Below are positions 1-64,000 of a stretch of DNA of 64,000 bases, piece by piece. Under the pieces are notes generated by a model, which was given only the letters and a program-made list of their open reading frames with translations, did not search any database and was not told the DNA's origin. The first letter of the stretch is position 1, and each line of letters opens with the position of its first letter. The stretch covers positions 8,975-72,974 of IMG/VR virus record IMGVR_UViG_3300043036_000358, one strand, 5' to 3'. Made by a program: the position numbers and the translations under genes. The stretch comes from a virus (Duplodnaviria; Caudoviricetes).

Positions 1-2
1 AC

Positions 3-473
3 ATTGGTAAAGCCAAAGCAAAGTTCGGTGATAAACTCAAGCTAGTAGTAGTTGACTACCTTAACCAAATTGTACTAGAAGGAAACGATCAGTATGACTG
101 GAAACCGCAGATCGAAGTCTCCAAGAAACTTAAGAATCTCGCCCGTAAGTACGAAATTGTCATGGTTAGTCCATATCAAATCGACGCCAACGGGGAAGCT
201 CGTTTTGCGAAAGGTATTCTTGACGCAGCGGATATTGCTCTTACCATGGAAGCTCACGATAAAGAGACCAACGCGATCTCGTTTGCTACGACCAAGATTC
301 GTGGCGGCAAGGAAATGGCGTTTACATGTCCAATTGACTGGGATACCTTACGTATCTCGCCACAAAGTGTGGATAAGCCTCAAGCTAAAGAAGCAGTTAA
401 AAAAGTAAAGAAAGGCCAAGAAGAAGCAGCACCTGTTAGTGATAGCGGAGCAGACTTACCTTGGAACGCATAA
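3..473 (+). CDS. Replicative DnaB-like helicase, C-terminal part (gene starts before the window)
   Basis: The frame of ORF 162..473 is open back to base 3 and reads IGKAKAKFGDKLKLVVVDYLNQ (Walker B) ... SPYQ ... KIRGG; lies directly upstream of primase as in T5. Confidence 0.85.
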   Translation: MGKAKAKFGDKLKLVVVDYLNQIVLEGNDQYDWKPQIEVSKKLKNLARKYEIVMVSPYQIDANGEARFAKGILDAADIALTMEAHDKETNAISFATTKIRGGKEMAFTCPIDWDTLRISPQSVDKPQAKEAVKKVKKGQEEAAPVSDSGADLPWNA

Positions 474-1328
474 ATGTCAGACCCAGTACTAGAACTAATT
501 CAAAAGAACGATCTCCAGTTTACAGTATCTGGGCGTGACTACCTAATCAAATGCTTGAACCCAGATCACAGCGACAGCAACCCAAGTTTCAGAGTTGATA
601 AAGTTAGCGGTGTAGCACACTGCTTTGCGTGTGGCTTTAAAACCAATCTTTTTAAGTTCTACGGTGTTTTCACAAACCCAGTACCTATTAAGATTATGGC
701 CTTAAAAGAAAAGCTGGATGTACTAAAACGGTTTGGTCAAGAACTAGACCTTCCACAAGGATATACACCCTGGACAAAAGTGTTCCGTGGTGTTAGTCCT
801 CAAACACTAAAACACTTCGGTGCTTTTTATACTAACCAAGTAGAAAAGCTTCAAGATCGTATTGTGTTTCCTGTAAAAGATATTACAGGTAAAAATGTTG
901 TGTTTGTTGCACGTCATACTATGTCGCAAGGAAATCCCCGATATGTTAACTATCCCGTAGGAGTTAAGATGCCGGTGTTTCCTGCACACTTACCAAGTGG
1001 ATACAGTTCAATGGTAATTGTAGAAGGTATGTTTGATATGCTAAACTTATACGACAAAGGTTGTGAAAATGTGGTATGTGCATTTGGCACTAACACACTG
1101 CAAAATGACACTAAAGCTAAACTTTTACCATTTAAAGCGCAAGGTATCACACACGTATACTTGCTGTTTGATGGAGACGAAGCTGGACGCAAATCAGCTA
1201 AATTAATGAAGCCACTTATCGAAGACGAAGGATTCATTGTGGAAGTCGTTGACCTACCAGATGGAACCGACCCAGGTGAACTAGACACAGAGAATGTACG
1301 AAGCATTGCCGAGTACATTAATAAATAA
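474..1328 (+). CDS. DNA primase (zinc-binding domain + TOPRIM)
   Basis: CLNPDH..HCFACG zinc motif, IVEGMFD and FDGDEAG TOPRIM motifs, DPGEL. Confidence 0.92.
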   Translation: MSDPVLELIQKNDLQFTVSGRDYLIKCLNPDHSDSNPSFRVDKVSGVAHCFACGFKTNLFKFYGVFTNPVPIKIMALKEKLDVLKRFGQELDLPQGYTPWTKVFRGVSPQTLKHFGAFYTNQVEKLQDRIVFPVKDITGKNVVFVARHTMSQGNPRYVNYPVGVKMPVFPAHLPSGYSSMVIVEGMFDMLNLYDKGCENVVCAFGTNTLQNDTKAKLLPFKAQGITHVYLLFDGDEAGRKSAKLMKPLIEDEGFIVEVVDLPDGTDPGELDTENVRSIAEYINK

Positions 1329-1330
1329 AC

Positions 1331-1359
1331 TTGAAATGTTAGCCAAGATACGCTATAAT
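1331..1359 (+). promoter_or_regulatory. Sigma70-type promoter for the polymerase
   Basis: TTGAAA-17 nt-TATAAT in the intergenic gap. Confidence 0.75.
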
Positions 1360-1381
1360 AAAGTATCAAAGGAAATTATAA

Positions 1382-3661
1382 ATGAAAATTGCCATTATTG
1401 ACAAAGCACCCAATCGTACACGATATTCGGACTATTTTGAGTTTGAGTACGATCAGTACCACATGAGTTCAGTTCCGATTACCAAGCTACTGAAAAAAGA
1501 TGTAGACTTGGTAGTGGACTTGGAACCTTATGATTTTGTGATCTTGGTTGGAGCAGAAGCCGCCAAAGAGTACGCAAAGATTACCTCGGTCACAAATATG
1601 GCGGGTCAACTGGTGCAAGACAAGTATATTGCTATTTCAAATCCAGCAATGTTGAGTTTTAAACCAGAAGGTAAGCCCGACTTTCAGCGTGCAGTCGATC
1701 GTATTCACAAGTACGTTAAAGGTCAGCTAAAGCCCACAGTACAAGGTGACTTTAAGGGTATTGATGACACAGCAGAAGCCAAACGATTCTTGCGTGAAGT
1801 GCTAGACAATGCTCAAGGCTATGTTGCGTGGGACACGGAAACAACTTGCCTGTATCCACGTGATGGTTACGTGCTTGGCGTGTCTATGAGCTACAAAAGC
1901 AAGCACGGCAGATATATCTTAACTGATTGCCTAGACGATGTTTGCCTAGACTTGATGCAAAAGATTGCTAATGAGTTTTACACAGTGTTTCACAACATGA
2001 AGTTTGACTACAAGATGATTAAGTATCACCTTGATATCGACTTTCCTCGTAAGCGTGTGCATGACACTATGGTTATGCACTATGTACTGGACGAAACTGA
2101 TAGTCATGGTTTGAAACCTCTGGCCCTAAAGTACACCGATTACGGTGACTATGACAGCGAACTGGATGACTTTAAAAAGGCATACTGTGCAGCACATGGC
2201 TTGTTGCAAGATGACTTCACCTATGACCTTATTCCCTTTGATACGATTAGTCGTTACGCTTCGATTGACACGGCCGTTACATACGACCTTTTCCATAAGT
2301 TCTGGCCGATTGTCCAAACCAATGATAAACTGCGTAAAGTTTACGAAGAAATCTTGATTCCTGGTACACTATTCCTAATGGACATGGAAGAAGTAGGTAT
2401 TCCTATGAGTACTGAGCGTATGGCTGCTGCTAGCAAGTACTTAGACTATGAAATTGAAGAAGCCAAAAAAGTTGTTTACAGCTTTGATGCAGTAAAACAA
2501 TATGAAAAAGATAGTGGCAAGATCTTTAATCCTAATTCGGTTATGCAGCTTCGCGTTGTGCTTTTTGACTATTTGGGTCTTAACCCAACTGGTAAAAAGA
2601 CCGCTACTGGTGCTGTTTCTACTGATGCTGAAGTATTGGGTGAGTTATCAGACGAGCATCCACTACCAGCCGCAATCCTAAAGGTGCGTCAACTTGGTAA
2701 AATTCAAAACACCTATATTCAAAAGATTCTGCCAGAAATTGACCGTGATGGTCGTATCCGTACGAATTTTAATCTTATCTTTACTACTAGTGGTCGCTTG
2801 TCTAGTAGTGGCAAGTTCAACGCTCAGCAAATTCCTCGGGACGACCCTATTATCAAAGGTTGTATTGAGGCTCCAGCAGGATATAAGATTGTATCGCAAG
2901 ACTTGACCACAGCTGAGATGTATTATGCGGCTGTGTTGAGTGGCGACAAGAATCTACAAGAAGTTTTTAGCAGTGGCGGTGACTTTCACTCAACAATCGC
3001 TAAGATGGTATTTAACCTGCCTGGCCCTGTTGAAGAAGTCAAAAAACTATACGGCTCAATGCGTCAATCGGCTAAGGCTATTTCATTCGGTATCTTATAC
3101 GGTTCAGGTGCTAATAAAGTATCTCAGACCGTATCAAAAGCCACTGGTGAAGTCTACCCTGTTGAGCAGGCACGAGACGATATTAAACAATACTTTACTA
3201 AATTCAATCGCCTTAAAAAGTGGTTGGAAGATCGCAAAAACTTTATTCAAACCAATGGCTATACATACTCATTCTTTGGTCGGAAACGCAGACTACCTAA
3301 TGTATTTAGCGCAGATAAAGGAATTGCCGCTCACGAAGTTCGTAGTGGCATTAACGCCGAAGTACAAAGTCTTGCCAGCGATGTTAACTTACTTGGAGCT
3401 ATGCGAACAGCAGAAGAAATTGCGGCAAAGGGACTAGACGCTAAAATCTTTATGCTAGTTCATGACTCAATTGTTGCGCTCGTAAAAGACGCTAATGTGG
3501 TGGAATACTGCGAGATCCTAAAGCGCAACACGCAACACCAGTGGGGCTGTGAGATTCCAAATGCCCCAATCGGTGTAGATCAAGATATTGGCGAGGACTA
3601 TAGTTTTGGACATTTTAGCGAAACATACAAGTTTGTTGGAGATACGCTGGCCCGTGTTTAA
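1382..3661 (+). CDS. Family A DNA polymerase, T5-type, with 3'-5' exonuclease
   Basis: Exo motifs WDTET, FHNMKFD, YASID; Pol motifs SQDLTTAE, RQSAKAISFGILYG (Phe at the E. coli 762-equivalent position), LVHDS; N-terminus MKIAIIDKA resembles T5 Pol; no intein-sized insertion. Confidence 0.97.
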   Translation: MKIAIIDKAPNRTRYSDYFEFEYDQYHMSSVPITKLLKKDVDLVVDLEPYDFVILVGAEAAKEYAKITSVTNMAGQLVQDKYIAISNPAMLSFKPEGKPDFQRAVDRIHKYVKGQLKPTVQGDFKGIDDTAEAKRFLREVLDNAQGYVAWDTETTCLYPRDGYVLGVSMSYKSKHGRYILTDCLDDVCLDLMQKIANEFYTVFHNMKFDYKMIKYHLDIDFPRKRVHDTMVMHYVLDETDSHGLKPLALKYTDYGDYDSELDDFKKAYCAAHGLLQDDFTYDLIPFDTISRYASIDTAVTYDLFHKFWPIVQTNDKLRKVYEEILIPGTLFLMDMEEVGIPMSTERMAAASKYLDYEIEEAKKVVYSFDAVKQYEKDSGKIFNPNSVMQLRVVLFDYLGLNPTGKKTATGAVSTDAEVLGELSDEHPLPAAILKVRQLGKIQNTYIQKILPEIDRDGRIRTNFNLIFTTSGRLSSSGKFNAQQIPRDDPIIKGCIEAPAGYKIVSQDLTTAEMYYAAVLSGDKNLQEVFSSGGDFHSTIAKMVFNLPGPVEEVKKLYGSMRQSAKAISFGILYGSGANKVSQTVSKATGEVYPVEQARDDIKQYFTKFNRLKKWLEDRKNFIQTNGYTYSFFGRKRRLPNVFSADKGIAAHEVRSGINAEVQSLASDVNLLGAMRTAEEIAAKGLDAKIFMLVHDSIVALVKDANVVEYCEILKRNTQHQWGCEIPNAPIGVDQDIGEDYSFGHFSETYKFVGDTLARV

Positions 3662-4157
3662 GCTAGGTGACAAGAAGCCAACCCAGCAAGATGGGTTGGT
3701 ATTCTATCATACACACTACGTAGATGAAAATAATTCGGAGACTTATACTATTAGAATGGTTGATGATAAAACACTGCCACAGGCGACACTTGGTCTCAGA
3801 CGACTAGCAATGAAAGCACTAAAGGTTGAGTTGTTCCCAATCCGCACAGCCATCTACTTTTTAGCAGACTTGGTTAAACTTGCAAAAGCAACTACTTGGT
3901 TTGTGGACAGCAGTGGCAGAGTATTTCAGTACGAAAAAACCACACGCGCCAAACTCACAACAAAGAAACTAAAAAATGTTTTACCTGCGGAAGGGTTAGG
4001 GTGTGTGTTTGAATTAGTGGGAGTACCTAACCGATTTAAAGCAATGCGTCACCCTGATGATAGCGAACAGTATGCCCGAGTGTTGCAGTTGGGTATGGCA
4101 TTTATTTTTTATGGTTTTTGCAGTGAGCACAAACCCGATAGTTGGAGAATGGTATGA
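3588..4157 (+). CDS. Conserved hypothetical protein after the polymerase (true start probably near 3630-3650)
   Basis: Open frame of 189 codons overlapping the pol 3' end; position matches the T5 gene that follows pol. Confidence 0.6.
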   Translation: MARTIVLDILAKHTSLLEIRWPVFKLGDKKPTQQDGLVFYHTHYVDENNSETYTIRMVDDKTLPQATLGLRRLAMKALKVELFPIRTAIYFLADLVKLAKATTWFVDSSGRVFQYEKTTRAKLTTKKLKNVLPAEGLGCVFELVGVPNRFKAMRHPDDSEQYARVLQLGMAFIFYGFCSEHKPDSWRMV

Positions 4158-4402
4158 ACAAAAGAATTGAAGAACTTTGGAACAAAGCAGCAGCACAGTC
4201 TAGTGACTCTTGGGAAGGCCAAAAAAAGTTTGTGGAAGCACTAGTTCAGCTGGCTGTACAAGATTGCATTGACAAGATCGAGACTTATCATATTCCAGTT
4301 GGAAACAGTGCAGCGGGTGAAATAGCGTGTGAAATGACGTATTTTGCACTACGTGATATTCGGGACGATATTCGCGAGACATTTGGAATAACGGATGCCT
4401 AA
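4154..4402 (+). CDS. Hypothetical protein
   Basis: GGAG RBS before ATG 4154; ATGA-type overlap with the upstream gene and overlap with the next. Confidence 0.6.
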   Translation: MNKRIEELWNKAAAQSSDSWEGQKKFVEALVQLAVQDCIDKIETYHIPVGNSAAGEIACEMTYFALRDIRDDIRETFGITDA

Positions 4403-5690
4403 AGCAGTAATATCAAATAGAATATACATGGATAATCCTGGTGTAGAGCATACTAAAAAGATTATCGGTGCACTTACATACAAGATCAAAAAAGATACTG
4501 GAAGCAAACGGTTTGCTACAGTAGAAACTATCAAGAATTATAGGGTGTTGCCAAAAGGTATTCTTAGTATTCCACAAGGCCGACTAGATTTGATACCCGA
4601 AGATTATGAAATCATTGATAAACGAGTGCTTGAGGATGTACCTTTCCCAACGCCTAAATTCCCCCTACGACCCGAACAGCAAGTCGTTTATGACCCAATC
4701 GACGACACGTGCTTTATTAACGCTCTTGTCGGCTGGGGGAAAACCTTTACAGCTTTACACCTCGCCCACAAGTTTGGGCAAAAAACATTGGTTATCACTC
4801 ATACAGCAGCTCTCCGAGACCAGTGGTGTGAAGAAGTCGAAGTCCTATTCGGGATACAACCCGGAGTTATTGGTGGTGGACGAGTTGACCACGCCGACCA
4901 CTTTATCACAGTTGCGAATATACAGACGCTCAGCAAGTGTGCTGGTGACTTGGCTAAGGAGTTTGGGACTATTATCTTGGACGAAGCCCACCACTGTCCT
5001 GCCACTACATTTGCACAAACAGTGGACGTGTTCCATGCCCGTTACCGAATCGCCCTTAGTGGCACAATGATTCGCAAAGACGGCAAGCACATCTTGTTCG
5101 GTGACTACTTTGGACCACTGGTATACAAACCACCACAGAGCAACACACTGACTCCAACAGTGCATATTGTTAAGTCGGGTATTACCCTAAAGCCAGGAGT
5201 ACCGTGGGTAGAAAAAGTCAGTGATCTACTAGAATCAGAAAAGTATAGACAGTTTATTGCAACTATTGCACTAATGCATATGCAAGAGGGTCACTCAGTG
5301 TTGGTAATCGCTGACCGAGTGGAGTTTTTACACAAAGTGAAAGAATACATTGGCGAAGATTGCGCGGTTGTTACAGGCGACACAGACTACGAAGAACGAC
5401 AGTACATCAAACAAGAAGTGCTTTCAGGAACCAAAAAAGCTATATGCGGCAGCAGGCAAATATTCTCAGAAGGCATATCTATTAACACACTCAGCTGTGT
5501 TATTCTTGCAGCCCCAATGAGTAACGATAGTCTGCTAGAACAAATTGTGGGTCGCGTTCAGCGATTGCATGAAGGTAAACTTGACCCACTAGTTGTGGAC
5601 ATTAACTTTGCTGGTTATGCGGATAAAAAACAAAACAACGATAGACTAGCCTTGTATTTACGTAAAGGCTGGCAGGTAATAACAGCATGA
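4395..5690 (+). CDS. D10: SF2 DEAH helicase (T5 D10-like)
   Basis: VGWGKT Walker A, ILDEAHH, ALSGT, EQIVGRVQR motifs. Confidence 0.92.
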   Translation: MPKAVISNRIYMDNPGVEHTKKIIGALTYKIKKDTGSKRFATVETIKNYRVLPKGILSIPQGRLDLIPEDYEIIDKRVLEDVPFPTPKFPLRPEQQVVYDPIDDTCFINALVGWGKTFTALHLAHKFGQKTLVITHTAALRDQWCEEVEVLFGIQPGVIGGGRVDHADHFITVANIQTLSKCAGDLAKEFGTIILDEAHHCPATTFAQTVDVFHARYRIALSGTMIRKDGKHILFGDYFGPLVYKPPQSNTLTPTVHIVKSGITLKPGVPWVEKVSDLLESEKYRQFIATIALMHMQEGHSVLVIADRVEFLHKVKEYIGEDCAVVTGDTDYEERQYIKQEVLSGTKKAICGSRQIFSEGISINTLSCVILAAPMSNDSLLEQIVGRVQRLHEGKLDPLVVDINFAGYADKKQNNDRLALYLRKGWQVITA

Positions 5691-5702
5691 TAAAATTTAC
5701 AC

Positions 5703-5731
5703 TTGCAGTAGGTTCGCTATTATGCTATAAT
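5703..5731 (+). promoter_or_regulatory. Sigma70-type promoter
   Basis: TTGCAG-17 nt-TATAAT with extended -10 TG. Confidence 0.7.
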
Positions 5732-5750
5732 ATAGTCTAAGTCAAGCATT

Positions 5751-6128
5751 ATGGCACTCTTTTTTAACCTGGATTTATTAGAAACAGAAACACATTGTGA
5801 CCCTAAATTAATGTTAAGTATGCTGGAAAGGCATTATGGCAAAAAGCCAGTACCGAAAAACCACCGTGAACTAAATAGCTTCAAAAACTTGTCGGGTCAC
5901 AGCTTTTTGTTAAATGCCCAACCTCTTTTTCAAGACACTTGTGATATTGCGTATAAAGCGCAGTATATCAGACTTGCAGGAAGGCGTGATTATAGCTTAT
6001 ATAAACTTTATCGTGTAGTCTATCTAGACCTAAGCTATTTTAAAGATCTTGACTTAGACATCTTAAAACACAATCCACTGCTTACAATAACAGACAACAA
6101 AATTTACTTTAAATACGAAAACAACTAA
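5751..6128 (+). CDS. Conserved hypothetical protein (between D10-like and D11-like genes)
   Basis: Intact ORF downstream of a promoter; syntenic with T5-like phages. Confidence 0.65.
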   Translation: MALFFNLDLLETETHCDPKLMLSMLERHYGKKPVPKNHRELNSFKNLSGHSFLLNAQPLFQDTCDIAYKAQYIRLAGRRDYSLYKLYRVVYLDLSYFKDLDLDILKHNPLLTITDNKIYFKYENN

Positions 6129-6130
6129 CT

Positions 6131-6772
6131 ATGGCAATTTCATTTAAAAACACCAAAGGCAAAGCTCAATCAAACAAAGTTGAGGCTTATGAATACAAAG
6201 ACGGCGAAAACACCGTTCGCTTAGTAGGCGGAGTTCTTCCTCGCTACATTTACTGGATCAAGGGCAGCAATAACAAGGATATTCCTGTTGAGTGCTTGGC
6301 TTTTAGCCGTGACAAAGAAAAATTCGACAACATCGAAAAAGATCACGTTCCACAATTCTACCCAGAATTGAAGTGTAGCTGGAGCTATACAGTTAACTGT
6401 ATTGACCCAAAAGACGGCAAAGTAAAAGCACTAAACTTGAAAAAGAAACTTTTTGAGCAAATCGTAAGTGCAGCAGAAGATTTAGGTGATCCAACCGATT
6501 TTGATACTGGTTGGGACGTTGTATTCAAGCGTACTAAAACAGGCCCACTAGCTTTTAATATCAGCTACGATCTGAGCGTACTGCGTTGCAAGCCACGTAA
6601 GCTAACACCTGAAGAACGTGCAGCAGCTGAAGCAGCTAAGTCTATTGATGAAAAATATCCTCGCCCTACAGAAGCTGATGTACTAGCACTGTTGGAAAAA
6701 GTTACTACTAACACAGATGACAGCGATGCAGGCGATGATTCTGCCCAAGAAGCTGTTAAAGAACTAGGTTGA
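6131..6772 (+). CDS. D11: T5 D11-like putative ssDNA-binding/recombination protein
   Basis: YKDGENTVRLVGGVLPRYIYW N-terminus, DPTDFDTGWDVVFKR, acidic C-terminal tail; synteny. Confidence 0.78.
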   Translation: MAISFKNTKGKAQSNKVEAYEYKDGENTVRLVGGVLPRYIYWIKGSNNKDIPVECLAFSRDKEKFDNIEKDHVPQFYPELKCSWSYTVNCIDPKDGKVKALNLKKKLFEQIVSAAEDLGDPTDFDTGWDVVFKRTKTGPLAFNISYDLSVLRCKPRKLTPEERAAAEAAKSIDEKYPRPTEADVLALLEKVTTNTDDSDAGDDSAQEAVKELG

Positions 6773-6778
6773 TATATG

Positions 6779-6815
6779 TAGCCCGCAATCCTAAACAGCT
6801 TGCGGGCTATTTATT
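6779..6815 (+). terminator. Rho-independent terminator after D11-like gene
   Basis: TAGCCCGCAA / TTGCGGGCTA 10 bp stem followed by a T-rich run. Confidence 0.7.
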
Positions 6816-6831
6816 CTCTAAAAGTTACAGC

Positions 6832-7302
6832 ATGAATCATATTAAACACGAAAGACTATGTGAATTATTGCACTACTGCCCAGATACTGGAATATTTACT
6901 TGGAAAGTAGATAGAAAAAGGCTAGCTAAAGCAGGTACAATTGCTGGTAGTAAGAATGGTACTGGGTATATACAAATAAGTGTTGATGGTAATCTATATT
7001 TAGCTCACAGATTGGCATGGTTCTACTGTTTTCAAGAATGGCCAGAAAAAGTAATAGATCATATAAATAGTATTAGAGATGACAATAGATTAGACAACCT
7101 ACAGGATGTATCGCAAAATACTAACATTAGAAAAGCTAATGGTAAGGTAGGCGTTTCTGGTTATCGTAATGTTAGAAAAATATGCAACAGGTATCAAGCT
7201 GCTATAAAAGTTTCTGGTAAAACAATACACATAGGTATGTATGAATCAGGCAAAGCCGCAAGCGAAGCAGTTGAAAAATATAAGAAAGATAATAACATAT
7301 GA
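6832..7302 (+). mobile_element. Free-standing HNH homing endonuclease with AP2-like C-terminal domain
   Basis: LLHYCPDTGIFTW, YLAHRLAW, IDHINSIRDDNRLDNL, RYQAAIKVSGKTIHIGMY; AT-rich, AGA/ATA-rich codons unlike neighbours; ATG 6832 chosen because the upstream extension runs through the terminator. Confidence 0.85.
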
Positions 7303-8258
7303 AAATTCTCTTCTGTGCCGACGTGCACATAAAGTTGGGAAGTAAAAACGTACCAGTAGATTGGTCTAAAAATAGGTTCAAGATGTTTTGTGAGCAATTT
7401 GCAGAAATGCAGCACCAAGCAGACTTGATAATTGTAGGCGGCGATGTGTTCGACCGGTTGCCTACAATGGACGAAGTTGAGCTCTACTTTGACTTTGTGG
7501 AAAGCTTCCACAAACCTACACTGATTTATCCAGGTAATCACGAAATGTTGAAAAAAGACTCAACATTTTTGACTAACCTTAAAAAGTCCACACACCGATT
7601 AAATCCACTAGTAACTATTATTGATGACTTTTATTCGGACGATATAGTAGATATTATTCCATATAATAAGTTAAAAGAGTTTGAAAAAGCTCCGCACTTA
7701 ACACATGGCAAAATATGCTGTACACATGTACGCGGCGAAATTCCTCCACACGTTAAGCCTGAAATAGATTTAAGTTTACTAGATCGCTGGGACGTTGTAC
7801 TAGCAGGTGACCTACACTCATATGAAAACTCTCAGCGCAATATTCTTTATCCTGGTAGCCCTTATACTACTAGTTTTCACCGTTCCAGAGTCGATACTGG
7901 CGCTATTATCCTTGATGTTGATAGTCTCAGTCATGAGTGGCGGAAATTCAACTTACCGCAGCTCATCAAGAAAACAATCACTGCCGAAGAGGCCTCCACC
8001 TCCGCCAATGCCACCGACTTTGACCACACAATCTATGAAGTGCAGGGTGATATGCAAGAACTCGGAGAGTTGCAAGATTCAGAGCTGATTGCTAGCAAAG
8101 TCCTAAAACGCGATACCGATTCAGCACTAATGCTTGATGCAGAAATGTCCTTGGATCAAGAAGTACGCGAGTATGTAACCTATATCTTAGAACTACCAGA
8201 ACCCACGGTAGATAAGGTTTTAAAAGAGATGCAAAATCATGCAGAAAAATTCACCTAA
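7299..8258 (+). CDS. D12: Mre11/SbcD-like nuclease (T5 D12-like)
   Basis: ADVHI, GGDVFD, YPGNHE, AGDLH metallophosphoesterase motifs. Confidence 0.9.
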   Translation: MKILFCADVHIKLGSKNVPVDWSKNRFKMFCEQFAEMQHQADLIIVGGDVFDRLPTMDEVELYFDFVESFHKPTLIYPGNHEMLKKDSTFLTNLKKSTHRLNPLVTIIDDFYSDDIVDIIPYNKLKEFEKAPHLTHGKICCTHVRGEIPPHVKPEIDLSLLDRWDVVLAGDLHSYENSQRNILYPGSPYTTSFHRSRVDTGAIILDVDSLSHEWRKFNLPQLIKKTITAEEASTSANATDFDHTIYEVQGDMQELGELQDSELIASKVLKRDTDSALMLDAEMSLDQEVREYVTYILELPEPTVDKVLKEMQNHAEKFT

Positions 8259-8511
8259 AGTAGCTGAAGTATGGTCACAAACAAACTGCCCTGCTTGTAT
8301 GGAAGCTAAACGATTGCTAGAAAACCACGGTACATTTATTGTGGAAAAGATGCTTGGTATTAATGGTTATACTAAAAAAGACTTAATTGAATTAGTTCCA
8401 GATGCTCGCAGTGTGCCTCAAATATTTTTAGACGGCGTATACATTGGCGGACTACAAGAATTAAAAAGAAAACTAGCAAATGATAACAATAAAAACACTA
8501 GCATGGTCTAA
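8239..8511 (+). CDS. Glutaredoxin (NrdH/GrxC-like)
   Basis: CPAC active site, SVPQIF and YIGG motifs. Confidence 0.9.
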   Translation: MQKNSPKVAEVWSQTNCPACMEAKRLLENHGTFIVEKMLGINGYTKKDLIELVPDARSVPQIFLDGVYIGGLQELKRKLANDNNKNTSMV

Positions 8512-10318
8512 TGCTTTTAGTTACGGACAAGATAATAAAATTGATTTTGTGGCTGCTCCACTCACACAGCTTGTGGGTAAGAACGGTCACGGCAAGAGTT
8601 CTATTGCACTAGTACTTGAAGAAGTACTGTTCAATAAGAATAGCAAAGGCATTAAAAAAGCAGATATTCTTAATCGGTATGTAAAAGACAAACACTATGC
8701 AATTGAGCTAGTGTTTGATCGTGATGGTACTGAGTATAAGATTGAGACTCGTCGTGGTACTTCACAAACAGTTAAGCTCTACAAAGATGGCGTAGACATT
8801 AGTGCACACACTGCGACTGCTACCTACAAGATTGTAGAAGAAGTAGTTGGCATTGACCATAAAACTTTCAGTCAAATTGTTTATCAGTCAAATGCATCAA
8901 GTCTAGAGTTTTTAACAGCTGCTGATACTGCACGTAAAAAGTTTTTGATTGAAATCCTAAACTTGGGCAAGTATACTCAAGCACAAGATGTTTTTAAGCA
9001 AGTAGCACAAGACTTAGGCAAAGATATTACTGCAACGCAATCTCAAGTCAACACAGTAGTTGCTTGGCTAGACAAGTATTCCAAAACAGATTTAACTACC
9101 AAGCAACCAGTTGCTGTTCCTGATCTTGACTCTGAGGTTCTACAAGAAGCTGCTAAACTAGAAGTGTCTATTCAAGGCGTAGAGTCTACTAATCGTAAGA
9201 TTTCCCAGAATAATACTTACAAGCAGCTACAGTCAAAAATTACATTGCTACCACTGCCGCCTAAACCAGACGATGATATTAGCCAAGCTCAGTTAGAAGC
9301 TAAATTCCTTAATACCGAAACTATTGAGTTACAGAAAACAGTTAAAGATTCAGAAGCATTTGTTCAAAAAATGAATAAGCTGCATGGTAATTGTCCTACT
9401 TGCTTACAGACTATTGATACAAATAAAATAGCTGAACTTGTTAAAGAGCAAGTAGATATTCAGTTAAGTGCAGAAAATAAAGTTGCCCTACTACGTTCGC
9501 GTCTTGAGCAAATAAACACAGAATATCGTGCATACACAGCTAAAAAATCTACTTGGGAAGCTGCACAAAAATCTCAGGAAGAATGGGAAAAGTATCATCA
9601 GCTTATTGATACTGAACTACCCGATACTGTACTAGATAAAGCTGCGCTGCAAAGCAGCTTAGCTGATCTTGAGACTAGTATTAAGGCTACACGTGACAAG
9701 ATTGCAGCTGCTGAAAAAACCAATCAGGCTGTTAGTGCACATAATTCCAAAGTAGAAACCATCAGCAAGCAACTAGCTGAAATGAGTGAAGAACTGGAAG
9801 TGTACAGTGAAAAACTTCACGAGCTGTCGGAGCGCATGAGTATTGTAAATGTGCTAACCAAAACATTCTCTACAACTGGGCTAGTAGCCTATAAGATTGA
9901 ATGCCTGGTAAAAGACCTAGAAGAAATCACAAACAACTACCTTGTAGACTTAAGTGATGGCAGATTTCAAATTAGCTTTAAAATCTCTGCTAGTGACAAA
10001 CTAAATGTTGTTATCACTGATAACGGCAGAGATATTGAAATGCTGGCACTAAGTGGCGGTGAGCGTGCACGAGTAAATGTGGCCACACTGCTAGCTATTC
10101 GTAAACTAATGCAGACCCTAAGTTCAAGCAGAATTAACTTGCTGATCTTAGATGAAACCGTTGAAGCACTCGACGTAGACGGTAAAGAAAAACTGGTGGA
10201 AGTCTTGTTAAAAGAAGAACACCTAAACACCTTTTTAGTATCACATGGATTTTCACATCCACTACTAGAAAAAGTCAACGTTGTTAAACGCAACAACATA
10301 TCTCACATAGAGGCATAA
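8480..10318 (+). CDS. D13: Rad50/SbcC-like ATPase (T5 D13-like)
   Basis: GKNGHGKS Walker A, coiled coils with CPTC hook, LSGGE signature, LILDE Walker B, VSH switch. Confidence 0.93.
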   Translation: MITIKTLAWSNAFSYGQDNKIDFVAAPLTQLVGKNGHGKSSIALVLEEVLFNKNSKGIKKADILNRYVKDKHYAIELVFDRDGTEYKIETRRGTSQTVKLYKDGVDISAHTATATYKIVEEVVGIDHKTFSQIVYQSNASSLEFLTAADTARKKFLIEILNLGKYTQAQDVFKQVAQDLGKDITATQSQVNTVVAWLDKYSKTDLTTKQPVAVPDLDSEVLQEAAKLEVSIQGVESTNRKISQNNTYKQLQSKITLLPLPPKPDDDISQAQLEAKFLNTETIELQKTVKDSEAFVQKMNKLHGNCPTCLQTIDTNKIAELVKEQVDIQLSAENKVALLRSRLEQINTEYRAYTAKKSTWEAAQKSQEEWEKYHQLIDTELPDTVLDKAALQSSLADLETSIKATRDKIAAAEKTNQAVSAHNSKVETISKQLAEMSEELEVYSEKLHELSERMSIVNVLTKTFSTTGLVAYKIECLVKDLEEITNNYLVDLSDGRFQISFKISASDKLNVVITDNGRDIEMLALSGGERARVNVATLLAIRKLMQTLSSSRINLLILDETVEALDVDGKEKLVEVLLKEEHLNTFLVSHGFSHPLLEKVNVVKRNNISHIEA

Positions 10319-10319
10319 A

Positions 10320-10619
10320 ATGATTAAAATTGAACGAATTACGGCTAAAAACCCAACATTACTACGTAATGGAGTGCGTCAGCCTGTTACGCAGAATATG
10401 ACAGTAACTTCTGCAGAAATTGCAAGTATTGAGGCAACTGATGGTAATATTATATACTCAGTTGATGAACTGGACATAGAAACAATCACATTTCCTGCAA
10501 AACCAGTTGATACACCACCAGCACCTAAATCCGCCGTAAAACCAGTTATCAAGCAGCCACAACCCAAGGTTGCCGAGCCAGTTGTGGAACCTGGAAGTGA
10601 AGAAAAAGCGCCTGAGTAA
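10320..10619 (+). CDS. Hypothetical protein with Pro/Lys-rich C-terminus
   Basis: Tightly packed between D13-like and D14-like genes; GAGG RBS. Confidence 0.6.
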   Translation: MIKIERITAKNPTLLRNGVRQPVTQNMTVTSAEIASIEATDGNIIYSVDELDIETITFPAKPVDTPPAPKSAVKPVIKQPQPKVAEPVVEPGSEEKAPE

Positions 10620-11077
10620 TGGTCGTAGACGCTAGAGCCAAGGGAGCGCGTACTGAAACCACAGTACGCGATCTTTTGCGTAAACATACCGGTTTAGGGT
10701 GGGAACGTATTCCTGGAAGCGGTGCCCTTGACCCTAAACATTTGCTAAAAGGTGACTTATACGTGCCTGGGCGAACTAACCTTTGGTGTGTAGAAGTAAA
10801 AGGTTATGCAGAAGACCACGTTACATCACACTTGCTGACTTCAAAAACTCCGCAGCTAGTGGAATTTTGGGAACAAAGTGTTCGTCAAGGCAAGCAAGTT
10901 GATAAGAAACCACTGCTAATCTTTAAGTTTGACCGAAGCAAAGTGTTTGTGGCTTTTGATGATATGCCTAACTCGCAAGCGTATCGTTGTATTTACTACA
11001 ATCACGAAACGCATGAGTTTTATGTTGCTCTCTTAGAAGATTGGTTGAAGTATGAGCAACCACAATTTGTGACTTGA
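10619..11077 (+). CDS. D14: PD-(D/E)xK endonuclease/Holliday junction resolvase (T5 D14-like)
   Basis: RAKGARTE, GSGA..KGDL, VEVK motifs. Confidence 0.82.
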   Translation: MVVDARAKGARTETTVRDLLRKHTGLGWERIPGSGALDPKHLLKGDLYVPGRTNLWCVEVKGYAEDHVTSHLLTSKTPQLVEFWEQSVRQGKQVDKKPLLIFKFDRSKVFVAFDDMPNSQAYRCIYYNHETHEFYVALLEDWLKYEQPQFVT

Positions 11078-11102
11078 ACAAAAGCGGTTAATAGTGTATA
11101 AT
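11074..11102 (+). promoter_or_regulatory. Sigma70-type promoter
   Basis: TTGAAC-17 nt-TATAAT. Confidence 0.7.
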
Positions 11103-11128
11103 ATACACTTAACCACAAAGAATACACT

Positions 11129-11974
11129 ATGAGTATTACATTTAAAAAAGCAACTGAATCAAACAATACTCTGCTGATCGTAGATGCGTTAAACTTGGCT
11201 TTTCGCTATAAACATAGCGGAGCCACAGATTTTGCCACAGACTACATTCGCACAGTAGATAGCCTAAAGAAAAGCTACAAAGCATCACACGTTATCATTG
11301 CTTGTGACCAAGGCAGTTCTAGCTATCGCAAAGCACTAAGCCCAGAATACAAACAAAATCGTAAAGACAAGCAAGAACAACAAACTGACGCTGAACGCGC
11401 AGCTTTTGAGTTGTTCTTTGAAGACTTCCTAGATACTATTGCTACAATCGAAACCACCACTAGCTACCCAGTGCTGCGTTTTCAAGGCGTAGAAGCAGAC
11501 GATATTGCTGCATACATTGTATCGCAAAAATCTAAATTAAGCACTGATGATATATGGCTTATCTCTAGTGACCGAGACTGGGACTTGCTTGTACAACCAG
11601 CTGTTTCGCGCTTTAGCTACGTCACACGCAAAGAAGTTACACTAGATAATTGGAATGACCACTATGATTTTAACCCTGAAGACTATATTAGTATTAAGTG
11701 CCTTACAGGTGATAGTGGCGACAATGTCGCTGGTGTCCCCGGCATTGGTCCTAAACGTGCTGTTTCTCTTATTAATGAATGGGGTAGCACTTATGACATT
11801 ATCGCTAGTATCCCTATTGCAGGCAAGTACAAATATATTCAAGAACTCAATAAGTGCAAAGACATCTTGATGCTAAACTACCAACTAATGGACTTAGTAA
11901 CACACTGTCACGAAGCCATTGGTAGTGATAATATTACCACAATTGACCAAACACTAAAAACCTACTTAAAATGA
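11129..11974 (+). CDS. D15: 5'-3' exonuclease/flap endonuclease (T5 D15-like)
   Basis: LIVDALNLAFR, GVEADD, SSDRDWD, LTGDSGDNVAGVPGIGPKRA. Confidence 0.95.
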   Translation: MSITFKKATESNNTLLIVDALNLAFRYKHSGATDFATDYIRTVDSLKKSYKASHVIIACDQGSSSYRKALSPEYKQNRKDKQEQQTDAERAAFELFFEDFLDTIATIETTTSYPVLRFQGVEADDIAAYIVSQKSKLSTDDIWLISSDRDWDLLVQPAVSRFSYVTRKEVTLDNWNDHYDFNPEDYISIKCLTGDSGDNVAGVPGIGPKRAVSLINEWGSTYDIIASIPIAGKYKYIQELNKCKDILMLNYQLMDLVTHCHEAIGSDNITTIDQTLKTYLK

Positions 11975-12447
11975 GCAATTTTTTAAATATTAACCGAAAT
12001 TACGACCATCATACTGGCAAAGACATAAAACAAGTACTGGAATGTCAAGTACAGCCTGGAGCACAACTACCAAAGCGTGCACATCCTACAGATGCCGGAG
12101 CAGATTTGTTTAGTTATGAATCTTGCGAAATCTATCCTGGAGAACAAAAACTTGTTGATACGGGTATAGCGATAAAAATTCCAGAGGGTTACGGAGGCTT
12201 TATTTTCAATCGCAGCTCGCAAGGCAAAAAAGGCATTACAATCCCTCATAGTGTTGGCGTAATAGATGCTGACTATCGTGGAAATTTAAAAGTCCTGCTA
12301 AAAAATATTGGCGAAGACCCTTATAAAATCGAGGTTGGCGACCGAATTGCTCAGCTGGTTATTATGCCAGTGTTGCTGCCGGAATTTAAAGATATTTGGA
12401 ATGACACGGTAAGAGGGGTTGGTGGTTTTGGAAGTACCGGACAATAA
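11971..12447 (+). CDS. dut: Trimeric dUTPase
   Basis: AGADL, RSS, GVIDADYRG, GDRIAQL, RGVGGFGSTG. Confidence 0.97.
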   Translation: MSNFLNINRNYDHHTGKDIKQVLECQVQPGAQLPKRAHPTDAGADLFSYESCEIYPGEQKLVDTGIAIKIPEGYGGFIFNRSSQGKKGITIPHSVGVIDADYRGNLKVLLKNIGEDPYKIEVGDRIAQLVIMPVLLPEFKDIWNDTVRGVGGFGSTGQ

Positions 12448-12461
12448 ACTAGAAAGAATAA

Positions 12462-12719
12462 ATGAACAAAGTAACAATAGAAAGACTCCTTGGGAAGATA
12501 GTAAGTGAAACATATACTATCCTGCCTAGCGGTAAAGTGTTGGTGTGTGAGTTAGTGCTAGAAAACGGATTTTCTGTTCGAGGCGAGGCTGCTGTGGTAA
12601 GCAAAGAGAATTTCAACGAGGAAATTGGCCGCAAGATTAGCAAAGAGAATGCAATTAACAGTATTTGGCAACTAGAAGGCTACTTACTACAAGAAGAACT
12701 TTACAAAGGAAATAAATGA
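12462..12719 (+). CDS. Small phage protein (N4 gp49/Sf6 gp66-like)
   Basis: VCELVLENGFSVRGE..V..ENFNEEIGRKI..ENAINSIWQLEGYLL pattern recalled for that family. Confidence 0.7.
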   Translation: MNKVTIERLLGKIVSETYTILPSGKVLVCELVLENGFSVRGEAAVVSKENFNEEIGRKISKENAINSIWQLEGYLLQEELYKGNK

Positions 12720-14683
12720 ACTCACCATCAACACGAGCGCAGGTAATAACTCGCAGGACCTATAATAGGCCCACTAGCGACGACGGAAAAGAATTTGAAA
12801 CATGGCAAGAAACAGTTGCCAGAGTTATTGACCACCAAGAGTGGTTGTGGGCACGAGTAGTAGACCGTGATTTAAATGACGTAGAGTACGCAGAACTTTA
12901 TGATCTTGAGCAATTAATGCTAGATCGCAAGGTTCTAATGAGTGGTCGTACACTCTGGCTAGGCGGTACTGATGTTGCTAAAACTCGTGAGGCTTCGCAA
13001 TTTAATTGCAGCTTTACACACGTTGAAACAATCTATGACGTAGTAGATTGCTTGTGGCTACTGCTACAAGGTTGCGGCGTTGGATTCAAGCCAATTGTTG
13101 GTACATTAAATGGTTTTTCAAAGCCAATTAAAAATATTAAGGTAGTACGTAGTACTCGTACTACAAAAGGTGGTAATGAAGAAAACGTTGAATACTGGGA
13201 AGAAGCAACTAAAACTTGGACTATTCAGGTCGGAGATTCCGCAGAAGCTTGGGCAAAGTCTGTTGGAAAGCTGCTTGCGGGTAAGTATCCTGCTGATACT
13301 CTCGTACTTGATTTTTCACAACTTCGACCTGCTGGCGAAAGGTTAAAAGGCTATGGTTGGATTTCAAGTGGCGACAGCGCTATATCAACTGCATATGTGG
13401 CTATTGCAAATATCCTCAACGGCCGTGCTGATAGTTTACTTACTCGGATGGATATTCTTGACATTGTTAACCATCTCGGTACTATTCTTAGTAGCCGTCG
13501 CAGTGCGGAAATTGCTTTGTTCGATTATGGTCAACCAGAGTGGGAAGAATTCGCAGTAGCCAAAAAAGACTGGTGGTTGCATAACAATGCGCACCGTACA
13601 CAATCAAACAACAGTTTAGTATTTAAAGAAAAGCCGCTTAAGTCTGACCTAGAGAAAATCTTTGGAATGATGATTGAAGCAGGCGGTTCAGAACCAGGAT
13701 TTATTAATGAAGTCGAAGCACTCCGCCGCGCTCCATGGTTTAAGGGAGCCAATCCATGCGTTGAAATCTTACTCGGTAACAAGGCTTTCTGTAACCTTAC
13801 CGAAACTGACATTGCCAAGTTCAAAGGCGACACTGCCGGTTTGCACAACGCTATACGACTGGCAGCTCGTGCCAACTACCGACAAACGTGTGTTAACTTA
13901 CAGGACGGCATACTTCAAGAATCTTGGCATCTTAACAACTATTTCTTACGACTTTGCGGTGTAGGCCTAACAGGTATTGCAATGCGTCCAGATATGGGAA
14001 GTTATGACTACGAATACTTAAAGCGTACTGCTACCAGTGCTGCTGTTGGTATGAGTCAAGAGCTTGGATTGCCTGCTCCTAAAAACGTAACTTGCGTTAA
14101 GCCGTCTGGTACCTTATCAAAGATCATGGACACTACAGAAGGTGTTCACAAACCACTAGGAAAGTATATTTTCAACAATGTACAATTTAGCAAACATGAC
14201 CCGGTGGTTGAGAAGCTACGTGAAGCGAATTACCGTGTTATTAATCATCCTGTTGATGATTCTGGAGTGCTTGTTACGTTTCCGGTAATGTGGGACGGAG
14301 TTCCTTTTGATAAAGTTGACGGCAAAGAAGTTAATATTGAGTCAGCTATTGTTCAGCTAGAACGCTATAAACTCCTACAAACTTCTTGGAATCAACAGAA
14401 CACATCAGTAACCATTAGCTACGACCCAACCGAAGTTACTGGTATTATTGAATGGTTGTTAGATAACTGGGATTGTTATGTTGGCGTAAGTTTTATCTAC
14501 CGAACAGACCCAACTAAAACAGCCAAAGACCTAGGTTACTTATATCTTCCACAAGAAGTAGTAACTGAACATGACTACCACGAGTATGTTAAAACACTAG
14601 GCAGTGTTGATCTTAACAACACCAACAGCTTCGATGAAATCACCGATGCCGAATGTGCCACGGGCGCTTGCCCAATTAAATAA
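12716..14683 (+). CDS. nrdJ: Class II (adenosylcobalamin-dependent) monomeric ribonucleotide reductase
   Basis: FNCSF, NPCVEI radical Cys motif, TCVKPSGTLS, C-terminal CATGACPIK; no beta-subunit gene nearby. Confidence 0.93.
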   Translation: MNSPSTRAQVITRRTYNRPTSDDGKEFETWQETVARVIDHQEWLWARVVDRDLNDVEYAELYDLEQLMLDRKVLMSGRTLWLGGTDVAKTREASQFNCSFTHVETIYDVVDCLWLLLQGCGVGFKPIVGTLNGFSKPIKNIKVVRSTRTTKGGNEENVEYWEEATKTWTIQVGDSAEAWAKSVGKLLAGKYPADTLVLDFSQLRPAGERLKGYGWISSGDSAISTAYVAIANILNGRADSLLTRMDILDIVNHLGTILSSRRSAEIALFDYGQPEWEEFAVAKKDWWLHNNAHRTQSNNSLVFKEKPLKSDLEKIFGMMIEAGGSEPGFINEVEALRRAPWFKGANPCVEILLGNKAFCNLTETDIAKFKGDTAGLHNAIRLAARANYRQTCVNLQDGILQESWHLNNYFLRLCGVGLTGIAMRPDMGSYDYEYLKRTATSAAVGMSQELGLPAPKNVTCVKPSGTLSKIMDTTEGVHKPLGKYIFNNVQFSKHDPVVEKLREANYRVINHPVDDSGVLVTFPVMWDGVPFDKVDGKEVNIESAIVQLERYKLLQTSWNQQNTSVTISYDPTEVTGIIEWLLDNWDCYVGVSFIYRTDPTKTAKDLGYLYLPQEVVTEHDYHEYVKTLGSVDLNNTNSFDEITDAECATGACPIK

Positions 14684-14692
14684 TAGAAACCT

Positions 14693-14863
14693 ATGAATAA
14701 CAAAGAATTAACCTTTACTTTTACCGTTGACGAAGCCAATGCTATTCTAGCAGGCTTACAAGAACTACCTGCTAAAGTTTGCAATCCGCTATCAGCCAAG
14801 ATTCAACAACAAGCTAGTGGTCAACTAGAGTCGGAAACCAAAGCCGACGAAGTAGCCGAATAA
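14693..14863 (+). CDS. Small hypothetical protein, 56 aa (MNNKELTFTFTVDEANAILAGLQELPAKV...)
   Basis: Hand-translated ORF between nrdJ and the terminator; below the ORF-track cutoff. Confidence 0.7.
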   Translation: MNNKELTFTFTVDEANAILAGLQELPAKVCNPLSAKIQQQASGQLESETKADEVAE

Positions 14864-14877
14864 ATTTTAGGCCAAAC

Positions 14878-14914
14878 AAAAAGCCCCCGCGTTGCAAAAC
14901 TCGGGGGCTTTTTT
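14878..14914. terminator. Terminator closing the replication block (possibly bidirectional)
   Basis: AAAAAGCCCCCG / CGGGGGCTTTTTT. Confidence 0.85.
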
Positions 14915-15016
14915 GTCGTTAAAAATTGTCAGGGTGCGCCAATGCACTTGCCCAAAAATACCCTGCATAATTTCTTATTACCGTGCATTTTAACTCCTGG
15001 AACCCTAAAAGTTGGG

Positions 15017-15045
15017 TTGCAGTACATACCATTTTGTTGTATAAT
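15017..15045 (+). promoter_or_regulatory. Sigma70-type promoter of the accessory operon
   Basis: TTGCAG-17 nt-TATAAT, same -35 as the promoter at 5703. Confidence 0.75.
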
Positions 15046-15125
15046 TATATCAGTTCTTAAATTTTTAGGAGCTGCGCGATGATACGCAGTATCATATCAA
15101 TCCACTACACAGAGATTAATTTTAT

Positions 15126-16055
15126 ATGGATGATACTACAACTAGCGTACCTATTTCTACAGCAGCAGCTGAAGAAGCTATGGATGCGCTCAAGAAACAA
15201 GCTAGCTTTGCGGAACAATATTATGCAAAACTAGCATCTCAAGTTAAAGAAACCTTAAAGGAAAATAAAATGGCAGAAGTAATGACACCCGGTATGATTA
15301 TGGGTATGGGCAACGGCGGCGGTGATGGTTTATTTGGTGGCGGAGGCGGCTTAGTAGGTGGTCTTATCCTAGGAAGCCTATTGCGCAACGGTAATGGCGG
15401 ATTTTTAGGTGGTGATGGTAATGGTGCTGGTGCAGCACTAGGCGCAACACTACGTAACCCACCAGAACAAAACCAAGCTAATATGGATTTAATGGCTAGT
15501 ATTGGGCAAGTTGACAAAGCAGTTGCAGTTTCAACAGCAGCAATGGAAGCTTCACAAGCTCTACAAAGTTCTAGCATTGTTAGTCAACTAAACAACGTAG
15601 CTGGTTCACTAGCTTCTCGTGTTGACAATGTAAAAGATATTGTTAATGCTAATGCAGTTGCGCTAATGCAAGGTCAAGCAGCTATTCAGCAAAACATCAT
15701 GGAAAATCGTTATGAATTATCCAAGGATATTACTAACGATGGTGAAAAGACTCGTGCATTGATTACATCACAGTACGAACTAAACCTACAGCGTCAATTA
15801 GCTGATGCAAATGCAGCGATTATTGAACTACGTAGCCGTGAGTACAGTGGTAACACAGCACGTGGTATTGAAGTTACTACAACAAACAACATCAACCAGA
15901 TGCAACAACAACAGCAACAACAAGCTCAGTATGGTCAACTGGCCAATCTGATTTGGAGCTTAGGTCAAAGCATCCGTAACGATAACAGCGCAATCAACGT
16001 TGGTAGCGGTACACAAACTTCTACACCAACAAACACAAATACTAACATTCGTTAA
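15126..16055 (+). CDS. Gly-rich / coiled-coil / polyGln protein of unknown function; second in-frame start at 15270
   Basis: 309 codons with strongly biased phage-type codons; AAGGA RBS before internal ATG 15270. Confidence 0.8.
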   Translation: MDDTTTSVPISTAAAEEAMDALKKQASFAEQYYAKLASQVKETLKENKMAEVMTPGMIMGMGNGGGDGLFGGGGGLVGGLILGSLLRNGNGGFLGGDGNGAGAALGATLRNPPEQNQANMDLMASIGQVDKAVAVSTAAMEASQALQSSSIVSQLNNVAGSLASRVDNVKDIVNANAVALMQGQAAIQQNIMENRYELSKDITNDGEKTRALITSQYELNLQRQLADANAAIIELRSREYSGNTARGIEVTTTNNINQMQQQQQQQAQYGQLANLIWSLGQSIRNDNSAINVGSGTQTSTPTNTNTNIR

Positions 16056-16068
16056 TATTTAGGTTACT

Positions 16069-16103
16069 AAGCCCCCAAGACCACAAGTCGTGGGGGCTTT
16101 TTT
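16069..16103 (+). terminator. Internal terminator after the first accessory gene
   Basis: AAGCCCCCA / TGGGGGCTT stem followed by TTTTTT. Confidence 0.8.
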
Positions 16104-16117
16104 CATAAGGAATAAGA

Positions 16118-17047
16118 ATGTTATTTCAACAACAACAACAAGGTCCATTTGGCTGGCCAATGGGACCTTTTATACCTATAGCCCCTATTATTGATGACTG
16201 TGATTTATTTATCAACAGCATAGTAAACGGTCAACCAGGGCCGCCTGGACCAGCAGGACCAGCAGGACCAGAAGGGCCACCGGGACCTGAAGGGCCGCCA
16301 GGGCCGCCAGGACCTGGCAGTGTATCAAATTTTGCTGACTTTTTTGCACTAATGCCACCTGATAATGCAGCAACAGTTGCTGTGGGTGCTGACGTGGACT
16401 TCCCTCAAGATGGACCTACATCAGCTACAACTATTACCAGAATATCTCCTAGTTCTTTTAATTTAGCAGATATTGGCTCTTATTTAGTACAATTTCAAGC
16501 TAGCGTAGACGAAGCCGGACAGCTCATACTAACGCTAAATGGCGTTGATTTGGCCTATACTGTTAGCGGTCGTGCAACAGGAACTAACCAAATTGTCGGT
16601 ACAGTAATTGTTACGACTACTGTTGCAAATTCTGTTTTAACAGTACGCAACCCAGCAGGAAACTCAACTGCATTAACAATCACACCTAATGCTGGAGGCA
16701 CTAGACCTGCCTCTGCGCAGCTCGTAATTGTTCAGTTGAACGGAACTGGAGTAACTCCGGTAGCTCCTAGTCCTGTGCCTACAACTATTGTGACCACTAC
16801 ACCATATGCAGTGCTATTAACTGATTACTACTTAGCCGTAAACGTAGCAGGGCCAGCTAGTGTAGTATTACCGGTTGCACCCGTTGGTACGGTCTTTGTT
16901 GTAAAAGACACAGATGGTGATGCCAATATTAGCCCAATTACAGTAACTGCTAGCACTACTATTGATGGTACAGCTAGTGCACTTATTAACTCACCATACG
17001 GTAGCCTAACCTTTATATTTAACGGCACCGAGTGGAACATTGTTTAA
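16118..17047 (+). CDS. Short collagen-like repeat + BclA-CTD-like domain + C-terminal beta module
   Basis: About nine GPx triplets, then FADFFALMPPDNAATVA...SAQLVIVQL recalled as the BclA-type C-terminal domain of collagen-like proteins. Confidence 0.7.
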   Translation: MLFQQQQQGPFGWPMGPFIPIAPIIDDCDLFINSIVNGQPGPPGPAGPAGPEGPPGPEGPPGPPGPGSVSNFADFFALMPPDNAATVAVGADVDFPQDGPTSATTITRISPSSFNLADIGSYLVQFQASVDEAGQLILTLNGVDLAYTVSGRATGTNQIVGTVIVTTTVANSVLTVRNPAGNSTALTITPNAGGTRPASAQLVIVQLNGTGVTPVAPSPVPTTIVTTTPYAVLLTDYYLAVNVAGPASVVLPVAPVGTVFVVKDTDGDANISPITVTASTTIDGTASALINSPYGSLTFIFNGTEWNIV

Positions 17048-17056
17048 GGAACAAAC

Positions 17057-17455
17057 ATGTCATATACAAATAACCCAACCTCAATCCTAGCCGGTACAGG
17101 TATTACAGTAACACCAACAACAGGTACAGGTGCTAATACTATTACAATTAGTGCAACTGGAACACCAGTTCAAGCAGTGCAAATTGCTGTAGCAACACCA
17201 GTTACGGTAACAAATGCCGATGACATAGTAAGTGTTGAAGTACCAGGTCCTGTTGCTGTAGCAGTTAATCTACCTGCTGGCGTTACTGGACAAATATTTT
17301 ACGTTAAAGATGGACTAGGTTTAGCAGCACCTGCAACGCCTATTACTATTACTCCTGTTGCAGGTACCATCGATGGTTCGGCAACAGCTACTATTGACAC
17401 ACCTTATGGAGCATTAACCCTAGCGTACAGTGGTGTGCAGTGGTTAATATTGTAA
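17057..17455 (+). CDS. Small Thr/Val-rich beta-module protein
   Basis: AAGGA RBS; shares the LP.G..G....VKD..G...PIT...TIDG...PYG.L motif with neighbours. Confidence 0.75.
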   Translation: MSYTNNPTSILAGTGITVTPTTGTGANTITISATGTPVQAVQIAVATPVTVTNADDIVSVEVPGPVAVAVNLPAGVTGQIFYVKDGLGLAAPATPITITPVAGTIDGSATATIDTPYGALTLAYSGVQWLIL

Positions 17456-17456
17456 T

Positions 17457-17930
17457 ATGTCCTATACTAGACAACCTAACTCGGTACTAGCGGGTAGGGC
17501 TTTGGCCCAAAGTCCTGCTGCTAGTACAACATCACCACCTGGTGTAGTACCAGTTACACTTCATGCTAATATTTCAACTACGACTGAACTGGGCGTAGTG
17601 CAAGTTGGTAGTGGTTTAAGCATAACGCCACTTGGTGTGTTATCAGTAGAAACCGCAGGACTAGTACAAGTAAAAATAACTAATGTTAACTATACAGCAT
17701 TAGCTAGCGATTATTATATTGGTGCTAATAGTAATGGTATAACTATTACACTGCCAACAGGCGTTACGGGTAAAATTTACATAGTAAAAAATCAAGTAAA
17801 TGGAAACATAACTCTGGTAGGTACTGGTGGGCAACAAATCGACAGCAGCAATACTAAAACTTTAGGTTCTAATGATTGCGTTATTGTGTTATTCAACGGC
17901 ACTCGCTGGAGTATAATCTCAGAGGAATAA
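17457..17930 (+). CDS. Beta-module protein with a fibre-type TELGVVQVGSGLSI motif
   Basis: Paralogous N-terminus (MSYT..P.S.LAG) and C-terminal module shared with 17057..17455. Confidence 0.75.
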   Translation: MSYTRQPNSVLAGRALAQSPAASTTSPPGVVPVTLHANISTTTELGVVQVGSGLSITPLGVLSVETAGLVQVKITNVNYTALASDYYIGANSNGITITLPTGVTGKIYIVKNQVNGNITLVGTGGQQIDSSNTKTLGSNDCVIVLFNGTRWSIISEE

Positions 17931-17931
17931 A

Positions 17932-18369
17932 ATGGAAGAACTAAAACTTGCGCTTAAACGCGCTTTTGCAACAACTTATGCGTTCCTAGTAAAAGCCGAA
18001 AACTTTCACTGGAACGTAACAGGCCCAAACTTTGTGCAACATCACGAATTGTTTGGTAAAATATACGACGAGGTAGATGATGAGCTGGATGACTTTGCTG
18101 AGCGTTTGCGCGCTTTACGCTGTTATGTGCCTGCTAGTTTCGCACAACTTAGTGAAAATTCGGCGATTTTGGATACGTTGGAAATATTACCACCAACCGA
18201 AATGGTACGTACACTATACGTTGACAACGGAAAAATACACACGGCGCTAATGGCGGCCTATGCACTTGCTGAAACTGAAGGTGAACACGGACTTAGTGCG
18301 TTTTTAAGTGAACGCATTGATGCACACCGCAAACACGGTTGGATGTTGTATTCAACAATGCAACCATAA
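17932..18369 (+). CDS. dps: Dps-family ferritin-like protein
   Basis: FHWNVTGPNF..HH and D..AERLRAL ferroxidase signature; GWML C-terminus. Confidence 0.93.
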   Translation: MEELKLALKRAFATTYAFLVKAENFHWNVTGPNFVQHHELFGKIYDEVDDELDDFAERLRALRCYVPASFAQLSENSAILDTLEILPPTEMVRTLYVDNGKIHTALMAAYALAETEGEHGLSAFLSERIDAHRKHGWMLYSTMQP

Positions 18370-18370
18370 C

Positions 18371-18405
18371 AAAAAGCCCCTAACTAGCAATAGTTAGGGG
18401 CTTTT
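18371..18405. terminator. Bidirectional terminator between convergent blocks
   Basis: AAAAAGCCCCTAACTA-GCAA-TAGTTAGGGGCTTTT. Confidence 0.9.
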
Positions 18406-18407
18406 CT

Positions 18408-19046
18408 TTATAGTGGAGTATCTTCCGTGCTGTCAGTATCGTCTACGTCTTCGTAGTCAACTACATCTTCTGGTGCTAGTTCGCTGAATACTAAGACTAG
18501 TATATCACGATAAGGTTGTTCTACAAGATGTAAGTCTAGTAAGTAAGTATCAAGATGATTATTACGTAGCAACTGAGCATGGTACATAAACTGACCAAAA
18601 GCATCTAGTTGTTGCGAAATATTCTCATTTGCGTAGTTTTCTAGAGTCTGTGCAGCAGCCATTAGCATTACGTGTGGAATCTGTGATTTTGTTACAGTTA
18701 CTAAGCGCAGTGCTTTGGCTTCTCGTGCACGCATAATTTGATTACGCTTGGCTGTGCTCCAACTATAACCACCGTCTCCGCCCCATAAGTCCCAAGCTAC
18801 TCGACCCTTACTTGGAAAACCTTCTTCGCCGCTGCGAAAACCAGTTGCGGACTTATCTGGCTCGTGACGAGAGAAAAAGCTATACATGCGTAGCACAACG
18901 CTTTCCGATAGCGGTTCACGATCTTTTAGTTGATTAGCGCGTGCTAGCCCTACTAGTGTGCCACCAGGTTCACCATCTGCTTTCCATGCCAGGGCACGCT
19001 TGGCTGCTGTAGCCATGCCTGTTGTTGGTTTGTATGTTTTTGCCAT
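18408..19046 (-). CDS. Conserved phage protein (RMYSFFSRH / GRVAWDLWGGD domain)
   Basis: N-terminal ~100 aa carries a motif set recurrent in phage proteins; acidic tail. Confidence 0.7.
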   Translation of the reverse strand: MAKTYKPTTGMATAAKRALAWKADGEPGGTLVGLARANQLKDREPLSESVVLRMYSFFSRHEPDKSATGFRSGEEGFPSKGRVAWDLWGGDGGYSWSTAKRNQIMRAREAKALRLVTVTKSQIPHVMLMAAAQTLENYANENISQQLDAFGQFMYHAQLLRNNHLDTYLLDLHLVEQPYRDILVLVFSELAPEDVVDYEDVDDTDSTEDTPL

Positions 19047-19373
19047 TTATTTTACTGCCTGTTTTTGCAAGTACTTAATCTTTTCTTCGTGAATAGAAAT
19101 AGCTTCCCTATTTGACTGGATAGCATCACGGTTCCGTTGAATTGCTTCTGTTAGATCCTGACGTAGTCTTTCACGAGCTAGTTCAGCACCAGTATTTGGA
19201 GCTTGTTTATTGTCGCTAGTTACAACTAAACTAACCTTGCTTTCTAAGATAGTTACTTGATGTGCTAGTGTACCCACTGCACTTAGTAAATAACCTACAC
19301 CTGCTATAATTAGAGGTAACAAGGCAAATAGTAGTTTTTCTATAAACATACCTTTTTCGTTTTGATCTGCCAT
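19047..19373 (-). CDS. Single-TM coiled-coil protein
   Basis: Hydrophobic LLFALLPLIIAGVGYLLSAV then heptad-rich helix. Confidence 0.65.
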   Translation of the reverse strand: MADQNEKGMFIEKLLFALLPLIIAGVGYLLSAVGTLAHQVTILESKVSLVVTSDNKQAPNTGAELARERLRQDLTEAIQRNRDAIQSNREAISIHEEKIKYLQKQAVK

Positions 19374-19375
19374 AC

Positions 19376-20131
19376 TTAATTCCTATAAGCCATAATAATT
19401 TGTTTACACATCTTGCTACGAACAATATCTTCGTCTAAGAACTCAACTACTTCAATGCCTTCGATACCTTCTAGGCGATCTACAGCATCTTCAAGTCCGC
19501 TATCGTGTATGTCTGATTGCTCAGTGTCACCGCTAAAGATCATTTTACAGTTCTTGCCAATACGTGATAAGAGCATTTTCATCTCCTCACGTGTGCAGTT
19601 TTGTGCCTCGTCTACTAGCACAATGCAGTCGTCAAAAGTTGTGCCGCGTAAAAATCCCAGCGGAGTTGGTTCAATGTCCTTGGACTTTAAACAATACTCA
19701 TAAAAGCCTTTGCCTAGCGCACGTGTAAAGATTGCATCAAAAGGCAGCAAGTATGGTGCGTACTTTTCTTCCAGCGTACCAGGCAAGAACCCTAAACCGC
19801 GGCCAGTTTCCACATTGGGTCTGGTTAAGATAACTTTTGAAACTCGCTTGTAGTAAAGTTCACGTGCAGCATAACTAGCAGCAATAAAGGTTTTACCTGT
19901 GCCTGCGCTACCAATACCAAATACTACTTCACAGTTTTCAATAGCATCTAAGTAGTCTGCTTGTATTGAGTTTAGTGGTTGGATCTCTTTGAAATTATAA
20001 TTACGCTGTGGCTGTGGCTCTGGGTTGCCTGCTTGTTTTTCACTACGTAATTTGCTCTTTTCTTCTTGAGATACGCGAGCTGACTTTTTTGCTGGAAAGG
20101 TGCGATGGGATTTACCACTATTTCTTGCCAT
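19376..20131 (-). CDS. phoH: PhoH-family ATPase
   Basis: GSAGTGKT, LGFLPGTLEEK, FLRGTTF, VDEAQN, GDTEQSD, DIVRS. Confidence 0.96.
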   Translation of the reverse strand: MARNSGKSHRTFPAKKSARVSQEEKSKLRSEKQAGNPEPQPQRNYNFKEIQPLNSIQADYLDAIENCEVVFGIGSAGTGKTFIAASYAARELYYKRVSKVILTRPNVETGRGLGFLPGTLEEKYAPYLLPFDAIFTRALGKGFYEYCLKSKDIEPTPLGFLRGTTFDDCIVLVDEAQNCTREEMKMLLSRIGKNCKMIFSGDTEQSDIHDSGLEDAVDRLEGIEGIEVVEFLDEDIVRSKMCKQIIMAYRN

Positions 20132-20172
20132 GAGTTTCCTTAAAAGGTTAATAAAATTCCTGATAAGTGCTT

Positions 20173-20201
20173 ATTTTACCAGGAAATTTGTGTGCTGTCA
20201 A
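20173..20201 (-). promoter_or_regulatory. Sigma70-type promoter for phoH
   Basis: Minus strand TTGACA-17 nt-TAAAAT. Confidence 0.75.
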
Positions 20202-20209
20202 ATATAAAT

Positions 20210-20410
20210 TTACTTCGGGGCTTTTGGTGGTACGGGTGTACCTTCCAGCTTTTTATGAATTTTTACTTGTTTACAAACTTCTTTTGGTTTCTTAGTTTTT
20301 GGGTCTGTTTGTTCTACACAAACCCGCTTGGTTTCGGCAGCAAGCACTGAGTTATTATATCCCAGGAAAAAAATGCCTGAGACTAAGGCTAATACTAGTA
20401 ATGGATTCAT
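20210..20410 (-). CDS. Small exported basic protein with two Cys
   Basis: Signal-peptide-like N-terminus, RVC..EVC, Pro/Lys tail. Confidence 0.6.
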   Translation of the reverse strand: MNPLLVLALVSGIFFLGYNNSVLAAETKRVCVEQTDPKTKKPKEVCKQVKIHKKLEGTPVPPKAPK

Positions 20411-20863
20411 TTAAATCTCCGGTTGTGGTGCTGGTTGTGGTGCTGGCTTGCCATTAATAAGTCTGATCTCTGCTAGTGCAGTACCATTAAAACCAGCTGT
20501 AGTAGATAACCCAGTATGAAATGTTGGTTCTTGGCGCGGCACATAGCTGGTTTTGGCAGCAGCTGCGGCATTGGCTTGAGCTTGTTTCATCATAGCCAGT
20601 GTAGCGTCTACTTCCTCCTTGCTGCCACCAGCCAACATAATTCCACTTAGAGTACCAGTTAAGAACGTGGCGATTGGAACAATTAACTCAAAAAACTTTT
20701 GGTCAATTGGTGAGATTGCGTTTAGTGGTTGTGTTACAAATATCAAGCTATAAAGAACAACAAACACAATACCTGTTAGTGTGAGGGCTAAGCACACTCC
20801 AATAAAGAACTTTAGGCGAGCCATTAGCTGCTCGTCGGTGTATAAGAAATCGTTACTTTGCAC
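20411..20863 (-). CDS. Two-TM membrane protein (holin candidate)
   Basis: Hydrophobic segments FFIGVCLALTLTGIVFVVLYSLIFV and LIVPIATFLTGTLSGIML; downstream of endolysin. Confidence 0.65.
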   Translation of the reverse strand: MQSNDFLYTDEQLMARLKFFIGVCLALTLTGIVFVVLYSLIFVTQPLNAISPIDQKFFELIVPIATFLTGTLSGIMLAGGSKEEVDATLAMMKQAQANAAAAAKTSYVPRQEPTFHTGLSTTAGFNGTALAEIRLINGKPAPQPAPQPEI

Positions 20864-21119
20864 AGGCTACTCCGGGGTTGGTTGCTTGAGGCACTACAGC
20901 ACCTTTTGGGTCTAAGCGCGGATCGCGCTGACCTTTAAAAATATGATCTGGACAAGTGCGTGTTACGTCGCAGATAGGTCGATGACACTGAGGTGTATCC
21001 CAGTTATCAGGATTCTGGCACGGGTATCTAAAACGATCACTACCAAAAAATGACAGTGCTATTGGTAACAACACAAGCAGCCCAAGCCACTTAAATAACT
21101 TTATATCATTCATTACCAT
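20853..21119 (-). CDS. Membrane-anchored Cys-rich periplasmic protein
   Basis: N-terminal hydrophobic stretch then FRYPCQNPDNW..PQC..PIC....TCP. Confidence 0.65.
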   Translation of the reverse strand: MVMNDIKLFKWLGLLVLLPIALSFFGSDRFRYPCQNPDNWDTPQCHRPICDVTRTCPDHIFKGQRDPRLDPKGAVVPQATNPGVACAK

Positions 21120-21601
21120 CTCCCAGCATTGCTGCCTAGTTCATAGAAGATCCCAGTAAGGTATATGCCTAAGGCTAGTACAACAGCTAAAATACTGCCC
21201 CAAAAAGCATTTTCTAGTAGCTTTGCGCGTCTTCTTAGCTTTTCTTTTTCAGCAGCTTCTCGGTCTTCTCGTAGTTTTTTACGAAGCTGTATAAACTCGT
21301 GGTAGCCGGCACTGCCCAACTCCTGCAGCTCACCATAAGTAAACATATGGTGAATTTCTTTTTCCATCTGCTGAAGTTGAGCTTTAGCAGCCATTATATC
21401 AAATGCCTGACCAGTAACAGAGCCAAGTACTTTAGCTCCAGGTCTAGAGCTTTTATTAATAGCTTCGGTTAAGTTTCCAGCATGGCTAGCCCACTTACTT
21501 AGTTGCGAGTAAATATCTTGAGCTTCTCGCCCAACTGCAATTGCTTTCTTAACTCCGTTAAAAGCAGCACTAGTTAAAGCTAGTATTGTTACTGGATCCA
21601 T
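21113..21601 (-). CDS. Hypothetical helical protein with C-terminal TM
   Basis: MDPVTILAL..AFNGVKKA N-terminus, charged helix, hydrophobic C-terminal segment. Confidence 0.65.
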   Translation of the reverse strand: MDPVTILALTSAAFNGVKKAIAVGREAQDIYSQLSKWASHAGNLTEAINKSSRPGAKVLGSVTGQAFDIMAAKAQLQQMEKEIHHMFTYGELQELGSAGYHEFIQLRKKLREDREAAEKEKLRRRAKLLENAFWGSILAVVLALGIYLTGIFYELGSNAGRW

Positions 21602-21613
21602 AATCCCGCTCCT

Positions 21614-22231
21614 TTAGGTATCTAATACGTGTAGTGCATGCTCATAATGCTTTATTCGGTCTTCAAGTCCAATAGTACCACCATTGATACGTTTGGTTAG
21701 TGTTAATATATCGCCACTATCTGCCCACTGATTTAGATTATTAGTTTCCCAAAACCAGCAAGCCGACTGCGCAGCGCCTTCAAATGTTTCTAAGTACTCA
21801 GCCGCCTCCTCAACACCGATGCCAAGACTAGCAGCAAACCAGCTGTAGTTATCGCGGCCGGTTAGTTGAATAAGCCCGCGTCCACAATATCTGTACCCAT
21901 CACCGGACTCTGGTGGCCCATTACCCATGCGGTTGGCGTATACAAGATTGGCAATTGCGGCTTGCTTGCCTGCATACTGCTGCGCTAGTTCGTCACTAGG
22001 AAAGTATTTAGGAAATATTTTGCGTAGCGTGGCTGCACGATAGTTTAGGTTTTCACGTAGTGCCGTAAACCCGCCGGACTCGTGCGCACACTGTGCTATA
22101 AAAGCTGCAATACGTTGTGGGGTATTGATTTCGTAGTCTGGCAGGAGTTTTGCGAGCGCACTATGCCAGTGCTTGACGTGTGAGTTTCGTGGCAGCAACT
22201 GCTGTAGTTGTTGTAGTGTTAGTTCGGTCAC
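21614..22231 (-). CDS. Endolysin, glycoside hydrolase family 19
   Basis: RIAAFIAQCAHESGGF, RENLNY, YANRMGNG, GRGLIQLTGR.NY, TKRINGG..GLEDR. Confidence 0.93.
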   Translation of the reverse strand: MTELTLQQLQQLLPRNSHVKHWHSALAKLLPDYEINTPQRIAAFIAQCAHESGGFTALRENLNYRAATLRKIFPKYFPSDELAQQYAGKQAAIANLVYANRMGNGPPESGDGYRYCGRGLIQLTGRDNYSWFAASLGIGVEEAAEYLETFEGAAQSACWFWETNNLNQWADSGDILTLTKRINGGTIGLEDRIKHYEHALHVLDT

Positions 22232-22488
22232 TTTAACCCTTCATGGATAATTTTTTGTTGCTGATACCATTCCTGCCATGCAGTTAATTTAACCACACAC
22301 TGGTAGTATTGAGTGTAGTTTTGGTTAACCACCTCGGCTACTTGGCTTAGTGTGGGGCTACTGGGTAACTGTTGTAGCTCACCACAAGCCTGCGTGCTTT
22401 GCAAGCCTGGGGCCTCTGGCCAGTGCTGCGTGACTGGCACAACTGAGGCGCAGCCGGTTAAAAATAGTGCTAGTAGTATAACTTTCAC
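22228..22488 (-). CDS. o-spanin (lipoprotein)
   Basis: Lipobox FLTGC, Pro-rich segment, NY..YYQC motif; overlaps i-spanin and endolysin by 4 nt. Confidence 0.8.
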   Translation of the reverse strand: MKVILLALFLTGCASVVPVTQHWPEAPGLQSTQACGELQQLPSSPTLSQVAEVVNQNYTQYYQCVVKLTAWQEWYQQQKIIHEGLK

Positions 22489-22904
22489 TTTGGTGCCTTT
22501 GCTGCACTATTATGTGCTGTAACAAACTCAACTGGTATTTGACAAGTTGCATCATGTTTTACAACTTCACGAGTAATGTACTCGGTAGTAGCTTCACCAC
22601 GTTGACGTATAACTTGAGTTTTGGTAATCACGCGTTCTTTTATTGTTTCGTTTACTTGTTGCGATTTAGCTTCTGCAACCTCAACTTTATGCTGCAAGTC
22701 TTTTGCGGCTTGTTGCCACACACCATCGGCGTATAAGAGTCCCATAATAAAAATTACGGCAAGCACTACCACACCACCGACTATTTTAATAGGCAACTGG
22801 TACGTTTTTAGTGGAACTAGTTGTGATAGAAAATAGCCGGAAAATCCCGCTAGCAATAGTAGCCCCCAAAACCAATCTGGAAAAATTTCTAAAATCCAAA
22901 ACAT
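22485..22904 (-). CDS. i-spanin
   Basis: N-terminal hydrophobic helices, periplasmic coiled coil, C-terminal CQIP; adjacent to o-spanin. Confidence 0.75.
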   Translation of the reverse strand: MFWILEIFPDWFWGLLLLAGFSGYFLSQLVPLKTYQLPIKIVGGVVVLAVIFIMGLLYADGVWQQAAKDLQHKVEVAEAKSQQVNETIKERVITKTQVIRQRGEATTEYITREVVKHDATCQIPVEFVTAHNSAAKAPK

Positions 22905-22933
22905 TTGGCAACCTTGTGTTATTTAGTATAATT

Positions 22934-23515
22934 TTATGCGGGCCAAGCAATTGTTGGGAGCAGGGCCATTACTTGAGCATGTGAAGTTGGTTGCGGTTCT
23001 TGTGCAAGATCTACTCTACCTAAGTAGTCTTCAAGGATTGTCCAAACTTGATCGCGTAGTTGAAGGCAATGCAAAGCTTCGGTTCTATATGTTTCGTTGC
23101 TTGAAGAAGTGTAGCTAACAGTCTCAAGGATACTTTCGTAGCCACGTGCTCTGGCCATTGTTTCCAAGTCATTCTTGGCGCGGGACACAATGATGTTGCG
23201 CACATCCCGCCACTGGTGGTCGTATACGTCATACGTCATGGTGATGTTCTTTGCTTCGTGGTCGCGTTCCCACTGCAAGTCTGGTTTCAATACAGCGTGC
23301 TGAAAATCACCAGTGCTTGGAGGTGAGTTTATGAGCTTGTACAAGCCCAGTGCTTTGACCTCGGCTTCAGGCTGCTGTAAATCAACCTGGGAGTACGCTA
23401 CCCCGTCTAAAACAAAATTTGAGTAGGTAACATCGACCAAGTTGTCTCCGTCAATGTAGACCCAGTGGTTTACAGGAGTTGGCGTGTCGAATAAAGGTGT
23501 GGTTGTTTCAGTCAT
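22934..23515 (-). CDS. Tail fibre assembly-like protein
   Basis: C-terminal ARARGYESI...SY..S...RD.VW...LP.IAWP pattern typical of fibre-associated proteins; follows the adhesin. Confidence 0.6.
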   Translation of the reverse strand: MTETTTPLFDTPTPVNHWVYIDGDNLVDVTYSNFVLDGVAYSQVDLQQPEAEVKALGLYKLINSPPSTGDFQHAVLKPDLQWERDHEAKNITMTYDVYDHQWRDVRNIIVSRAKNDLETMARARGYESILETVSYTSSSNETYRTEALHCLQLRDQVWTILEDYLGRVDLAQEPQPTSHAQVMALLPTIAWPA

Positions 23516-23521
23516 GTTATA

Positions 23522-24910
23522 TTAAGCATTAAATGTAATTAAAATTTGGCCCGGTTTACCGCTTACTCCGGCATAGCGATTGGCTACATTGGGGTTTAAG
23601 GGGCCTTTCCCAGCGCCTCCATAACCAACAGTTCCTTGTGGGTTCGGTGGGGTGCTAGAAATTCCAGAAGATGCTGTTGACCCGGAGCCACGATAAACCT
23701 TATTTGATCCACTGCCACTACCGCGTTGAAACCCTCCAGTACTTCCTTGGTCAGCAAAATGCTGTGGATTTGGGGCTCCGCAAAAAGCTCCGCCACCGCC
23801 GTGACCTGAACCAAGGTAGGTTAAGCCAGCAGCTCTATCCGTCTCGTTTGCTGCTGTATTGATAGAAGATGGGCCCAAACAAGCCAAAACTGCTTCTTCA
23901 AAAAATACCGCTGTGCCTGCGGTACGTGTAGCATCAAGATGTAAGCCGCCACCGATAACACCCTTAACAAAACCGGGATTATTAGCAACAAACCCATTAC
24001 CGTGTGCAGTTGTAGTAGCCCCTGTACCAGAGCCAGAGTAAAACCCAGCAGACCCAGAATCAGCAGAACCGCCACTACCTCCACTACCGGAACTGCCGAC
24101 GCTCCAATTTATTCCACCACCTCCACCACCTCCACCAGCAATTAACACACAATTTGCTGCGGAGAACAGGTCTTTATAGTTTGCGCTGTTCCAGTTTAAG
24201 GCTGAATCTGGATACCAACTAGACCCTTCAAGAACATACACTGCACTGGCCCAGCCTGCATTTCCGGTGTACCAAGTAGCCGACCCACCAGCCCCACCAG
24301 CCCCCGCCATACAGCAAAGTACTTGTCCTACAAAAACATCAGTTCCTACGGTAATTGTTGTTGTGGCATACCCACCAGCTCCTCCGTTACCCGGACTACT
24401 ACCAGAAGTCCACGAGCCTCCTGAACCACCGCCGCCGCCCCAAGCTTGAATGGTAATTGTTGAACAGCCGCTAGGAACAACAAAATTACTAACCGCGTTT
24501 TCAAACTCAGGATAATACGTAGCACCCGGGGTTCTTAAATCACTAGAAGTAAGAGTTGCTCCAATCACGACGTTTGAGCCAAGATAAGTGTAGTCTGTGT
24601 AACCAGTATCCAGACCCTCATGAAAAGAACTTACAACTGCATTAACTGTACCAATAACAAACGCAGGTCTTCTGCTTGAAAACAGCACAGTGTTATTGAT
24701 TGAGTTAGTGTTTCCAATCGTTGGTGTAATAAATGCGTTTTTGCCTCTGAAGTCAGACAAAGCAATCTGGGACAAAGCAGTTCTTTTACCAGCTAAATAC
24801 CGTAGTGTGGTGCTGTCAAGCGAAAGCTCCGTAGCGTTAGCTGCACCTAAAAGCGAAGAGTTAATTAAACCAAAACTAAGATTGGTTTGGCTGTATAAAA
24901 TTAGTGCCAT
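23522..24910 (-). CDS. Glycine-rich adhesin (gp38-like, polyglycine loops)
   Basis: Many GGGGG runs; N-terminal IALSDFRGK motif; abuts an S74-capped fibre. Confidence 0.7.
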   Translation of the reverse strand: MALILYSQTNLSFGLINSSLLGAANATELSLDSTTLRYLAGKRTALSQIALSDFRGKNAFITPTIGNTNSINNTVLFSSRRPAFVIGTVNAVVSSFHEGLDTGYTDYTYLGSNVVIGATLTSSDLRTPGATYYPEFENAVSNFVVPSGCSTITIQAWGGGGGSGGSWTSGSSPGNGGAGGYATTTITVGTDVFVGQVLCCMAGAGGAGGSATWYTGNAGWASAVYVLEGSSWYPDSALNWNSANYKDLFSAANCVLIAGGGGGGGGINWSVGSSGSGGSGGSADSGSAGFYSGSGTGATTTAHGNGFVANNPGFVKGVIGGGLHLDATRTAGTAVFFEEAVLACLGPSSINTAANETDRAAGLTYLGSGHGGGGAFCGAPNPQHFADQGSTGGFQRGSGSGSNKVYRGSGSTASSGISSTPPNPQGTVGYGGAGKGPLNPNVANRYAGVSGKPGQILITFNA

Positions 24911-27900
24911 TACTTCACCTGCAAACGAAGTGCATCGACTTCGGCTTTCAGTTCTTTGATGGCTTCAATCAGCAGCGGCACCAGTTTTTCGTAAGCAACT
25001 GCTTTAATGCCACTGCCCCTAGTACCAACAATTTCTGGTAGTACTAATTCGACTTCTTGAGCAATAACACCTGTGTCTGCTTTACGAACAAAGTAACCGT
25101 CTTCACCACCACGTTCTTCAATGTAACTTTGCTTCCAGTCAAACATAACACCATTAAGAACCAGAACTTTATCAAGAGCACCTGTGATGTTACGAATATT
25201 TTCTTTTAGCGAACGATCTGAAGTATAGTAGCCTGTGATGTTGCTTGTAGCGCGAATTTCACCTGTGGTGCCAGAGGCCGCCGTTCCTACTCCAAAACTA
25301 TCAACCCTTATGTCAGCGGAAGTTACAGCAGTAGCAACAGCTGCTGCTGTAACAAGCTCTGTTTTGACGTTTGCTAAAGTTTTGGGTCTAACGAATCCAT
25401 CCGAAGCAGTTTCAACAAAGTAGTGCGTTGCAGCGGTTGCGGTGTCGCCAGTGCCTAAAGTGTTCAGGTTTGTTACGTAAAAGTTTCCAGAATAATTTAG
25501 TCGCGTAGTACCCGTAGGAGTTGTAGCACTTGTGTTAAAGAATCCAGCAACATCAGTTGTTCCAATAACAGCCATGGTACCTGCGGCATCAGGCATGGTT
25601 ATAATTCTGTTTGCAGTTGCTGCGCTAACTAGTGAATTATAAAAAGTACCTGCAGAATTATAAATTCTAAAGTCACTTGTACCGCCAATGACTGCAGCTA
25701 ATTTTGGAGCACCGGCATTAGGCGCAGTCCAAAACTGTAGTTCTCCACCACCAGTTGTGCCAACAGCAACTCCTAGTATATACGTGGTATCACCAGCACC
25801 GCCTGCTGCTGCGTCACGTGCATTAAAATAAATACCACCAAGCTCTTGACCAGCAGCTAGACTTGTATCATTTGATCCAAGTCGGATTCGTGAGGAGGCA
25901 CCGTATAGTGAAATATCAACGGTTCTTACTGTATCAACAGTAATCAAACCACCAGAGCCAGTTCCGCCTAGTGCAGTAATGGTTAGTGTATTACCAACTT
26001 GGAATCCAGAACCCCGCTCAGTAATTGTAGCAACTGTTACTATCCCACCTACTACAGTAAAGTCAAAGGTAGCGTATACACCCTGTCCACCACTTAACAC
26101 AATATTTGGGTAAGATCCGTCTACGTAATCAGTACCGCCTGAAGTTAAGGTATATGTAAGAATTGGGCCTGAGTTAGCAGGCATATCTTTCCACAATGTA
26201 GCAAAGCGAAGATCGTTAATTCTAGAACCAGCTGTAGTACTTTGTGCAGTTAGCGCGGAAGCTGCTGCTAGGTAGTAAGTTGTGCCTGAACTATACAACG
26301 TTGGAACTGTTAAGTTACCAGTTAGTGTTCCGCCGGCGATTGGTAAATAACTAGTAGCATTGCTAAGTGGTGTAAAACCCAGTGCAGTAGTAACGTTAGC
26401 GCTAGTAATTTCGCCACGAATAGTTGCTGAACTTTTATTTTCAACGCTACCTAAACCTACATCGCTGCTAGTAAGCGTAACGATACCGGTTTTACCAGCT
26501 ACACTATCTACAGCACCGCTGTTAAATGACACGTAAACAGTACCGCCCCAACGATAAGTTTTGTTGGTGTCTAGGTCAATATAAATTTTACCGGTTTCGC
26601 CTGTGGCTGGAAAAGCCGCTAGGTTAGCGTATTCTAAGACGTCGTCTACGTAACTTGGCAGTCTAGCAGCATCAATTGTACCGCTGGTAATTTTGTTGGC
26701 ATCAAGACTAGGTATGTCTGCTGCTTGAATTGCAGACATTACCACATTTGTACCGTTACCGCGAAGGTAGCTACCACTTGTAACAGCACCTGCAAAAGCA
26801 TTCATGCCTAGTTGCGCTGTTGCAGCCCCACTACCACCGTTAGCTAAGGCTACTACACCTGTAACGTTTGTTGCATTGCCAGTTAAGTCGGCAGTTATTC
26901 CATTAGGTACTTCAAGAGTACTAGATATTGTACGAACAGTTGAGGTTGTCGTAACTTCAGTTAAACCAGCTGTATTTAGTGCGGTTAGTGCTACAGTTTG
27001 TTGCAGGTAGTTATAGTCGCCACGTTCTTGAACGCGCAGTGACCAACCAATGTTTTGAAGTGATGCATTAGTAGTATATCCAATTACTACCAGACCACTA
27101 GCAGTATCGTGATAAACACGAACATTGATTACTCTGCCAAGATTTGTGATTTCTTCTTCAAAAAATGTAAAAGATTTTGAACTAACTGGTGTATCTGTGC
27201 GTATGTTTAGTATAAAACGGTTTACACCAACTGAGGCACCACTGCCACCACGAATTTCGCCAACAATTGCAACGTTTTGGCTAACACCAGTAAAGGTTAA
27301 TCGCCCAAGTTCATATAGTGTACTACCAACAACTGTGGTGCTAAACCCAGATGCATAGTCACGTACATATACATTAGTACCTTGCAGAATTTGTGATGCT
27401 TTTAGTATACCTGTACTGGTTAAATTTCCAGATATAGTAGTATTGCCATCACTGGTCATTCTTAGACCAACACCGCCAGCCACGCTTGACCAAGGTGCAA
27501 TAACTAAAGCACCGGCGTTTTGTGTTCCGGTTGAGAAAATAAGGCCAGTATCGTCAGTTTGTACAATCGAGTTATAACTACCAGCACCAAGTCTTGGGTA
27601 AACTCTTAGTGCGTAATTACCATTTGCAAATACAGCAGACGCTGTTGTAGAGGCTACAGCTCCACCTACGTTTGTTATAAGTGTATCTGTAAAAGTTTTT
27701 GAACCAGCAATAATTTGTGCACCGGTAGTATATACACCATTAGTTACGGTGTCTGCATTACCTGCAGTTGCAACGTTTAAGTTAGCAACACGTGTAGTTG
27801 ATGCAACTACAAATGGTGCAGTATTGGTTACTACTGTAGATGTTATCTGAGAACTTGTGGTTAAGCCACCACTAAAACTTTGTCCATTTTGGGAACTTAA

Positions 27901-28428
27901 TAAACCAGTTGTTTGATTTATTACAAATGGTCTAAGTGTGTTCCAAGTACCACTAGGGCTAGTACCAGCGGCACTAAAAAGAATATAGTAATCGGTACCA
28001 TCTTTTCTATGAATTACTGTTGAGTCATTATTGACACTATTTTTAAGTAATAACTGGTTTCCACCAGCTGTAAAGTTTGTGACACCACTATAAGTCCAAG
28101 TACCATATGCGGATATATTTGAAGCTACCCCGCTAACCTCCGAACCAATAGTTATATTTGTTGTTGAGCCTGTCTGTCCACCAGTACCCAATTTGATGGT
28201 CTTGGTTGTGGCATTAGCAGTTAGACCAGTGCCCAGGTTTAGGGTTTGTGCCGCTGTGGACTGACCAATCGTAATAGGGGCTGTGCTAGTAGTGGTGCCA
28301 ACAGTAAGTGCACCATCGACTTTTAAGTCACCAGGAATATTTAGTGAATCACCATCTTGATAAGCAAGCTTGCCTAAGTATTGATTTAGCGGAACTTGGT
28401 TGGGTAGTGTTCCAAATAATTGTGGCAT
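24910..28428 (-). CDS. Long tail fibre with C-terminal intramolecular chaperone (peptidase S74)
   Basis: YYTSDRSLKENI...GVIAQEVE.VLPEIV...AYEKLVPLLIEAIKEL; mosaic Thr/Gly-rich shaft. Confidence 0.88.
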   Translation of the reverse strand: MPQLFGTLPNQVPLNQYLGKLAYQDGDSLNIPGDLKVDGALTVGTTTSTAPITIGQSTAAQTLNLGTGLTANATTKTIKLGTGGQTGSTTNITIGSEVSGVASNISAYGTWTYSGVTNFTAGGNQLLLKNSVNNDSTVIHRKDGTDYYILFSAAGTSPSGTWNTLRPFVINQTTGLLSSQNGQSFSGGLTTSSQITSTVVTNTAPFVVASTTRVANLNVATAGNADTVTNGVYTTGAQIIAGSKTFTDTLITNVGGAVASTTASAVFANGNYALRVYPRLGAGSYNSIVQTDDTGLIFSTGTQNAGALVIAPWSSVAGGVGLRMTSDGNTTISGNLTSTGILKASQILQGTNVYVRDYASGFSTTVVGSTLYELGRLTFTGVSQNVAIVGEIRGGSGASVGVNRFILNIRTDTPVSSKSFTFFEEEITNLGRVINVRVYHDTASGLVVIGYTTNASLQNIGWSLRVQERGDYNYLQQTVALTALNTAGLTEVTTTSTVRTISSTLEVPNGITADLTGNATNVTGVVALANGGSGAATAQLGMNAFAGAVTSGSYLRGNGTNVVMSAIQAADIPSLDANKITSGTIDAARLPSYVDDVLEYANLAAFPATGETGKIYIDLDTNKTYRWGGTVYVSFNSGAVDSVAGKTGIVTLTSSDVGLGSVENKSSATIRGEITSANVTTALGFTPLSNATSYLPIAGGTLTGNLTVPTLYSSGTTYYLAAASALTAQSTTAGSRINDLRFATLWKDMPANSGPILTYTLTSGGTDYVDGSYPNIVLSGGQGVYATFDFTVVGGIVTVATITERGSGFQVGNTLTITALGGTGSGGLITVDTVRTVDISLYGASSRIRLGSNDTSLAAGQELGGIYFNARDAAAGGAGDTTYILGVAVGTTGGGELQFWTAPNAGAPKLAAVIGGTSDFRIYNSAGTFYNSLVSAATANRIITMPDAAGTMAVIGTTDVAGFFNTSATTPTGTTRLNYSGNFYVTNLNTLGTGDTATAATHYFVETASDGFVRPKTLANVKTELVTAAAVATAVTSADIRVDSFGVGTAASGTTGEIRATSNITGYYTSDRSLKENIRNITGALDKVLVLNGVMFDWKQSYIEERGGEDGYFVRKADTGVIAQEVELVLPEIVGTRGSGIKAVAYEKLVPLLIEAIKELKAEVDALRLQVK

Positions 28429-28440
28429 ATATTTTTTCCT

Positions 28441-28665
28441 TTATGCCCAAACTCGTTGTGGCGTTGCGGGTGTTATTTGAAATGGCTCTAAAGCTTCGGC
28501 ATCTTCACCAGCTACCAATCGCACATTAACATGCCAACCTGGAACAGCCTGCTCGTTTTTGTATACCGCGCCAACGGTGTCGATATTCTTATAGTTGGGC
28601 ACGTTTTCTCTATACAACACAACCCTAGCTTGATATTCATCTGCGAAAGATAAGTAATAGTCCAT
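28441..28665 (-). CDS. Small fibre-associated protein
   Basis: P.YKNIDTVG...GWHVNVRL; co-transcribed between fibre genes. Confidence 0.6.
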   Translation of the reverse strand: MDYYLSFADEYQARVVLYRENVPNYKNIDTVGAVYKNEQAVPGWHVNVRLVAGEDAEALEPFQITPATPQRVWA

Positions 28666-28674
28666 TCGGTATCC

Positions 28675-29991
28675 TTAACTTGTTAGGGCTTGTAGTTGAG
28701 TGTTTGTAACACGAGCAGGGTAGTAGGCAATCTTTTTTAACGTACCATTAAAAGCGCCTGCAGCAAACGTAAACTGAGTAACCGTAGGCACAACTCCTAC
28801 AATATCAGTTATTGGTGTTTGATCTGGTACAACGTAAGCAAAATCATTTGTCTTGTAGGCATAAGCATATTTTCTAAAGACGTTTGGCGTGACTGTAAAC
28901 TCAGCAGTATCTACATGATTTGTGTTACCAGATGTAACATAGAAGTCCGCACCAGAGTTAATAACAATACCACATCTCAATGTAATAAGGTTTGAACTAG
29001 TTGCGTCATCAACTCTTAGAATACTATTTGTTCCAGTTAATGGGAGACCTGCGAGAGTAAATTCACCATACATTGCCCCTTCAGCTTGGTTATACCAACT
29101 TGAAAAGTTTGTTCCAGTCATAATTGCAACATCTGCGGCGCGAGTAGCCTGTGCAGCCACTGTGGGGATGTAGCTAGTAGGAAAAGTTGCACTGGTAGTT
29201 GCAGTTCCTACCTCTGTTTGTTCGCCCCAAATAATAAAAGTCTGGGCTGTTCCGGCGCTGTCTGGGCGTGCAAATAATCTAACGCTGGTTGTATCTGCGG
29301 CAAAAGCAAACCAGTACCTATACCAGCCATTACCAACTGCTTGAGATCCAGAACCAAGAAGAGTTCCACTTGTTGCTGTAATTGCACCAGTTGTGGGATT
29401 AACAACTATATGACGACCAGCACCGGTATCATCACGAAGCATAATCGAGGTTGCTGTTCCGGCCTTAATGAACACAGAGTGACAATAATTTGTTGCGACG
29501 GTTGCGTTTACGGTTTGGTATATACCAAGACCACTATCAGCAGTAACTGTATCTGCTGATACTGTGCCATCTGGAGCAACTGTTGTGTTGCTTGTGACTG
29601 TTACACCCGCACTTTTTGTCCAGGCTACGTTATCAAACTGTGCAGAGTAAGTCAGCAAGTTTGTTCGCTGTTCTTCAATCAACAATCCTAGTGATTCGTC
29701 TGTAGCTGGGTTGTGATCAAATCGCGGCACACCAGATGCGGCTGTTTGCATAACGCCCAATTGGTTATAGTAAGTTGCCACACTAGCGCGGGTAAAAGTA
29801 ATGCGAGGATCAAGTTGTCTAGTATTAGCAAAATCAAGCAGCAGCGTTGGCTTGCTTGCTGGATAGTTGCTAAAACTCATTAACTGTGTGAGATCTGTGT
29901 TTAAGTTAATAAAGTTATTGTCTAGCTCTGTATTAGTAAGGGGACGTGCAACGGATGTATCCCCTGTTTGGCGAGTAACTATGGTTGCCAT
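28675..29991 (-). CDS. Fibre/spike protein with lectin-like beta-sandwich
   Basis: LLLDFA..LDPRITFTRAS, GLLIEEQRTNLL, PTSYIPT..AQATRAAD motifs; N-terminal RPLTN.ELD.NF anchor. Confidence 0.72.
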   Translation of the reverse strand: MATIVTRQTGDTSVARPLTNTELDNNFINLNTDLTQLMSFSNYPASKPTLLLDFANTRQLDPRITFTRASVATYYNQLGVMQTAASGVPRFDHNPATDESLGLLIEEQRTNLLTYSAQFDNVAWTKSAGVTVTSNTTVAPDGTVSADTVTADSGLGIYQTVNATVATNYCHSVFIKAGTATSIMLRDDTGAGRHIVVNPTTGAITATSGTLLGSGSQAVGNGWYRYWFAFAADTTSVRLFARPDSAGTAQTFIIWGEQTEVGTATTSATFPTSYIPTVAAQATRAADVAIMTGTNFSSWYNQAEGAMYGEFTLAGLPLTGTNSILRVDDATSSNLITLRCGIVINSGADFYVTSGNTNHVDTAEFTVTPNVFRKYAYAYKTNDFAYVVPDQTPITDIVGVVPTVTQFTFAAGAFNGTLKKIAYYPARVTNTQLQALTS

Positions 29992-30015
29992 GAGTATCCC
30001 TTAAACTATTAAAAA

Positions 30016-30480
30016 TTAAGCTATTGTTACTTTCCAAGTAATTACTAGCGTATCTAGTGCTTCTTTGTTAATAACTGGAAACACTGTGCGGCATAGCATT
30101 GTACCGCTTGTAAGAGCATTGAAAATACCTGCTTCGCTAATAGCGGCAGTTGCAGCTGGTACGTTAGGACCAAAAGTGGCAACATACTGAATTGAGTCGC
30201 CAGCTAACGTTGTGGTTACAATTGTAGTTGAGTCTAGCACAACTCGCGCACCAAGTGGTGTAGTTAGCGCAGTTTGAGCTGTTGCTGCTGCTGTAGCACC
30301 ACCACTACCAACACCCATGTGTGTCATTACAGTAGCAGTGGCATCCTTCATACGGCTAGCAATATACGCTAAGCCAGCGGTTACTACTAAGTTGGTCTCA
30401 TCTTGTTGTTTGATGTTACCGTTTTGATCCGTTAGTACCAGTGTTAAGGTACCTTTGGCTTTAATTGAATCATTTACCAT
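30016..30480 (-). CDS. Putative virion structural protein (tail collar/baseplate-like)
   Basis: NLVV..G..YIASRM, AISEAGIFN..T.GTMLCRTVF.VINK...DTL.ITW. Confidence 0.65.
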   Translation of the reverse strand: MVNDSIKAKGTLTLVLTDQNGNIKQQDETNLVVTAGLAYIASRMKDATATVMTHMGVGSGGATAAATAQTALTTPLGARVVLDSTTIVTTTLAGDSIQYVATFGPNVPAATAAISEAGIFNALTSGTMLCRTVFPVINKEALDTLVITWKVTIA

Positions 30481-30490
30481 GATATATCCT

Positions 30491-32287
30491 TTAAGAAAAA
30501 TTGGTGTTAGTTCCTACGTACCCAGCAGTTGTATATGTGCTAGCAGTGTAGTTTTGGTTATTAGCGAAACCACTGTCAGTATTAACAAGTGTTTCTTGAA
30601 AAAATCGATTTCCAAACTTAAAAAACGAAATTAAGTCTAGGCTAGACACAGTCTCAGTTCTGGCTTTATTTATTAATAGGGTACGTCTTTCAGTATTACT
30701 GGTGTAGTCAACCACACGTTTACCTACACTGGCTATCTGATCATCGTCTGTGTTGGCTACACCAAAGAAGTCGTCTGTGGCATCTACGCCATCCAAGAAC
30801 GCTCTGTTAAAAGCCGTAGTTCTGGTAAATAAGTCACTAGCATCAGCGGCCTCTGTTATTGGCTTGCCAAACAGCATAGATTCTTGATCTGCTGCAGTCT
30901 TTGCTTCCAGTAAACTTTTGGCAAAACTAATTGTTTTTTGATCTGCTGTAGTTTTTGTTTCTGTAACCGCTTTATTAACCCGCAGCGTTTTTTGATCAGA
31001 AACAATTTGCGGTGTTTCGGTTAGGGGCTTAGTAAACGTCCAGGCTTCTTGATCTGCGACAGTTTTTGCTTCCAGTAAGGGTTTTGTAAAACTCAGAGCT
31101 TTTTGATCTGATGCAGTTTCTGTTTCTGTAACTGCCTTGTTAACCACCAGCGTTTTTTGATCAGAAACAATTCTGGGCGTTTCAGTTACAGCCTTAGTAA
31201 ACGTCCAGGCTTCTTGATCTTGAGCATCGGCAGCTTCAAATAAGCGCCTGCTAGTACGTACGGCTATTCGATCTACTGCAGTTTTTGTTTCTGTAACCGC
31301 TTTACCAACTCGCAGCGTTTTTTGATCAGAAACAACTTGCGGTGTTTCACTTACAGCCTTGGTAAAGGCCCAGCTTTTTTGTTCTGCGGTAGTTTGTGAT
31401 TCTGCTATAGCCCTATTAAAAACAACAACTCTGCTAAATATATCACCAATAGTGCTTACTTCTAGCAGTGCTTTAGTATAAGTTTTATTAAGTAAGTCAA
31501 GGTTATTGATATAGTCAGCCACGCGTTTACCTACGCTGGCTATCTGGTCATCGTCTGTATTAGCCACGCCAAAGAAATCATCTGTGGCGTCTACACTATC
31601 TAAGAACACTCTGTTAAATGCTGCAGTTCTGGTAAATAAGTCACTAGCGTCAGTTGTTTCTGAGACCGCCTTACCAAAACGCAGGGTTTTTTGGTCTGCT
31701 ACAACACTTGCTTCCAGCAATTTCTTGCCAATATTTAATATGTCTTGATCTTGTGCAGTTTTTGCTTCTGCAAGTACTTTACCTAAAGATACTTGTTTGA
31801 TATCAGATGCATCTGCTAGATCCGTTACAGCCTTAGTAAGTTTAATAACTCTGTACGCGTCACTTGCTATTTTTTGTTCTAGTAGTGATTTACTTACACG
31901 TTTTGAGAATCGTTCAGAACTACTTAGTGTTTCTCGTAAGCCCTTACCAGATCGTAGGGTTACCTTATCAGTTGCAGCATAGTATTCTTCCAATCTTTTA
32001 AATAAACCTGGGCTAGGAACGTTTTCCTCACCCATATTTACCACTGTACCAAATACTTTTACAGCATCTACTGCCGTATTTATTGTAGTGCTGCTATTTA
32101 CAGCCGTACTTAAAGTTGTACTAGTTACATCAGTTACTTTTGTGGTATATACGGATGTATTTACCACGGTTTGGCTGCTTACATTAGTAGTTATATTCGT
32201 GGTAGTTACATCTGTTACTTTTGGAGTGTATGTTGGTGTAGTAGCACTAACTATTTGTGCTGTAGTTTGTACTATTTTATCAGACAT
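30491..32287 (-). CDS. Repeat-built structural protein
   Basis: About 20-aa K.(V/L).E.....D...... units, plus a ~48-aa duplicated block. Confidence 0.7.
   Translation of the reverse strand: MSDKIVQTTAQIVSATTPTYTPKVTDVTTTNITTNVSSQTVVNTSVYTTKVTDVTSTTLSTAVNSSTTINTAVDAVKVFGTVVNMGEENVPSPGLFKRLEEYYAATDKVTLRSGKGLRETLSSSERFSKRVSKSLLEQKIASDAYRVIKLTKAVTDLADASDIKQVSLGKVLAEAKTAQDQDILNIGKKLLEASVVADQKTLRFGKAVSETTDASDLFTRTAAFNRVFLDSVDATDDFFGVANTDDDQIASVGKRVADYINNLDLLNKTYTKALLEVSTIGDIFSRVVVFNRAIAESQTTAEQKSWAFTKAVSETPQVVSDQKTLRVGKAVTETKTAVDRIAVRTSRRLFEAADAQDQEAWTFTKAVTETPRIVSDQKTLVVNKAVTETETASDQKALSFTKPLLEAKTVADQEAWTFTKPLTETPQIVSDQKTLRVNKAVTETKTTADQKTISFAKSLLEAKTAADQESMLFGKPITEAADASDLFTRTTAFNRAFLDGVDATDDFFGVANTDDDQIASVGKRVVDYTSNTERRTLLINKARTETVSSLDLISFFKFGNRFFQETLVNTDSGFANNQNYTASTYTTAGYVGTNTNFS
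30720..31660 (-). repeat. Internal duplications in the 598-aa gene
   Basis: ~125 nt blocks at ~30720-30845 and ~31525-31650 (DLFTRT.AFNR.FLD.VDATDDFFGVANTDDDQIASVGKR) and tandem ~39-aa units between them. Confidence 0.85.
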
Positions 32288-32294
32288 AACTACC

Positions 32295-32921
32295 TCATGT
32301 TACAGTTTGGTTTACGTCTACAGTTACATCAGTTGGACTAAATAATATTTCAACCATACCACGCACTGGCTTAAATGTACGCGGAAAATTCATAGAATCT
32401 GTTGGTTCCGTTACTCGCAGCTCAAAAAATCCGTATACCGGAGAGTCTACTTTTGGCTGAACGCTCCAAGTGGCTGCCATAGTGGACGGAAATCGCAGAT
32501 AAATAGTGTTTAGTGTAGTTTCAACCCACAGTGGGTCTACAGTTGGTGCCCCGGTGGTAATACCAGCGCCTTTTGTAAGTTTATAGTATTTGCCTACGTG
32601 TAGCACTACTTCTTCCTTGTTGTACGCTGATCCAGCTCCCCACGTACCTATTAATCGGGGAATTCTAATAACCAGTTTATCTTGTACGCCGCCGACTCGT
32701 ACATCCACAGGTATTTCGGTTTGACCGCTGACGTTAGCTGCTTCAACAACTACCGCTTCGTACACATAGTTCAGATTTGAGGGGGTTTTTATTGACGCGT
32801 CTTCAACGAAGTTAAGTACTATTGGGAATTCTAGTTGCTCACCTTTTACAAAACTCCACAACACAGCTCCACCATCGGCAATAAGATCTAGTGTTGTATT
32901 AGTTAGTCTTGATCTTGCCAT
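32295..32921 (-). CDS. Putative structural protein with a small aromatic carbohydrate-binding-like insert
   Basis: W.AG..Y....VV...GKYYK......T...P....LW segment resembles CBM5/12-type modules. Confidence 0.5.
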   Translation of the reverse strand: MARSRLTNTTLDLIADGGAVLWSFVKGEQLEFPIVLNFVEDASIKTPSNLNYVYEAVVVEAANVSGQTEIPVDVRVGGVQDKLVIRIPRLIGTWGAGSAYNKEEVVLHVGKYYKLTKGAGITTGAPTVDPLWVETTLNTIYLRFPSTMAATWSVQPKVDSPVYGFFELRVTEPTDSMNFPRTFKPVRGMVEILFSPTDVTVDVNQTVT

Positions 32922-33255
32922 ACTTTTCCTTTTGTGTAATGGTTTTTAGTTCACTTATTTCAGCAGTTAGCGCTATTACTTCTACTTGCAGACGCTGATT
33001 TTCAAGTGTTAGGTTCTGTAGTTGCGTACTTAACGCAATAATTTCAGTATGAAGTCTTCCAAGCTCTGTGCTTAGTGCAGTATTCTGCGTGCTCATTCTG
33101 TCGAGTTCATTGTGCATAAGTGTTATTACACTTGTTTCTGCACTTGTACCACGCCAGTCTTTTATGATTTTTTGAGCTCCAACAAAAACGGCTATAACTG
33201 CCAGGGCTATTAAGCCGGCACCTTCTACTAATTGATCTGTTATATTACTTAGCAT
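32899..33255 (-). CDS. N-terminal TM + coiled-coil protein (holin candidate)
   Basis: GAGLIALAVIAVFVGA then long heptad repeat; first gene after a promoter. Confidence 0.6.
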   Translation of the reverse strand: MLSNITDQLVEGAGLIALAVIAVFVGAQKIIKDWRGTSAETSVITLMHNELDRMSTQNTALSTELGRLHTEIIALSTQLQNLTLENQRLQVEVIALTAEISELKTITQKEKYGKIKTN

Positions 33256-33380
33256 GCTTGTGTTCCTGCCTGTTAAAGTTACTAATATGTTGCGCTTGCT
33301 ACGGTTTAGGGTGGTAGTAAGCTTTAAGCGGTTTTAAGTTTGTCAAGTAAAAACTATCATACCTTAAAAGATTTTGTACT

Positions 33381-33409
33381 ATTATAGCATATAGGGTCCA
33401 TCTTGTCAA
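33381..33409 (-). promoter_or_regulatory. Perfect-consensus sigma70 promoter
   Basis: Minus strand TTGACA-17 nt-TATAAT with TG extension. Confidence 0.85.
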
Positions 33410-33412
33410 TGC

Positions 33413-33446
33413 AAAAAAATACCCTGCCCATTTGCATGGACAGGGT
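33413..33446 (-). terminator. Terminator ending the tail-tip transcript
   Basis: Minus strand ACCCTGTCCA / TGGGCAGGGT followed by ATTTTTTT. Confidence 0.8.
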
Positions 33447-33461
33447 AAAGTTTTATTTTTA

Positions 33462-33827
33462 TCACAAAGTAATATTTGAAGCTATGCTAGCTGGAGTAGT
33501 ATTTTGTTGTGACTGACTTTGACGTAAGTCTCTGGCTTCTGCTAAATCAAGGTATAGTGAATACAGGGCCTGGTACACAAGGGACTGTAGAATTACATTT
33601 CCAGTTTTTTCACCTGTTTCAGGATTACGTAGACTAATTAAGTATTCTGGGTCGAACCTAGTACTTAAGATACCAGATTCGGTTTTAAATATTTTATCAC
33701 CAAGTTGTGCTATATTTTCTTCAAAAAACGTTATGTTCTTATTTCCAGCATATTCATTGTTTATAATTACTTGTTTTGCTCGTGTCCAGCTAGTTCCTGA
33801 ACCTGTTTGTTCTTTATAATTTGCCAT
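33462..33827 (-). CDS. Hypothetical protein after adhesin
   Basis: AAGG RBS; intact 121-codon ORF. Confidence 0.65.
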   Translation of the reverse strand: MANYKEQTGSGTSWTRAKQVIINNEYAGNKNITFFEENIAQLGDKIFKTESGILSTRFDPEYLISLRNPETGEKTGNVILQSLVYQALYSLYLDLAEARDLRQSQSQQNTTPASIASNITL

Positions 33828-33841
33828 GTGTTACCTTATTG

Positions 33842-35656
33842 TTATAGCCATATATTATTAAATTCTTGGCTGGTTTTAGTTTCGTGACCACTGCGCTCTA
33901 GCTTAAATTGAATGTCATATTGAGCGTTGGCACTGGTGGTATTAAATACTGTAGTAGCAAAGCTGCTCTTAGAGTCGGCGAGTACGTTTATTGTGGTTGC
34001 TAGGGCTGTCCAAGGGCCCCACGCGGCTCCACCAGCTTCTTTAAATTTATAGTATACTGTAAAATCTCTAAGATACCCTACCGAAGCTATTCTTGTTATT
34101 CTGACTACTACGGTTCTGGCTTGACCAGTTGCATTGGTTCCTTCAATCGAGAATGTTGCTCCGTATACAGGAAATACAAAAGCTTCTCCATTTTTAACAA
34201 TGGTATATGTTTCGTAAGCAGAGTTACTTATAATATACTGCATATCATAAATACCAACTGTACCTTCAGTAGCCAAATACTCAAATGGTTCAATAGCAGC
34301 ACTGCTAGTCTGACCTGCGCCTACTGTTACTGTATAGGGCGCTTGTTGTGAATAATCTGCTTGGGTAATAACTGTAAAAGTTCTGTCAACCGGATAACTG
34401 CTGATACCGGTTATTTGTACTGAAGCATAGCTACCGGTTGCGCTAATTATTTGTGCAGGGCTTTGAATAAGTATACTGTCAAGAAGCCGAATTGGAGTAC
34501 CTGTATTAGGGTCATTTATATACCAAAACAAGAATATGCTTTCCTGCCCCTCTGCGATAGTATCTAGTGCAGCATACACTATGAAATCTACTACGTCCGC
34601 AGTCAATATTAGTTCGCCTGTTAAAGTAGCAGTTGTACCGTCAGTAATTAACCAGTCTGCAGCAACAGCGTTACCTAAAATTGTAGATTGACGCCAAAAG
34701 AAGCTTGCAGCACTACCATAAGGTATATTAGTTGTAGAGCATGTAATTGTAGAAGACTGCCCTTCTCGAATTGTAGTAGGACTAAAACTAATAGTAACGT
34801 CCGGCATTGCTAGTAGTGTTATAGCAGTACTTGTGCCCAATATACTTCCGCTGCTGTTAGTTAGTCTATATCTAACATAGACATTTTTATCTGCAGTTAT
34901 GTCTTTAGTACCGTTCCAGTCTTTACTTCTTACTGTTACAGTAACAATCCCGTTTGCAGGTACTGTTAACGTACCTGTTAAACTAGCAGGCAGTTCTATA
35001 TCTGCGGATGTTAGTGCTGCATCTCCATATACTTCATAATATACTGTTGAACCAACTAGACCAGCTGTGGTTAAAGTAGCTACACTAGTTCTGTAACTAG
35101 TATCTTTATTAGCATACCTATAAATAGTGGTACTACCTAATGTTAATGCTGCCGTATAAGTATCAGTTACTGTAAGTGTAGAGCTTTGACCAACAGACAC
35201 AGTTCTTAAAGAATCACTATAAAAAGTTACATTAAAAGTACCGCTGCCTTCTATAGCAGCGTCTGTTACAGGTCCAAAAGTAAAACTTGGGTAAGACTCG
35301 CTGGTAGAATTATAGCTCACAGAACCGGACACAGCATCAAAATCAGCATCTTGTAGGTTAGAGTAATCTGTTAGCTTCCAGTATATTGTTGGATATACTG
35401 TGGTACTAGCAGATACAGTTACTGTAAAATTATTACCTTCTGCAGTAGTACCAGGTGTAACAACAGAAGTTAGTGGTGTGGTTTTTGTTTTTCCACGCAA
35501 GTTATTCATGCTAATAGTACCAGAACTTGGAACTCCACTAAGCCCGGCGGGCACATAAGACCCGCCGGCGTAGTATTCATCCAAAGCAATCGGACTGCTA
35601 CCACCAAATTCGGTTTGTATATCTGTCATTGATATTGTTCCGGTAGGTGTAGTCAT
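33842..35656 (-). CDS. Putative fibre-tip adhesin with Ig-like domains
   Basis: N-terminal GTISMTDIQTEFGG..PIALDEYY..SGTISMNNLRGK; ATGA overlap with the S74 fibre. Confidence 0.68.
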   Translation of the reverse strand: MTTPTGTISMTDIQTEFGGSSPIALDEYYAGGSYVPAGLSGVPSSGTISMNNLRGKTKTTPLTSVVTPGTTAEGNNFTVTVSASTTVYPTIYWKLTDYSNLQDADFDAVSGSVSYNSTSESYPSFTFGPVTDAAIEGSGTFNVTFYSDSLRTVSVGQSSTLTVTDTYTAALTLGSTTIYRYANKDTSYRTSVATLTTAGLVGSTVYYEVYGDAALTSADIELPASLTGTLTVPANGIVTVTVRSKDWNGTKDITADKNVYVRYRLTNSSGSILGTSTAITLLAMPDVTISFSPTTIREGQSSTITCSTTNIPYGSAASFFWRQSTILGNAVAADWLITDGTTATLTGELILTADVVDFIVYAALDTIAEGQESIFLFWYINDPNTGTPIRLLDSILIQSPAQIISATGSYASVQITGISSYPVDRTFTVITQADYSQQAPYTVTVGAGQTSSAAIEPFEYLATEGTVGIYDMQYIISNSAYETYTIVKNGEAFVFPVYGATFSIEGTNATGQARTVVVRITRIASVGYLRDFTVYYKFKEAGGAAWGPWTALATTINVLADSKSSFATTVFNTTSANAQYDIQFKLERSGHETKTSQEFNNIWL

Positions 35657-38600
35657 CTGGTTTTCCTGTCAAGTTCAAGTATTGCTTCTATTAGTAATGG
35701 AATTAACTTTTCATAGCTAACTGCTAGTGTACCATCTTGTCTAGTATGTACTGCTTCTGGTAATTGTTCTAACACTTCTTGTGCTATAACACCTACATCA
35801 TGTGCCTTTATTAACCCCAGTTTAACTTCCTTTTGATACTTACTTAAGTAATCTGGTGTCCAATCATAGTTGTAACCACCTAGTGCTCTTAGCTTTTGTA
35901 AAGGTTTTGTTATTCGCAAAATATTTTGCTTTAGTCTACGGTCACTAGAGTTATATGCTATAATATTTCCTGTTGCTGAAATGGCGCCAGTAGTAACAAT
36001 GTCACCAATAACATCAATACCAGCATTAACATTAAGCTTGCGAGTAATTGTTACATTGCCCTCAAAAGTACCGGCCTGACTAATTCCTCCATAACTTTTT
36101 GCAACTACCGCAGTACAACTAGCAACAGGTGCACTTGCATATAAACAAACTGCATCACCAACGGCAATTAAACCTATACCTTTTCTATTACCTGGATACT
36201 GCCAAGTAGAAGGATCCGCTTGAGGATCATTATTACCTGCTCCTTCTGCGACAGCAAATACACCAACGTTCCACGCACTATACAGAGTTAAGTCTGGAGC
36301 ATATCCAGCTAGGCCTACTCGTAGTACATTTTTTTCAGGATCGTTTGCAGGAATAGGGTAAAGAGCCGGGTTTAGTGCACTAACACCGCCTTGAGCATAA
36401 CCTAGTAATGCAGATCTTGCCTTGTAGGTTTGCTCTAGCAAGGCTATACCTTTATCATTAGTCCAATTTACTGTTACAGTATTAGTCTGGCCTTTAGCAA
36501 CAACTTGGCCTTGCATATAGACATTAGTACCGTAAAAATCACCAGTATCTTTTTTAATATAGTAGCCTGCTTGTACTGCACCAGTAGAGTTACTATATAT
36601 ATTTAAGAAAGACTGTAAGTCTGGTACTCCGGTACTAACTGTTTGAGACTGGTTAATATACTGCCAATTATCACTACGTATATCTTGAAATATACTAGCA
36701 GCAATTGGTGCACTCCATTTAGTAGTATTAAGTGCAATACCTTCAGGCGCACTAGCGTCATCTTCATTATATCGTCCATAACTATACCATACTACATTAC
36801 CTATTGTTGCTGTAGGTGCTGTATCAGTCCAAACAGAAGCACCACTTGTTGGTACAGAAGTATTTCCAGTAGTAGTTGTAGAGTAAGCTGGAGCTCCTAG
36901 ATTTTGTGCTACAAGCTTATATGCTACACGAGTAGATATACCTTTTGCTCCTGTACCCCCTGTTGTGCTAGCGCCTGTGGCACCAGCTTTGGATTTAGCG
37001 AAGCTTTGGCGTACTATTTGAGTACCGGTCTGACCGGTTGTAGTTACATAGCTTATGGTATAGTCTATATATGCAATATCTGCAGTCATTGCTGAATGTG
37101 TGTCATAGTCTATTGTACTAGCAGATAATGTAGGTGAAGTATCTGCAGTAATACCACTAGCAGATGTACTAGAAACATACCAAGTACCATTAGCATATGG
37201 AGAAGCTGCGTCTACTGTTAAAAGTGTATTACCTTGCTTTACACGTATAGTAGTACCACTACCTGTATATCCCGAAGTTGCAACAGTGCCATCGTTTGCA
37301 GCAGGTATAACATGAGCACTGTTTGATAACTCAACAGTTATCTGCTCAGTACCATCATTAATACGATATAGTGTAAAGCTATCGGTTACAGTACCAATAG
37401 TAGCTGTTACAATTACTGTTCCAACCGTTACTCCCAGAGCAGCAAACTGAGCTCCGGTTATTGTAATGGTATTGGTTGCTTGTGTAAAAGTTACAGCACC
37501 TGTAGTATTACCAGCACTAGTTACTAAAACCCCAGTGCGAGTATATGCTGTAGCTGTAAAAGTAGGTGTACCAGTAATATTTTTAAGAGCAGCAGTTATT
37601 ACTGTGTTAGCTGTTACTGGTGTTGTTGCAAATTGATCCTTAAATACAAAATCACTGTTAGTTGCAGATAGCTGAATTAGTGGAGCAGCAATACCTGCTT
37701 TAGATTTAGCGAAGCTTTGGCGTACTGTTTGCGTACCTGCTTGACCGGTTGTAGTTATATAGGTTATGGTATAGTCTATATACGCATTATCAGCAGTCAT
37801 TGCTGAATGTGTGTCATAGTCTATTGTACTAGCAGATAATGTAGGTGAAGTATCTGCAGTAATACCACTGGCAGATGTACTAGAAACATACCAAGTACCA
37901 TTAGCGTATGGAGAAGTTGCATCTACTGTTAAAAGTGTATTACCTTGCTTTACACGTATAGTAGTACCACTACCAATATAGTTAGCTGATACTGTGCTAC
38001 CACTTTCTGTAGCGGGTATTAGGTGAGAACTATTTGATAACTCAACAGTTATCTGCTCAGTACCATCATTAATACGATATAGTGTAAAGCTATCGGTTAC
38101 AGTACCAATAGTAGCTGTTACAATTACTGTACCAACCGTTACTCCCAGAGCAGCAAACTGAGCTCCGGTTATTGTAATGGTATTGGTTGCTTGTGTAAAA
38201 GCTACAGCACCTGTAGTATTACCTGCACTAGTTACTAGCGCGCCTGCACGAGTATACGCTGTAGCTGTAAAAGTAGGTGTACCTGTAATATTTTTAAGCG
38301 CTGCTGTTATTACTGTGTTAGCTGTTACTGGTGTTGTTGCAAACTCATCCTTAAATACAAAATCACTGTTAGTTACAGATAGCTGAATTAATGGAGCGTT
38401 AGCTCCAGGTGCACCGCTATTAGATTTATTTAGTGTAAGTATTTTGCTTAGTGTAAGAGTACCGAGTTTTGCATTATATGTTGCGCTAGCACTAACTGCA
38501 CTTATAGCGCTAATAGCAATAACTCCAGTAGTAGCGTTTATAGTACTGGTCATACCAGTTTCGGATGCTTTTTCCCAAGTAACGCCGTCACTATTAGTAA

Positions 38601-40413
38601 GCACAGCGCTTCCACGTAAAACTACTAACTTACTTGATAGTGGTAACTGCCCTGCTATAGGTGTTCCTGTACTATCGCAGCTTACAGTTTGATTCTCGTT
38701 TTCTAAACCTGCTACTATAGTGTCGTCGCCCTCTTTCACTGAATATAGAGTAAGTAGGTCATACCCTGTTTCACCATCGCCTGTTACATCTACCCGTATT
38801 AACACAGTGCCTGCGGCAAAGCTGCTACGTGTAAGCGTGTTACCAGTAGCACCTTCAATAACTGTTAGTGTAGCACCTCCATCAGTACTTGACTTCCAAA
38901 CGTACGTAGGGCTGGCACCAAAATTAGAAGCAGTAGCAGTAAGTGTAACTGAACTTGGCGTTACCGTTCCTGTATTTTTTTGTTTTATAAATACTTGACC
39001 AGTAGAAGTTAGTGTTACTAATGGTGCACTAGAACCAGTTATACCGGCTTTGGATTTAGCAAAACTCTGACGAACTACTTGACTACCTGTTTGACCTGTG
39101 GTAGTTCTATAATATATTGTATAATCAATATATGCACTGTCCGCAGTCATGGCTGCATGAGTGTCAAAATCTATATAGTTACTGGCAACCGTAGGTGTAG
39201 GATCGCAGGTAATACCAACACTGGTGATATCAAATATATTCCAAGTACCTACGCTATCATACGGTGAAGTTTGGTCCACTGGTAGATAAGTGTTGCCTTG
39301 TTTTACACGAACTGTGGTGCCGCTACCAATATAGTTAGCTGCTACTGTATCACCGTTTTCTGCAGCAGGTATTAGGTGAGAACTATTTGATAACTCAACA
39401 GTTATCTGCTCAGTACCATCATTAATACGATATAGTGTAAAGCTATCACTTACTGTACCAATAGTAGCTGTTACAATTACTGTACCAACCGTTACTCCCA
39501 GAGCAGCAAACTGAGCTCCGGTTATAGTAATAGTATTACCGGATGTTGTAAAAGCCACTGCACCTGTAAGGTTACCTGGGGTGGTTACTAGTACCCCTGC
39601 ACGAGTATATGCTTTGGCTGTAAAAACAACCGTACCCGTAATATTTTTAAGAGCTGCAGTTAACACTGTGTTAGTGGTTAAGGAAGTTGTTGCAAACTGG
39701 TCTTTAAACACAAAATCGCTGTTAGTTGCTGACAACTGAATTAGCGGTGCATTAGCTCCAGCTATACCCTTATAAACATTCCATACTTGCTCTACTACAA
39801 CAGTTTTATATGTTGCCAGAAACGTAATACTACCGCTATTTGCAGTCATTCCTGTACAACTATAAACACCACTATTGGCATCTATAGTTGCCCCAGTAAG
39901 AAAACTATTACTATTTGCTTTAATGCTATAAACAGGTCCTGCACCTGTAACGTCTTGGCTTACATCATATACCTTAAAGGTACCAGTAGCAAGACTGAAG
40001 TTTCCACCAGTTCCGTCTGCAGCAGTTGCAATGCCGGTAGGGTCATTGGTTAGATAACCATACACAGTAACATTTTCGTCATACACTACTTGAGTTAGTT
40101 CACTAGAAACAGTATAAGATTCTGGCCCCGTAGGGCCTGCTGGATCTACTTCATCGGAATCAATAGCACTAATAAAAGCATACTTTACATAGTACCTTGT
40201 GTTGGGTACTAAGTTTGTAATGATTACTGATAAACTATTACCAGAAGGCACCAATGTGCCCTGTCCATTATTTGGATCAAATCCAGTTGTTGTAGAATAC
40301 CATACTCTTACCGATTGTAAGTCGTCCCTGATGTCTGTAGTCCTAACAGTGTCATATGGTTTATCTAGTACCAAATGTAGCGATTTTACGCCGGGGTATA
40401 AATATGCCGCCAT
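35653..40413 (-). CDS. Large tail fibre/spike with repeated Ig-like modules and C-terminal S74 chaperone
   Basis: FN3-like N-terminus, three ~236-aa repeats, YNSSDRRLKQNI...GVIAQEV...SYEKLIPLLIEAI. Confidence 0.85.
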   Translation of the reverse strand: MAAYLYPGVKSLHLVLDKPYDTVRTTDIRDDLQSVRVWYSTTTGFDPNNGQGTLVPSGNSLSVIITNLVPNTRYYVKYAFISAIDSDEVDPAGPTGPESYTVSSELTQVVYDENVTVYGYLTNDPTGIATAADGTGGNFSLATGTFKVYDVSQDVTGAGPVYSIKANSNSFLTGATIDANSGVYSCTGMTANSGSITFLATYKTVVVEQVWNVYKGIAGANAPLIQLSATNSDFVFKDQFATTSLTTNTVLTAALKNITGTVVFTAKAYTRAGVLVTTPGNLTGAVAFTTSGNTITITGAQFAALGVTVGTVIVTATIGTVSDSFTLYRINDGTEQITVELSNSSHLIPAAENGDTVAANYIGSGTTVRVKQGNTYLPVDQTSPYDSVGTWNIFDITSVGITCDPTPTVASNYIDFDTHAAMTADSAYIDYTIYYRTTTGQTGSQVVRQSFAKSKAGITGSSAPLVTLTSTGQVFIKQKNTGTVTPSSVTLTATASNFGASPTYVWKSSTDGGATLTVIEGATGNTLTRSSFAAGTVLIRVDVTGDGETGYDLLTLYSVKEGDDTIVAGLENENQTVSCDSTGTPIAGQLPLSSKLVVLRGSAVLTNSDGVTWEKASETGMTSTINATTGVIAISAISAVSASATYNAKLGTLTLSKILTLNKSNSGAPGANAPLIQLSVTNSDFVFKDEFATTPVTANTVITAALKNITGTPTFTATAYTRAGALVTSAGNTTGAVAFTQATNTITITGAQFAALGVTVGTVIVTATIGTVTDSFTLYRINDGTEQITVELSNSSHLIPATESGSTVSANYIGSGTTIRVKQGNTLLTVDATSPYANGTWYVSSTSASGITADTSPTLSASTIDYDTHSAMTADNAYIDYTITYITTTGQAGTQTVRQSFAKSKAGIAAPLIQLSATNSDFVFKDQFATTPVTANTVITAALKNITGTPTFTATAYTRTGVLVTSAGNTTGAVTFTQATNTITITGAQFAALGVTVGTVIVTATIGTVTDSFTLYRINDGTEQITVELSNSAHVIPAANDGTVATSGYTGSGTTIRVKQGNTLLTVDAASPYANGTWYVSSTSASGITADTSPTLSASTIDYDTHSAMTADIAYIDYTISYVTTTGQTGTQIVRQSFAKSKAGATGASTTGGTGAKGISTRVAYKLVAQNLGAPAYSTTTTGNTSVPTSGASVWTDTAPTATIGNVVWYSYGRYNEDDASAPEGIALNTTKWSAPIAASIFQDIRSDNWQYINQSQTVSTGVPDLQSFLNIYSNSTGAVQAGYYIKKDTGDFYGTNVYMQGQVVAKGQTNTVTVNWTNDKGIALLEQTYKARSALLGYAQGGVSALNPALYPIPANDPEKNVLRVGLAGYAPDLTLYSAWNVGVFAVAEGAGNNDPQADPSTWQYPGNRKGIGLIAVGDAVCLYASAPVASCTAVVAKSYGGISQAGTFEGNVTITRKLNVNAGIDVIGDIVTTGAISATGNIIAYNSSDRRLKQNILRITKPLQKLRALGGYNYDWTPDYLSKYQKEVKLGLIKAHDVGVIAQEVLEQLPEAVHTRQDGTLAVSYEKLIPLLIEAILELDRKTR
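36983..39750 (-). repeat. Three near-identical ~705 nt intragenic repeats
   Basis: Copies ~39044-39750, ~37694-38397 and ~36983-37686 (APLIQLS.TNSDFVFKD...QSFAKSKAG); copies 2 and 3 have a 711 nt period. Confidence 0.92.
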
Positions 40414-40422
40414 TTTTATCCT

Positions 40423-43400
40423 TTATGTAATAGTTTTAACAACTATTGTTCCTAGAGTACTTACAGTACTGTAATTTCCTTGACGATCTAGTGCCCTGCA
40501 AGCTATTCTGTAGGTAACTCCAGCTGCGGAAAGTCTTGGCCTTGGTTGTTCACGAAGGTCAAATCTAGCATCTCCGGTGCTTTTAACAATTTTAATACCA
40601 TACTGCGGATCACTGATATCTAATTCCCAGAAATCTTCTGTACCAGTATCTTTGCGTAATCTGTACTCGTAAGTTAAAAAATCAGGCATTTGTGTTGTTA
40701 CAGCTGGCTTTGCAACAATAAAAGTACCTTCTAAATCTACTTCCAATGTTGGCGCTAAAGACCCATTAACAGTTTTACCAGAATTTAAAAACCAAAATAT
40801 CTCGCTCCAAGGACCGACTATTAATCCAGACTTACTGCTATACCTAGAACGCATTTTGTATGTGCTGTCTGTAGTTAGTCCATTAACTACTAAACTGCTA
40901 ATAGATTTATCAACTGTGTATATTTCACTTAAACTACTAGAATCAAAATCCGAATCTGCACGAATAATCTGCGATTCAATTTGCTCAGCATTTTGACTTA
41001 ATCCCATAGGGCTAGAGAAACTAACAATCACTACGTTTTGATAAGTTCCACCAGAGATTGCTTCACTTAAGGCACTTTCGCTACTTACTTGATTGATAAT
41101 AGGTGCTTGTGTTATGGTATTTTTAACAATATCAGTATTATCTAATGTAATATTTGCGTCAAATGTTAATAATTGGTCTAAATCAGCAGTGTATATTTCT
41201 GGGGAATAGTCAACAAGAGTTAACTTAGCTCCAGTACTACTTGTAGGCTCTATGCTTAGAACCACTAATTCTTGAGTTACTCGATCTAACTCGCCCAACA
41301 TAAATAAATTATCAGGCTCTATACCATCAGATAATTGAATTATTGAAGCATCGGATAACTGTATTGTAGTATAGAAATCAGTAATAGTAATTGGAGCTAA
41401 TGTTTTTGTAATTCCATCTGGCTTAGTTTTATCGTTTGTTCTAATTAGTATGCTATAAGTTTTACCGGCAGTTAACTTCATTGGCTCGGTTAACTGAAGT
41501 GCGGTACTGCCTACTGTAACAGCTTTAATTCTGCCACTGCCCACGCCCCATAGAGGCACATCGTGGCTTACCTTTACAACGTCACCGCGATTACATACCA
41601 AGTATTCAAAGTCAGTATTAATAGAGTAAGTTTCTGGTCGTAGTTTTATCTGAGCATGGTGCCATCTAGCTAAGAACTTTGCTTGATCTTTATTAGTTAC
41701 TCCTGGTAGTGTCAGGCTTTCAAATAATGTAGCGGCTTCTTTACCACTAGTACCATCTTTGTTATATCCGTAATTATAAACAATAAGTTCATTGGTTTGA
41801 TACGCCTGTTGCTCGTCTAGTAAGTTTATTCTAAACGCATGTGGAAGTCTTAACAATGTTTTTGTAGACTCGAAATCCCAACTATTGTATGGTGTAAAGT
41901 ACTGAGTAGTATACGGTCTTGGCTTATCTACTACAACGGACCATTTGCCGTCAATAAATAATGGACTTGCTAGCCCTGCAGCACATATATCACGTAATAC
42001 ATCAATAATACTCATGTTATTAGTAAGAGTATTATTGTACTCTAACTTACCACCGCTTGAGTTACCAGTATCACAAAACTCGTGCCAGTCTTGTAACGTA
42101 GCTAAGTCAATTTTATCTCGCCACTCTGTGTTTTTGATAGCGTATGCATTTGCAGGATGCATTAGTACATGCATAAATAAACTAGCAGGATTGCTAGTAG
42201 GTCTATTAATCCATGTCTGCGTAGCCTTATCCCAGTCTAAACAAATTGATTGTACTAGTGCATTTACACCTTCAATGCTGCCATTGATCTTGTTAGTACT
42301 TTGTACTTTGATAGCAGTTTTTGCTAACCAACAGCCTGGAGGATTTACCGCAGGTCTAGTATTATCGAAACAGGCTGCAGTAAATAGCACAATCTTATTT
42401 AAATAGCGCAAGTCTCCTTGTTCTTCTATACTACTATTAGTTCTCTTACACCTTATTGCATACCTAGCTTTAGGTAATTGCTCGAAATATTGTGTGTATC
42501 CACCCGCATCTTTGCGTTTATGAAACAGTCCAGGAGCACCAAAAACAATTTCTGTATAAGTTTTTGCAACTGTGTTAATACCGCCACGAGTATACTTAAC
42601 AACAAGTGAACCACCTATTAATCCGCCCCCTGAATTATCTGCTTTTAATCTAACAGTGTGATTTCCCTTTTCTAAATAGTGTAAGGTACTTTGTACTTCT
42701 CTCCAACTAAGTGCTTTTATAATAGTTATACCATCTACTATTACTTCTCCACTATCATCAGCGCTTGTTTCAAACAAGTACTGCCCAGAGTACGGAAAGT
42801 ACACTGTTTGTGAATAGTCTAAACTTGTACCGCTCTTGTTACCGTCATTTGAAGCAATGCCGTAGTTATTTAGTAAGCTAGTCCAACCACTATAACCCTC
42901 AGCATTTGTCTTACCTATAAACTGTCGAGAAGTAAATATAGTCTCAGTTTCAAGACCACTATCTTCAGTTACTACATTAGATGCAGCATTTTTAATTATG
43001 TACCCTGCTTGTACGTCAAATTTTACATAACCACTAGGGCTATATACCGTTGTATTAAACTCGCCCTGATAAGCTTCAGTTAACTGAGTGACAGTTAATC
43101 CCAGGCCTTCGTGCATAGAATACTGACTTAAATAACTAATTGTACTTTCTACCTCTCCGCTGCCTTTTAATAATACTGTATGTATTGGTAAAAAATCTTG
43201 TGGAATTACAGGTATAGTAGAAAATTTAGCACTTATGTCCTCTAGCATCCAACCATAGTTACTTTTTTCCGCAGCAGCTATTTCTGATGAGGTTAGAACC
43301 CCGTTAGGGTTTGAATAAACAATGCCATCAAATATTTGTACGCCACCGGTAGGTGCTATAGCAAAAGTAAAAAATTGATGGTATGGAACGTAGTTAGCTA

Positions 43401-44898
43401 CAGTAGTATCGCCCATAGGAACGTCAGTGGTATTACCTCCAGGTGCTGGTAAAGTAGTAGTAAATGCTGCAGGGTCTAATTGGTTCGAGTTATACGCACC
43501 CAGCGAATAAGGAGTTTGAGGACTAAAGATCCATTGTGCAGTGGCGGGATTATACACACCTAATTCCACAGATACTTTAGCTGTGGTTTCTGACACATCA
43601 CCATTTTTAGTATTAACGGCACGCATACCTTCAGGAGCAGTAAAAGAAACAGCTACTCGGGTAGACTCTTGATTAAAGTAAATATACTGCCAAGGGTTGT
43701 CGGCCTCTAAATTTACTAGCTCTACTTGCTTTGCTGGGGCCTGCTCTACGTCGGAACCATATAGTGCATTAAAACTTGTTTCGTCCTGATCTGTAGTACC
43801 GTATAGTGTAACTGGTCTAGGAGTTTCTAGTGCTAGTCCAGTATAGTAATTTTCTAGTTGATTGGCACCAATACAAATATCATTAATTGCTAGTGGGCCA
43901 AAACCCCATACAATTAATAAGTTTAATAAAGTTGTATCGCTTAATGTTTCTATGTATGGTGTAGCACCTAACAAACCAGACATTCTAACTTTACCAAGTA
44001 CTACAGGTATCGCTCCGAATCTATTTTCTTGATTGCTAGTACCAGTAAATACATTTAGTGGATTAGAGTTACCAGGATCATTTACGGTAGGTTGTCTAAC
44101 TGGAAAAATAGCGTTTACAAGTGCAGAAGCCGCAATAGCTACCGCAAACTTACCAGCTGCTGCTGCAAAACTACCTGCTGCAGCTGCTCCGCCTGCAAGG
44201 AATTTGCCTACCATTGGTCCTAAGTAGACTACGGCTACAAAAACAATTACCATTTTTAAAACTTGTTCGCCGGCAACTGCTTTGTAAGTAACTACTTCTC
44301 CTGCTTTTAAAACAGTAGTAGCCCATAAATCCTTTTGTACTGGCACACCGTCTACTAAAATAACTAGTTTTTCTGTGTACTGTGTACTATTAATAGCATA
44401 TTTTTGTGTGATAAAATCAGCTACTTCTTGAACAGTTTTACCTGCCGCAGAAGATTCAAATACAATGCTTGATTTTAGTGGGTGTGGAGCACCTACAAGT
44501 TGTACTTGATTTTTAGTACTGTACTTGTATACTCCTTCTATTCGCTTAGTCCACTTGCTTGAAGTAAGTGACTCTACTACACTGTTTGCACCACTTCTGC
44601 AGTGTATAAACTTATTGTTATCTATATAAACGCCAACGTGCGAAGGCTCGCCTAGCATATTAAATACTATTACGTCTCCGGGAGCATACTCAGTGGTTTT
44701 TTCCCAGTTATCTTTGTAAAGATTAACCAAGCTAGAAATATCAGGGTCGCTGCGACCGTAATACTCTGTAGTATAGCTAGGTAGATCAATACCTAGTTCT
44801 TCTTTATAATAAAGGCGAACTAGTCCCCAGCAATCTATGCCGTCAATATCTCTACCATTATCTTTGTATGGTAATCCTATATATTTATCATATTTCAT
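40423..44898 (-). CDS. Tail tip hub: NlpC/P60 + gpI-like + gpJ-like fusion
   Basis: GRDIDGIDCWGLVR and HVGVY (NlpC/P60), then AIPVVLGKVR, WGFGP, CNRGDVVKV, FN3 C-terminus. Confidence 0.82.
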   Translation of the reverse strand: MKYDKYIGLPYKDNGRDIDGIDCWGLVRLYYKEELGIDLPSYTTEYYGRSDPDISSLVNLYKDNWEKTTEYAPGDVIVFNMLGEPSHVGVYIDNNKFIHCRSGANSVVESLTSSKWTKRIEGVYKYSTKNQVQLVGAPHPLKSSIVFESSAAGKTVQEVADFITQKYAINSTQYTEKLVILVDGVPVQKDLWATTVLKAGEVVTYKAVAGEQVLKMVIVFVAVVYLGPMVGKFLAGGAAAAGSFAAAAGKFAVAIAASALVNAIFPVRQPTVNDPGNSNPLNVFTGTSNQENRFGAIPVVLGKVRMSGLLGATPYIETLSDTTLLNLLIVWGFGPLAINDICIGANQLENYYTGLALETPRPVTLYGTTDQDETSFNALYGSDVEQAPAKQVELVNLEADNPWQYIYFNQESTRVAVSFTAPEGMRAVNTKNGDVSETTAKVSVELGVYNPATAQWIFSPQTPYSLGAYNSNQLDPAAFTTTLPAPGGNTTDVPMGDTTVANYVPYHQFFTFAIAPTGGVQIFDGIVYSNPNGVLTSSEIAAAEKSNYGWMLEDISAKFSTIPVIPQDFLPIHTVLLKGSGEVESTISYLSQYSMHEGLGLTVTQLTEAYQGEFNTTVYSPSGYVKFDVQAGYIIKNAASNVVTEDSGLETETIFTSRQFIGKTNAEGYSGWTSLLNNYGIASNDGNKSGTSLDYSQTVYFPYSGQYLFETSADDSGEVIVDGITIIKALSWREVQSTLHYLEKGNHTVRLKADNSGGGLIGGSLVVKYTRGGINTVAKTYTEIVFGAPGLFHKRKDAGGYTQYFEQLPKARYAIRCKRTNSSIEEQGDLRYLNKIVLFTAACFDNTRPAVNPPGCWLAKTAIKVQSTNKINGSIEGVNALVQSICLDWDKATQTWINRPTSNPASLFMHVLMHPANAYAIKNTEWRDKIDLATLQDWHEFCDTGNSSGGKLEYNNTLTNNMSIIDVLRDICAAGLASPLFIDGKWSVVVDKPRPYTTQYFTPYNSWDFESTKTLLRLPHAFRINLLDEQQAYQTNELIVYNYGYNKDGTSGKEAATLFESLTLPGVTNKDQAKFLARWHHAQIKLRPETYSINTDFEYLVCNRGDVVKVSHDVPLWGVGSGRIKAVTVGSTALQLTEPMKLTAGKTYSILIRTNDKTKPDGITKTLAPITITDFYTTIQLSDASIIQLSDGIEPDNLFMLGELDRVTQELVVLSIEPTSSTGAKLTLVDYSPEIYTADLDQLLTFDANITLDNTDIVKNTITQAPIINQVSSESALSEAISGGTYQNVVIVSFSSPMGLSQNAEQIESQIIRADSDFDSSSLSEIYTVDKSISSLVVNGLTTDSTYKMRSRYSSKSGLIVGPWSEIFWFLNSGKTVNGSLAPTLEVDLEGTFIVAKPAVTTQMPDFLTYEYRLRKDTGTEDFWELDISDPQYGIKIVKSTGDARFDLREQPRPRLSAAGVTYRIACRALDRQGNYSTVSTLGTIVVKTIT

Positions 44899-45428
44899 TA
44901 AAATAATCCTGGGAAATAGCCAGGTGTAAAATTATAGCACGGAAAAGGCTCACGACTTAGATTAACCATCTCTAAACTAAGGTTGATTTGCTGTGCGTTA
45001 TACGTTACACTGGTTATAGAGAAATCGGAGAAAGTTGCCTCTACATAGTCTGGAGTACTAGATAGTACTAGCTCTAGCAGTATTTTTGTGGGCTTTGTTA
45101 TGTTTTGTCGTATTAATGCTATTAAGTCTGGAGCAGCATATTGTAATACAATATTAAACTGCCCCATACCTATTTCTTGCTCTGTTGGCAAGGTTATTTC
45201 CATAGGTAAAAAGTAGTAACTATTAGACCTACTTGTTACACCATAAATAATCTCCTGGTCCGTAGTTAAACTTGCTAACCTGCCTGTAAAGCCGTTAGCA
45301 AGTCTACCTACTACAGTACTTGGATTTTCAGGATCATATATGGTTAAAAGCATTAATAATGCTTCATTTGTTTCCGAACCATACATTGCTTTTATAGCAT
45401 TAGAAGATAGTCTATTTAATCTACTCAT
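44898..45428 (-). CDS. Tail tip protein (gpL/DUF1833-like)
   Basis: YYFLPMEITLP, PDYVE, EPFPC.NFTPGYFPGLF. Confidence 0.7.
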   Translation of the reverse strand: MSRLNRLSSNAIKAMYGSETNEALLMLLTIYDPENPSTVVGRLANGFTGRLASLTTDQEIIYGVTSRSNSYYFLPMEITLPTEQEIGMGQFNIVLQYAAPDLIALIRQNITKPTKILLELVLSSTPDYVEATFSDFSITSVTYNAQQINLSLEMVNLSREPFPCYNFTPGYFPGLF

Positions 45429-45790
45429 GGCATTACTTCAAGTTTTAAGCTAGTTGACCAGTATCCTGGTGCAATATATTGTAGTGTATAAAATTCGCCA
45501 GAATTAGCTGGTATAATACGAACATCTATTATAGTGTTTAGTAATCTGGGGTGTGGAAAACGGAATCTATTTGTACCATAGACGTAGTCTTTTACAAATT
45601 CTTCCAGTATTTGAGTTTGAGCTGTTGTCATTATAAATGACAGTGACAATTCTGTTGGCTTTGAACCACGTCTGCGCTGTTTTGCAGGGCCGGCATCAGT
45701 TTGACTGCGAATTATATTAACACCCACAGTCTCCTGAAACCCTTTTTGAGGAGACTGTGGTAAAGTGCTAGGCCATAGTAATACTGCCAT
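45425..45790 (-). CDS. Distal tail protein (gpM/Dit-like)
   Basis: WPSTLPQ, SQTDAGPAKQRRR, F.FPHP; follows tape measure. Confidence 0.72.
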   Translation of the reverse strand: MAVLLWPSTLPQSPQKGFQETVGVNIIRSQTDAGPAKQRRRGSKPTELSLSFIMTTAQTQILEEFVKDYVYGTNRFRFPHPRLLNTIIDVRIIPANSGEFYTLQYIAPGYWSTSLKLEVMP

Positions 45791-45793
45791 TTA

Positions 45794-48700
45794 TTATCTC
45801 CTTACAATGGAAGGACGTTGTCCAAATCCATTAGTTAGTGCTTGCTGGGTACTTGAACCAGGCTTGCTTAATTGGTCTGCTACCATGTCACCTACCATAA
45901 CCTCAATCTTACGATTGCCCTTGCTGTCCACAGTTTCTTTGGTTTCTGCTTTTTCAGTACTATAGTTATTAATAACTACTTCTACATTGCTTCCACCACC
46001 CTGTGCGCGAACGCCCAGATTTCCACTACCGTCACGTGTAAGTGGCATAATGGCTTCTGGGCCGGCTTCGCCCATTAGCCCTGTGCCTTTTGCAAACTTA
46101 AATAAGGTTGGTGAATTAACAATACTATTGGTAAATGCACCACCTTTGGCAAATGCCTCAATACCATAGTCAAAGGCATTACCTTTGGCGCTAGGAGCCA
46201 TCATATTAAGTCCAGCATCAAACATCGCGTTACCCGCAGCATTTGTATCGCCCATAGTAGCAAAGTAGTTGAAGCCTGCATTAAGTATACCACCAAAACC
46301 ACCAGAACCTCTAATAAAGGACATTTGTGCTTGCTGAATTTCGTAGCGCAGTAATCCTTCTATAAAGCTAGAAATCATTGACTCAAAACTGAGTTTACCA
46401 GTTTTAGTAAATTCTACAATGGCATCTTCCATGCCTTTCATGGAATTTTCAAATATATCTGCATAAGCTTTTTGGCGAACACTTAGTTCACCGAGTATAT
46501 TTAATCGTTCTTTGTCTGCGGTGCCTTGTTCTCTGATTCTCTGTGTAGAGTCAGTATAAAACTTCAGTGCATTTGCTTTGTCGGTTTCAATTTGAGCACT
46601 ACGTTGAGGTGTTACATTTCCGGCAGCTATTTCTTTATTTAAAGCAACAGTTTTATTAATATAATCTGATAAAGCCTGATTTAACTGCTGTGCAGTATTC
46701 AGCTCCACTCTTTTTAACTCATTGAGATTAGTCTGATCTTCGTACTGCTGCTGACTAATTGTTTTTTGAGCTAGTTTTGTATCCAAGGACTTTTGATCTA
46801 TGTCCAGGCTTTGTACTCTGGTATCGTACTCTAGTGTACTTGCTGCGTTATTATCAGAAAGAATTTGAGATATTCTATCATAGTCTCTGGCAGTAGTTTC
46901 GACTAATAAGGCTGACTTAGCTTGAGTATCTGTAGTTGCTTCTAGTATAGCGAAGCGAGCCTCAGCGTCCTTTGTTTGCTTTTCATAGGTAGGTAAATCA
47001 GTTCTTGCTGCTGTTAGTGCCTCTTGACCTGCCTGAGCAGCAGCTCCACTAATACCGTTAACTGCTGGCTTAGTTACTATGTCTATAACACCTTTTGCTT
47101 GTGACACAGTTTGTCGTTCTGCTATAGTAGCTTGACGTTTTCTCTCTGCTTCAGTAACTAATCTGAATTGCTTGTTTATAGTGTCTCTATCTTCTAAGGT
47201 TAAGCCTTCTTGAGCTAGTTGGGCATCTCTTTGTACTTCTTTCTCTTTTATGTAATCAGCATCATTTCTATTGTCTTGCTCAAATAGTGCTAACTTTTTA
47301 TCAAGTGCTCTTTTTTGCTCGTTGCTTATCTTATTTATATCTAGTACGGCTAGTTGAGACTGCATACCTGATCTTAGCTGCTGCTGTTCAAAATAAGCAC
47401 CTTTTAACTCTGCTGGAACGTTTTCTTTTGCAAGTGTACCCCTGTAGATTTGCTCTTCAGCTTGGGCTAATCCAAGTTCTTTGCTTATTTCTGCTTGCTT
47501 TTCTGGCGTAGCATTTTGTAGTTTTTTCTCTAGATCCATTACTTTCTGAGAAGCAGTTGATATTTTTAATTGGTTAGTAAGCGTATAGATTGATTGAATT
47601 TCTTGCTTGCGAATATCAATTGACTTATTTTCCAAAGTCATCTGTGCTTCAATAGTTGCCTGTGACTTGGGTAGTGCTGAAACTAAACCTTTTTGCTGAT
47701 CTATACCGGCTTGTGCGGATGCTGTTTTTACTTTTGCTAAAGCTATTTTAAAAGCGTACTCCATGGAATCAGCTGTAGCTTTCTTTAAAACATTACCAAG
47801 TTCAGCTAAACTCTTTTTATCTGCTTGTAGCTTTACAAAAATAGCATCTCGTTGCAGTGAATCATATGCTTGAGTATCAATATCTTCCCAATAACTTGCA
47901 CCACTCAAGGATTTAAGTTGAAGCTCTGCGTCTTGTATTGCTTTTGTTAATCTTTTGAAATCCTCAGCAACAGCTAAAATTTGAGCGGCCGACTCTGGCG
48001 AAAAGGCTTGGAGCTTACTTGTGTCTGCTATTATATCATTAAAAGTAGCTGCCGCAACTTTTGGATTCTCAAATGCCTTAGTCATGATATCTGACTGCTT
48101 GGCAATTGCACTAGCATAGTTAGATACTACATCGTTTGGTTTTAATGTATTTTCTAGTGCTGTAAATGCTGTAGTTACATTTTTGAATCCATCACGTATT
48201 AGGGCAACAGAACTAGCTACTGCTTGGTTCTTTACTTTTAATTCTTCGGCGTCTTTTGTTAATTGTTTTAACTTTTTAGGGTCAATACTATCTAGTGCAT
48301 CGTCTATTGCAAAAAAGTTTAAGTCGTCTATTGATAGTAGATTCTTTAACTTACCCTCAAATTCGCTTTTTAATGCCGGATCTTCTATGGTTTCTAACAA
48401 CTTGGTTATGCTAGAGGCTAATCCTTTGGCTACATCATCTTGTTTTGATAGACCTACCAGGCTTTTTAAGCTTTCCCATACCATATCTACACCGTTGGAA
48501 GCTTTATCAAAATCCGCAAACTTATTAACTAACTTATCCATAGCATCTACTAGGCCAACTGTTGCATTGGCTTTGGCCATTATTGACTCTGAAGAAAGTA
48601 CGTTGTTGAACTTCTCAAAAGTACCGGTGGCAGTTTTTACAGCTTCATCTGATTGTTCAATGGCGGAACCTAGAGCCTCGGCTTCTTTACGGTTTTTTGA

Positions 48701-50407
48701 CATAAAGGAGTATAGAGTAGATAGTGCTCCAACTACTAGACCAACTGTACCAAAAAATCCAGTTACAACACTTGCAGCTCTTGAAATAGCGGTGGTTGCG
48801 ATTGCAGCTGCACCGCCTACTCTGGTAAATCCAGCAGATATTCCTGTTAATTTTTCGTCTTTGATACCTTTGTTTAGCTTTTCCCAAGACTGTGACATAG
48901 AACCGGTTGAAGCATTTTCCGCCGCCTCAGATATCAATGCGGATCTAGACTTGGAGATTCTTGCTTTATTTAGCTCATCTCTGGCAAAACCTGCTGCAGA
49001 TAACTTGCTAGCACCTGATATGTTTTTATTTGTTTGATCGCTGATCTTTTCTAGTAATTTTTCGTGTTCTTTTTCGGACTTTATCCAACCATCTAAAGCT
49101 ACACGAGCTTCTTTATAAGCCGCGGCCAATTGTTTATTACCAGCTGCAGCTGCTTCTGCTTGTTTTGACTGTAAATATCCTCGATCTTCTTTGCTAAGTG
49201 TTGTGCCTTGTAATATATTTTGAGTACGTTCATCAAAAACACCAGCCATACCCTTGGACTTTTTAAGTCTTCGCTCTGCTTTTTCAAAACTAGCTAATTT
49301 TGCATCTGCCTCAGCCTCGGACATATTAATAATGTACTGAAACTGATCTTTTTCAATCTTTTTAATAGCGTCGCTTTTTTGTTGCCACTTTTTCTCAGAC
49401 TCATCTGCTGATGAAGCTAAAGCTGACTTATACTGTCCTATTGCTGGTATAGCTTGTTTTAGTAGCAAACTACCTAAACCTGCTACCACTATGCCCAAAG
49501 CAGTTGGACTTGAGCTTAGCAAGCTGATTAGTGGTCCAAGTGCTGTGTTAATAAAACCCAGTACTTTGTTAGACAAGTTTGTTAGTGAGGCAGCTAACTG
49601 GTCGTAGGGGTTTGCCTCAATTTTGATACTGCCAAACTTAGCAGTACCTTCTGCAAGCACAGCATTAGCAAATGCCTGACGTTTTTCAAAGTCTGTTAAA
49701 CTAGCTGCTGATTTACCAATTCTTTTTGCATAATCTTCTGTTGCAGCACCTACTTTGGTAAAGATACCCAATTCGTCTAATAGTTCTGGTTCTAGCTTGG
49801 TAATACCACGAGTAAGACGACTAACAGCATCGGCCATGTCGATACCTAGGGCTTTACTAGCATTATTTGCTACTTTTCCCAACTGTTCGAACTGTGCTTG
49901 ACTTAGTCCACTAGACACTGCTTTAACAGTTGCAGAAACGGCATCTTTTAAACTGATTGCACCATCCGAGGCTTCTACAAATCTTTGCGCCATGCTGCCC
50001 AAAGCTATACCACTGGAAATTCCCAGTTGATTCATACCTTGAATCATGTTAGTGACGTTTGCGGCGTTACTTAGTGCACTAAACGCAGCGCTAACGGCAA
50101 ATATGTTAGCTGCCCAGGTAGCGTATAGGCGAACTAGTCCACCAAGACCTTGTGCTTGGTTGGCAAAATCACGAGCACCGGCTCCTGTTGCTCCCATACT
50201 TCCGCGAGCACGGCCGTATTCAGCGTTTTCACTACCACCCATTGCGGAGCTATAGCTAGACTTTACGGCGCCGCTACCAGACTTAGTACCAGTACTAAGT
50301 CTCTTTGTTTTCTCTAATTCACGGTTTAAGCTTTCAACTTCACTCTTACGACTTTTAATACTGCCTTTGGTGTCTTCTAAACTTAAATCTATTTTGACTG
50401 TTGCCAT
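45794..50407 (-). CDS. Tape measure protein
   Basis: ~1540 aa helical; ARDFANQAQGLGGLVRLYAT and EPELLDELGI near the N-terminus; GEAGPEAIMPL near the C-terminus; AAGGAG RBS before ATG 50407. Confidence 0.93.
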   Translation of the reverse strand: MATVKIDLSLEDTKGSIKSRKSEVESLNRELEKTKRLSTGTKSGSGAVKSSYSSAMGGSENAEYGRARGSMGATGAGARDFANQAQGLGGLVRLYATWAANIFAVSAAFSALSNAANVTNMIQGMNQLGISSGIALGSMAQRFVEASDGAISLKDAVSATVKAVSSGLSQAQFEQLGKVANNASKALGIDMADAVSRLTRGITKLEPELLDELGIFTKVGAATEDYAKRIGKSAASLTDFEKRQAFANAVLAEGTAKFGSIKIEANPYDQLAASLTNLSNKVLGFINTALGPLISLLSSSPTALGIVVAGLGSLLLKQAIPAIGQYKSALASSADESEKKWQQKSDAIKKIEKDQFQYIINMSEAEADAKLASFEKAERRLKKSKGMAGVFDERTQNILQGTTLSKEDRGYLQSKQAEAAAAGNKQLAAAYKEARVALDGWIKSEKEHEKLLEKISDQTNKNISGASKLSAAGFARDELNKARISKSRSALISEAAENASTGSMSQSWEKLNKGIKDEKLTGISAGFTRVGGAAAIATTAISRAASVVTGFFGTVGLVVGALSTLYSFMSKNRKEAEALGSAIEQSDEAVKTATGTFEKFNNVLSSESIMAKANATVGLVDAMDKLVNKFADFDKASNGVDMVWESLKSLVGLSKQDDVAKGLASSITKLLETIEDPALKSEFEGKLKNLLSIDDLNFFAIDDALDSIDPKKLKQLTKDAEELKVKNQAVASSVALIRDGFKNVTTAFTALENTLKPNDVVSNYASAIAKQSDIMTKAFENPKVAAATFNDIIADTSKLQAFSPESAAQILAVAEDFKRLTKAIQDAELQLKSLSGASYWEDIDTQAYDSLQRDAIFVKLQADKKSLAELGNVLKKATADSMEYAFKIALAKVKTASAQAGIDQQKGLVSALPKSQATIEAQMTLENKSIDIRKQEIQSIYTLTNQLKISTASQKVMDLEKKLQNATPEKQAEISKELGLAQAEEQIYRGTLAKENVPAELKGAYFEQQQLRSGMQSQLAVLDINKISNEQKRALDKKLALFEQDNRNDADYIKEKEVQRDAQLAQEGLTLEDRDTINKQFRLVTEAERKRQATIAERQTVSQAKGVIDIVTKPAVNGISGAAAQAGQEALTAARTDLPTYEKQTKDAEARFAILEATTDTQAKSALLVETTARDYDRISQILSDNNAASTLEYDTRVQSLDIDQKSLDTKLAQKTISQQQYEDQTNLNELKRVELNTAQQLNQALSDYINKTVALNKEIAAGNVTPQRSAQIETDKANALKFYTDSTQRIREQGTADKERLNILGELSVRQKAYADIFENSMKGMEDAIVEFTKTGKLSFESMISSFIEGLLRYEIQQAQMSFIRGSGGFGGILNAGFNYFATMGDTNAAGNAMFDAGLNMMAPSAKGNAFDYGIEAFAKGGAFTNSIVNSPTLFKFAKGTGLMGEAGPEAIMPLTRDGSGNLGVRAQGGGSNVEVVINNYSTEKAETKETVDSKGNRKIEVMVGDMVADQLSKPGSSTQQALTNGFGQRPSIVRR

Positions 50408-50463
50408 CTTTGCTCCTTTACTTAGAACCTGTGGCTTAAATTGCACAAACTTTGATACAGACC

Positions 50464-50492
50464 ATTATATCATGTAACCATTATAATGTCAA
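50464..50492 (-). promoter_or_regulatory. Perfect-consensus sigma70 promoter for tape measure
   Basis: Minus strand TTGACA-17 nt-TATAAT. Confidence 0.85.
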
Positions 50493-50511
50493 ACCAAAAA
50501 ATTTTTAACAT

Positions 50512-50546
50512 AAAAAAACCCGCGAGGTTTTAAGTCGCGGGTTTTT
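50512..50546 (-). terminator. Terminator after tail chaperones
   Basis: Minus strand AAAAACCCGCGA / TCGCGGGTTTTTTT. Confidence 0.8.
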
Positions 50547-50883
50547 CGGCTGCTTTTTTACTGTTTATTTCTTGAGCACGTACTTGATCTATTAGCCGCA
50601 CAAGAGTAATAATAAACTTATTATCTTCTGGACTGATTTCGGAAGCTTCTAATATTTCAGTAATACCAATTAGTGTTTTACCAAGATAAACGCCACTCAT
50701 GCTATCCCACTCATCACGCAACATTCTGTAAACTCCAAACGCCTGCTGAACTTCTATTGGAAAGTCATCAAGTTCAACCGGAATTTCTGAATCAACCGGC
50801 TCACTACCCAAGGCTTCGCACATTTCAAAGTACTGATCCCGGGTCATGTTCACATTAGAATTTTGCATGTAATTTACGAGCAA
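50530..50883 (-). CDS. Tail assembly chaperone, frameshift (gpT-like) segment
   Basis: -1 frame is open from the GGGAAAC slippery site; position between gpG-like gene and TMP. Confidence 0.8.
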   Translation of the reverse strand: MLVNYMQNSNVNMTRDQYFEMCEALGSEPVDSEIPVELDDFPIEVQQAFGVYRMLRDEWDSMSGVYLGKTLIGITEILEASEISPEDNKFIITLVRLIDQVRAQEINSKKAAEKPAT

Positions 50884-50888
50884 CTCAT

Positions 50889-51305
50889 TTAAGGCTTGTT
50901 GCTGCTCGAAGAAAAGTTTCCCAGGTCCGATACCTGTTCGCTAATAAAAGCATCAAAGTTACTTGAGTTCTTCATTAAGTACAGTGCATTTTCTGCACTG
51001 AATTCTAGCTCGTCTTCTGGATTTTGTCCAGTTAAGTCTACTGGAGCCAATTGTTCAAGGTAAGCCAGTTTTAGTCCACTCCAGCCTTTTACAGCATTTT
51101 CAACATAAAGTTGCAGGAATAAGTCCTCATTGAACTCATCAGATGCTTGACGATTTTTAAAGCTAGTTTTAGTAGACTTTTTGCGAATGTTAAGAAGCGT
51201 TTCGCGCGATAAGAACGCAATGTTAACCTTGAAGCCATAGAGGCCAGGATACTCTACTTCAACGGATTTTGAAGGAACCAACAGAGATTTTAGGGAAATT
51301 GACAT
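50889..51305 (-). CDS. Tail assembly chaperone (gpG-like)
   Basis: Between major tail and TMP; VKGWSGL motif; ends in a slippery heptamer. Confidence 0.82.
   Translation of the reverse strand: MSISLKSLLVPSKSVEVEYPGLYGFKVNIAFLSRETLLNIRKKSTKTSFKNRQASDEFNEDLFLQLYVENAVKGWSGLKLAYLEQLAPVDLTGQNPEDELEFSAENALYLMKNSSNFDAFISEQVSDLGNFSSSSNKP
50916..50922 (-). other. Programmed -1 frameshift site G GGA AAC
   Basis: X XXY YYZ heptamer in the correct phase (CTG GGA AAC); -1 frame continues KLFFEQQQALNELLVNYM into 50530..50883. Confidence 0.82.
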
Positions 51306-51323
51306 ATTTTTATATTAAGTAAG

Positions 51324-51355
51324 AAAAAGTAGGGTTGGGGATCAATCCAACCCTG
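51324..51355 (-). terminator. Terminator after major tail gene
   Basis: Minus strand AGGGTTGG / CCAACCCT followed by ACTTTTT. Confidence 0.7.
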
Positions 51356-51363
51356 TAGAAAAA

Positions 51364-52497
51364 TTAAGTTGGAGTTGTATTAGGAGTTGTATATGTAATA
51401 TTCAACTCGTTAGCTGCACCAATATCAAAACTGGTACCAGTGTACCCTTGAGCAGTAAAATTAATTGTTGTTGACACAACTTGCTCAGCGTTTACAGCAG
51501 GAATTGATAACACAACCGCAGGCATTTCAAACTCTACTCTAGTAGTATTAGTTCCGCCAACTGCAATCTTTAAGTAGAAGTCAGGATCAACTGATGTAGT
51601 GGAGTTTGTTAGCATGGTATCCATTAGACCCTGCGTGTTGGTAGTGCCTGTACGTAAGTAAGCATTTAAACTTCCGCTAATAGAGCGAGTACCTGTAAAG
51701 TATGTAACTGCTTTATTAACAGTAGCTAAGTTAGCTGGTGTTAAGTAAGTAACATTATTACTAATTGTTAGTGAGCCACCAGTAATAGGCACGCTGTAAG
51801 AGGAGCCACTAGCACCACCAATAACATCTTTTAGTGTAACAACACTCAACTTATTAGCAATATAAGGTGCAGTTGTTACCTTTTGCTTGAAGTTTCCACC
51901 GATAGTACCACTAATTGTTCCACCACTAATTGTTGGGGACGTAATCTGACGTAGTTCACTGCCTTGACCAGACCACTGAATACTAGCAATAGCATCTAAG
52001 CCGAAATCAACCGTTGCGGTGTTTAACACACAGTTATCAATAACAAAAGTTGTTGTATCAAGTACAATAATTAAACCAAATTTTTGTAGTTGGTGTTTAT
52101 TAGAGTTTGTTACTACACAAGTAGCATTGCTAGTATCGTCTTCCCAAGCAGGGTCAGTACCACCAATTGCATCAACTGCAAACATTGCGTTCCACAACAC
52201 AGATTCTTCACAAGTGATGTTTGTACCACCGTCTTGTGGGCGCATATAAGTTGTAAACGAAAAGTCCGCTGGGTCTAGACTTGTGTTAAAACTACGCTGA
52301 CCACGAACTGGGCTAGCGCCAGCTTCGTTTAGTGTAACTGTTTCTTGACCAGTATTCTGACTAAAACTAAAACCTTCTAGTACTTGAATTTCGCGGGTTG
52401 TATCCGCTGTGTGACTTGTAGCTTCTACCTTACCAGTAGTTGAGTCGACTTTAGTCGTGAAGAATACTCGACTATTACGAATTAAATTAAATGACAT
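51364..52497 (-). CDS. Major tail tube protein (T5 pb6-like)
   Basis: LIRNSRVFF, EIQVLEGFSFSQ, FNTSLDPADFSFTTYMRP; position and size. Confidence 0.85.
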   Translation of the reverse strand: MSFNLIRNSRVFFTTKVDSTTGKVEATSHTADTTREIQVLEGFSFSQNTGQETVTLNEAGASPVRGQRSFNTSLDPADFSFTTYMRPQDGGTNITCEESVLWNAMFAVDAIGGTDPAWEDDTSNATCVVTNSNKHQLQKFGLIIVLDTTTFVIDNCVLNTATVDFGLDAIASIQWSGQGSELRQITSPTISGGTISGTIGGNFKQKVTTAPYIANKLSVVTLKDVIGGASGSSYSVPITGGSLTISNNVTYLTPANLATVNKAVTYFTGTRSISGSLNAYLRTGTTNTQGLMDTMLTNSTTSVDPDFYLKIAVGGTNTTRVEFEMPAVVLSIPAVNAEQVVSTTINFTAQGYTGTSFDIGAANELNITYTTPNTTPT

Positions 52498-52573
52498 ATC
52501 TCATTTCCTTGTAGTTAGTACACTAGTACCTTAACTAGACATTTATCTGTTGCTGGCACTTTGGTACGGTTGC

Positions 52574-53011
52574 TTACATAATCTGGTATCGGACTTGTAA
52601 GTTAATTTCGCCAACTGCATAAGGGGCTAAAAGCCCTTCATCAGTTGTTATTGACTGAATTAATATTTCAGTTGTTTCGTAGTTGGTAGTGGCATCGTAT
52701 ACGAGCACACGATTTGCGTCCACACAATTCTCTATGTCTTCTAGTAGTAGTTCTAGTTGTTCACTGGAATCTTCACCGTGGCAATATACTTTAATGGCTA
52801 TACCTAGGTATCCCCAAGTAAAGTTGCCAGGATGATACTCACGTTGCTCAGAACCAGGTGTTAAGTACACTGCTGGAAAGTCTTTTACTTCGTCCCAGAA
52901 TTTTAGCTTGGCATAAGCATTTTGGAATAAGTTGGTTTTATAAGGTGCTTGACCGTTTATTAAGGCTAGCTTAGCAGTCAAGACTTTTACGATTGAGGTT
53001 CTACGACTCAT
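52574..53011 (-). CDS. Tail terminator protein
   Basis: KFWDEVKDFPAVYL, SITTDEGLLAPY.VGEI; directly upstream of tail tube. Confidence 0.78.
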   Translation of the reverse strand: MSRRTSIVKVLTAKLALINGQAPYKTNLFQNAYAKLKFWDEVKDFPAVYLTPGSEQREYHPGNFTWGYLGIAIKVYCHGEDSSEQLELLLEDIENCVDANRVLVYDATTNYETTEILIQSITTDEGLLAPYAVGEINLQVRYQIM

Positions 53012-54651
53012 ATATTTACTGCCCTTAAACGATTGCCTACTTGTTGTGCAGCAATTTCACGAATTGACTTGCTTATCAGCAACTTAGGGTCGCGTGATGC
53101 AGGGGAACTTTGTTTTCCGCCACTTGAGAATGTTGCGTAAGGATTCTTCATGTAGGTATAAAAAGCAGTTATTAAACCTGCTCTGCTTTGGCTCATGCTT
53201 TCAACTTTGGCACTTGAAGCTAGTCTACCAGATCGGTAGTTTAACACACTACGAGAACTTCCGTCACCCATATTGGCGCTGATAACATCTTGCAACTGCT
53301 GGTTGATTAGGTTTTGTAATCCGGTTAAATTAGCCTGTAACTCTGTCGATACAGCTAAACTAACTTTGTTACTTTTAGCTGTAGGCTTATTGAAACTAGT
53401 CTTTTCAGATTTATTTTGTACAGAATTTTTTACTGTTTTTGAAGTTCTAACAGTTGTTGAGCTTTTTTCGCCGGCTACACGTTTGCCTAACAGTATTCCA
53501 GAATAAGCTTCTGTTAAAAAATCTACAATAGACCTAGACGATTTTCCCAATGCTGGATTATTTCTAAGTACTAGTCTTAATATAGTATTTACTATCTTAT
53601 CTTTTGCTGATTTAGTAATAGTAGTTGGTTTCTGTATATTAAAACTACGAACTGCGCTAGCTTCTGAAATCCTACCACGCTGTTGATTTAACTCTGCATC
53701 TTCTATATTTGTAAATGTAACGCCTAGGGCCAATAGTACACCGTAGCCACCCTGACTACTTAAAAAAGTCTTATCTACTCTTATACTATTTTCTAAAAGC
53801 TTACTTTCTATTTTAAATATTTCTGCTGCTTGTTGTGGGCTTGATGACCTACTAGATCTTCCGGAACTTACGCCGTACAGTACTTGAGCAAAGGCAGGGC
53901 TATTAACAAAAGACCCTAGATCATTAATTAATGAGGCATGTCCAGCGTTTACTAGTGTACCTAAACCGAATCCTGAAACTGTATCAGTACCTAAAGTAGC
54001 TTTTATAAAAGCCTCTACTGGTTTATACACGTTTTCTTTTATAGGAGTACCAATTGCATTAAATGAAGATGAAAAAAATACAAATCTAGTACTTGAACTA
54101 CCAAGTCTAGGGTCTACCGCTGCTAGTACAGCTCTATTGCCGAAAATAGAGTTTATGTTTTTAGAGAACTCAAGGCCTAGTATTCTAGCAGATATTGGAT
54201 TATCTATTTTTCTTGTTCTTGCAAATAGTTTACTAGATAGTGAGTTTAGTGCATCTATCGGGTTTTTTACTGTCTGATTACTAAGTAGCTTGTTATGGTA
54301 TTTACTTAAACTATCTACAACTATTTTACTGAGATTTTTATATTCTGTACTATTTTTATCTGCAAACCTTGCGGCTATGCCTGTATCTGCTCCTGGATCC
54401 AGTACGTTTTTACCGGCCTCTGCCAATCTATTTGCAAGTATATTAGTAAAAGACTCTGCGTCTATTACATGTACGTTTGGAATATATTTATCATATGCTA
54501 AACGTAGTTTTGTATCTATTTCGCTAACAAAAGTATTAATATCTTTTGCTGCTTTTTCTTTGGAGTTATAATATGAGGCTTGCTCAGCAACTAATCCAGT
54601 TAAAAACTCTTTTGCATTTGTTGCTATACTATAAGGTATCTCAATAGCCAT
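53008..54651 (-). CDS. Tail completion/neck protein with long N-terminal extension
   Basis: C-terminal LNYRSGRLA...YTYMKNPYATF...RDPKLLISKSIRE matches the T5-like completion-protein pattern. Confidence 0.65.
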   Translation of the reverse strand: MAIEIPYSIATNAKEFLTGLVAEQASYYNSKEKAAKDINTFVSEIDTKLRLAYDKYIPNVHVIDAESFTNILANRLAEAGKNVLDPGADTGIAARFADKNSTEYKNLSKIVVDSLSKYHNKLLSNQTVKNPIDALNSLSSKLFARTRKIDNPISARILGLEFSKNINSIFGNRAVLAAVDPRLGSSSTRFVFFSSSFNAIGTPIKENVYKPVEAFIKATLGTDTVSGFGLGTLVNAGHASLINDLGSFVNSPAFAQVLYGVSSGRSSRSSSPQQAAEIFKIESKLLENSIRVDKTFLSSQGGYGVLLALGVTFTNIEDAELNQQRGRISEASAVRSFNIQKPTTITKSAKDKIVNTILRLVLRNNPALGKSSRSIVDFLTEAYSGILLGKRVAGEKSSTTVRTSKTVKNSVQNKSEKTSFNKPTAKSNKVSLAVSTELQANLTGLQNLINQQLQDVISANMGDGSSRSVLNYRSGRLASSAKVESMSQSRAGLITAFYTYMKNPYATFSSGGKQSSPASRDPKLLISKSIREIAAQQVGNRLRAVNI

Positions 54652-55223
54652 TACGAATAATCCGCCACATAAAGATCTAGCACGCGCTTAATTTGTGCTG
54701 GAAAGTTAGTGTTCATAATATACTCTAGTTGAACACTGCCACCAGCACCTGGTGACTTATTGTTATGTACAGACCCATCGTTTTGGCGATAGTAGCTTAC
54801 TAAATCCATTGCTGCAAGCGCAATATCCAGCGGCACATCATCATAACCTGCAGCATAGGATACACGGTATCCACGAATTCTTTTTGCCCAGTATGCATCT
54901 GTGTTTAGTGGAATAACATAATCACCATCTTGAACCCAGTCAGTGTATTGTGTTAAGTTGCTGTAGCTTTGACCGTAGTTATCACTTTGTTGAACTAGGT
55001 TAACCGATACAACTGGACTTTCGCTAAGTATTAGTTTATCGCAATCACCACTAAATATTTCTACTTTGTCTGAGTCCATGTAGTCCACAAACGTACGACG
55101 GCAGTAGTTTTTTATTAGTTGTGATACTCTTGGGATTAGCCCATCAATATCGCTATCGTAGTTGGTACTCTTGATTCCCGCATACGCCTTATATTCTTGT
55201 CTTGTAATTAGGTTTAATGCCAT
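54651..55223 (-). CDS. Head-tail adaptor/head completion protein
   Basis: LIT.QEYK.Y.GI, YAAGYDDVPLDIALAA.DLVSYY, FP..IKRVLD.Y. Confidence 0.82.
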   Translation of the reverse strand: MALNLITRQEYKAYAGIKSTNYDSDIDGLIPRVSQLIKNYCRRTFVDYMDSDKVEIFSGDCDKLILSESPVVSVNLVQQSDNYGQSYSNLTQYTDWVQDGDYVIPLNTDAYWAKRIRGYRVSYAAGYDDVPLDIALAAMDLVSYYRQNDGSVHNNKSPGAGGSVQLEYIMNTNFPAQIKRVLDLYVADYS

Positions 55224-55263
55224 AGAATCTCCTTGTTTTATAAGTGTACAGTATACACTTATA

Positions 55264-55291
55264 AAACAAGACCCACTTAAGGGTCTTGTTT
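55264..55291 (-). terminator. Terminator after capsid gene
   Basis: AAACAAGACCC / GGGTCTTGTTT 11 bp stem with T run. Confidence 0.75.
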
Positions 55292-55305
55292 ATAGTTTTA
55301 AACTA

Positions 55306-57222
55306 TTAAGCTACGTAACGTAGAGCTGAAACACCAGCACCTAGGTTAGTTGTAACTTGAGTCATGCCAGTACGTAGGCTAGCTACCATAACACGACGTT
55401 GTGTTTCTACTAGGTCTTGTGTATCAACACGTAGACCGCGTTGATTACCAGCCAAGAAGTTACCTGGTGCAAAGCAGATTGCGCCAACAGCGTCAGCTGC
55501 TTTGTCTGCAAATTCAGCACTTACGATAACTGGAGTGTTACCAACTGCACCGATTTGACCAGTTAACAGAGTGGCTTGTTGACCAACTTTGTCGACTGTT
55601 AGGAAGTTTGTATCTTCTAGCAGGTCGTAGTAACCTTCTGTGCTTACGATATAAACTAGTTCAGCTGGGTCTAGACCCCAGGCACCTAGGTCACGACGCA
55701 TAGCTTGCAGTTTTGCAACTGTCATTTTAGCAGCATCAGAAATATCTAGAGTAACAGCGCTTACTGCGTCGTAAGTTGCTAGACCTTTAACTGGATCGCT
55801 TCCGGAACCAGCACCACGTAGCATAGCGCGGTCAACAGCGCGAGCAACACGGCGAACCATAGCGTCACGGATAACAGGCATAATTGCTAGCAGAGCGTCT
55901 TCTTCTTCTTCGTAAGCAACGTATTCGTTTGTTGCAACTTTGTAAGCGTTTAGAGTGATTTCTTTTAGCGCGTGAGTTGCTTCGGCACCAGCAGATGATG
56001 TTGTACCAAATGCTGTGTTAGCCATCCATGTAGCAACACCAGCTTCTGGGTTCACAGGAATAGTCATTACGTTGGTAGCCATAGTAATAGCGCGTAGGTT
56101 AGGAGCAACCACTAGACGACGACGTACTTCATTTTCCATGTTTGTGGATACTTCTAGTTCCCAAGTTGCGCTTGGAACGTGAGCACCGTACTTTTGAACC
56201 ATATCACGGCCAAACTTAGTACCTTCTAGGGCTTTACCTGCCATCTTTGCGAGAATAACGGCCTTCTCTTTGTCAGCATAAGACATTTCACCGGCTTTGC
56301 CATCTGTGAAAGTCATACGTGATTTCTGAATAGCTTCTAGTTCAGCAGCTTTCTCTTTTAGAGCGCTTTCTAGACCAGCAACAACAGATTTAGTTTCGTC
56401 AGCTTGAGCAGCGAAACGCTTCTCTACTTCTGCCATTAGTGCTTCAGCACCAGTTGTGGATGGTGTTGCTAGAGCAACAGCAGCCTTGATTTTTGCGTCT
56501 AAGTCAGCTTGTTGCGCATCGGCAGCAGCTTTTTCAGCAGCGGCTTTTTCTTGAGCAGCTAGCAGGGACTTAGTGGCTTGCTCAGCGGCAGCGGCCAACA
56601 TTTTTTGTAGTTCTTCTGGAGTCATTTCCAATTCCTTTGTGTTATCGCTTTTTGCATCACCGGAGGCTTCTAGCCCTTTAGCTGAGTCGCTTGGGGTAGC
56701 AAATTGCATTTTGAAACTTTTAAATTCTTCGGCCGTATCAAACGCCTTAGAAAGACTAAATAGTGTATTTTGATTAGCTGGTACAGACACAACGGATATT
56801 TCGTGTAGTTCCAGTTCTTTTACAACAAACAGCTCTAAGGCTGAATTATATTCCGCATCAACGATACGGAAACCAATGCTAAAGGCGGTTAGCACGCCGT
56901 CTTTTACAAGATTGAAAACATCCTCAGCTGCTGCAGAAATTCTTGCTGTTACAAACAAGCCTTTCTCATCAACGCGGTGATCTGTCATTCGACCAACTGG
57001 CTCATTGTGGTTGTGGTAAGCAAGAATTACTGGATTTTTCAAGTAATTCTCAATACCCTTTTGCCACACCGCAGCTGGAACAATGTCACCGTGTCTGTCA
57101 ACGTCATTAGTTGAAGCGTATCCTTGAATGGTTACACTTTCAATTTTGCCGTCAGCAGTTGGTAGAGGTTCACTCTTAGTAAAAGAACTGTTTAAAAACA
57201 GGACTTTATTTTTATCTACCAT
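55306..57222 (-). CDS. HK97-type prohead protease fused in frame to delta domain + major capsid protein (internal start at 56625)
   Basis: GYAST..VDRHGDIV, LAYHNH (His), FSIGF (Ser), EISVVSVPAN, then coiled coil and capsid fold; no stop codon in between. Confidence 0.9.
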   Translation of the reverse strand: MVDKNKVLFLNSSFTKSEPLPTADGKIESVTIQGYASTNDVDRHGDIVPAAVWQKGIENYLKNPVILAYHNHNEPVGRMTDHRVDEKGLFVTARISAAAEDVFNLVKDGVLTAFSIGFRIVDAEYNSALELFVVKELELHEISVVSVPANQNTLFSLSKAFDTAEEFKSFKMQFATPSDSAKGLEASGDAKSDNTKELEMTPEELQKMLAAAAEQATKSLLAAQEKAAAEKAAADAQQADLDAKIKAAVALATPSTTGAEALMAEVEKRFAAQADETKSVVAGLESALKEKAAELEAIQKSRMTFTDGKAGEMSYADKEKAVILAKMAGKALEGTKFGRDMVQKYGAHVPSATWELEVSTNMENEVRRRLVVAPNLRAITMATNVMTIPVNPEAGVATWMANTAFGTTSSAGAEATHALKEITLNAYKVATNEYVAYEEEEDALLAIMPVIRDAMVRRVARAVDRAMLRGAGSGSDPVKGLATYDAVSAVTLDISDAAKMTVAKLQAMRRDLGAWGLDPAELVYIVSTEGYYDLLEDTNFLTVDKVGQQATLLTGQIGAVGNTPVIVSAEFADKAADAVGAICFAPGNFLAGNQRGLRVDTQDLVETQRRVMVASLRTGMTQVTTNLGAGVSALRYVA

Positions 57223-57236
57223 AATACCCCTTTGTG

Positions 57237-58421
57237 TTATTCCTTAGCGGAGGCGGGTCGTCCTCCAGTACTAGGATTTGCGGCTGAACCTGCAATATTT
57301 GCAGGAATTCGTAAATCATCGTTGCCAGCTTTTGATTCATAACGAAGTTCTACGCGAGCTTCATTAGGAGTTATAATACCGGCATTTACTAACGTACTAT
57401 GGTACGCAGCAATGTCTTTTAATTCGGGTTGTAGTGCACTAACGGAGCTAGTAATAGCTTCTACGTCGTAACCAAAGTAACGCTCAACTGCACTAATAAA
57501 CTTACGATTAATCGGTAATACTGTTTCTAAGTAGAATAAGCGTAAGTTAGGTGAGATGTTGGCGTTGTTACCACCTTGCAACAAGATTGGCGGAACGCCA
57601 ACTGCTTGCATGATTTTTTCGGCATGAGTTTTGATTGAAGTATCAAAATCCATGTCTTTGAAGTTTGTTTCGGCTAGCTGATGCGGCTTTAAGCCACTGT
57701 CCAAGATAACTGGGCGCTTACCGCCTTGTTTAACATTGTACTTTTGTAACCAGTAAGCAATTGTTTTTTCTTTTGCAACTTGTGATAGCGTGTTATCAGT
57801 GGTAAGCACTAAGCCAAATACTGCACCGTTATCAAAGAAGTTTTCTTGAAATTGCTGCATTGAATACAACAACTTAACGCTGCGGTCTGCTGATTGTAGT
57901 CTGCTGCTTCCACGATAGATACTATCGCTGGCTAAATCACGAAAGTAAAAAACTTCGGACTCTTTGAAGTCTACCATTCCGTTATAACGAAAGCCTTTGA
58001 TAAAAGTCTTTTCGTCAGTCATGATTTCTACTTTGTCAGCAGGCAGGTGATACATAAATACACCGTCAAAGTGTACAAAAGCGTTACCTTCTAGGACAAA
58101 GTCTGTGAATAGCGCGGTGCGAAAATCTTGTGCACTTTGATAGGGGTTAGGACGGAAGTTAAGTAAGGTATTTAGTGTTTTTTGACGAATACCAGTTGTA
58201 ACACCATCGTGTACTTTATCTTTTATGTCGTAGTCTAAGCTACTTGCAGCGTTAACTAACAAGCTAACGCTACGATTAACTGCTTCCAGCTTCTGAAAGC
58301 TTTGAAAGTACGTTACCTTGGCATCACTACCGATTTGTGTACCGGCGTCTTGTGCAATACGTGTTTGTGCTGGGTTCAGTTTTTCACGAATCCAGTCTTG
58401 AGATTTTGTTATCCAACTCAT
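57237..58421 (-). CDS. Portal protein (HK97/T5 type)
   Basis: LNFRPNPYQS..DF...L..GNAF, GVPP.LL..GNNANI, GIITPNEARVEL. Confidence 0.93.
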   Translation of the reverse strand: MSWITKSQDWIREKLNPAQTRIAQDAGTQIGSDAKVTYFQSFQKLEAVNRSVSLLVNAASSLDYDIKDKVHDGVTTGIRQKTLNTLLNFRPNPYQSAQDFRTALFTDFVLEGNAFVHFDGVFMYHLPADKVEIMTDEKTFIKGFRYNGMVDFKESEVFYFRDLASDSIYRGSSRLQSADRSVKLLYSMQQFQENFFDNGAVFGLVLTTDNTLSQVAKEKTIAYWLQKYNVKQGGKRPVILDSGLKPHQLAETNFKDMDFDTSIKTHAEKIMQAVGVPPILLQGGNNANISPNLRLFYLETVLPINRKFISAVERYFGYDVEAITSSVSALQPELKDIAAYHSTLVNAGIITPNEARVELRYESKAGNDDLRIPANIAGSAANPSTGGRPASAKE

Positions 58422-58429
58422 AGTTTCCC

Positions 58430-58861
58430 TTAAATAAATCTTGAGAAAAATGAGTTGTGTGTTTGAGTAGGAACGGCTTTATCACCATGAACGTGCTTTT
58501 CGCGTTGTATTTCAATCCAACGTTGCTGCTTTGCTTCCGAACCTACTGCTGGTGCTTTACCATAAATACTGTGCAGTGCTACATGGTGCGGATTACATAG
58601 GGTGTAAACCTGGTCATATAGCTCTACGCGGTGCTCAGCAATAAATTCATCACGAACAGCTAAAATGCCTTCGTCTGTTGATATGTCGTAACCTTTTCGC
58701 GCAGCCCACGTTTCTAGTAAGATTGTGATCGAATGTAGATGATGAAGTTCTAGGTCTTTGTCAGTATCACAGACAAAGCACTCCGTTTTTTTATCGTACG
58801 CTGCCTTGGCACGATCGCGAACCCACTTAACTGGGATACGTTTGTTTGTGTTCTTGGCCAT
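58430..58861 (-). CDS. T5-like nicking HNH endonuclease
   Basis: VKWVRDRAKAAY.K..ECFVC....LELHH, TLC..HH..LH..YGK; position upstream of portal. Confidence 0.78.
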   Translation of the reverse strand: MAKNTNKRIPVKWVRDRAKAAYDKKTECFVCDTDKDLELHHLHSITILLETWAARKGYDISTDEGILAVRDEFIAEHRVELYDQVYTLCNPHHVALHSIYGKAPAVGSEAKQQRWIEIQREKHVHGDKAVPTQTHNSFFSRFI

Positions 58862-58891
58862 TTTTTAATTGGACCTCTTGAGATTACTAGT

Positions 58892-58920
58892 ATTATACCT
58901 GGTTAGGACAAAAATGTCAA
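58892..58920 (-). promoter_or_regulatory. Perfect-consensus sigma70 promoter for the head operon
   Basis: Minus strand TTGACA-17 nt-TATAAT. Confidence 0.85.
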
Positions 58921-58955
58921 TACCATAATTTTTTGTGCACCTTGGACGTTTTGAC

Positions 58956-58984
58956 TTGCACACACAATCCAAATCGAGTATAAT
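58956..58984 (+). promoter_or_regulatory. Divergent promoter for the + strand GIY-YIG gene
   Basis: TTGCAC-17 nt-TATAAT, then AAGGAG RBS. Confidence 0.72.
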
Positions 58985-59002
58985 TGAATTTTAAGGAGAA
59001 AT

Positions 59003-59584
59003 ATGGCTTCGGGAATATACCGATTAACCTTTTCAAGTGGTAAGTTTTATATCGGCAAATCACTTGACTTGGAAACTCGCTGGAAACAGCACTTTAATAA
59101 GTTCGCAACTGGCAAGGCAGCACGACCTATGCAGGTTGAGTATGAGCGCTGCGGTTTACCGGAAACCGAGGCAATCTTTTATTGTCACCGTGACCATATT
59201 GATATTTTAGAGGAGTTACTTATTGACCAGTTTAAGTGTCATGATATGCTTAACACTACCTACCCAGCAGTTAATCAATCAGATGAAGTTTCCCGACTTA
59301 TAAACAAATCGCATGAGCTACTGCACTTGGGCACACTAGAACACTTGGAGCTAATACATAGCAGCCAACAAAAGATTGATGCCGCACAAGAACTGCAAAG
59401 TGCTGCAGAAGATGCACTCCAACAGCTACGAGACGAGGGTTATATTATTGACCAGGATTATAAGGATCTGCTGGCACTAACCAATGAATTCAAAGATCGT
59501 TACTTTAAGCACAAAACTGAGCTACAACGACTAAGTAAACTAGGCTGGTGGGATAGGCTGTGGAATTACAAGGTGTATGTATAA
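59003..59584 (+). CDS. GIY-YIG nuclease with coiled-coil C-terminus
   Basis: GIYRLTF...FYIGKS..LETRW..H, conserved Glu and LN. Confidence 0.8.
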   Translation: MASGIYRLTFSSGKFYIGKSLDLETRWKQHFNKFATGKAARPMQVEYERCGLPETEAIFYCHRDHIDILEELLIDQFKCHDMLNTTYPAVNQSDEVSRLINKSHELLHLGTLEHLELIHSSQQKIDAAQELQSAAEDALQQLRDEGYIIDQDYKDLLALTNEFKDRYFKHKTELQRLSKLGWWDRLWNYKVYV

Positions 59585-60852
59585 AGTGCGTAACGAATCG
59601 CGTCAGCCATGTGAGAAAACTCATCATGCTTTGGACGTTCACGTTGTAGGCCTTCTTTTGTATCCCAGCGATATTGGTCAAACACTGCTAAGCTGTGAGT
59701 GCAGTGAGGCGCTACTTTGAGTCGGCCTTGCGCTACCAGTGTTTGCACATAAGCAATACCTGGCAGCACATCTTTTTTAGCTTTGGTTGAGGCAAGGTCG
59801 TAGATATAAGCCAGGTCACTAGCAAACTGTGCGGCCGCACTATCAATAAAGATGGTTTCTACACCCCACTTTGAACACAACTCACGAAATGACTCGGCGT
59901 GATCAGCAGTGGTGGCTTCGTTCTTTAAGTACTCATCAACAATCCAAAACACATCGGTGACCATGCAGTAGAGTATTACGACAAACGCTGTGTAGTCACG
60001 ATAGCCTGGGTCACAACCAGCAATGGCTTCGCCACGCAAGTCTGGGGGCGGTTCTAGGACATCGGATTGTGCTAGACTATAAATCTGACCCTCAAACACT
60101 GTGAATGAAGCAAGGTATTCTTGCTCAAATTCAGCACGCGACATAGACTTGCGTGCCTCAGCCACATCCGACTCAGCCATGCGAGTATTCTCGCTATAGT
60201 CACTTTGCAAGCTAACCCACTCTGGAAAATCCGCACTAAATCCCCTCTGATAAAATTGAGAGAACCAGTTGTTGCGACCACGCGGTGTGGAAATAAAAAT
60301 AGCCTTTGAATTAGGCTTATCCAGCGTAGGTCGTAGCGCAACGTTAAACGCAGCCTCACCGTCTGACCCCAGTGCAGCTTCGTCAAAGATGATTAGGTCG
60401 TAGCTTCGACCAACACAACTGTCCACAGTCGACAGCGAACCCATGCGAATTGTCGAACCATTTGAGAGTTCAATAATCTTGTCCTTAAGGTTATCACGCG
60501 AAACTTCTAAGTCAAAGTGCTTGATCAGCTTGCGTTGTAGTTCAAACGAAATTCCCGATAGATTATAGTTTGGCGACATGATTAGCACATTGCAGCCGGG
60601 GACTAGTGAAACAAGCTGACCAACCACATTGGCAATGTAGGTTTTGCCCAGACGTCGTGCTAGTGCAGCGCAAACAAATCGGTACTTGGGGTCGTTGACT
60701 GCGTTAATTAGTGCGATTTGGGGTCGGTTGATGGTTTCGTAAATGCCTAACAGTTTCAAGTAGTTGGTAATAGGCAGCTTAATAAACCTGGCACCGGCAT
60801 CAAACTCAACAATCTCATCGCATTGTACATCTGGTCGTGATACAGTTAGCAT
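59566..60852 (-). CDS. terL: Terminase large subunit
   Basis: ARRLGKT Walker A, LIIFDEAA Walker B, ISTPRG, AGCDPG, SHMADAIRY. Confidence 0.95.
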   Translation of the reverse strand: MLTVSRPDVQCDEIVEFDAGARFIKLPITNYLKLLGIYETINRPQIALINAVNDPKYRFVCAALARRLGKTYIANVVGQLVSLVPGCNVLIMSPNYNLSGISFELQRKLIKHFDLEVSRDNLKDKIIELSNGSTIRMGSLSTVDSCVGRSYDLIIFDEAALGSDGEAAFNVALRPTLDKPNSKAIFISTPRGRNNWFSQFYQRGFSADFPEWVSLQSDYSENTRMAESDVAEARKSMSRAEFEQEYLASFTVFEGQIYSLAQSDVLEPPPDLRGEAIAGCDPGYRDYTAFVVILYCMVTDVFWIVDEYLKNEATTADHAESFRELCSKWGVETIFIDSAAAQFASDLAYIYDLASTKAKKDVLPGIAYVQTLVAQGRLKVAPHCTHSLAVFDQYRWDTKEGLQRERPKHDEFSHMADAIRYALYTYTL

Positions 60853-61529
60853 ACTTTCCAGCCCCTAACACTAAGTTTTTTGCCATTTAGCATTTTGGCA
60901 AAATCTGACTGATCCAGTTTATGTTCTCGCGAAAATGCCCTGGCACTGGTTACTTTATGTACTACACCATCTGGACTAATAACGGATGGATACGCCCTCC
61001 AGTTAGCATGATGTCTTTGTTTATTAATCATTAAATTCCAGTCTTCTGGTACAATATCACGTAAATACAGGTGATTGGTTTGTGAAGAAATATTAAGTAC
61101 TGTACTTATACCTACACCTAATTCGGCAGCTATTTCTTTTGTGGACATATCTGTGTGCGCTAAAAAAGCTACAACTGCAAGATAGTCATCAATGGTATAC
61201 TTGGCACTAGGGCAGTCTTCTCCTACCCCTGTACCGTTGCCGCCTTTGGTGGAGTTGTATCCATCAAGATAAGAATTATACTCTTGTATCCAATAAATTT
61301 CTTGAGTATCTGCACTATTGATATCACAGACTTCTAGAATACTTAGTTCGGGCTTACCGCACTCTGGGTACTCTTGTTGTAGTTTTTTACTGTGATGTAT
61401 TCCGTCACGTAATTTTTGTAGGTGACGTTGTACTCTAGTTTCCGGGTTAAGACTTTGCCCAATATAAACTTTATGACTATTGGGAAAAGTAAGTTTGTAT
61501 ATGTATGTTTGCATAATTAGTACCTTCAT
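60846..61529 (-). mobile_element. Free-standing GIY-YIG (Seg-like) homing endonuclease
   Basis: YIYKL...VYIGQS...RV..H, EIYWIQEYNSY..GYNSTKGG, C-terminal HTH-like DNA-binding modules; inserted between terS and terL. Confidence 0.85.
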
Positions 61530-61545
61530 AAATTATTAAAATACT

Positions 61546-61574
61546 ATTATATCATCTATGAAGGTACTGCGCAA
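61546..61574 (-). promoter_or_regulatory. Promoter for GIY-YIG/terL
   Basis: Minus strand TTGCGC-17 nt-TATAAT with TG extension. Confidence 0.65.
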
Positions 61575-61583
61575 GCTTAAATT

Positions 61584-62060
61584 TTACAACCCGTCTCCAC
61601 TAATAAGCTTTGAAATAAGATGTGAGTACTTTGATCCATCAAGTCCGTCGTTTATTTGCACGTTGACCTGCTTTTGCGGGCCGCCAGGGCCTTGACGAGC
61701 CTTCTCAAGCTGAATTTCACGGTCTAGCAAGTCCATCGACATTTTATGTGAAAGCGCTAGCAGTTCACTAATATCTTTAGTCGATCCAGTTCCGGCTTCA
61801 TGCAGCTCCTGAAACTTTTGCTTGATTAGTGCGTCCATAGCAGCACGCATTTGAAAACGGTTGTTGTAGCCGGTGTCCATGAACACAGCATCAATATAGC
61901 CCTTTACCTCACGGCGGGCGAGGATTTCGGTGACCAGGGTTGGTGGCAAGTCTAGTTCGTGTGCCACACGTTTGGCATCTTGTAACTGTAAATAGCAGTT
62001 TGCTACCTCCAGGGCTTCCGGGGCAATTTGCAGTGTTTCAGCAGGTAGATTTTGAGTCAT
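61584..62060 (-). CDS. terS: Terminase small subunit (T5-like)
   Basis: APEALEVANCYL, EVKGYIDAVF..GY.NR, KDI.ELL..HKM; position. Confidence 0.85.
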   Translation of the reverse strand: MTQNLPAETLQIAPEALEVANCYLQLQDAKRVAHELDLPPTLVTEILARREVKGYIDAVFMDTGYNNRFQMRAAMDALIKQKFQELHEAGTGSTKDISELLALSHKMSMDLLDREIQLEKARQGPGGPQKQVNVQINDGLDGSKYSHLISKLISGDGL

Positions 62061-62078
62061 ATGTAGTCCTTTGGGTGG

Positions 62079-62108
62079 ATTATATCACGGGGGCAGGTGT
62101 GTGGGCAA
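62079..62108 (-). promoter_or_regulatory. Promoter for terS
   Basis: Minus strand TTGCCC-18 nt-TATAAT with TG extension. Confidence 0.55.
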
Positions 62109-62222
62109 GTGCGGATTTGGGGTGGGTTGGGGGGATGTGGAAGGTGGGGGTGGGTTTGTTGTGGTTTAGGGTCGGGTGGGGGCAGTTTGGGTGGATTGGT
62201 GGCGATTGGGTTGAGCGTTGGC
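62089..62222 (+). repeat. G-tract-rich low-complexity non-coding stretch
   Basis: Twelve runs of three or more G in about 125 nt. Confidence 0.9.
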
Positions 62223-62424
62223 ACCGAAAGTGTTTTCGAGTTTTATTTGAATAGGCCGCGTGTGGGTGGGCCCATAGGCAAATGTGAATACTTTAGTCTA
62301 CAAACCGCCCCCTGTGTACTTTTGTTTCTAATCTATTAGCACACCTACTACTTTTGTTTCCTATCACATTTGTGAACCAACTACTACATAGGGAAACTAC
62401 CTAGAAAATAATTTAAAAAACTTG

Positions 62425-62452
62425 TTGACACTGTGAGATTGCGTGATATAAT
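62425..62452 (+). promoter_or_regulatory. Strong early promoter
   Basis: TTGACA-16 nt-TATAAT with TG extension and an A/T-rich upstream element. Confidence 0.75.
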
Positions 62453-62476
62453 TCATACATGACAACGAAAGACACT

Positions 62477-62632
62477 ATGACACAGACACTTGCTCTTGCA
62501 TATGCTGAAAAATTGGTTGAATACTATGCGGCTAAGATCACTGGTGATGATACCATTGTTCGCCGTTCTTATAACGCTTTGTGCACTGCACAAAATGCTC
62601 TGGCTTATGCCGCTGAATGTGAGGCTGAATAA
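62477..62632 (+). CDS. Small hypothetical protein, 51 aa (MTQTLALAYAEKLVEYY...)
   Basis: Hand-translated; first ORF after the promoter. Confidence 0.65.
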   Translation: MTQTLALAYAEKLVEYYAAKITGDDTIVRRSYNALCTAQNALAYAAECEAE

Positions 62633-62727
62633 TGAATAAGATTCGAGAATTTTTGGATTTGGCACTTTGTATGGCTTGCATTGCCCTGCCATTTGTGTTA
62701 TACTTTGCTTTTGTAATGAAACCCTGA
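62632..62727 (+). CDS. 31-aa single-TM peptide (MNKIREFLDLALCMACIALPFVLYFAFVMKP)
   Basis: TAATG stop-start coupling with the upstream ORF; GAGG upstream. Confidence 0.55.
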   Translation: MNKIREFLDLALCMACIALPFVLYFAFVMKP

Positions 62728-62739
62728 AAGGACTTTTAA

Positions 62740-63063
62740 ATGACTACCAAGACTGTGAATTATACGCCTGAGCAGACAGCTCAGATGGTTGCCGACTACC
62801 AAGCCGGTACTACTGTTGAATCCATTGCTGAGGCATTGGGTAAGACTGTTCGTTCGGTTGTTGCCAAGCTCTCACGCGAGAAGGTTTACAAAGCTAAAAC
62901 TTATGTTTCCAAGACTGGTGAAGCTGTAGTAAAAAAGGATGCTGTTGCCGATTACATTGGTGATGCTCTGGGCTTGGGTGAAGCTGATGTAGAATCGCTA
63001 ACCAAAGCTAACAAAACTGCACTCAAAGCGATTGCAGATTTTATTAAGGCTGAAAAGACCTGA
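62740..63063 (+). CDS. A2: T5 A2-like DNA-binding protein
   Basis: HTH-like SIAEALGKTVRSVVAKLSREKVYK and C-terminal SLTKANKTALKAI align by eye to T5 A2; AAGGA RBS. Confidence 0.62.
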   Translation: MTTKTVNYTPEQTAQMVADYQAGTTVESIAEALGKTVRSVVAKLSREKVYKAKTYVSKTGEAVVKKDAVADYIGDALGLGEADVESLTKANKTALKAIADFIKAEKT

Positions 63064-63111
63064 TAACTTGTAGGGGATTGTATCCCCTGCTTTTTATGGT
63101 ATAATACACTC

Positions 63112-63243
63112 ATGAACACAAACACTCAAAACCCAAATACTCCGACTCCAAAAGACGTGCAAGATGAGGTCTTGCGGCGTTTGCTTGAAAAATTGTCTGA
63201 GCCTGATATATTGGCCGTTTTGCAACGAATGAAAGATCGTTGA
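63112..63243 (+). CDS. Small hypothetical protein, 43 aa (MNTNTQNPNTPTPKDVQDEVLRRLLEKL...)
   Basis: Hand-translated; ATG lies just after a TG-extended TATAAT (possibly leaderless). Confidence 0.5.
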   Translation: MNTNTQNPNTPTPKDVQDEVLRRLLEKLSEPDILAVLQRMKDR

Positions 63244-63294
63244 TACTTTTGTTTGCCCACAGAAATGAATACTTTTGTTTCTGTGGGCGCGCCA

Positions 63295-63324
63295 ATTATA
63301 TCATATATAATTTGCCCGTGTCAA
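63295..63324 (-). promoter_or_regulatory. Leftward sigma70-type promoter with no credible ORF downstream
   Basis: Minus strand TTGACA-18 nt-TATAAT with TG extension. Confidence 0.6.
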
Positions 63325-63468
63325 GGGCTTTTGCCAAAAAACAACGAAAATAATTGTAACAGTTGGCCAGAATTGTTACACTTTATTTTGTGTGATGGGC
63401 AAAAAAAGCCACACAAAACCCCAAAAGCCGTGTATAATTGACACATCAACACAGAACAGAGGTTCAAA

Positions 63469-63945
63469 ATGGCAAAGATTACTAAGGTTAGCATTTATGA
63501 CATGGATGGTACTATCGTTTGCAGTTTGCACAGATATAAAACCATCGTTGACGATTCGGGCGAACGAATTGATTTGGATTATTGGAGAGAAAATGAATAT
63601 CGGGCAATGGATGATTCATTATTGCCATTGGCTAGCCAATATCGTGCGGATTTGCAAGATGATAATACTTTTGTGATTATTGCAACTGCCCGTGTTTTGC
63701 GTGAAGCTGATAATAAATTCATCACCGATATTCTCGGTGAACCTGATTATATTATCTCACGTTGTGATGGTGATACTACTTCAGGCGGTAAATTGAAAAT
63801 CGCTGGATTAACTAAGTTTTTTAATCTTAAGCCATTTCAAAATGCTGAATTTACATTTTACGAAGATAATACCACTTATTTGAAAGCGGTTTGTGACCGA
63901 TTTAATATTCGCGGAGTTTATGTTCCCTCAAAGCAAGGCCACTAA
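63469..63945 (+). CDS. HAD-superfamily phosphatase (nucleotidase/PNK-phosphatase-like)
   Basis: IYDMDGT motif I, ATAR motif II, K and YED motifs; GAGG RBS. Confidence 0.82.
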   Translation: MAKITKVSIYDMDGTIVCSLHRYKTIVDDSGERIDLDYWRENEYRAMDDSLLPLASQYRADLQDDNTFVIIATARVLREADNKFITDILGEPDYIISRCDGDTTSGGKLKIAGLTKFFNLKPFQNAEFTFYEDNTTYLKAVCDRFNIRGVYVPSKQGH

Positions 63946-64000
63946 TATATAATCCCCTAGGGGATTATCTTTGAATTAATCTGGAGAATAAAAATGTTTG

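Follow-up and report, generated by a model that had tools for sequence, protein, structure and literature searches.

What does a distant T5-like phage make from a five-gene operon that stands outside its tail cluster? The window (the whole stretch of DNA analysed, 64,000 nucleotides) carries five co-oriented plus-strand ORFs, G1 to G5 (block 15126-18369), encoding a coiled-coil protein, a collagen-like protein, two small beta-module paralogues and a Dps. The sequence-only reading had labelled G2 as collagen with a BclA-type knob, G3 and G4 as beta-module paralogues and G5 as Dps, and all these labels held. It had also proposed that the operon may make a non-canonical structure linked to stress protection, for instance a coat of the exosporium or occlusion type. 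We give a probability of about 45% to another reading, in which the operon is a cassette for accessory virion fibres or adhesins and the Dps is a passenger.

Transcriptional layout of the block

The evidence supports transcription of the block as a unit of its own, in which the first gene is highly expressed and those downstream of it are attenuated. The preceding unit, consisting of RNR and a 56-aa ORF, ends at a plus-strand Rho-independent terminator (14878-14913; -23.8 kcal/mol, z -5.2) that runs into a U tract and is kept in relatives. A sigma70-type promoter, GTTGCAG-N17-TATAAT, was read directly from the plus strand at 15016-15045, with the -35 hexamer TTGCAG at 15017-15022 and the -10 hexamer TATAAT at 15040-15045. 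In 12 related loci the -10 hexamer was invariant and the -35 hexamer nearly so; the promoter call rests on this conservation, because bare consensus matches in the window were not above chance (13 found, 8.3 expected). RNA folding placed two hairpins in the 5'-UTR of the G1 mRNA (15051-15095, plus strand; stems 15051-15074 and 15079-15095), the first of which showed compensatory changes among relatives (TTAAA/TTTAG versus ACAAG/TTGTG). These hairpins may stabilise the mRNA.

G1 is followed on the same strand by an internal terminator or attenuator hairpin (16069-16105; -20.4 kcal/mol, z -4.8), which passed a strict test in 38 of 61 distinct related loci, with covarying, compensatory changes in the stem. 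The gaps from G2 to G5 measure 1-9 nt. A bidirectional terminator (18372-18405; -23.8 kcal/mol, z -7.0) marks the junction with the minus-strand genes (m212, PhoH, lysis, tail). All three terminators are GC-rich hairpins with U tracts; a simple terminator scan returned 18372-18405 alone because the stems of the other two are interrupted. Thus, the promoter, the strong bracketing hairpins and the internal terminator claimed from the letters were all borne out. The suggested parallel with the window's capsid and tail-tube genes is plausible, as hairpins also lie 3' of those genes. Since the conserved hairpin 3' of G1 attenuates read-through, G1 would be made in excess.

Modules of G2, G3 and G4

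G2 (309 aa; 16118-17047, plus strand) was parsed by Pfam, PHROG and PDB profile matches. A Pro/aromatic-rich leader (residues 1-37), ending in D-x-D-L-F-I-N, is followed by ten GXY triplets (38-67; Pfam Collagen E 4.4e-4, below the gathering score) directly N-terminal to a BclA/C1q-type knob (67-207), and then by an adaptor module (220-309). Every PHROG name for G2 denotes a tail or fibre protein, with PHROG 30509, 'collagen like minor tail', at 3e-17. The knob belongs to the BclA family: it matched the C-terminal domain of F-BclA (PDB 9h38, PMC12357932) with E 4e-7 over residues 85-206, to which the collagen did not contribute, and BclA itself (PDB 1wck) with E 1.8e-5. Eighty bacterial homologues, among them C-terminal knobs of collagen-like proteins from Paenibacillus, Clostridium, Desulfosporosinus, C. 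difficile and Legionella, were 72-82% identical to it.

G2 shares a Pro-rich leader, GXY repeats and a C1q/TNF-type knob with the collagen-like glycoproteins of the BclA family (B. anthracis BclA, B. thuringiensis F-BclA/F-Anchor and the C. difficile BclA-type proteins), although the likeness of the leaders is one of style, homology being not demonstrated. The proteins also differ in their architecture. The knob is the extreme C-terminal end in 80 of 81 bacterial homologues, none of which (0/81) carries the adaptor module, whereas in G2 it is internal, preceded by only 10 triplets and followed by the ~100-aa module; an orthologue in one related locus (L078) ends at the knob. No exosporium, ExsF-type partner or signal peptide was found for G2, and no known ExsF/BxpB-type basal-layer family that could receive the leader turned up when the block and the adjoining genes were scanned for protein families. 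The logic of F-ENA is mirrored in G2 versus G3 and G4, as the domain of the small subunits recurs at the end of the collagen protein and the small subunits themselves carry N-terminal hook peptides.

G3 (132 aa; 17057-17455, plus strand) consists of an N-terminal MSYTNNP...LAG peptide, a short Thr/Gly-rich stretch and the module (40-132); its AlphaFold2 model had a pLDDT of 87, and above 95 in the module. G4 (157 aa; 17457-17930, plus strand; PHROG 37034) has an N-terminal peptide related to that of G3, a shaft motif, ..LGVVQVGSGLSITPLGVLSV.., which we take to be of the tail-fibre type, and the module at 70-157. Alignment confirmed that the C-terminal module is common to G2, G3 and G4. Foldseek compared the G3 module with the PDB at probability 1.00 for 9f4b (E 3e-5), 1qex (3e-5), 7rej/7rfo/7rfv (about 2e-4), 2fl8 (6e-3) and 5iv5, the matches including T4 gp9, gp10, the N-terminus of CBA120 TSP4 and a tailspike N-terminus; the Pa223 capsid spike ranked 11th and was weak. 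Profile searches with the module were significant but marginal (9f4a, gp34-like, 4.9e-5; TSP4, 1.2e-3; gp10, 5e-3; gp9-like, 0.04), and matches to PHROG 967/972/20556 were weak. The module matched 281 viral models at E<=1e-3, including collagen-repeat proteins and tailspikes; by sequence (Pfam) it is not the same as DUF4183. The sequence profiles and the predicted structure together indicate that it has the XD-type adaptor fold, a beta-sandwich shared by the middle domain of T4 gp9, by gp10 and gp34-N and by CBA120 TSP4.

The same fold occurs in T4 gp9, gp10 and the gp34 N-terminus and in the branched TSP2/TSP4 complexes of CBA120, where, as in the cassette, several paralogous proteins bear the domain. 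Phages with solved structures use this domain as a platform for docking other fibres or tailspikes and place it near the N-terminus, proximal to the virion. By contrast, it is C-terminal in G2, G3 and G4, stands on very small proteins (132-157 aa) or after a collagen stalk and knob, and is encoded outside the tail cluster in genes without an enzymatic tailspike body. A match to known virion parts had been named beforehand as grounds for giving up the exosporium- or occlusion-like coat. The virion adaptor fold of the shared module is such a match, and it points to ordinary modular phage fibres instead.

Linkage across related loci and the place of Dps

We collected 80 loci by similarity to G1 and scored 70 of them (41 T5-like, 29 with other backbones). 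An adaptor-module gene lies directly 3' of G1 in 64/70 loci, on T5-like and unrelated backbones alike, a figure that overstates the number of independent events because the loci were chosen by G1 similarity and include near-duplicates. A leader+collagen gene is present in 59 of the 70, and the linkage was seen in 25 of the 29 loci on non-T5 backbones. In a diverged cassette (L102), G1-like coil proteins are once more accompanied by a collagen+module protein, while two loci (L101, L106) have collagen+module proteins with a different leader and no G1. In two others (L053, L037) the cassette sits between terL and homologues of the window's tail-region genes (28675-32921). As had been supposed for T5, cultured T5-like phages lack the block: BLAST gave no match to G1 or G3 among them, and none to G2, the last blank saying little since the low-complexity filter was on.

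G5 (145 aa; 17932-18369, plus strand) is a Dps-type mini-ferritin by Pfam (Ferritin PF00210, 1.3e-17, 64.5 bits against a cut-off of 24.5), PHROG (3636, 2e-30) and PDB searches (47 solved Dps-type sequences at E<=1e-3; best 8ff9, 1.6e-19). Like phage Dps-like proteins (PHROG 3636) and bacterial Dps, it retains the His/His/Asp/Glu ferroxidase ligands, namely H26 (in H26-W27), H38, D53 and E57, at the canonical +12/+27/+31 spacing, an assignment made by comparing the translation with the Listeria Dps motif. Its alignment to 8ff9 begins at residue 7 versus residue 18, leaving the N-terminus ~11 residues shorter; because this tail is short, DNA binding is doubtful.

Dps is encoded in 25 of 41 T5-like loci and in 0 of 29 others, the 16 T5-like loci without it having none on the cassette strand. 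Its position in relatives varies; sometimes the gene is on the other strand as part of a fusion with another domain, and in some relatives a second copy is joined to the N-domain of the adjacent 212-aa protein. Most likely, to judge from these comparisons, Dps is a lineage-restricted, positionally unstable passenger gene, an independent protein for iron or peroxide handling that would share the transcript only in this phage lineage. The expectation that the gene set is conserved together was therefore met for G1 with the collagen and beta-module genes and failed for Dps. The link to stress protection found no comparative support, because Dps is not in the conserved set and its position and strand are variable.

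These results make it very improbable that all five products form one coat or intracellular scaffold, with one major subunit and trimeric decorations, tied to Dps stress protection. The single transcript with its major/minor expression layout would suit such an assembly, as would the full BclA grammar of G2 (leader, collagen and C1q-type knob) and the prion-like low-complexity N-termini of some G1 relatives (P0186). Against it stand the absence of Dps from so many cassettes and the virion fibre-adaptor fold of the shared module; moreover, the scans for protein families in the block and the genes around it gave no relative of the exosporium basal-layer families ExsF and ExsY, no sign of a lattice-forming protein was seen, and none of the tests pointed to a higher-order coat.

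G1 and the accessory fibre reading

G1 (309 aa; 15126-16055, plus strand) is the cassette's real unknown, and we infer a role for it in the particle. The family alignment showed that the N-terminal helix (1-48) is optional and that the conserved core starts at M49, which coincides with an internal start (SD AAGGA and an ATG at 15270). A Gly-rich hydrophobic segment (~55-105) with a GxxxGxxxG pattern, the polyQ at 258-268 and the C-terminal tail, ending in NTNTNIR, are invariant. In the AlphaFold2 model, residues 113-290 form a single long helix of ~180 residues (pLDDT 80-94) and the Gly-rich segment is disordered. The family comprises 417 clusters at 50% identity and >2,100 at 90%, viral and all unannotated; the sole PHROG match of G1 is PHROG 9288, 'unknown function'. 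Sequence and profile searches detected no similarity to known virion proteins or fibres, and G1 has no signal peptide.

G1 was also compared with single-pass membrane proteins of lysis or exclusion (holin, spanin, Imm-like), but no hydrophobic transmembrane helix was found in it: the Gly segment fails a simple transmembrane test and is disordered in the model. On an approximate dGapp scale the Gly segment gave +1.9 to +5.8 kcal/mol, and the best 19-residue stretch +3.0 kcal/mol (family median +2.9), compared with -3.1 to +1.0 kcal/mol for real transmembrane proteins encoded in the window.

It is possible, if somewhat unlikely, that a single hot spot houses two unconnected functions: G2-G4 would be ordinary accessory fibres docking directly on the particle, and G1 a stand-alone, moron-like protein of the infected cell or envelope that does not touch them and serves, for instance, to time lysis, exclude superinfection or remodel the envelope. 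Four cultured phages with distant G1 homologues (At2, phiPLPE, KLER1-1, FL-1) have no module or leader gene anywhere in their genomes. Such homologues often form self-contained two-gene islands with a small acidic ORF, in the early region in KLER1-1 and between modules in FL-1. Elsewhere, a G1 homologue ends a late operon after tail-fibre genes and a DUF5675-containing block, which we take to be lysis genes (L091, L190), or G1 lies downstream of lysin, spanin and PhoH on the same strand (L025, L074). The invariant GxxxGxxxG segment suggests membrane affinity, and motifs that are invariant across phages with unrelated capsids and tails argue against a phage-specific virion docking site and fit a host-directed target. 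However, the leader+collagen gene and G1 move together into unrelated backbones, and the covarying attenuator links G1 and the fibre genes in one transcript. The transmembrane test, the disorder and the lack of a signal peptide also weigh against this reading, and the window already encodes a full set of lysis proteins: an endolysin, two putative spanins (an Rz-like ORF and a lipobox ORF) and transmembrane proteins. Furthermore, G1 has a composition common in extracellular fibres, being rich in A/S/Q/N, free of Cys and low in charge. The position of its homologue gp38 in phiPLPE, flanked by the major head gene and the neck genes and beside MS-confirmed virion proteins, favours the fibre reading.

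In the reading we prefer, that of an accessory fibre cassette, G1 would be an extended alpha-helical coiled-coil rod with a presumed length of ~25 nm and a presumed oligomeric state. G2, G3 and G4 would be minor components, trimeric fibre or adaptor proteins put together from interchangeable modules: a docking peptide at the N-terminus, a shaft of collagen or beta structure, the BclA/C1q-type knob in G2 and the C-terminal T4 gp9/gp10-type adaptor. Some relatives keep residues 1-45 of G2 alone and have the C-terminal part replaced. As this leader is conserved while the rest is swapped, and travels with G1 between unrelated backbones, G1 is its likeliest docking partner. Together, G1-G4 might give the virion head, neck or tail a branched, easily re-assorted set of surface fibres, by which the phage would adhere reversibly to the surface of a host or a matrix.

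The same conservation of the leader with G1 could mean that G1 serves in assembly instead, as a trimeric coiled-coil template or chaperone. It would capture G2-type leaders, nucleate trimerisation and be absent from the finished particle, in a role analogous to that of T4 gp57A or fibritin. Collagen helices need a nucleating trimer domain, and an excess of G1 over the fibres would agree with such a role. We consider it improbable, given that the BclA-type knob and the gp10-like module are trimerisation domains themselves, that G1 occurs in phages without fibre genes and that it greatly exceeds the known fibre chaperones in size and conservation.

For an accessory fibre with G1 as its rod, the nearest parallels would be T4 fibritin, the phi29 head fibre gp8.5 and the collagen-like decoration gp12 of SPP1. 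G1 would likewise be a long helical rod, free of Cys, low in charge and conserved at its ends, and its gene lies away from the main structural cluster and is highly expressed. The Pa223 capsid spike gp52 (bioRxiv 10.1101/2025.06.11.659172) shows that a capsid can bear trimeric fibres with TNF knobs. G1 showed no sequence or profile similarity to any of these four proteins, and its Gly segment, polyQ and C-terminal tail have no counterpart in them. A bolder proposal, which we hold to be clearly unlikely, is that G1 represents a new class of abundant coiled-coil 'basal' rod. BclA-type collagen fibres would dock on it through the Pro-rich leader and G3/G4-type subunits would stack on the gp10-like end domains, giving unrelated tailed phages of Gram-negative hosts a 'hairy nap' built, like the Bacillus exosporium and F-ENA appendages, by inserting leaders into trimers and joining subunits through hook peptides, with the knob exchanged with Firmicutes.

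The G1 family is among the larger phage protein families without an assigned function, and its odd invariants (the Gly zipper-like segment, the fixed polyQ and the fixed C-terminal tail) are linked to hyper-variable collagen and adaptor fibre genes. The near-identity of the G2 knob to knobs in Firmicutes, Legionella, Myxococcota and Bacteroidota shows that this knob, which trimerises collagen, moves as a module between phyla and between viruses and hosts. If G1 is not a virion protein, the family would still represent an unexplored, highly expressed accessory function of phages. If the products are virion fibres, the cassette would be a portable, backbone-independent adhesion module, with consequences for host range and for the attachment of environmental phages to particles or biofilm.

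Operon anatomy and expression signals

The window covers bases 8975-72974 of a 72,974-nt IMG/VR contig, for which completeness was estimated at 68%. The protease-capsid protein is ~34% identical to its counterparts in T5-like phages; the virus is therefore a distant T5-like siphophage without a close cultured relative. The + strand genes, a class II-type RNR gene among them, end at 18369, where a bidirectional terminator separates them from the - strand genes for a 212-aa protein, PhoH, the lysis set, fibres, tail and head. The lysis genes, Gram-negative in type, form a compact set (20411-22904, -) with a GH19-type endolysin (21614-22231, -), an o-spanin-like 86-aa ORF with a lipobox (LTGC; 22228-22488, -) and an overlapping Rz-like i-spanin (22485-22904, -); TM proteins nearby could be holins.

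The five + strand ORFs described in the sequence-only reading were borne out. They encode the putative coiled-coil protein G1 (15126-16055), the collagen-like protein G2 (16118-17047), the small proteins G3 (17057-17455) and G4 (17457-17930), and the Dps protein G5 (17932-18369). The operon was also said to have its own promoter, and GTTGCAG-N17-TATAAT is indeed present at 15016-45, with the -10 element invariant and the -35 element nearly so in twelve related loci; the pattern alone is unremarkable (13 matches vs 8.3 expected). The ~100 nt 5' of the promoter (within 14916-15125) are likewise nearly invariant in these loci and hold the short palindromes GTGC..GCAC and TGCA..TGCA. The 5' UTR of G1 contains two hairpins, which are kept in the twelve loci with compensatory changes in the first. 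The conserved upstream stretch may be a regulator site, and the hairpins may act as an mRNA-stabilising leader.

The terminators proposed to bracket the operon, and the internal one, were confirmed as three strong hairpin/U-tract elements at 14878-14913 (-23.8 kcal/mol), 16069-16105, after G1 (-20.4 kcal/mol), and 18372-18405 (-23.8 kcal/mol), with z from -4.8 to -7.0. A strict criterion identified the hairpin after G1 in 38 of the 61 distinct related loci, its stems covarying, and at several further loci the T tract of the hairpin is weaker. The intergenic gaps from G2 to G5 are only 1-9 nt. Taken together, the promoter, the terminators, the hairpin after G1 and the tight packing fit a layout in which G1 would be highly expressed and the downstream genes attenuated and translationally packed.

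Domain composition of G2-G4

G2 starts with a Gln/Pro/aromatic-rich leader that ends in D-x-D-L-F-I-N-S, followed by ten GXY triplets and a knob domain (residues 67-207; 16316-16738). The knob had been assigned to the BclA type, in agreement with its matches to 9h38 (E 4e-7), the crystal structure of the F-BclA C-terminal domain (PMC12357932), and to 1wck (BclA, 1.8e-5). In a comparison with loci L108-L187, the knob was 72-82% identical to the C-terminal domains of collagen-like proteins across Bacillota, from Paenibacillus, Clostridium, Desulfosporosinus and C. difficile. Further matches came from Legionella drancourtii, Myxococcota, Bacteroidota, Dyadobacter, Chloroflexota, Terriglobia and others. 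This unusually high conservation across phyla suggests that the knob moves horizontally, here into a phage with lysis genes of the Gram-negative type. Of the 81 bacterial proteins, 80 ended with the knob, and none had another module behind it, whereas the knob of G2 is internal and followed by an adaptor module; G2 is therefore a chimera.

The adaptor module makes G2, G3 and G4 paralogous over their last 90-100 residues. The G3 model, built from a 60-sequence alignment, was confident (pLDDT >95 across the module), and its best PDB matches were the gp10-like baseplate protein of Klebsiella phage KP1, T4 gp9 and N-terminal fragments of CBA120 TSP4, followed by an Acinetobacter phage tailspike, T4 gp10 and, weakly, the Pa223 capsid spike. 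The sequence profile of the module independently matched a gp34-like chain, TSP4, gp10 and gp9. In BFVD, 281 viral models matched the module at E<=1e-3, including collagen-repeat proteins, pectate-lyase tailspikes and giant-virus proteins. G4 had no match in the PDB. DUF4183, the F-ENA subunit, was ruled out as the identity of the module by the lack of a Pfam match. G3 and G4 have a common N-terminal peptide, MSY..P..LAG, and G4 carries a shaft motif that we take to be of the tail-fibre type. By these domain identities, G2-G4 are modular phage fibre or adaptor proteins of an ordinary kind in an odd arrangement: very small products with the adaptor domain at the C-terminus, encoded outside the tail cluster.

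The G1 family and its linkage to the fibre genes

The only family match of G1 was PHROG 9288, annotated as 'unknown function'; Pfam, NCBIfam and PADLOC returned nothing for G1, G3 or G4. Sequence and profile searches of the PDB with G1 gave only chance-level matches to syntaxin and OPRTase, and matches in the ESM Atlas were limited to viral clusters without names and to coiled-coil look-alikes at TM <0.5. Clustering of the family at 90% identity gave >2,161 clusters in the searched length range, every one 'hypothetical', and clustering at 50% identity gave 417. No fusions longer than 541 aa were found, which is weak evidence.

The conserved core always forms the C-terminus of the protein, and N-terminal extensions range from none to ~340 residues; one type is a helix (as in the window), another a beta domain, and a third is prion-like and rich in Gly/Tyr/Arg/Ser. 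The additions differ greatly among the relatives P0186 (L091:10001-11728), P0253, P0146 and P0139; such additions include a ~340-aa Gly/Tyr/Arg/Ser/Gln-rich prion-like region, a ~110-aa beta domain and, in place of the Gly-rich segment, a helical, hydrophobic tape-measure-like region. M49 of G1 has its own Shine-Dalgarno sequence (AAGGA) and ATG (15256-15272), and many homologues begin exactly at its equivalent (MAE..TP), an arrangement by which a long and a short isoform may both be made.

Invariant features of the family are the Gly-rich hydrophobic segment GGLIGGLILGSLLRN, LRNPPEQ, DGEKTRALI, every Gln of NQMQQQQQQQ and the tail AINVGSGT..NTNTNIR. The AlphaFold2 model of G1 showed a single unbroken helix at residues 113-290 (pLDDT 80-94) and a disordered Gly segment. 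On a simple insertion scale with approximate values, this segment scored +1.9 to +5.8 kcal/mol, vs -3.1 to +1.0 for real membrane proteins of the window, and a classical transmembrane helix is therefore unlikely. G1 was rejected as a holin, spanin or other TM protein, given the failed hydrophobicity test and the complete lysis set already present.

We compared the 80 closest loci and counted the 70 with at least 1.5 kb 3' of G1. A module gene lies directly 3' of G1 in 64 of the 70, a leader+collagen gene is present in 59, and 28 combine at least two module genes in many different ways. Even among the loci with none of the flanking genes of the window, 25 of 29 have a module gene. The C-terminal part of G2 is swapped among relatives, and the leader alone is conserved. 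In L053 and L037, the cassette of G1 and fibre genes is located 3' of terL and 5' of homologues of the window genes 28675-32921, which sit among tail and fibre genes. Within the G1 subfamily of the window, G1 and the fibre genes are tightly coupled. Many cassette variants also hold, between the module genes, an extra 187-196-aa gene absent from the window (L015:9424-9987, L042:9189-9752, L053:4096-4659, L083:9218-9808 and others), which had no Pfam, PHROG or NCBIfam match. Pfam searches of neighbouring or fused proteins at other loci were uninformative. Megablast and tblastn with the block, G2 and G3 found no match in cultured phages, the blank for G2 possibly reflecting low-complexity masking.

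In the main rival reading, G1 would be a moron-like accessory protein that acts independently and has a hot spot in common with the fibre genes. Distant G1 homologues occur in four cultured phages, Acinetobacter phage At2, Iodobacter phage phiPLPE (where the homologue is gp38, a 'putative tail-fiber protein'), KLER1-1 (gp74) and FL-1, typically with a small acidic ORF 3' of them, and profiles of the module and the leader found neither gene in these whole genomes. In phiPLPE the homologue is located between the head and the neck genes, with virion proteins confirmed by MS next to it, and in KLER1-1 it lies in an early region; in L091 and L190 it is the last late-operon gene, after tail-fibre genes and a block with a DUF5675 gene, presumably lysis genes. 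Conversely, loci without G1 can encode collagen+module proteins that begin with another leader (L101:3749-4249, L106:3770-4267), so this fibre type can pair with other partner sets; the leader there is Arg/Pro-rich, and unrelated helical proteins precede the gene in place of G1. G1 and the fibres can therefore each exist or work without the other. In the diverged cassette L102, short G1-like proteins are again paired with a collagen+module protein. Since G1 and the G2 leader co-transfer between backbones, we consider G1 the probable partner of the leader.

Dps and the reading of the cassette

The presence of Dps in the operon was corroborated by the matches of G5 to Pfam Ferritin (64.5 bits), PHROG 3636 (2e-30) and 47 solved Dps-type relatives, and the ferroxidase ligands are present. 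Dps genes were found in 25 of 41 T5-like loci vs 0 of 29 other loci, either 5' or 3' of the fibre genes. From this lineage restriction and unstable position, Dps is a lineage-specific passenger, and the comparative data stand against it as a structural partner. The exosporium- or occlusion-like coat with Dps as functional partner, put forward in the sequence-only reading, is the least supported interpretation; what that reading observed was confirmed, and its interpretation was supported only in part. Some relatives have a second, opposite-strand Dps copy, fused to the ~110 N-terminal residues of the 212-aa neighbour (18408-19046, -; PHROG 2859, unknown function), as in L056:9999-10808, L059:5765-6583 and L064:2552-3346, which hints at a functional link between this N-domain and Dps.

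The best-supported reading of the operon anatomy, domain identities and linkage observed here is that the cassette is an accessory fibre or adhesin set, presumably carried on the virion. In such a set, the abundant component would be G1, as a coiled-coil rod that may be trimeric, and the minor components would be G2-G4, as trimeric fibre or adaptor proteins docking by way of N-terminal peptides and gp10-like platforms. The G2-G4 fibre proteins and Dps are of already known kinds, and the new elements are the G1 family, which is uncharacterised, and the way it is coupled to a collagen/adaptor fibre set that re-assorts.
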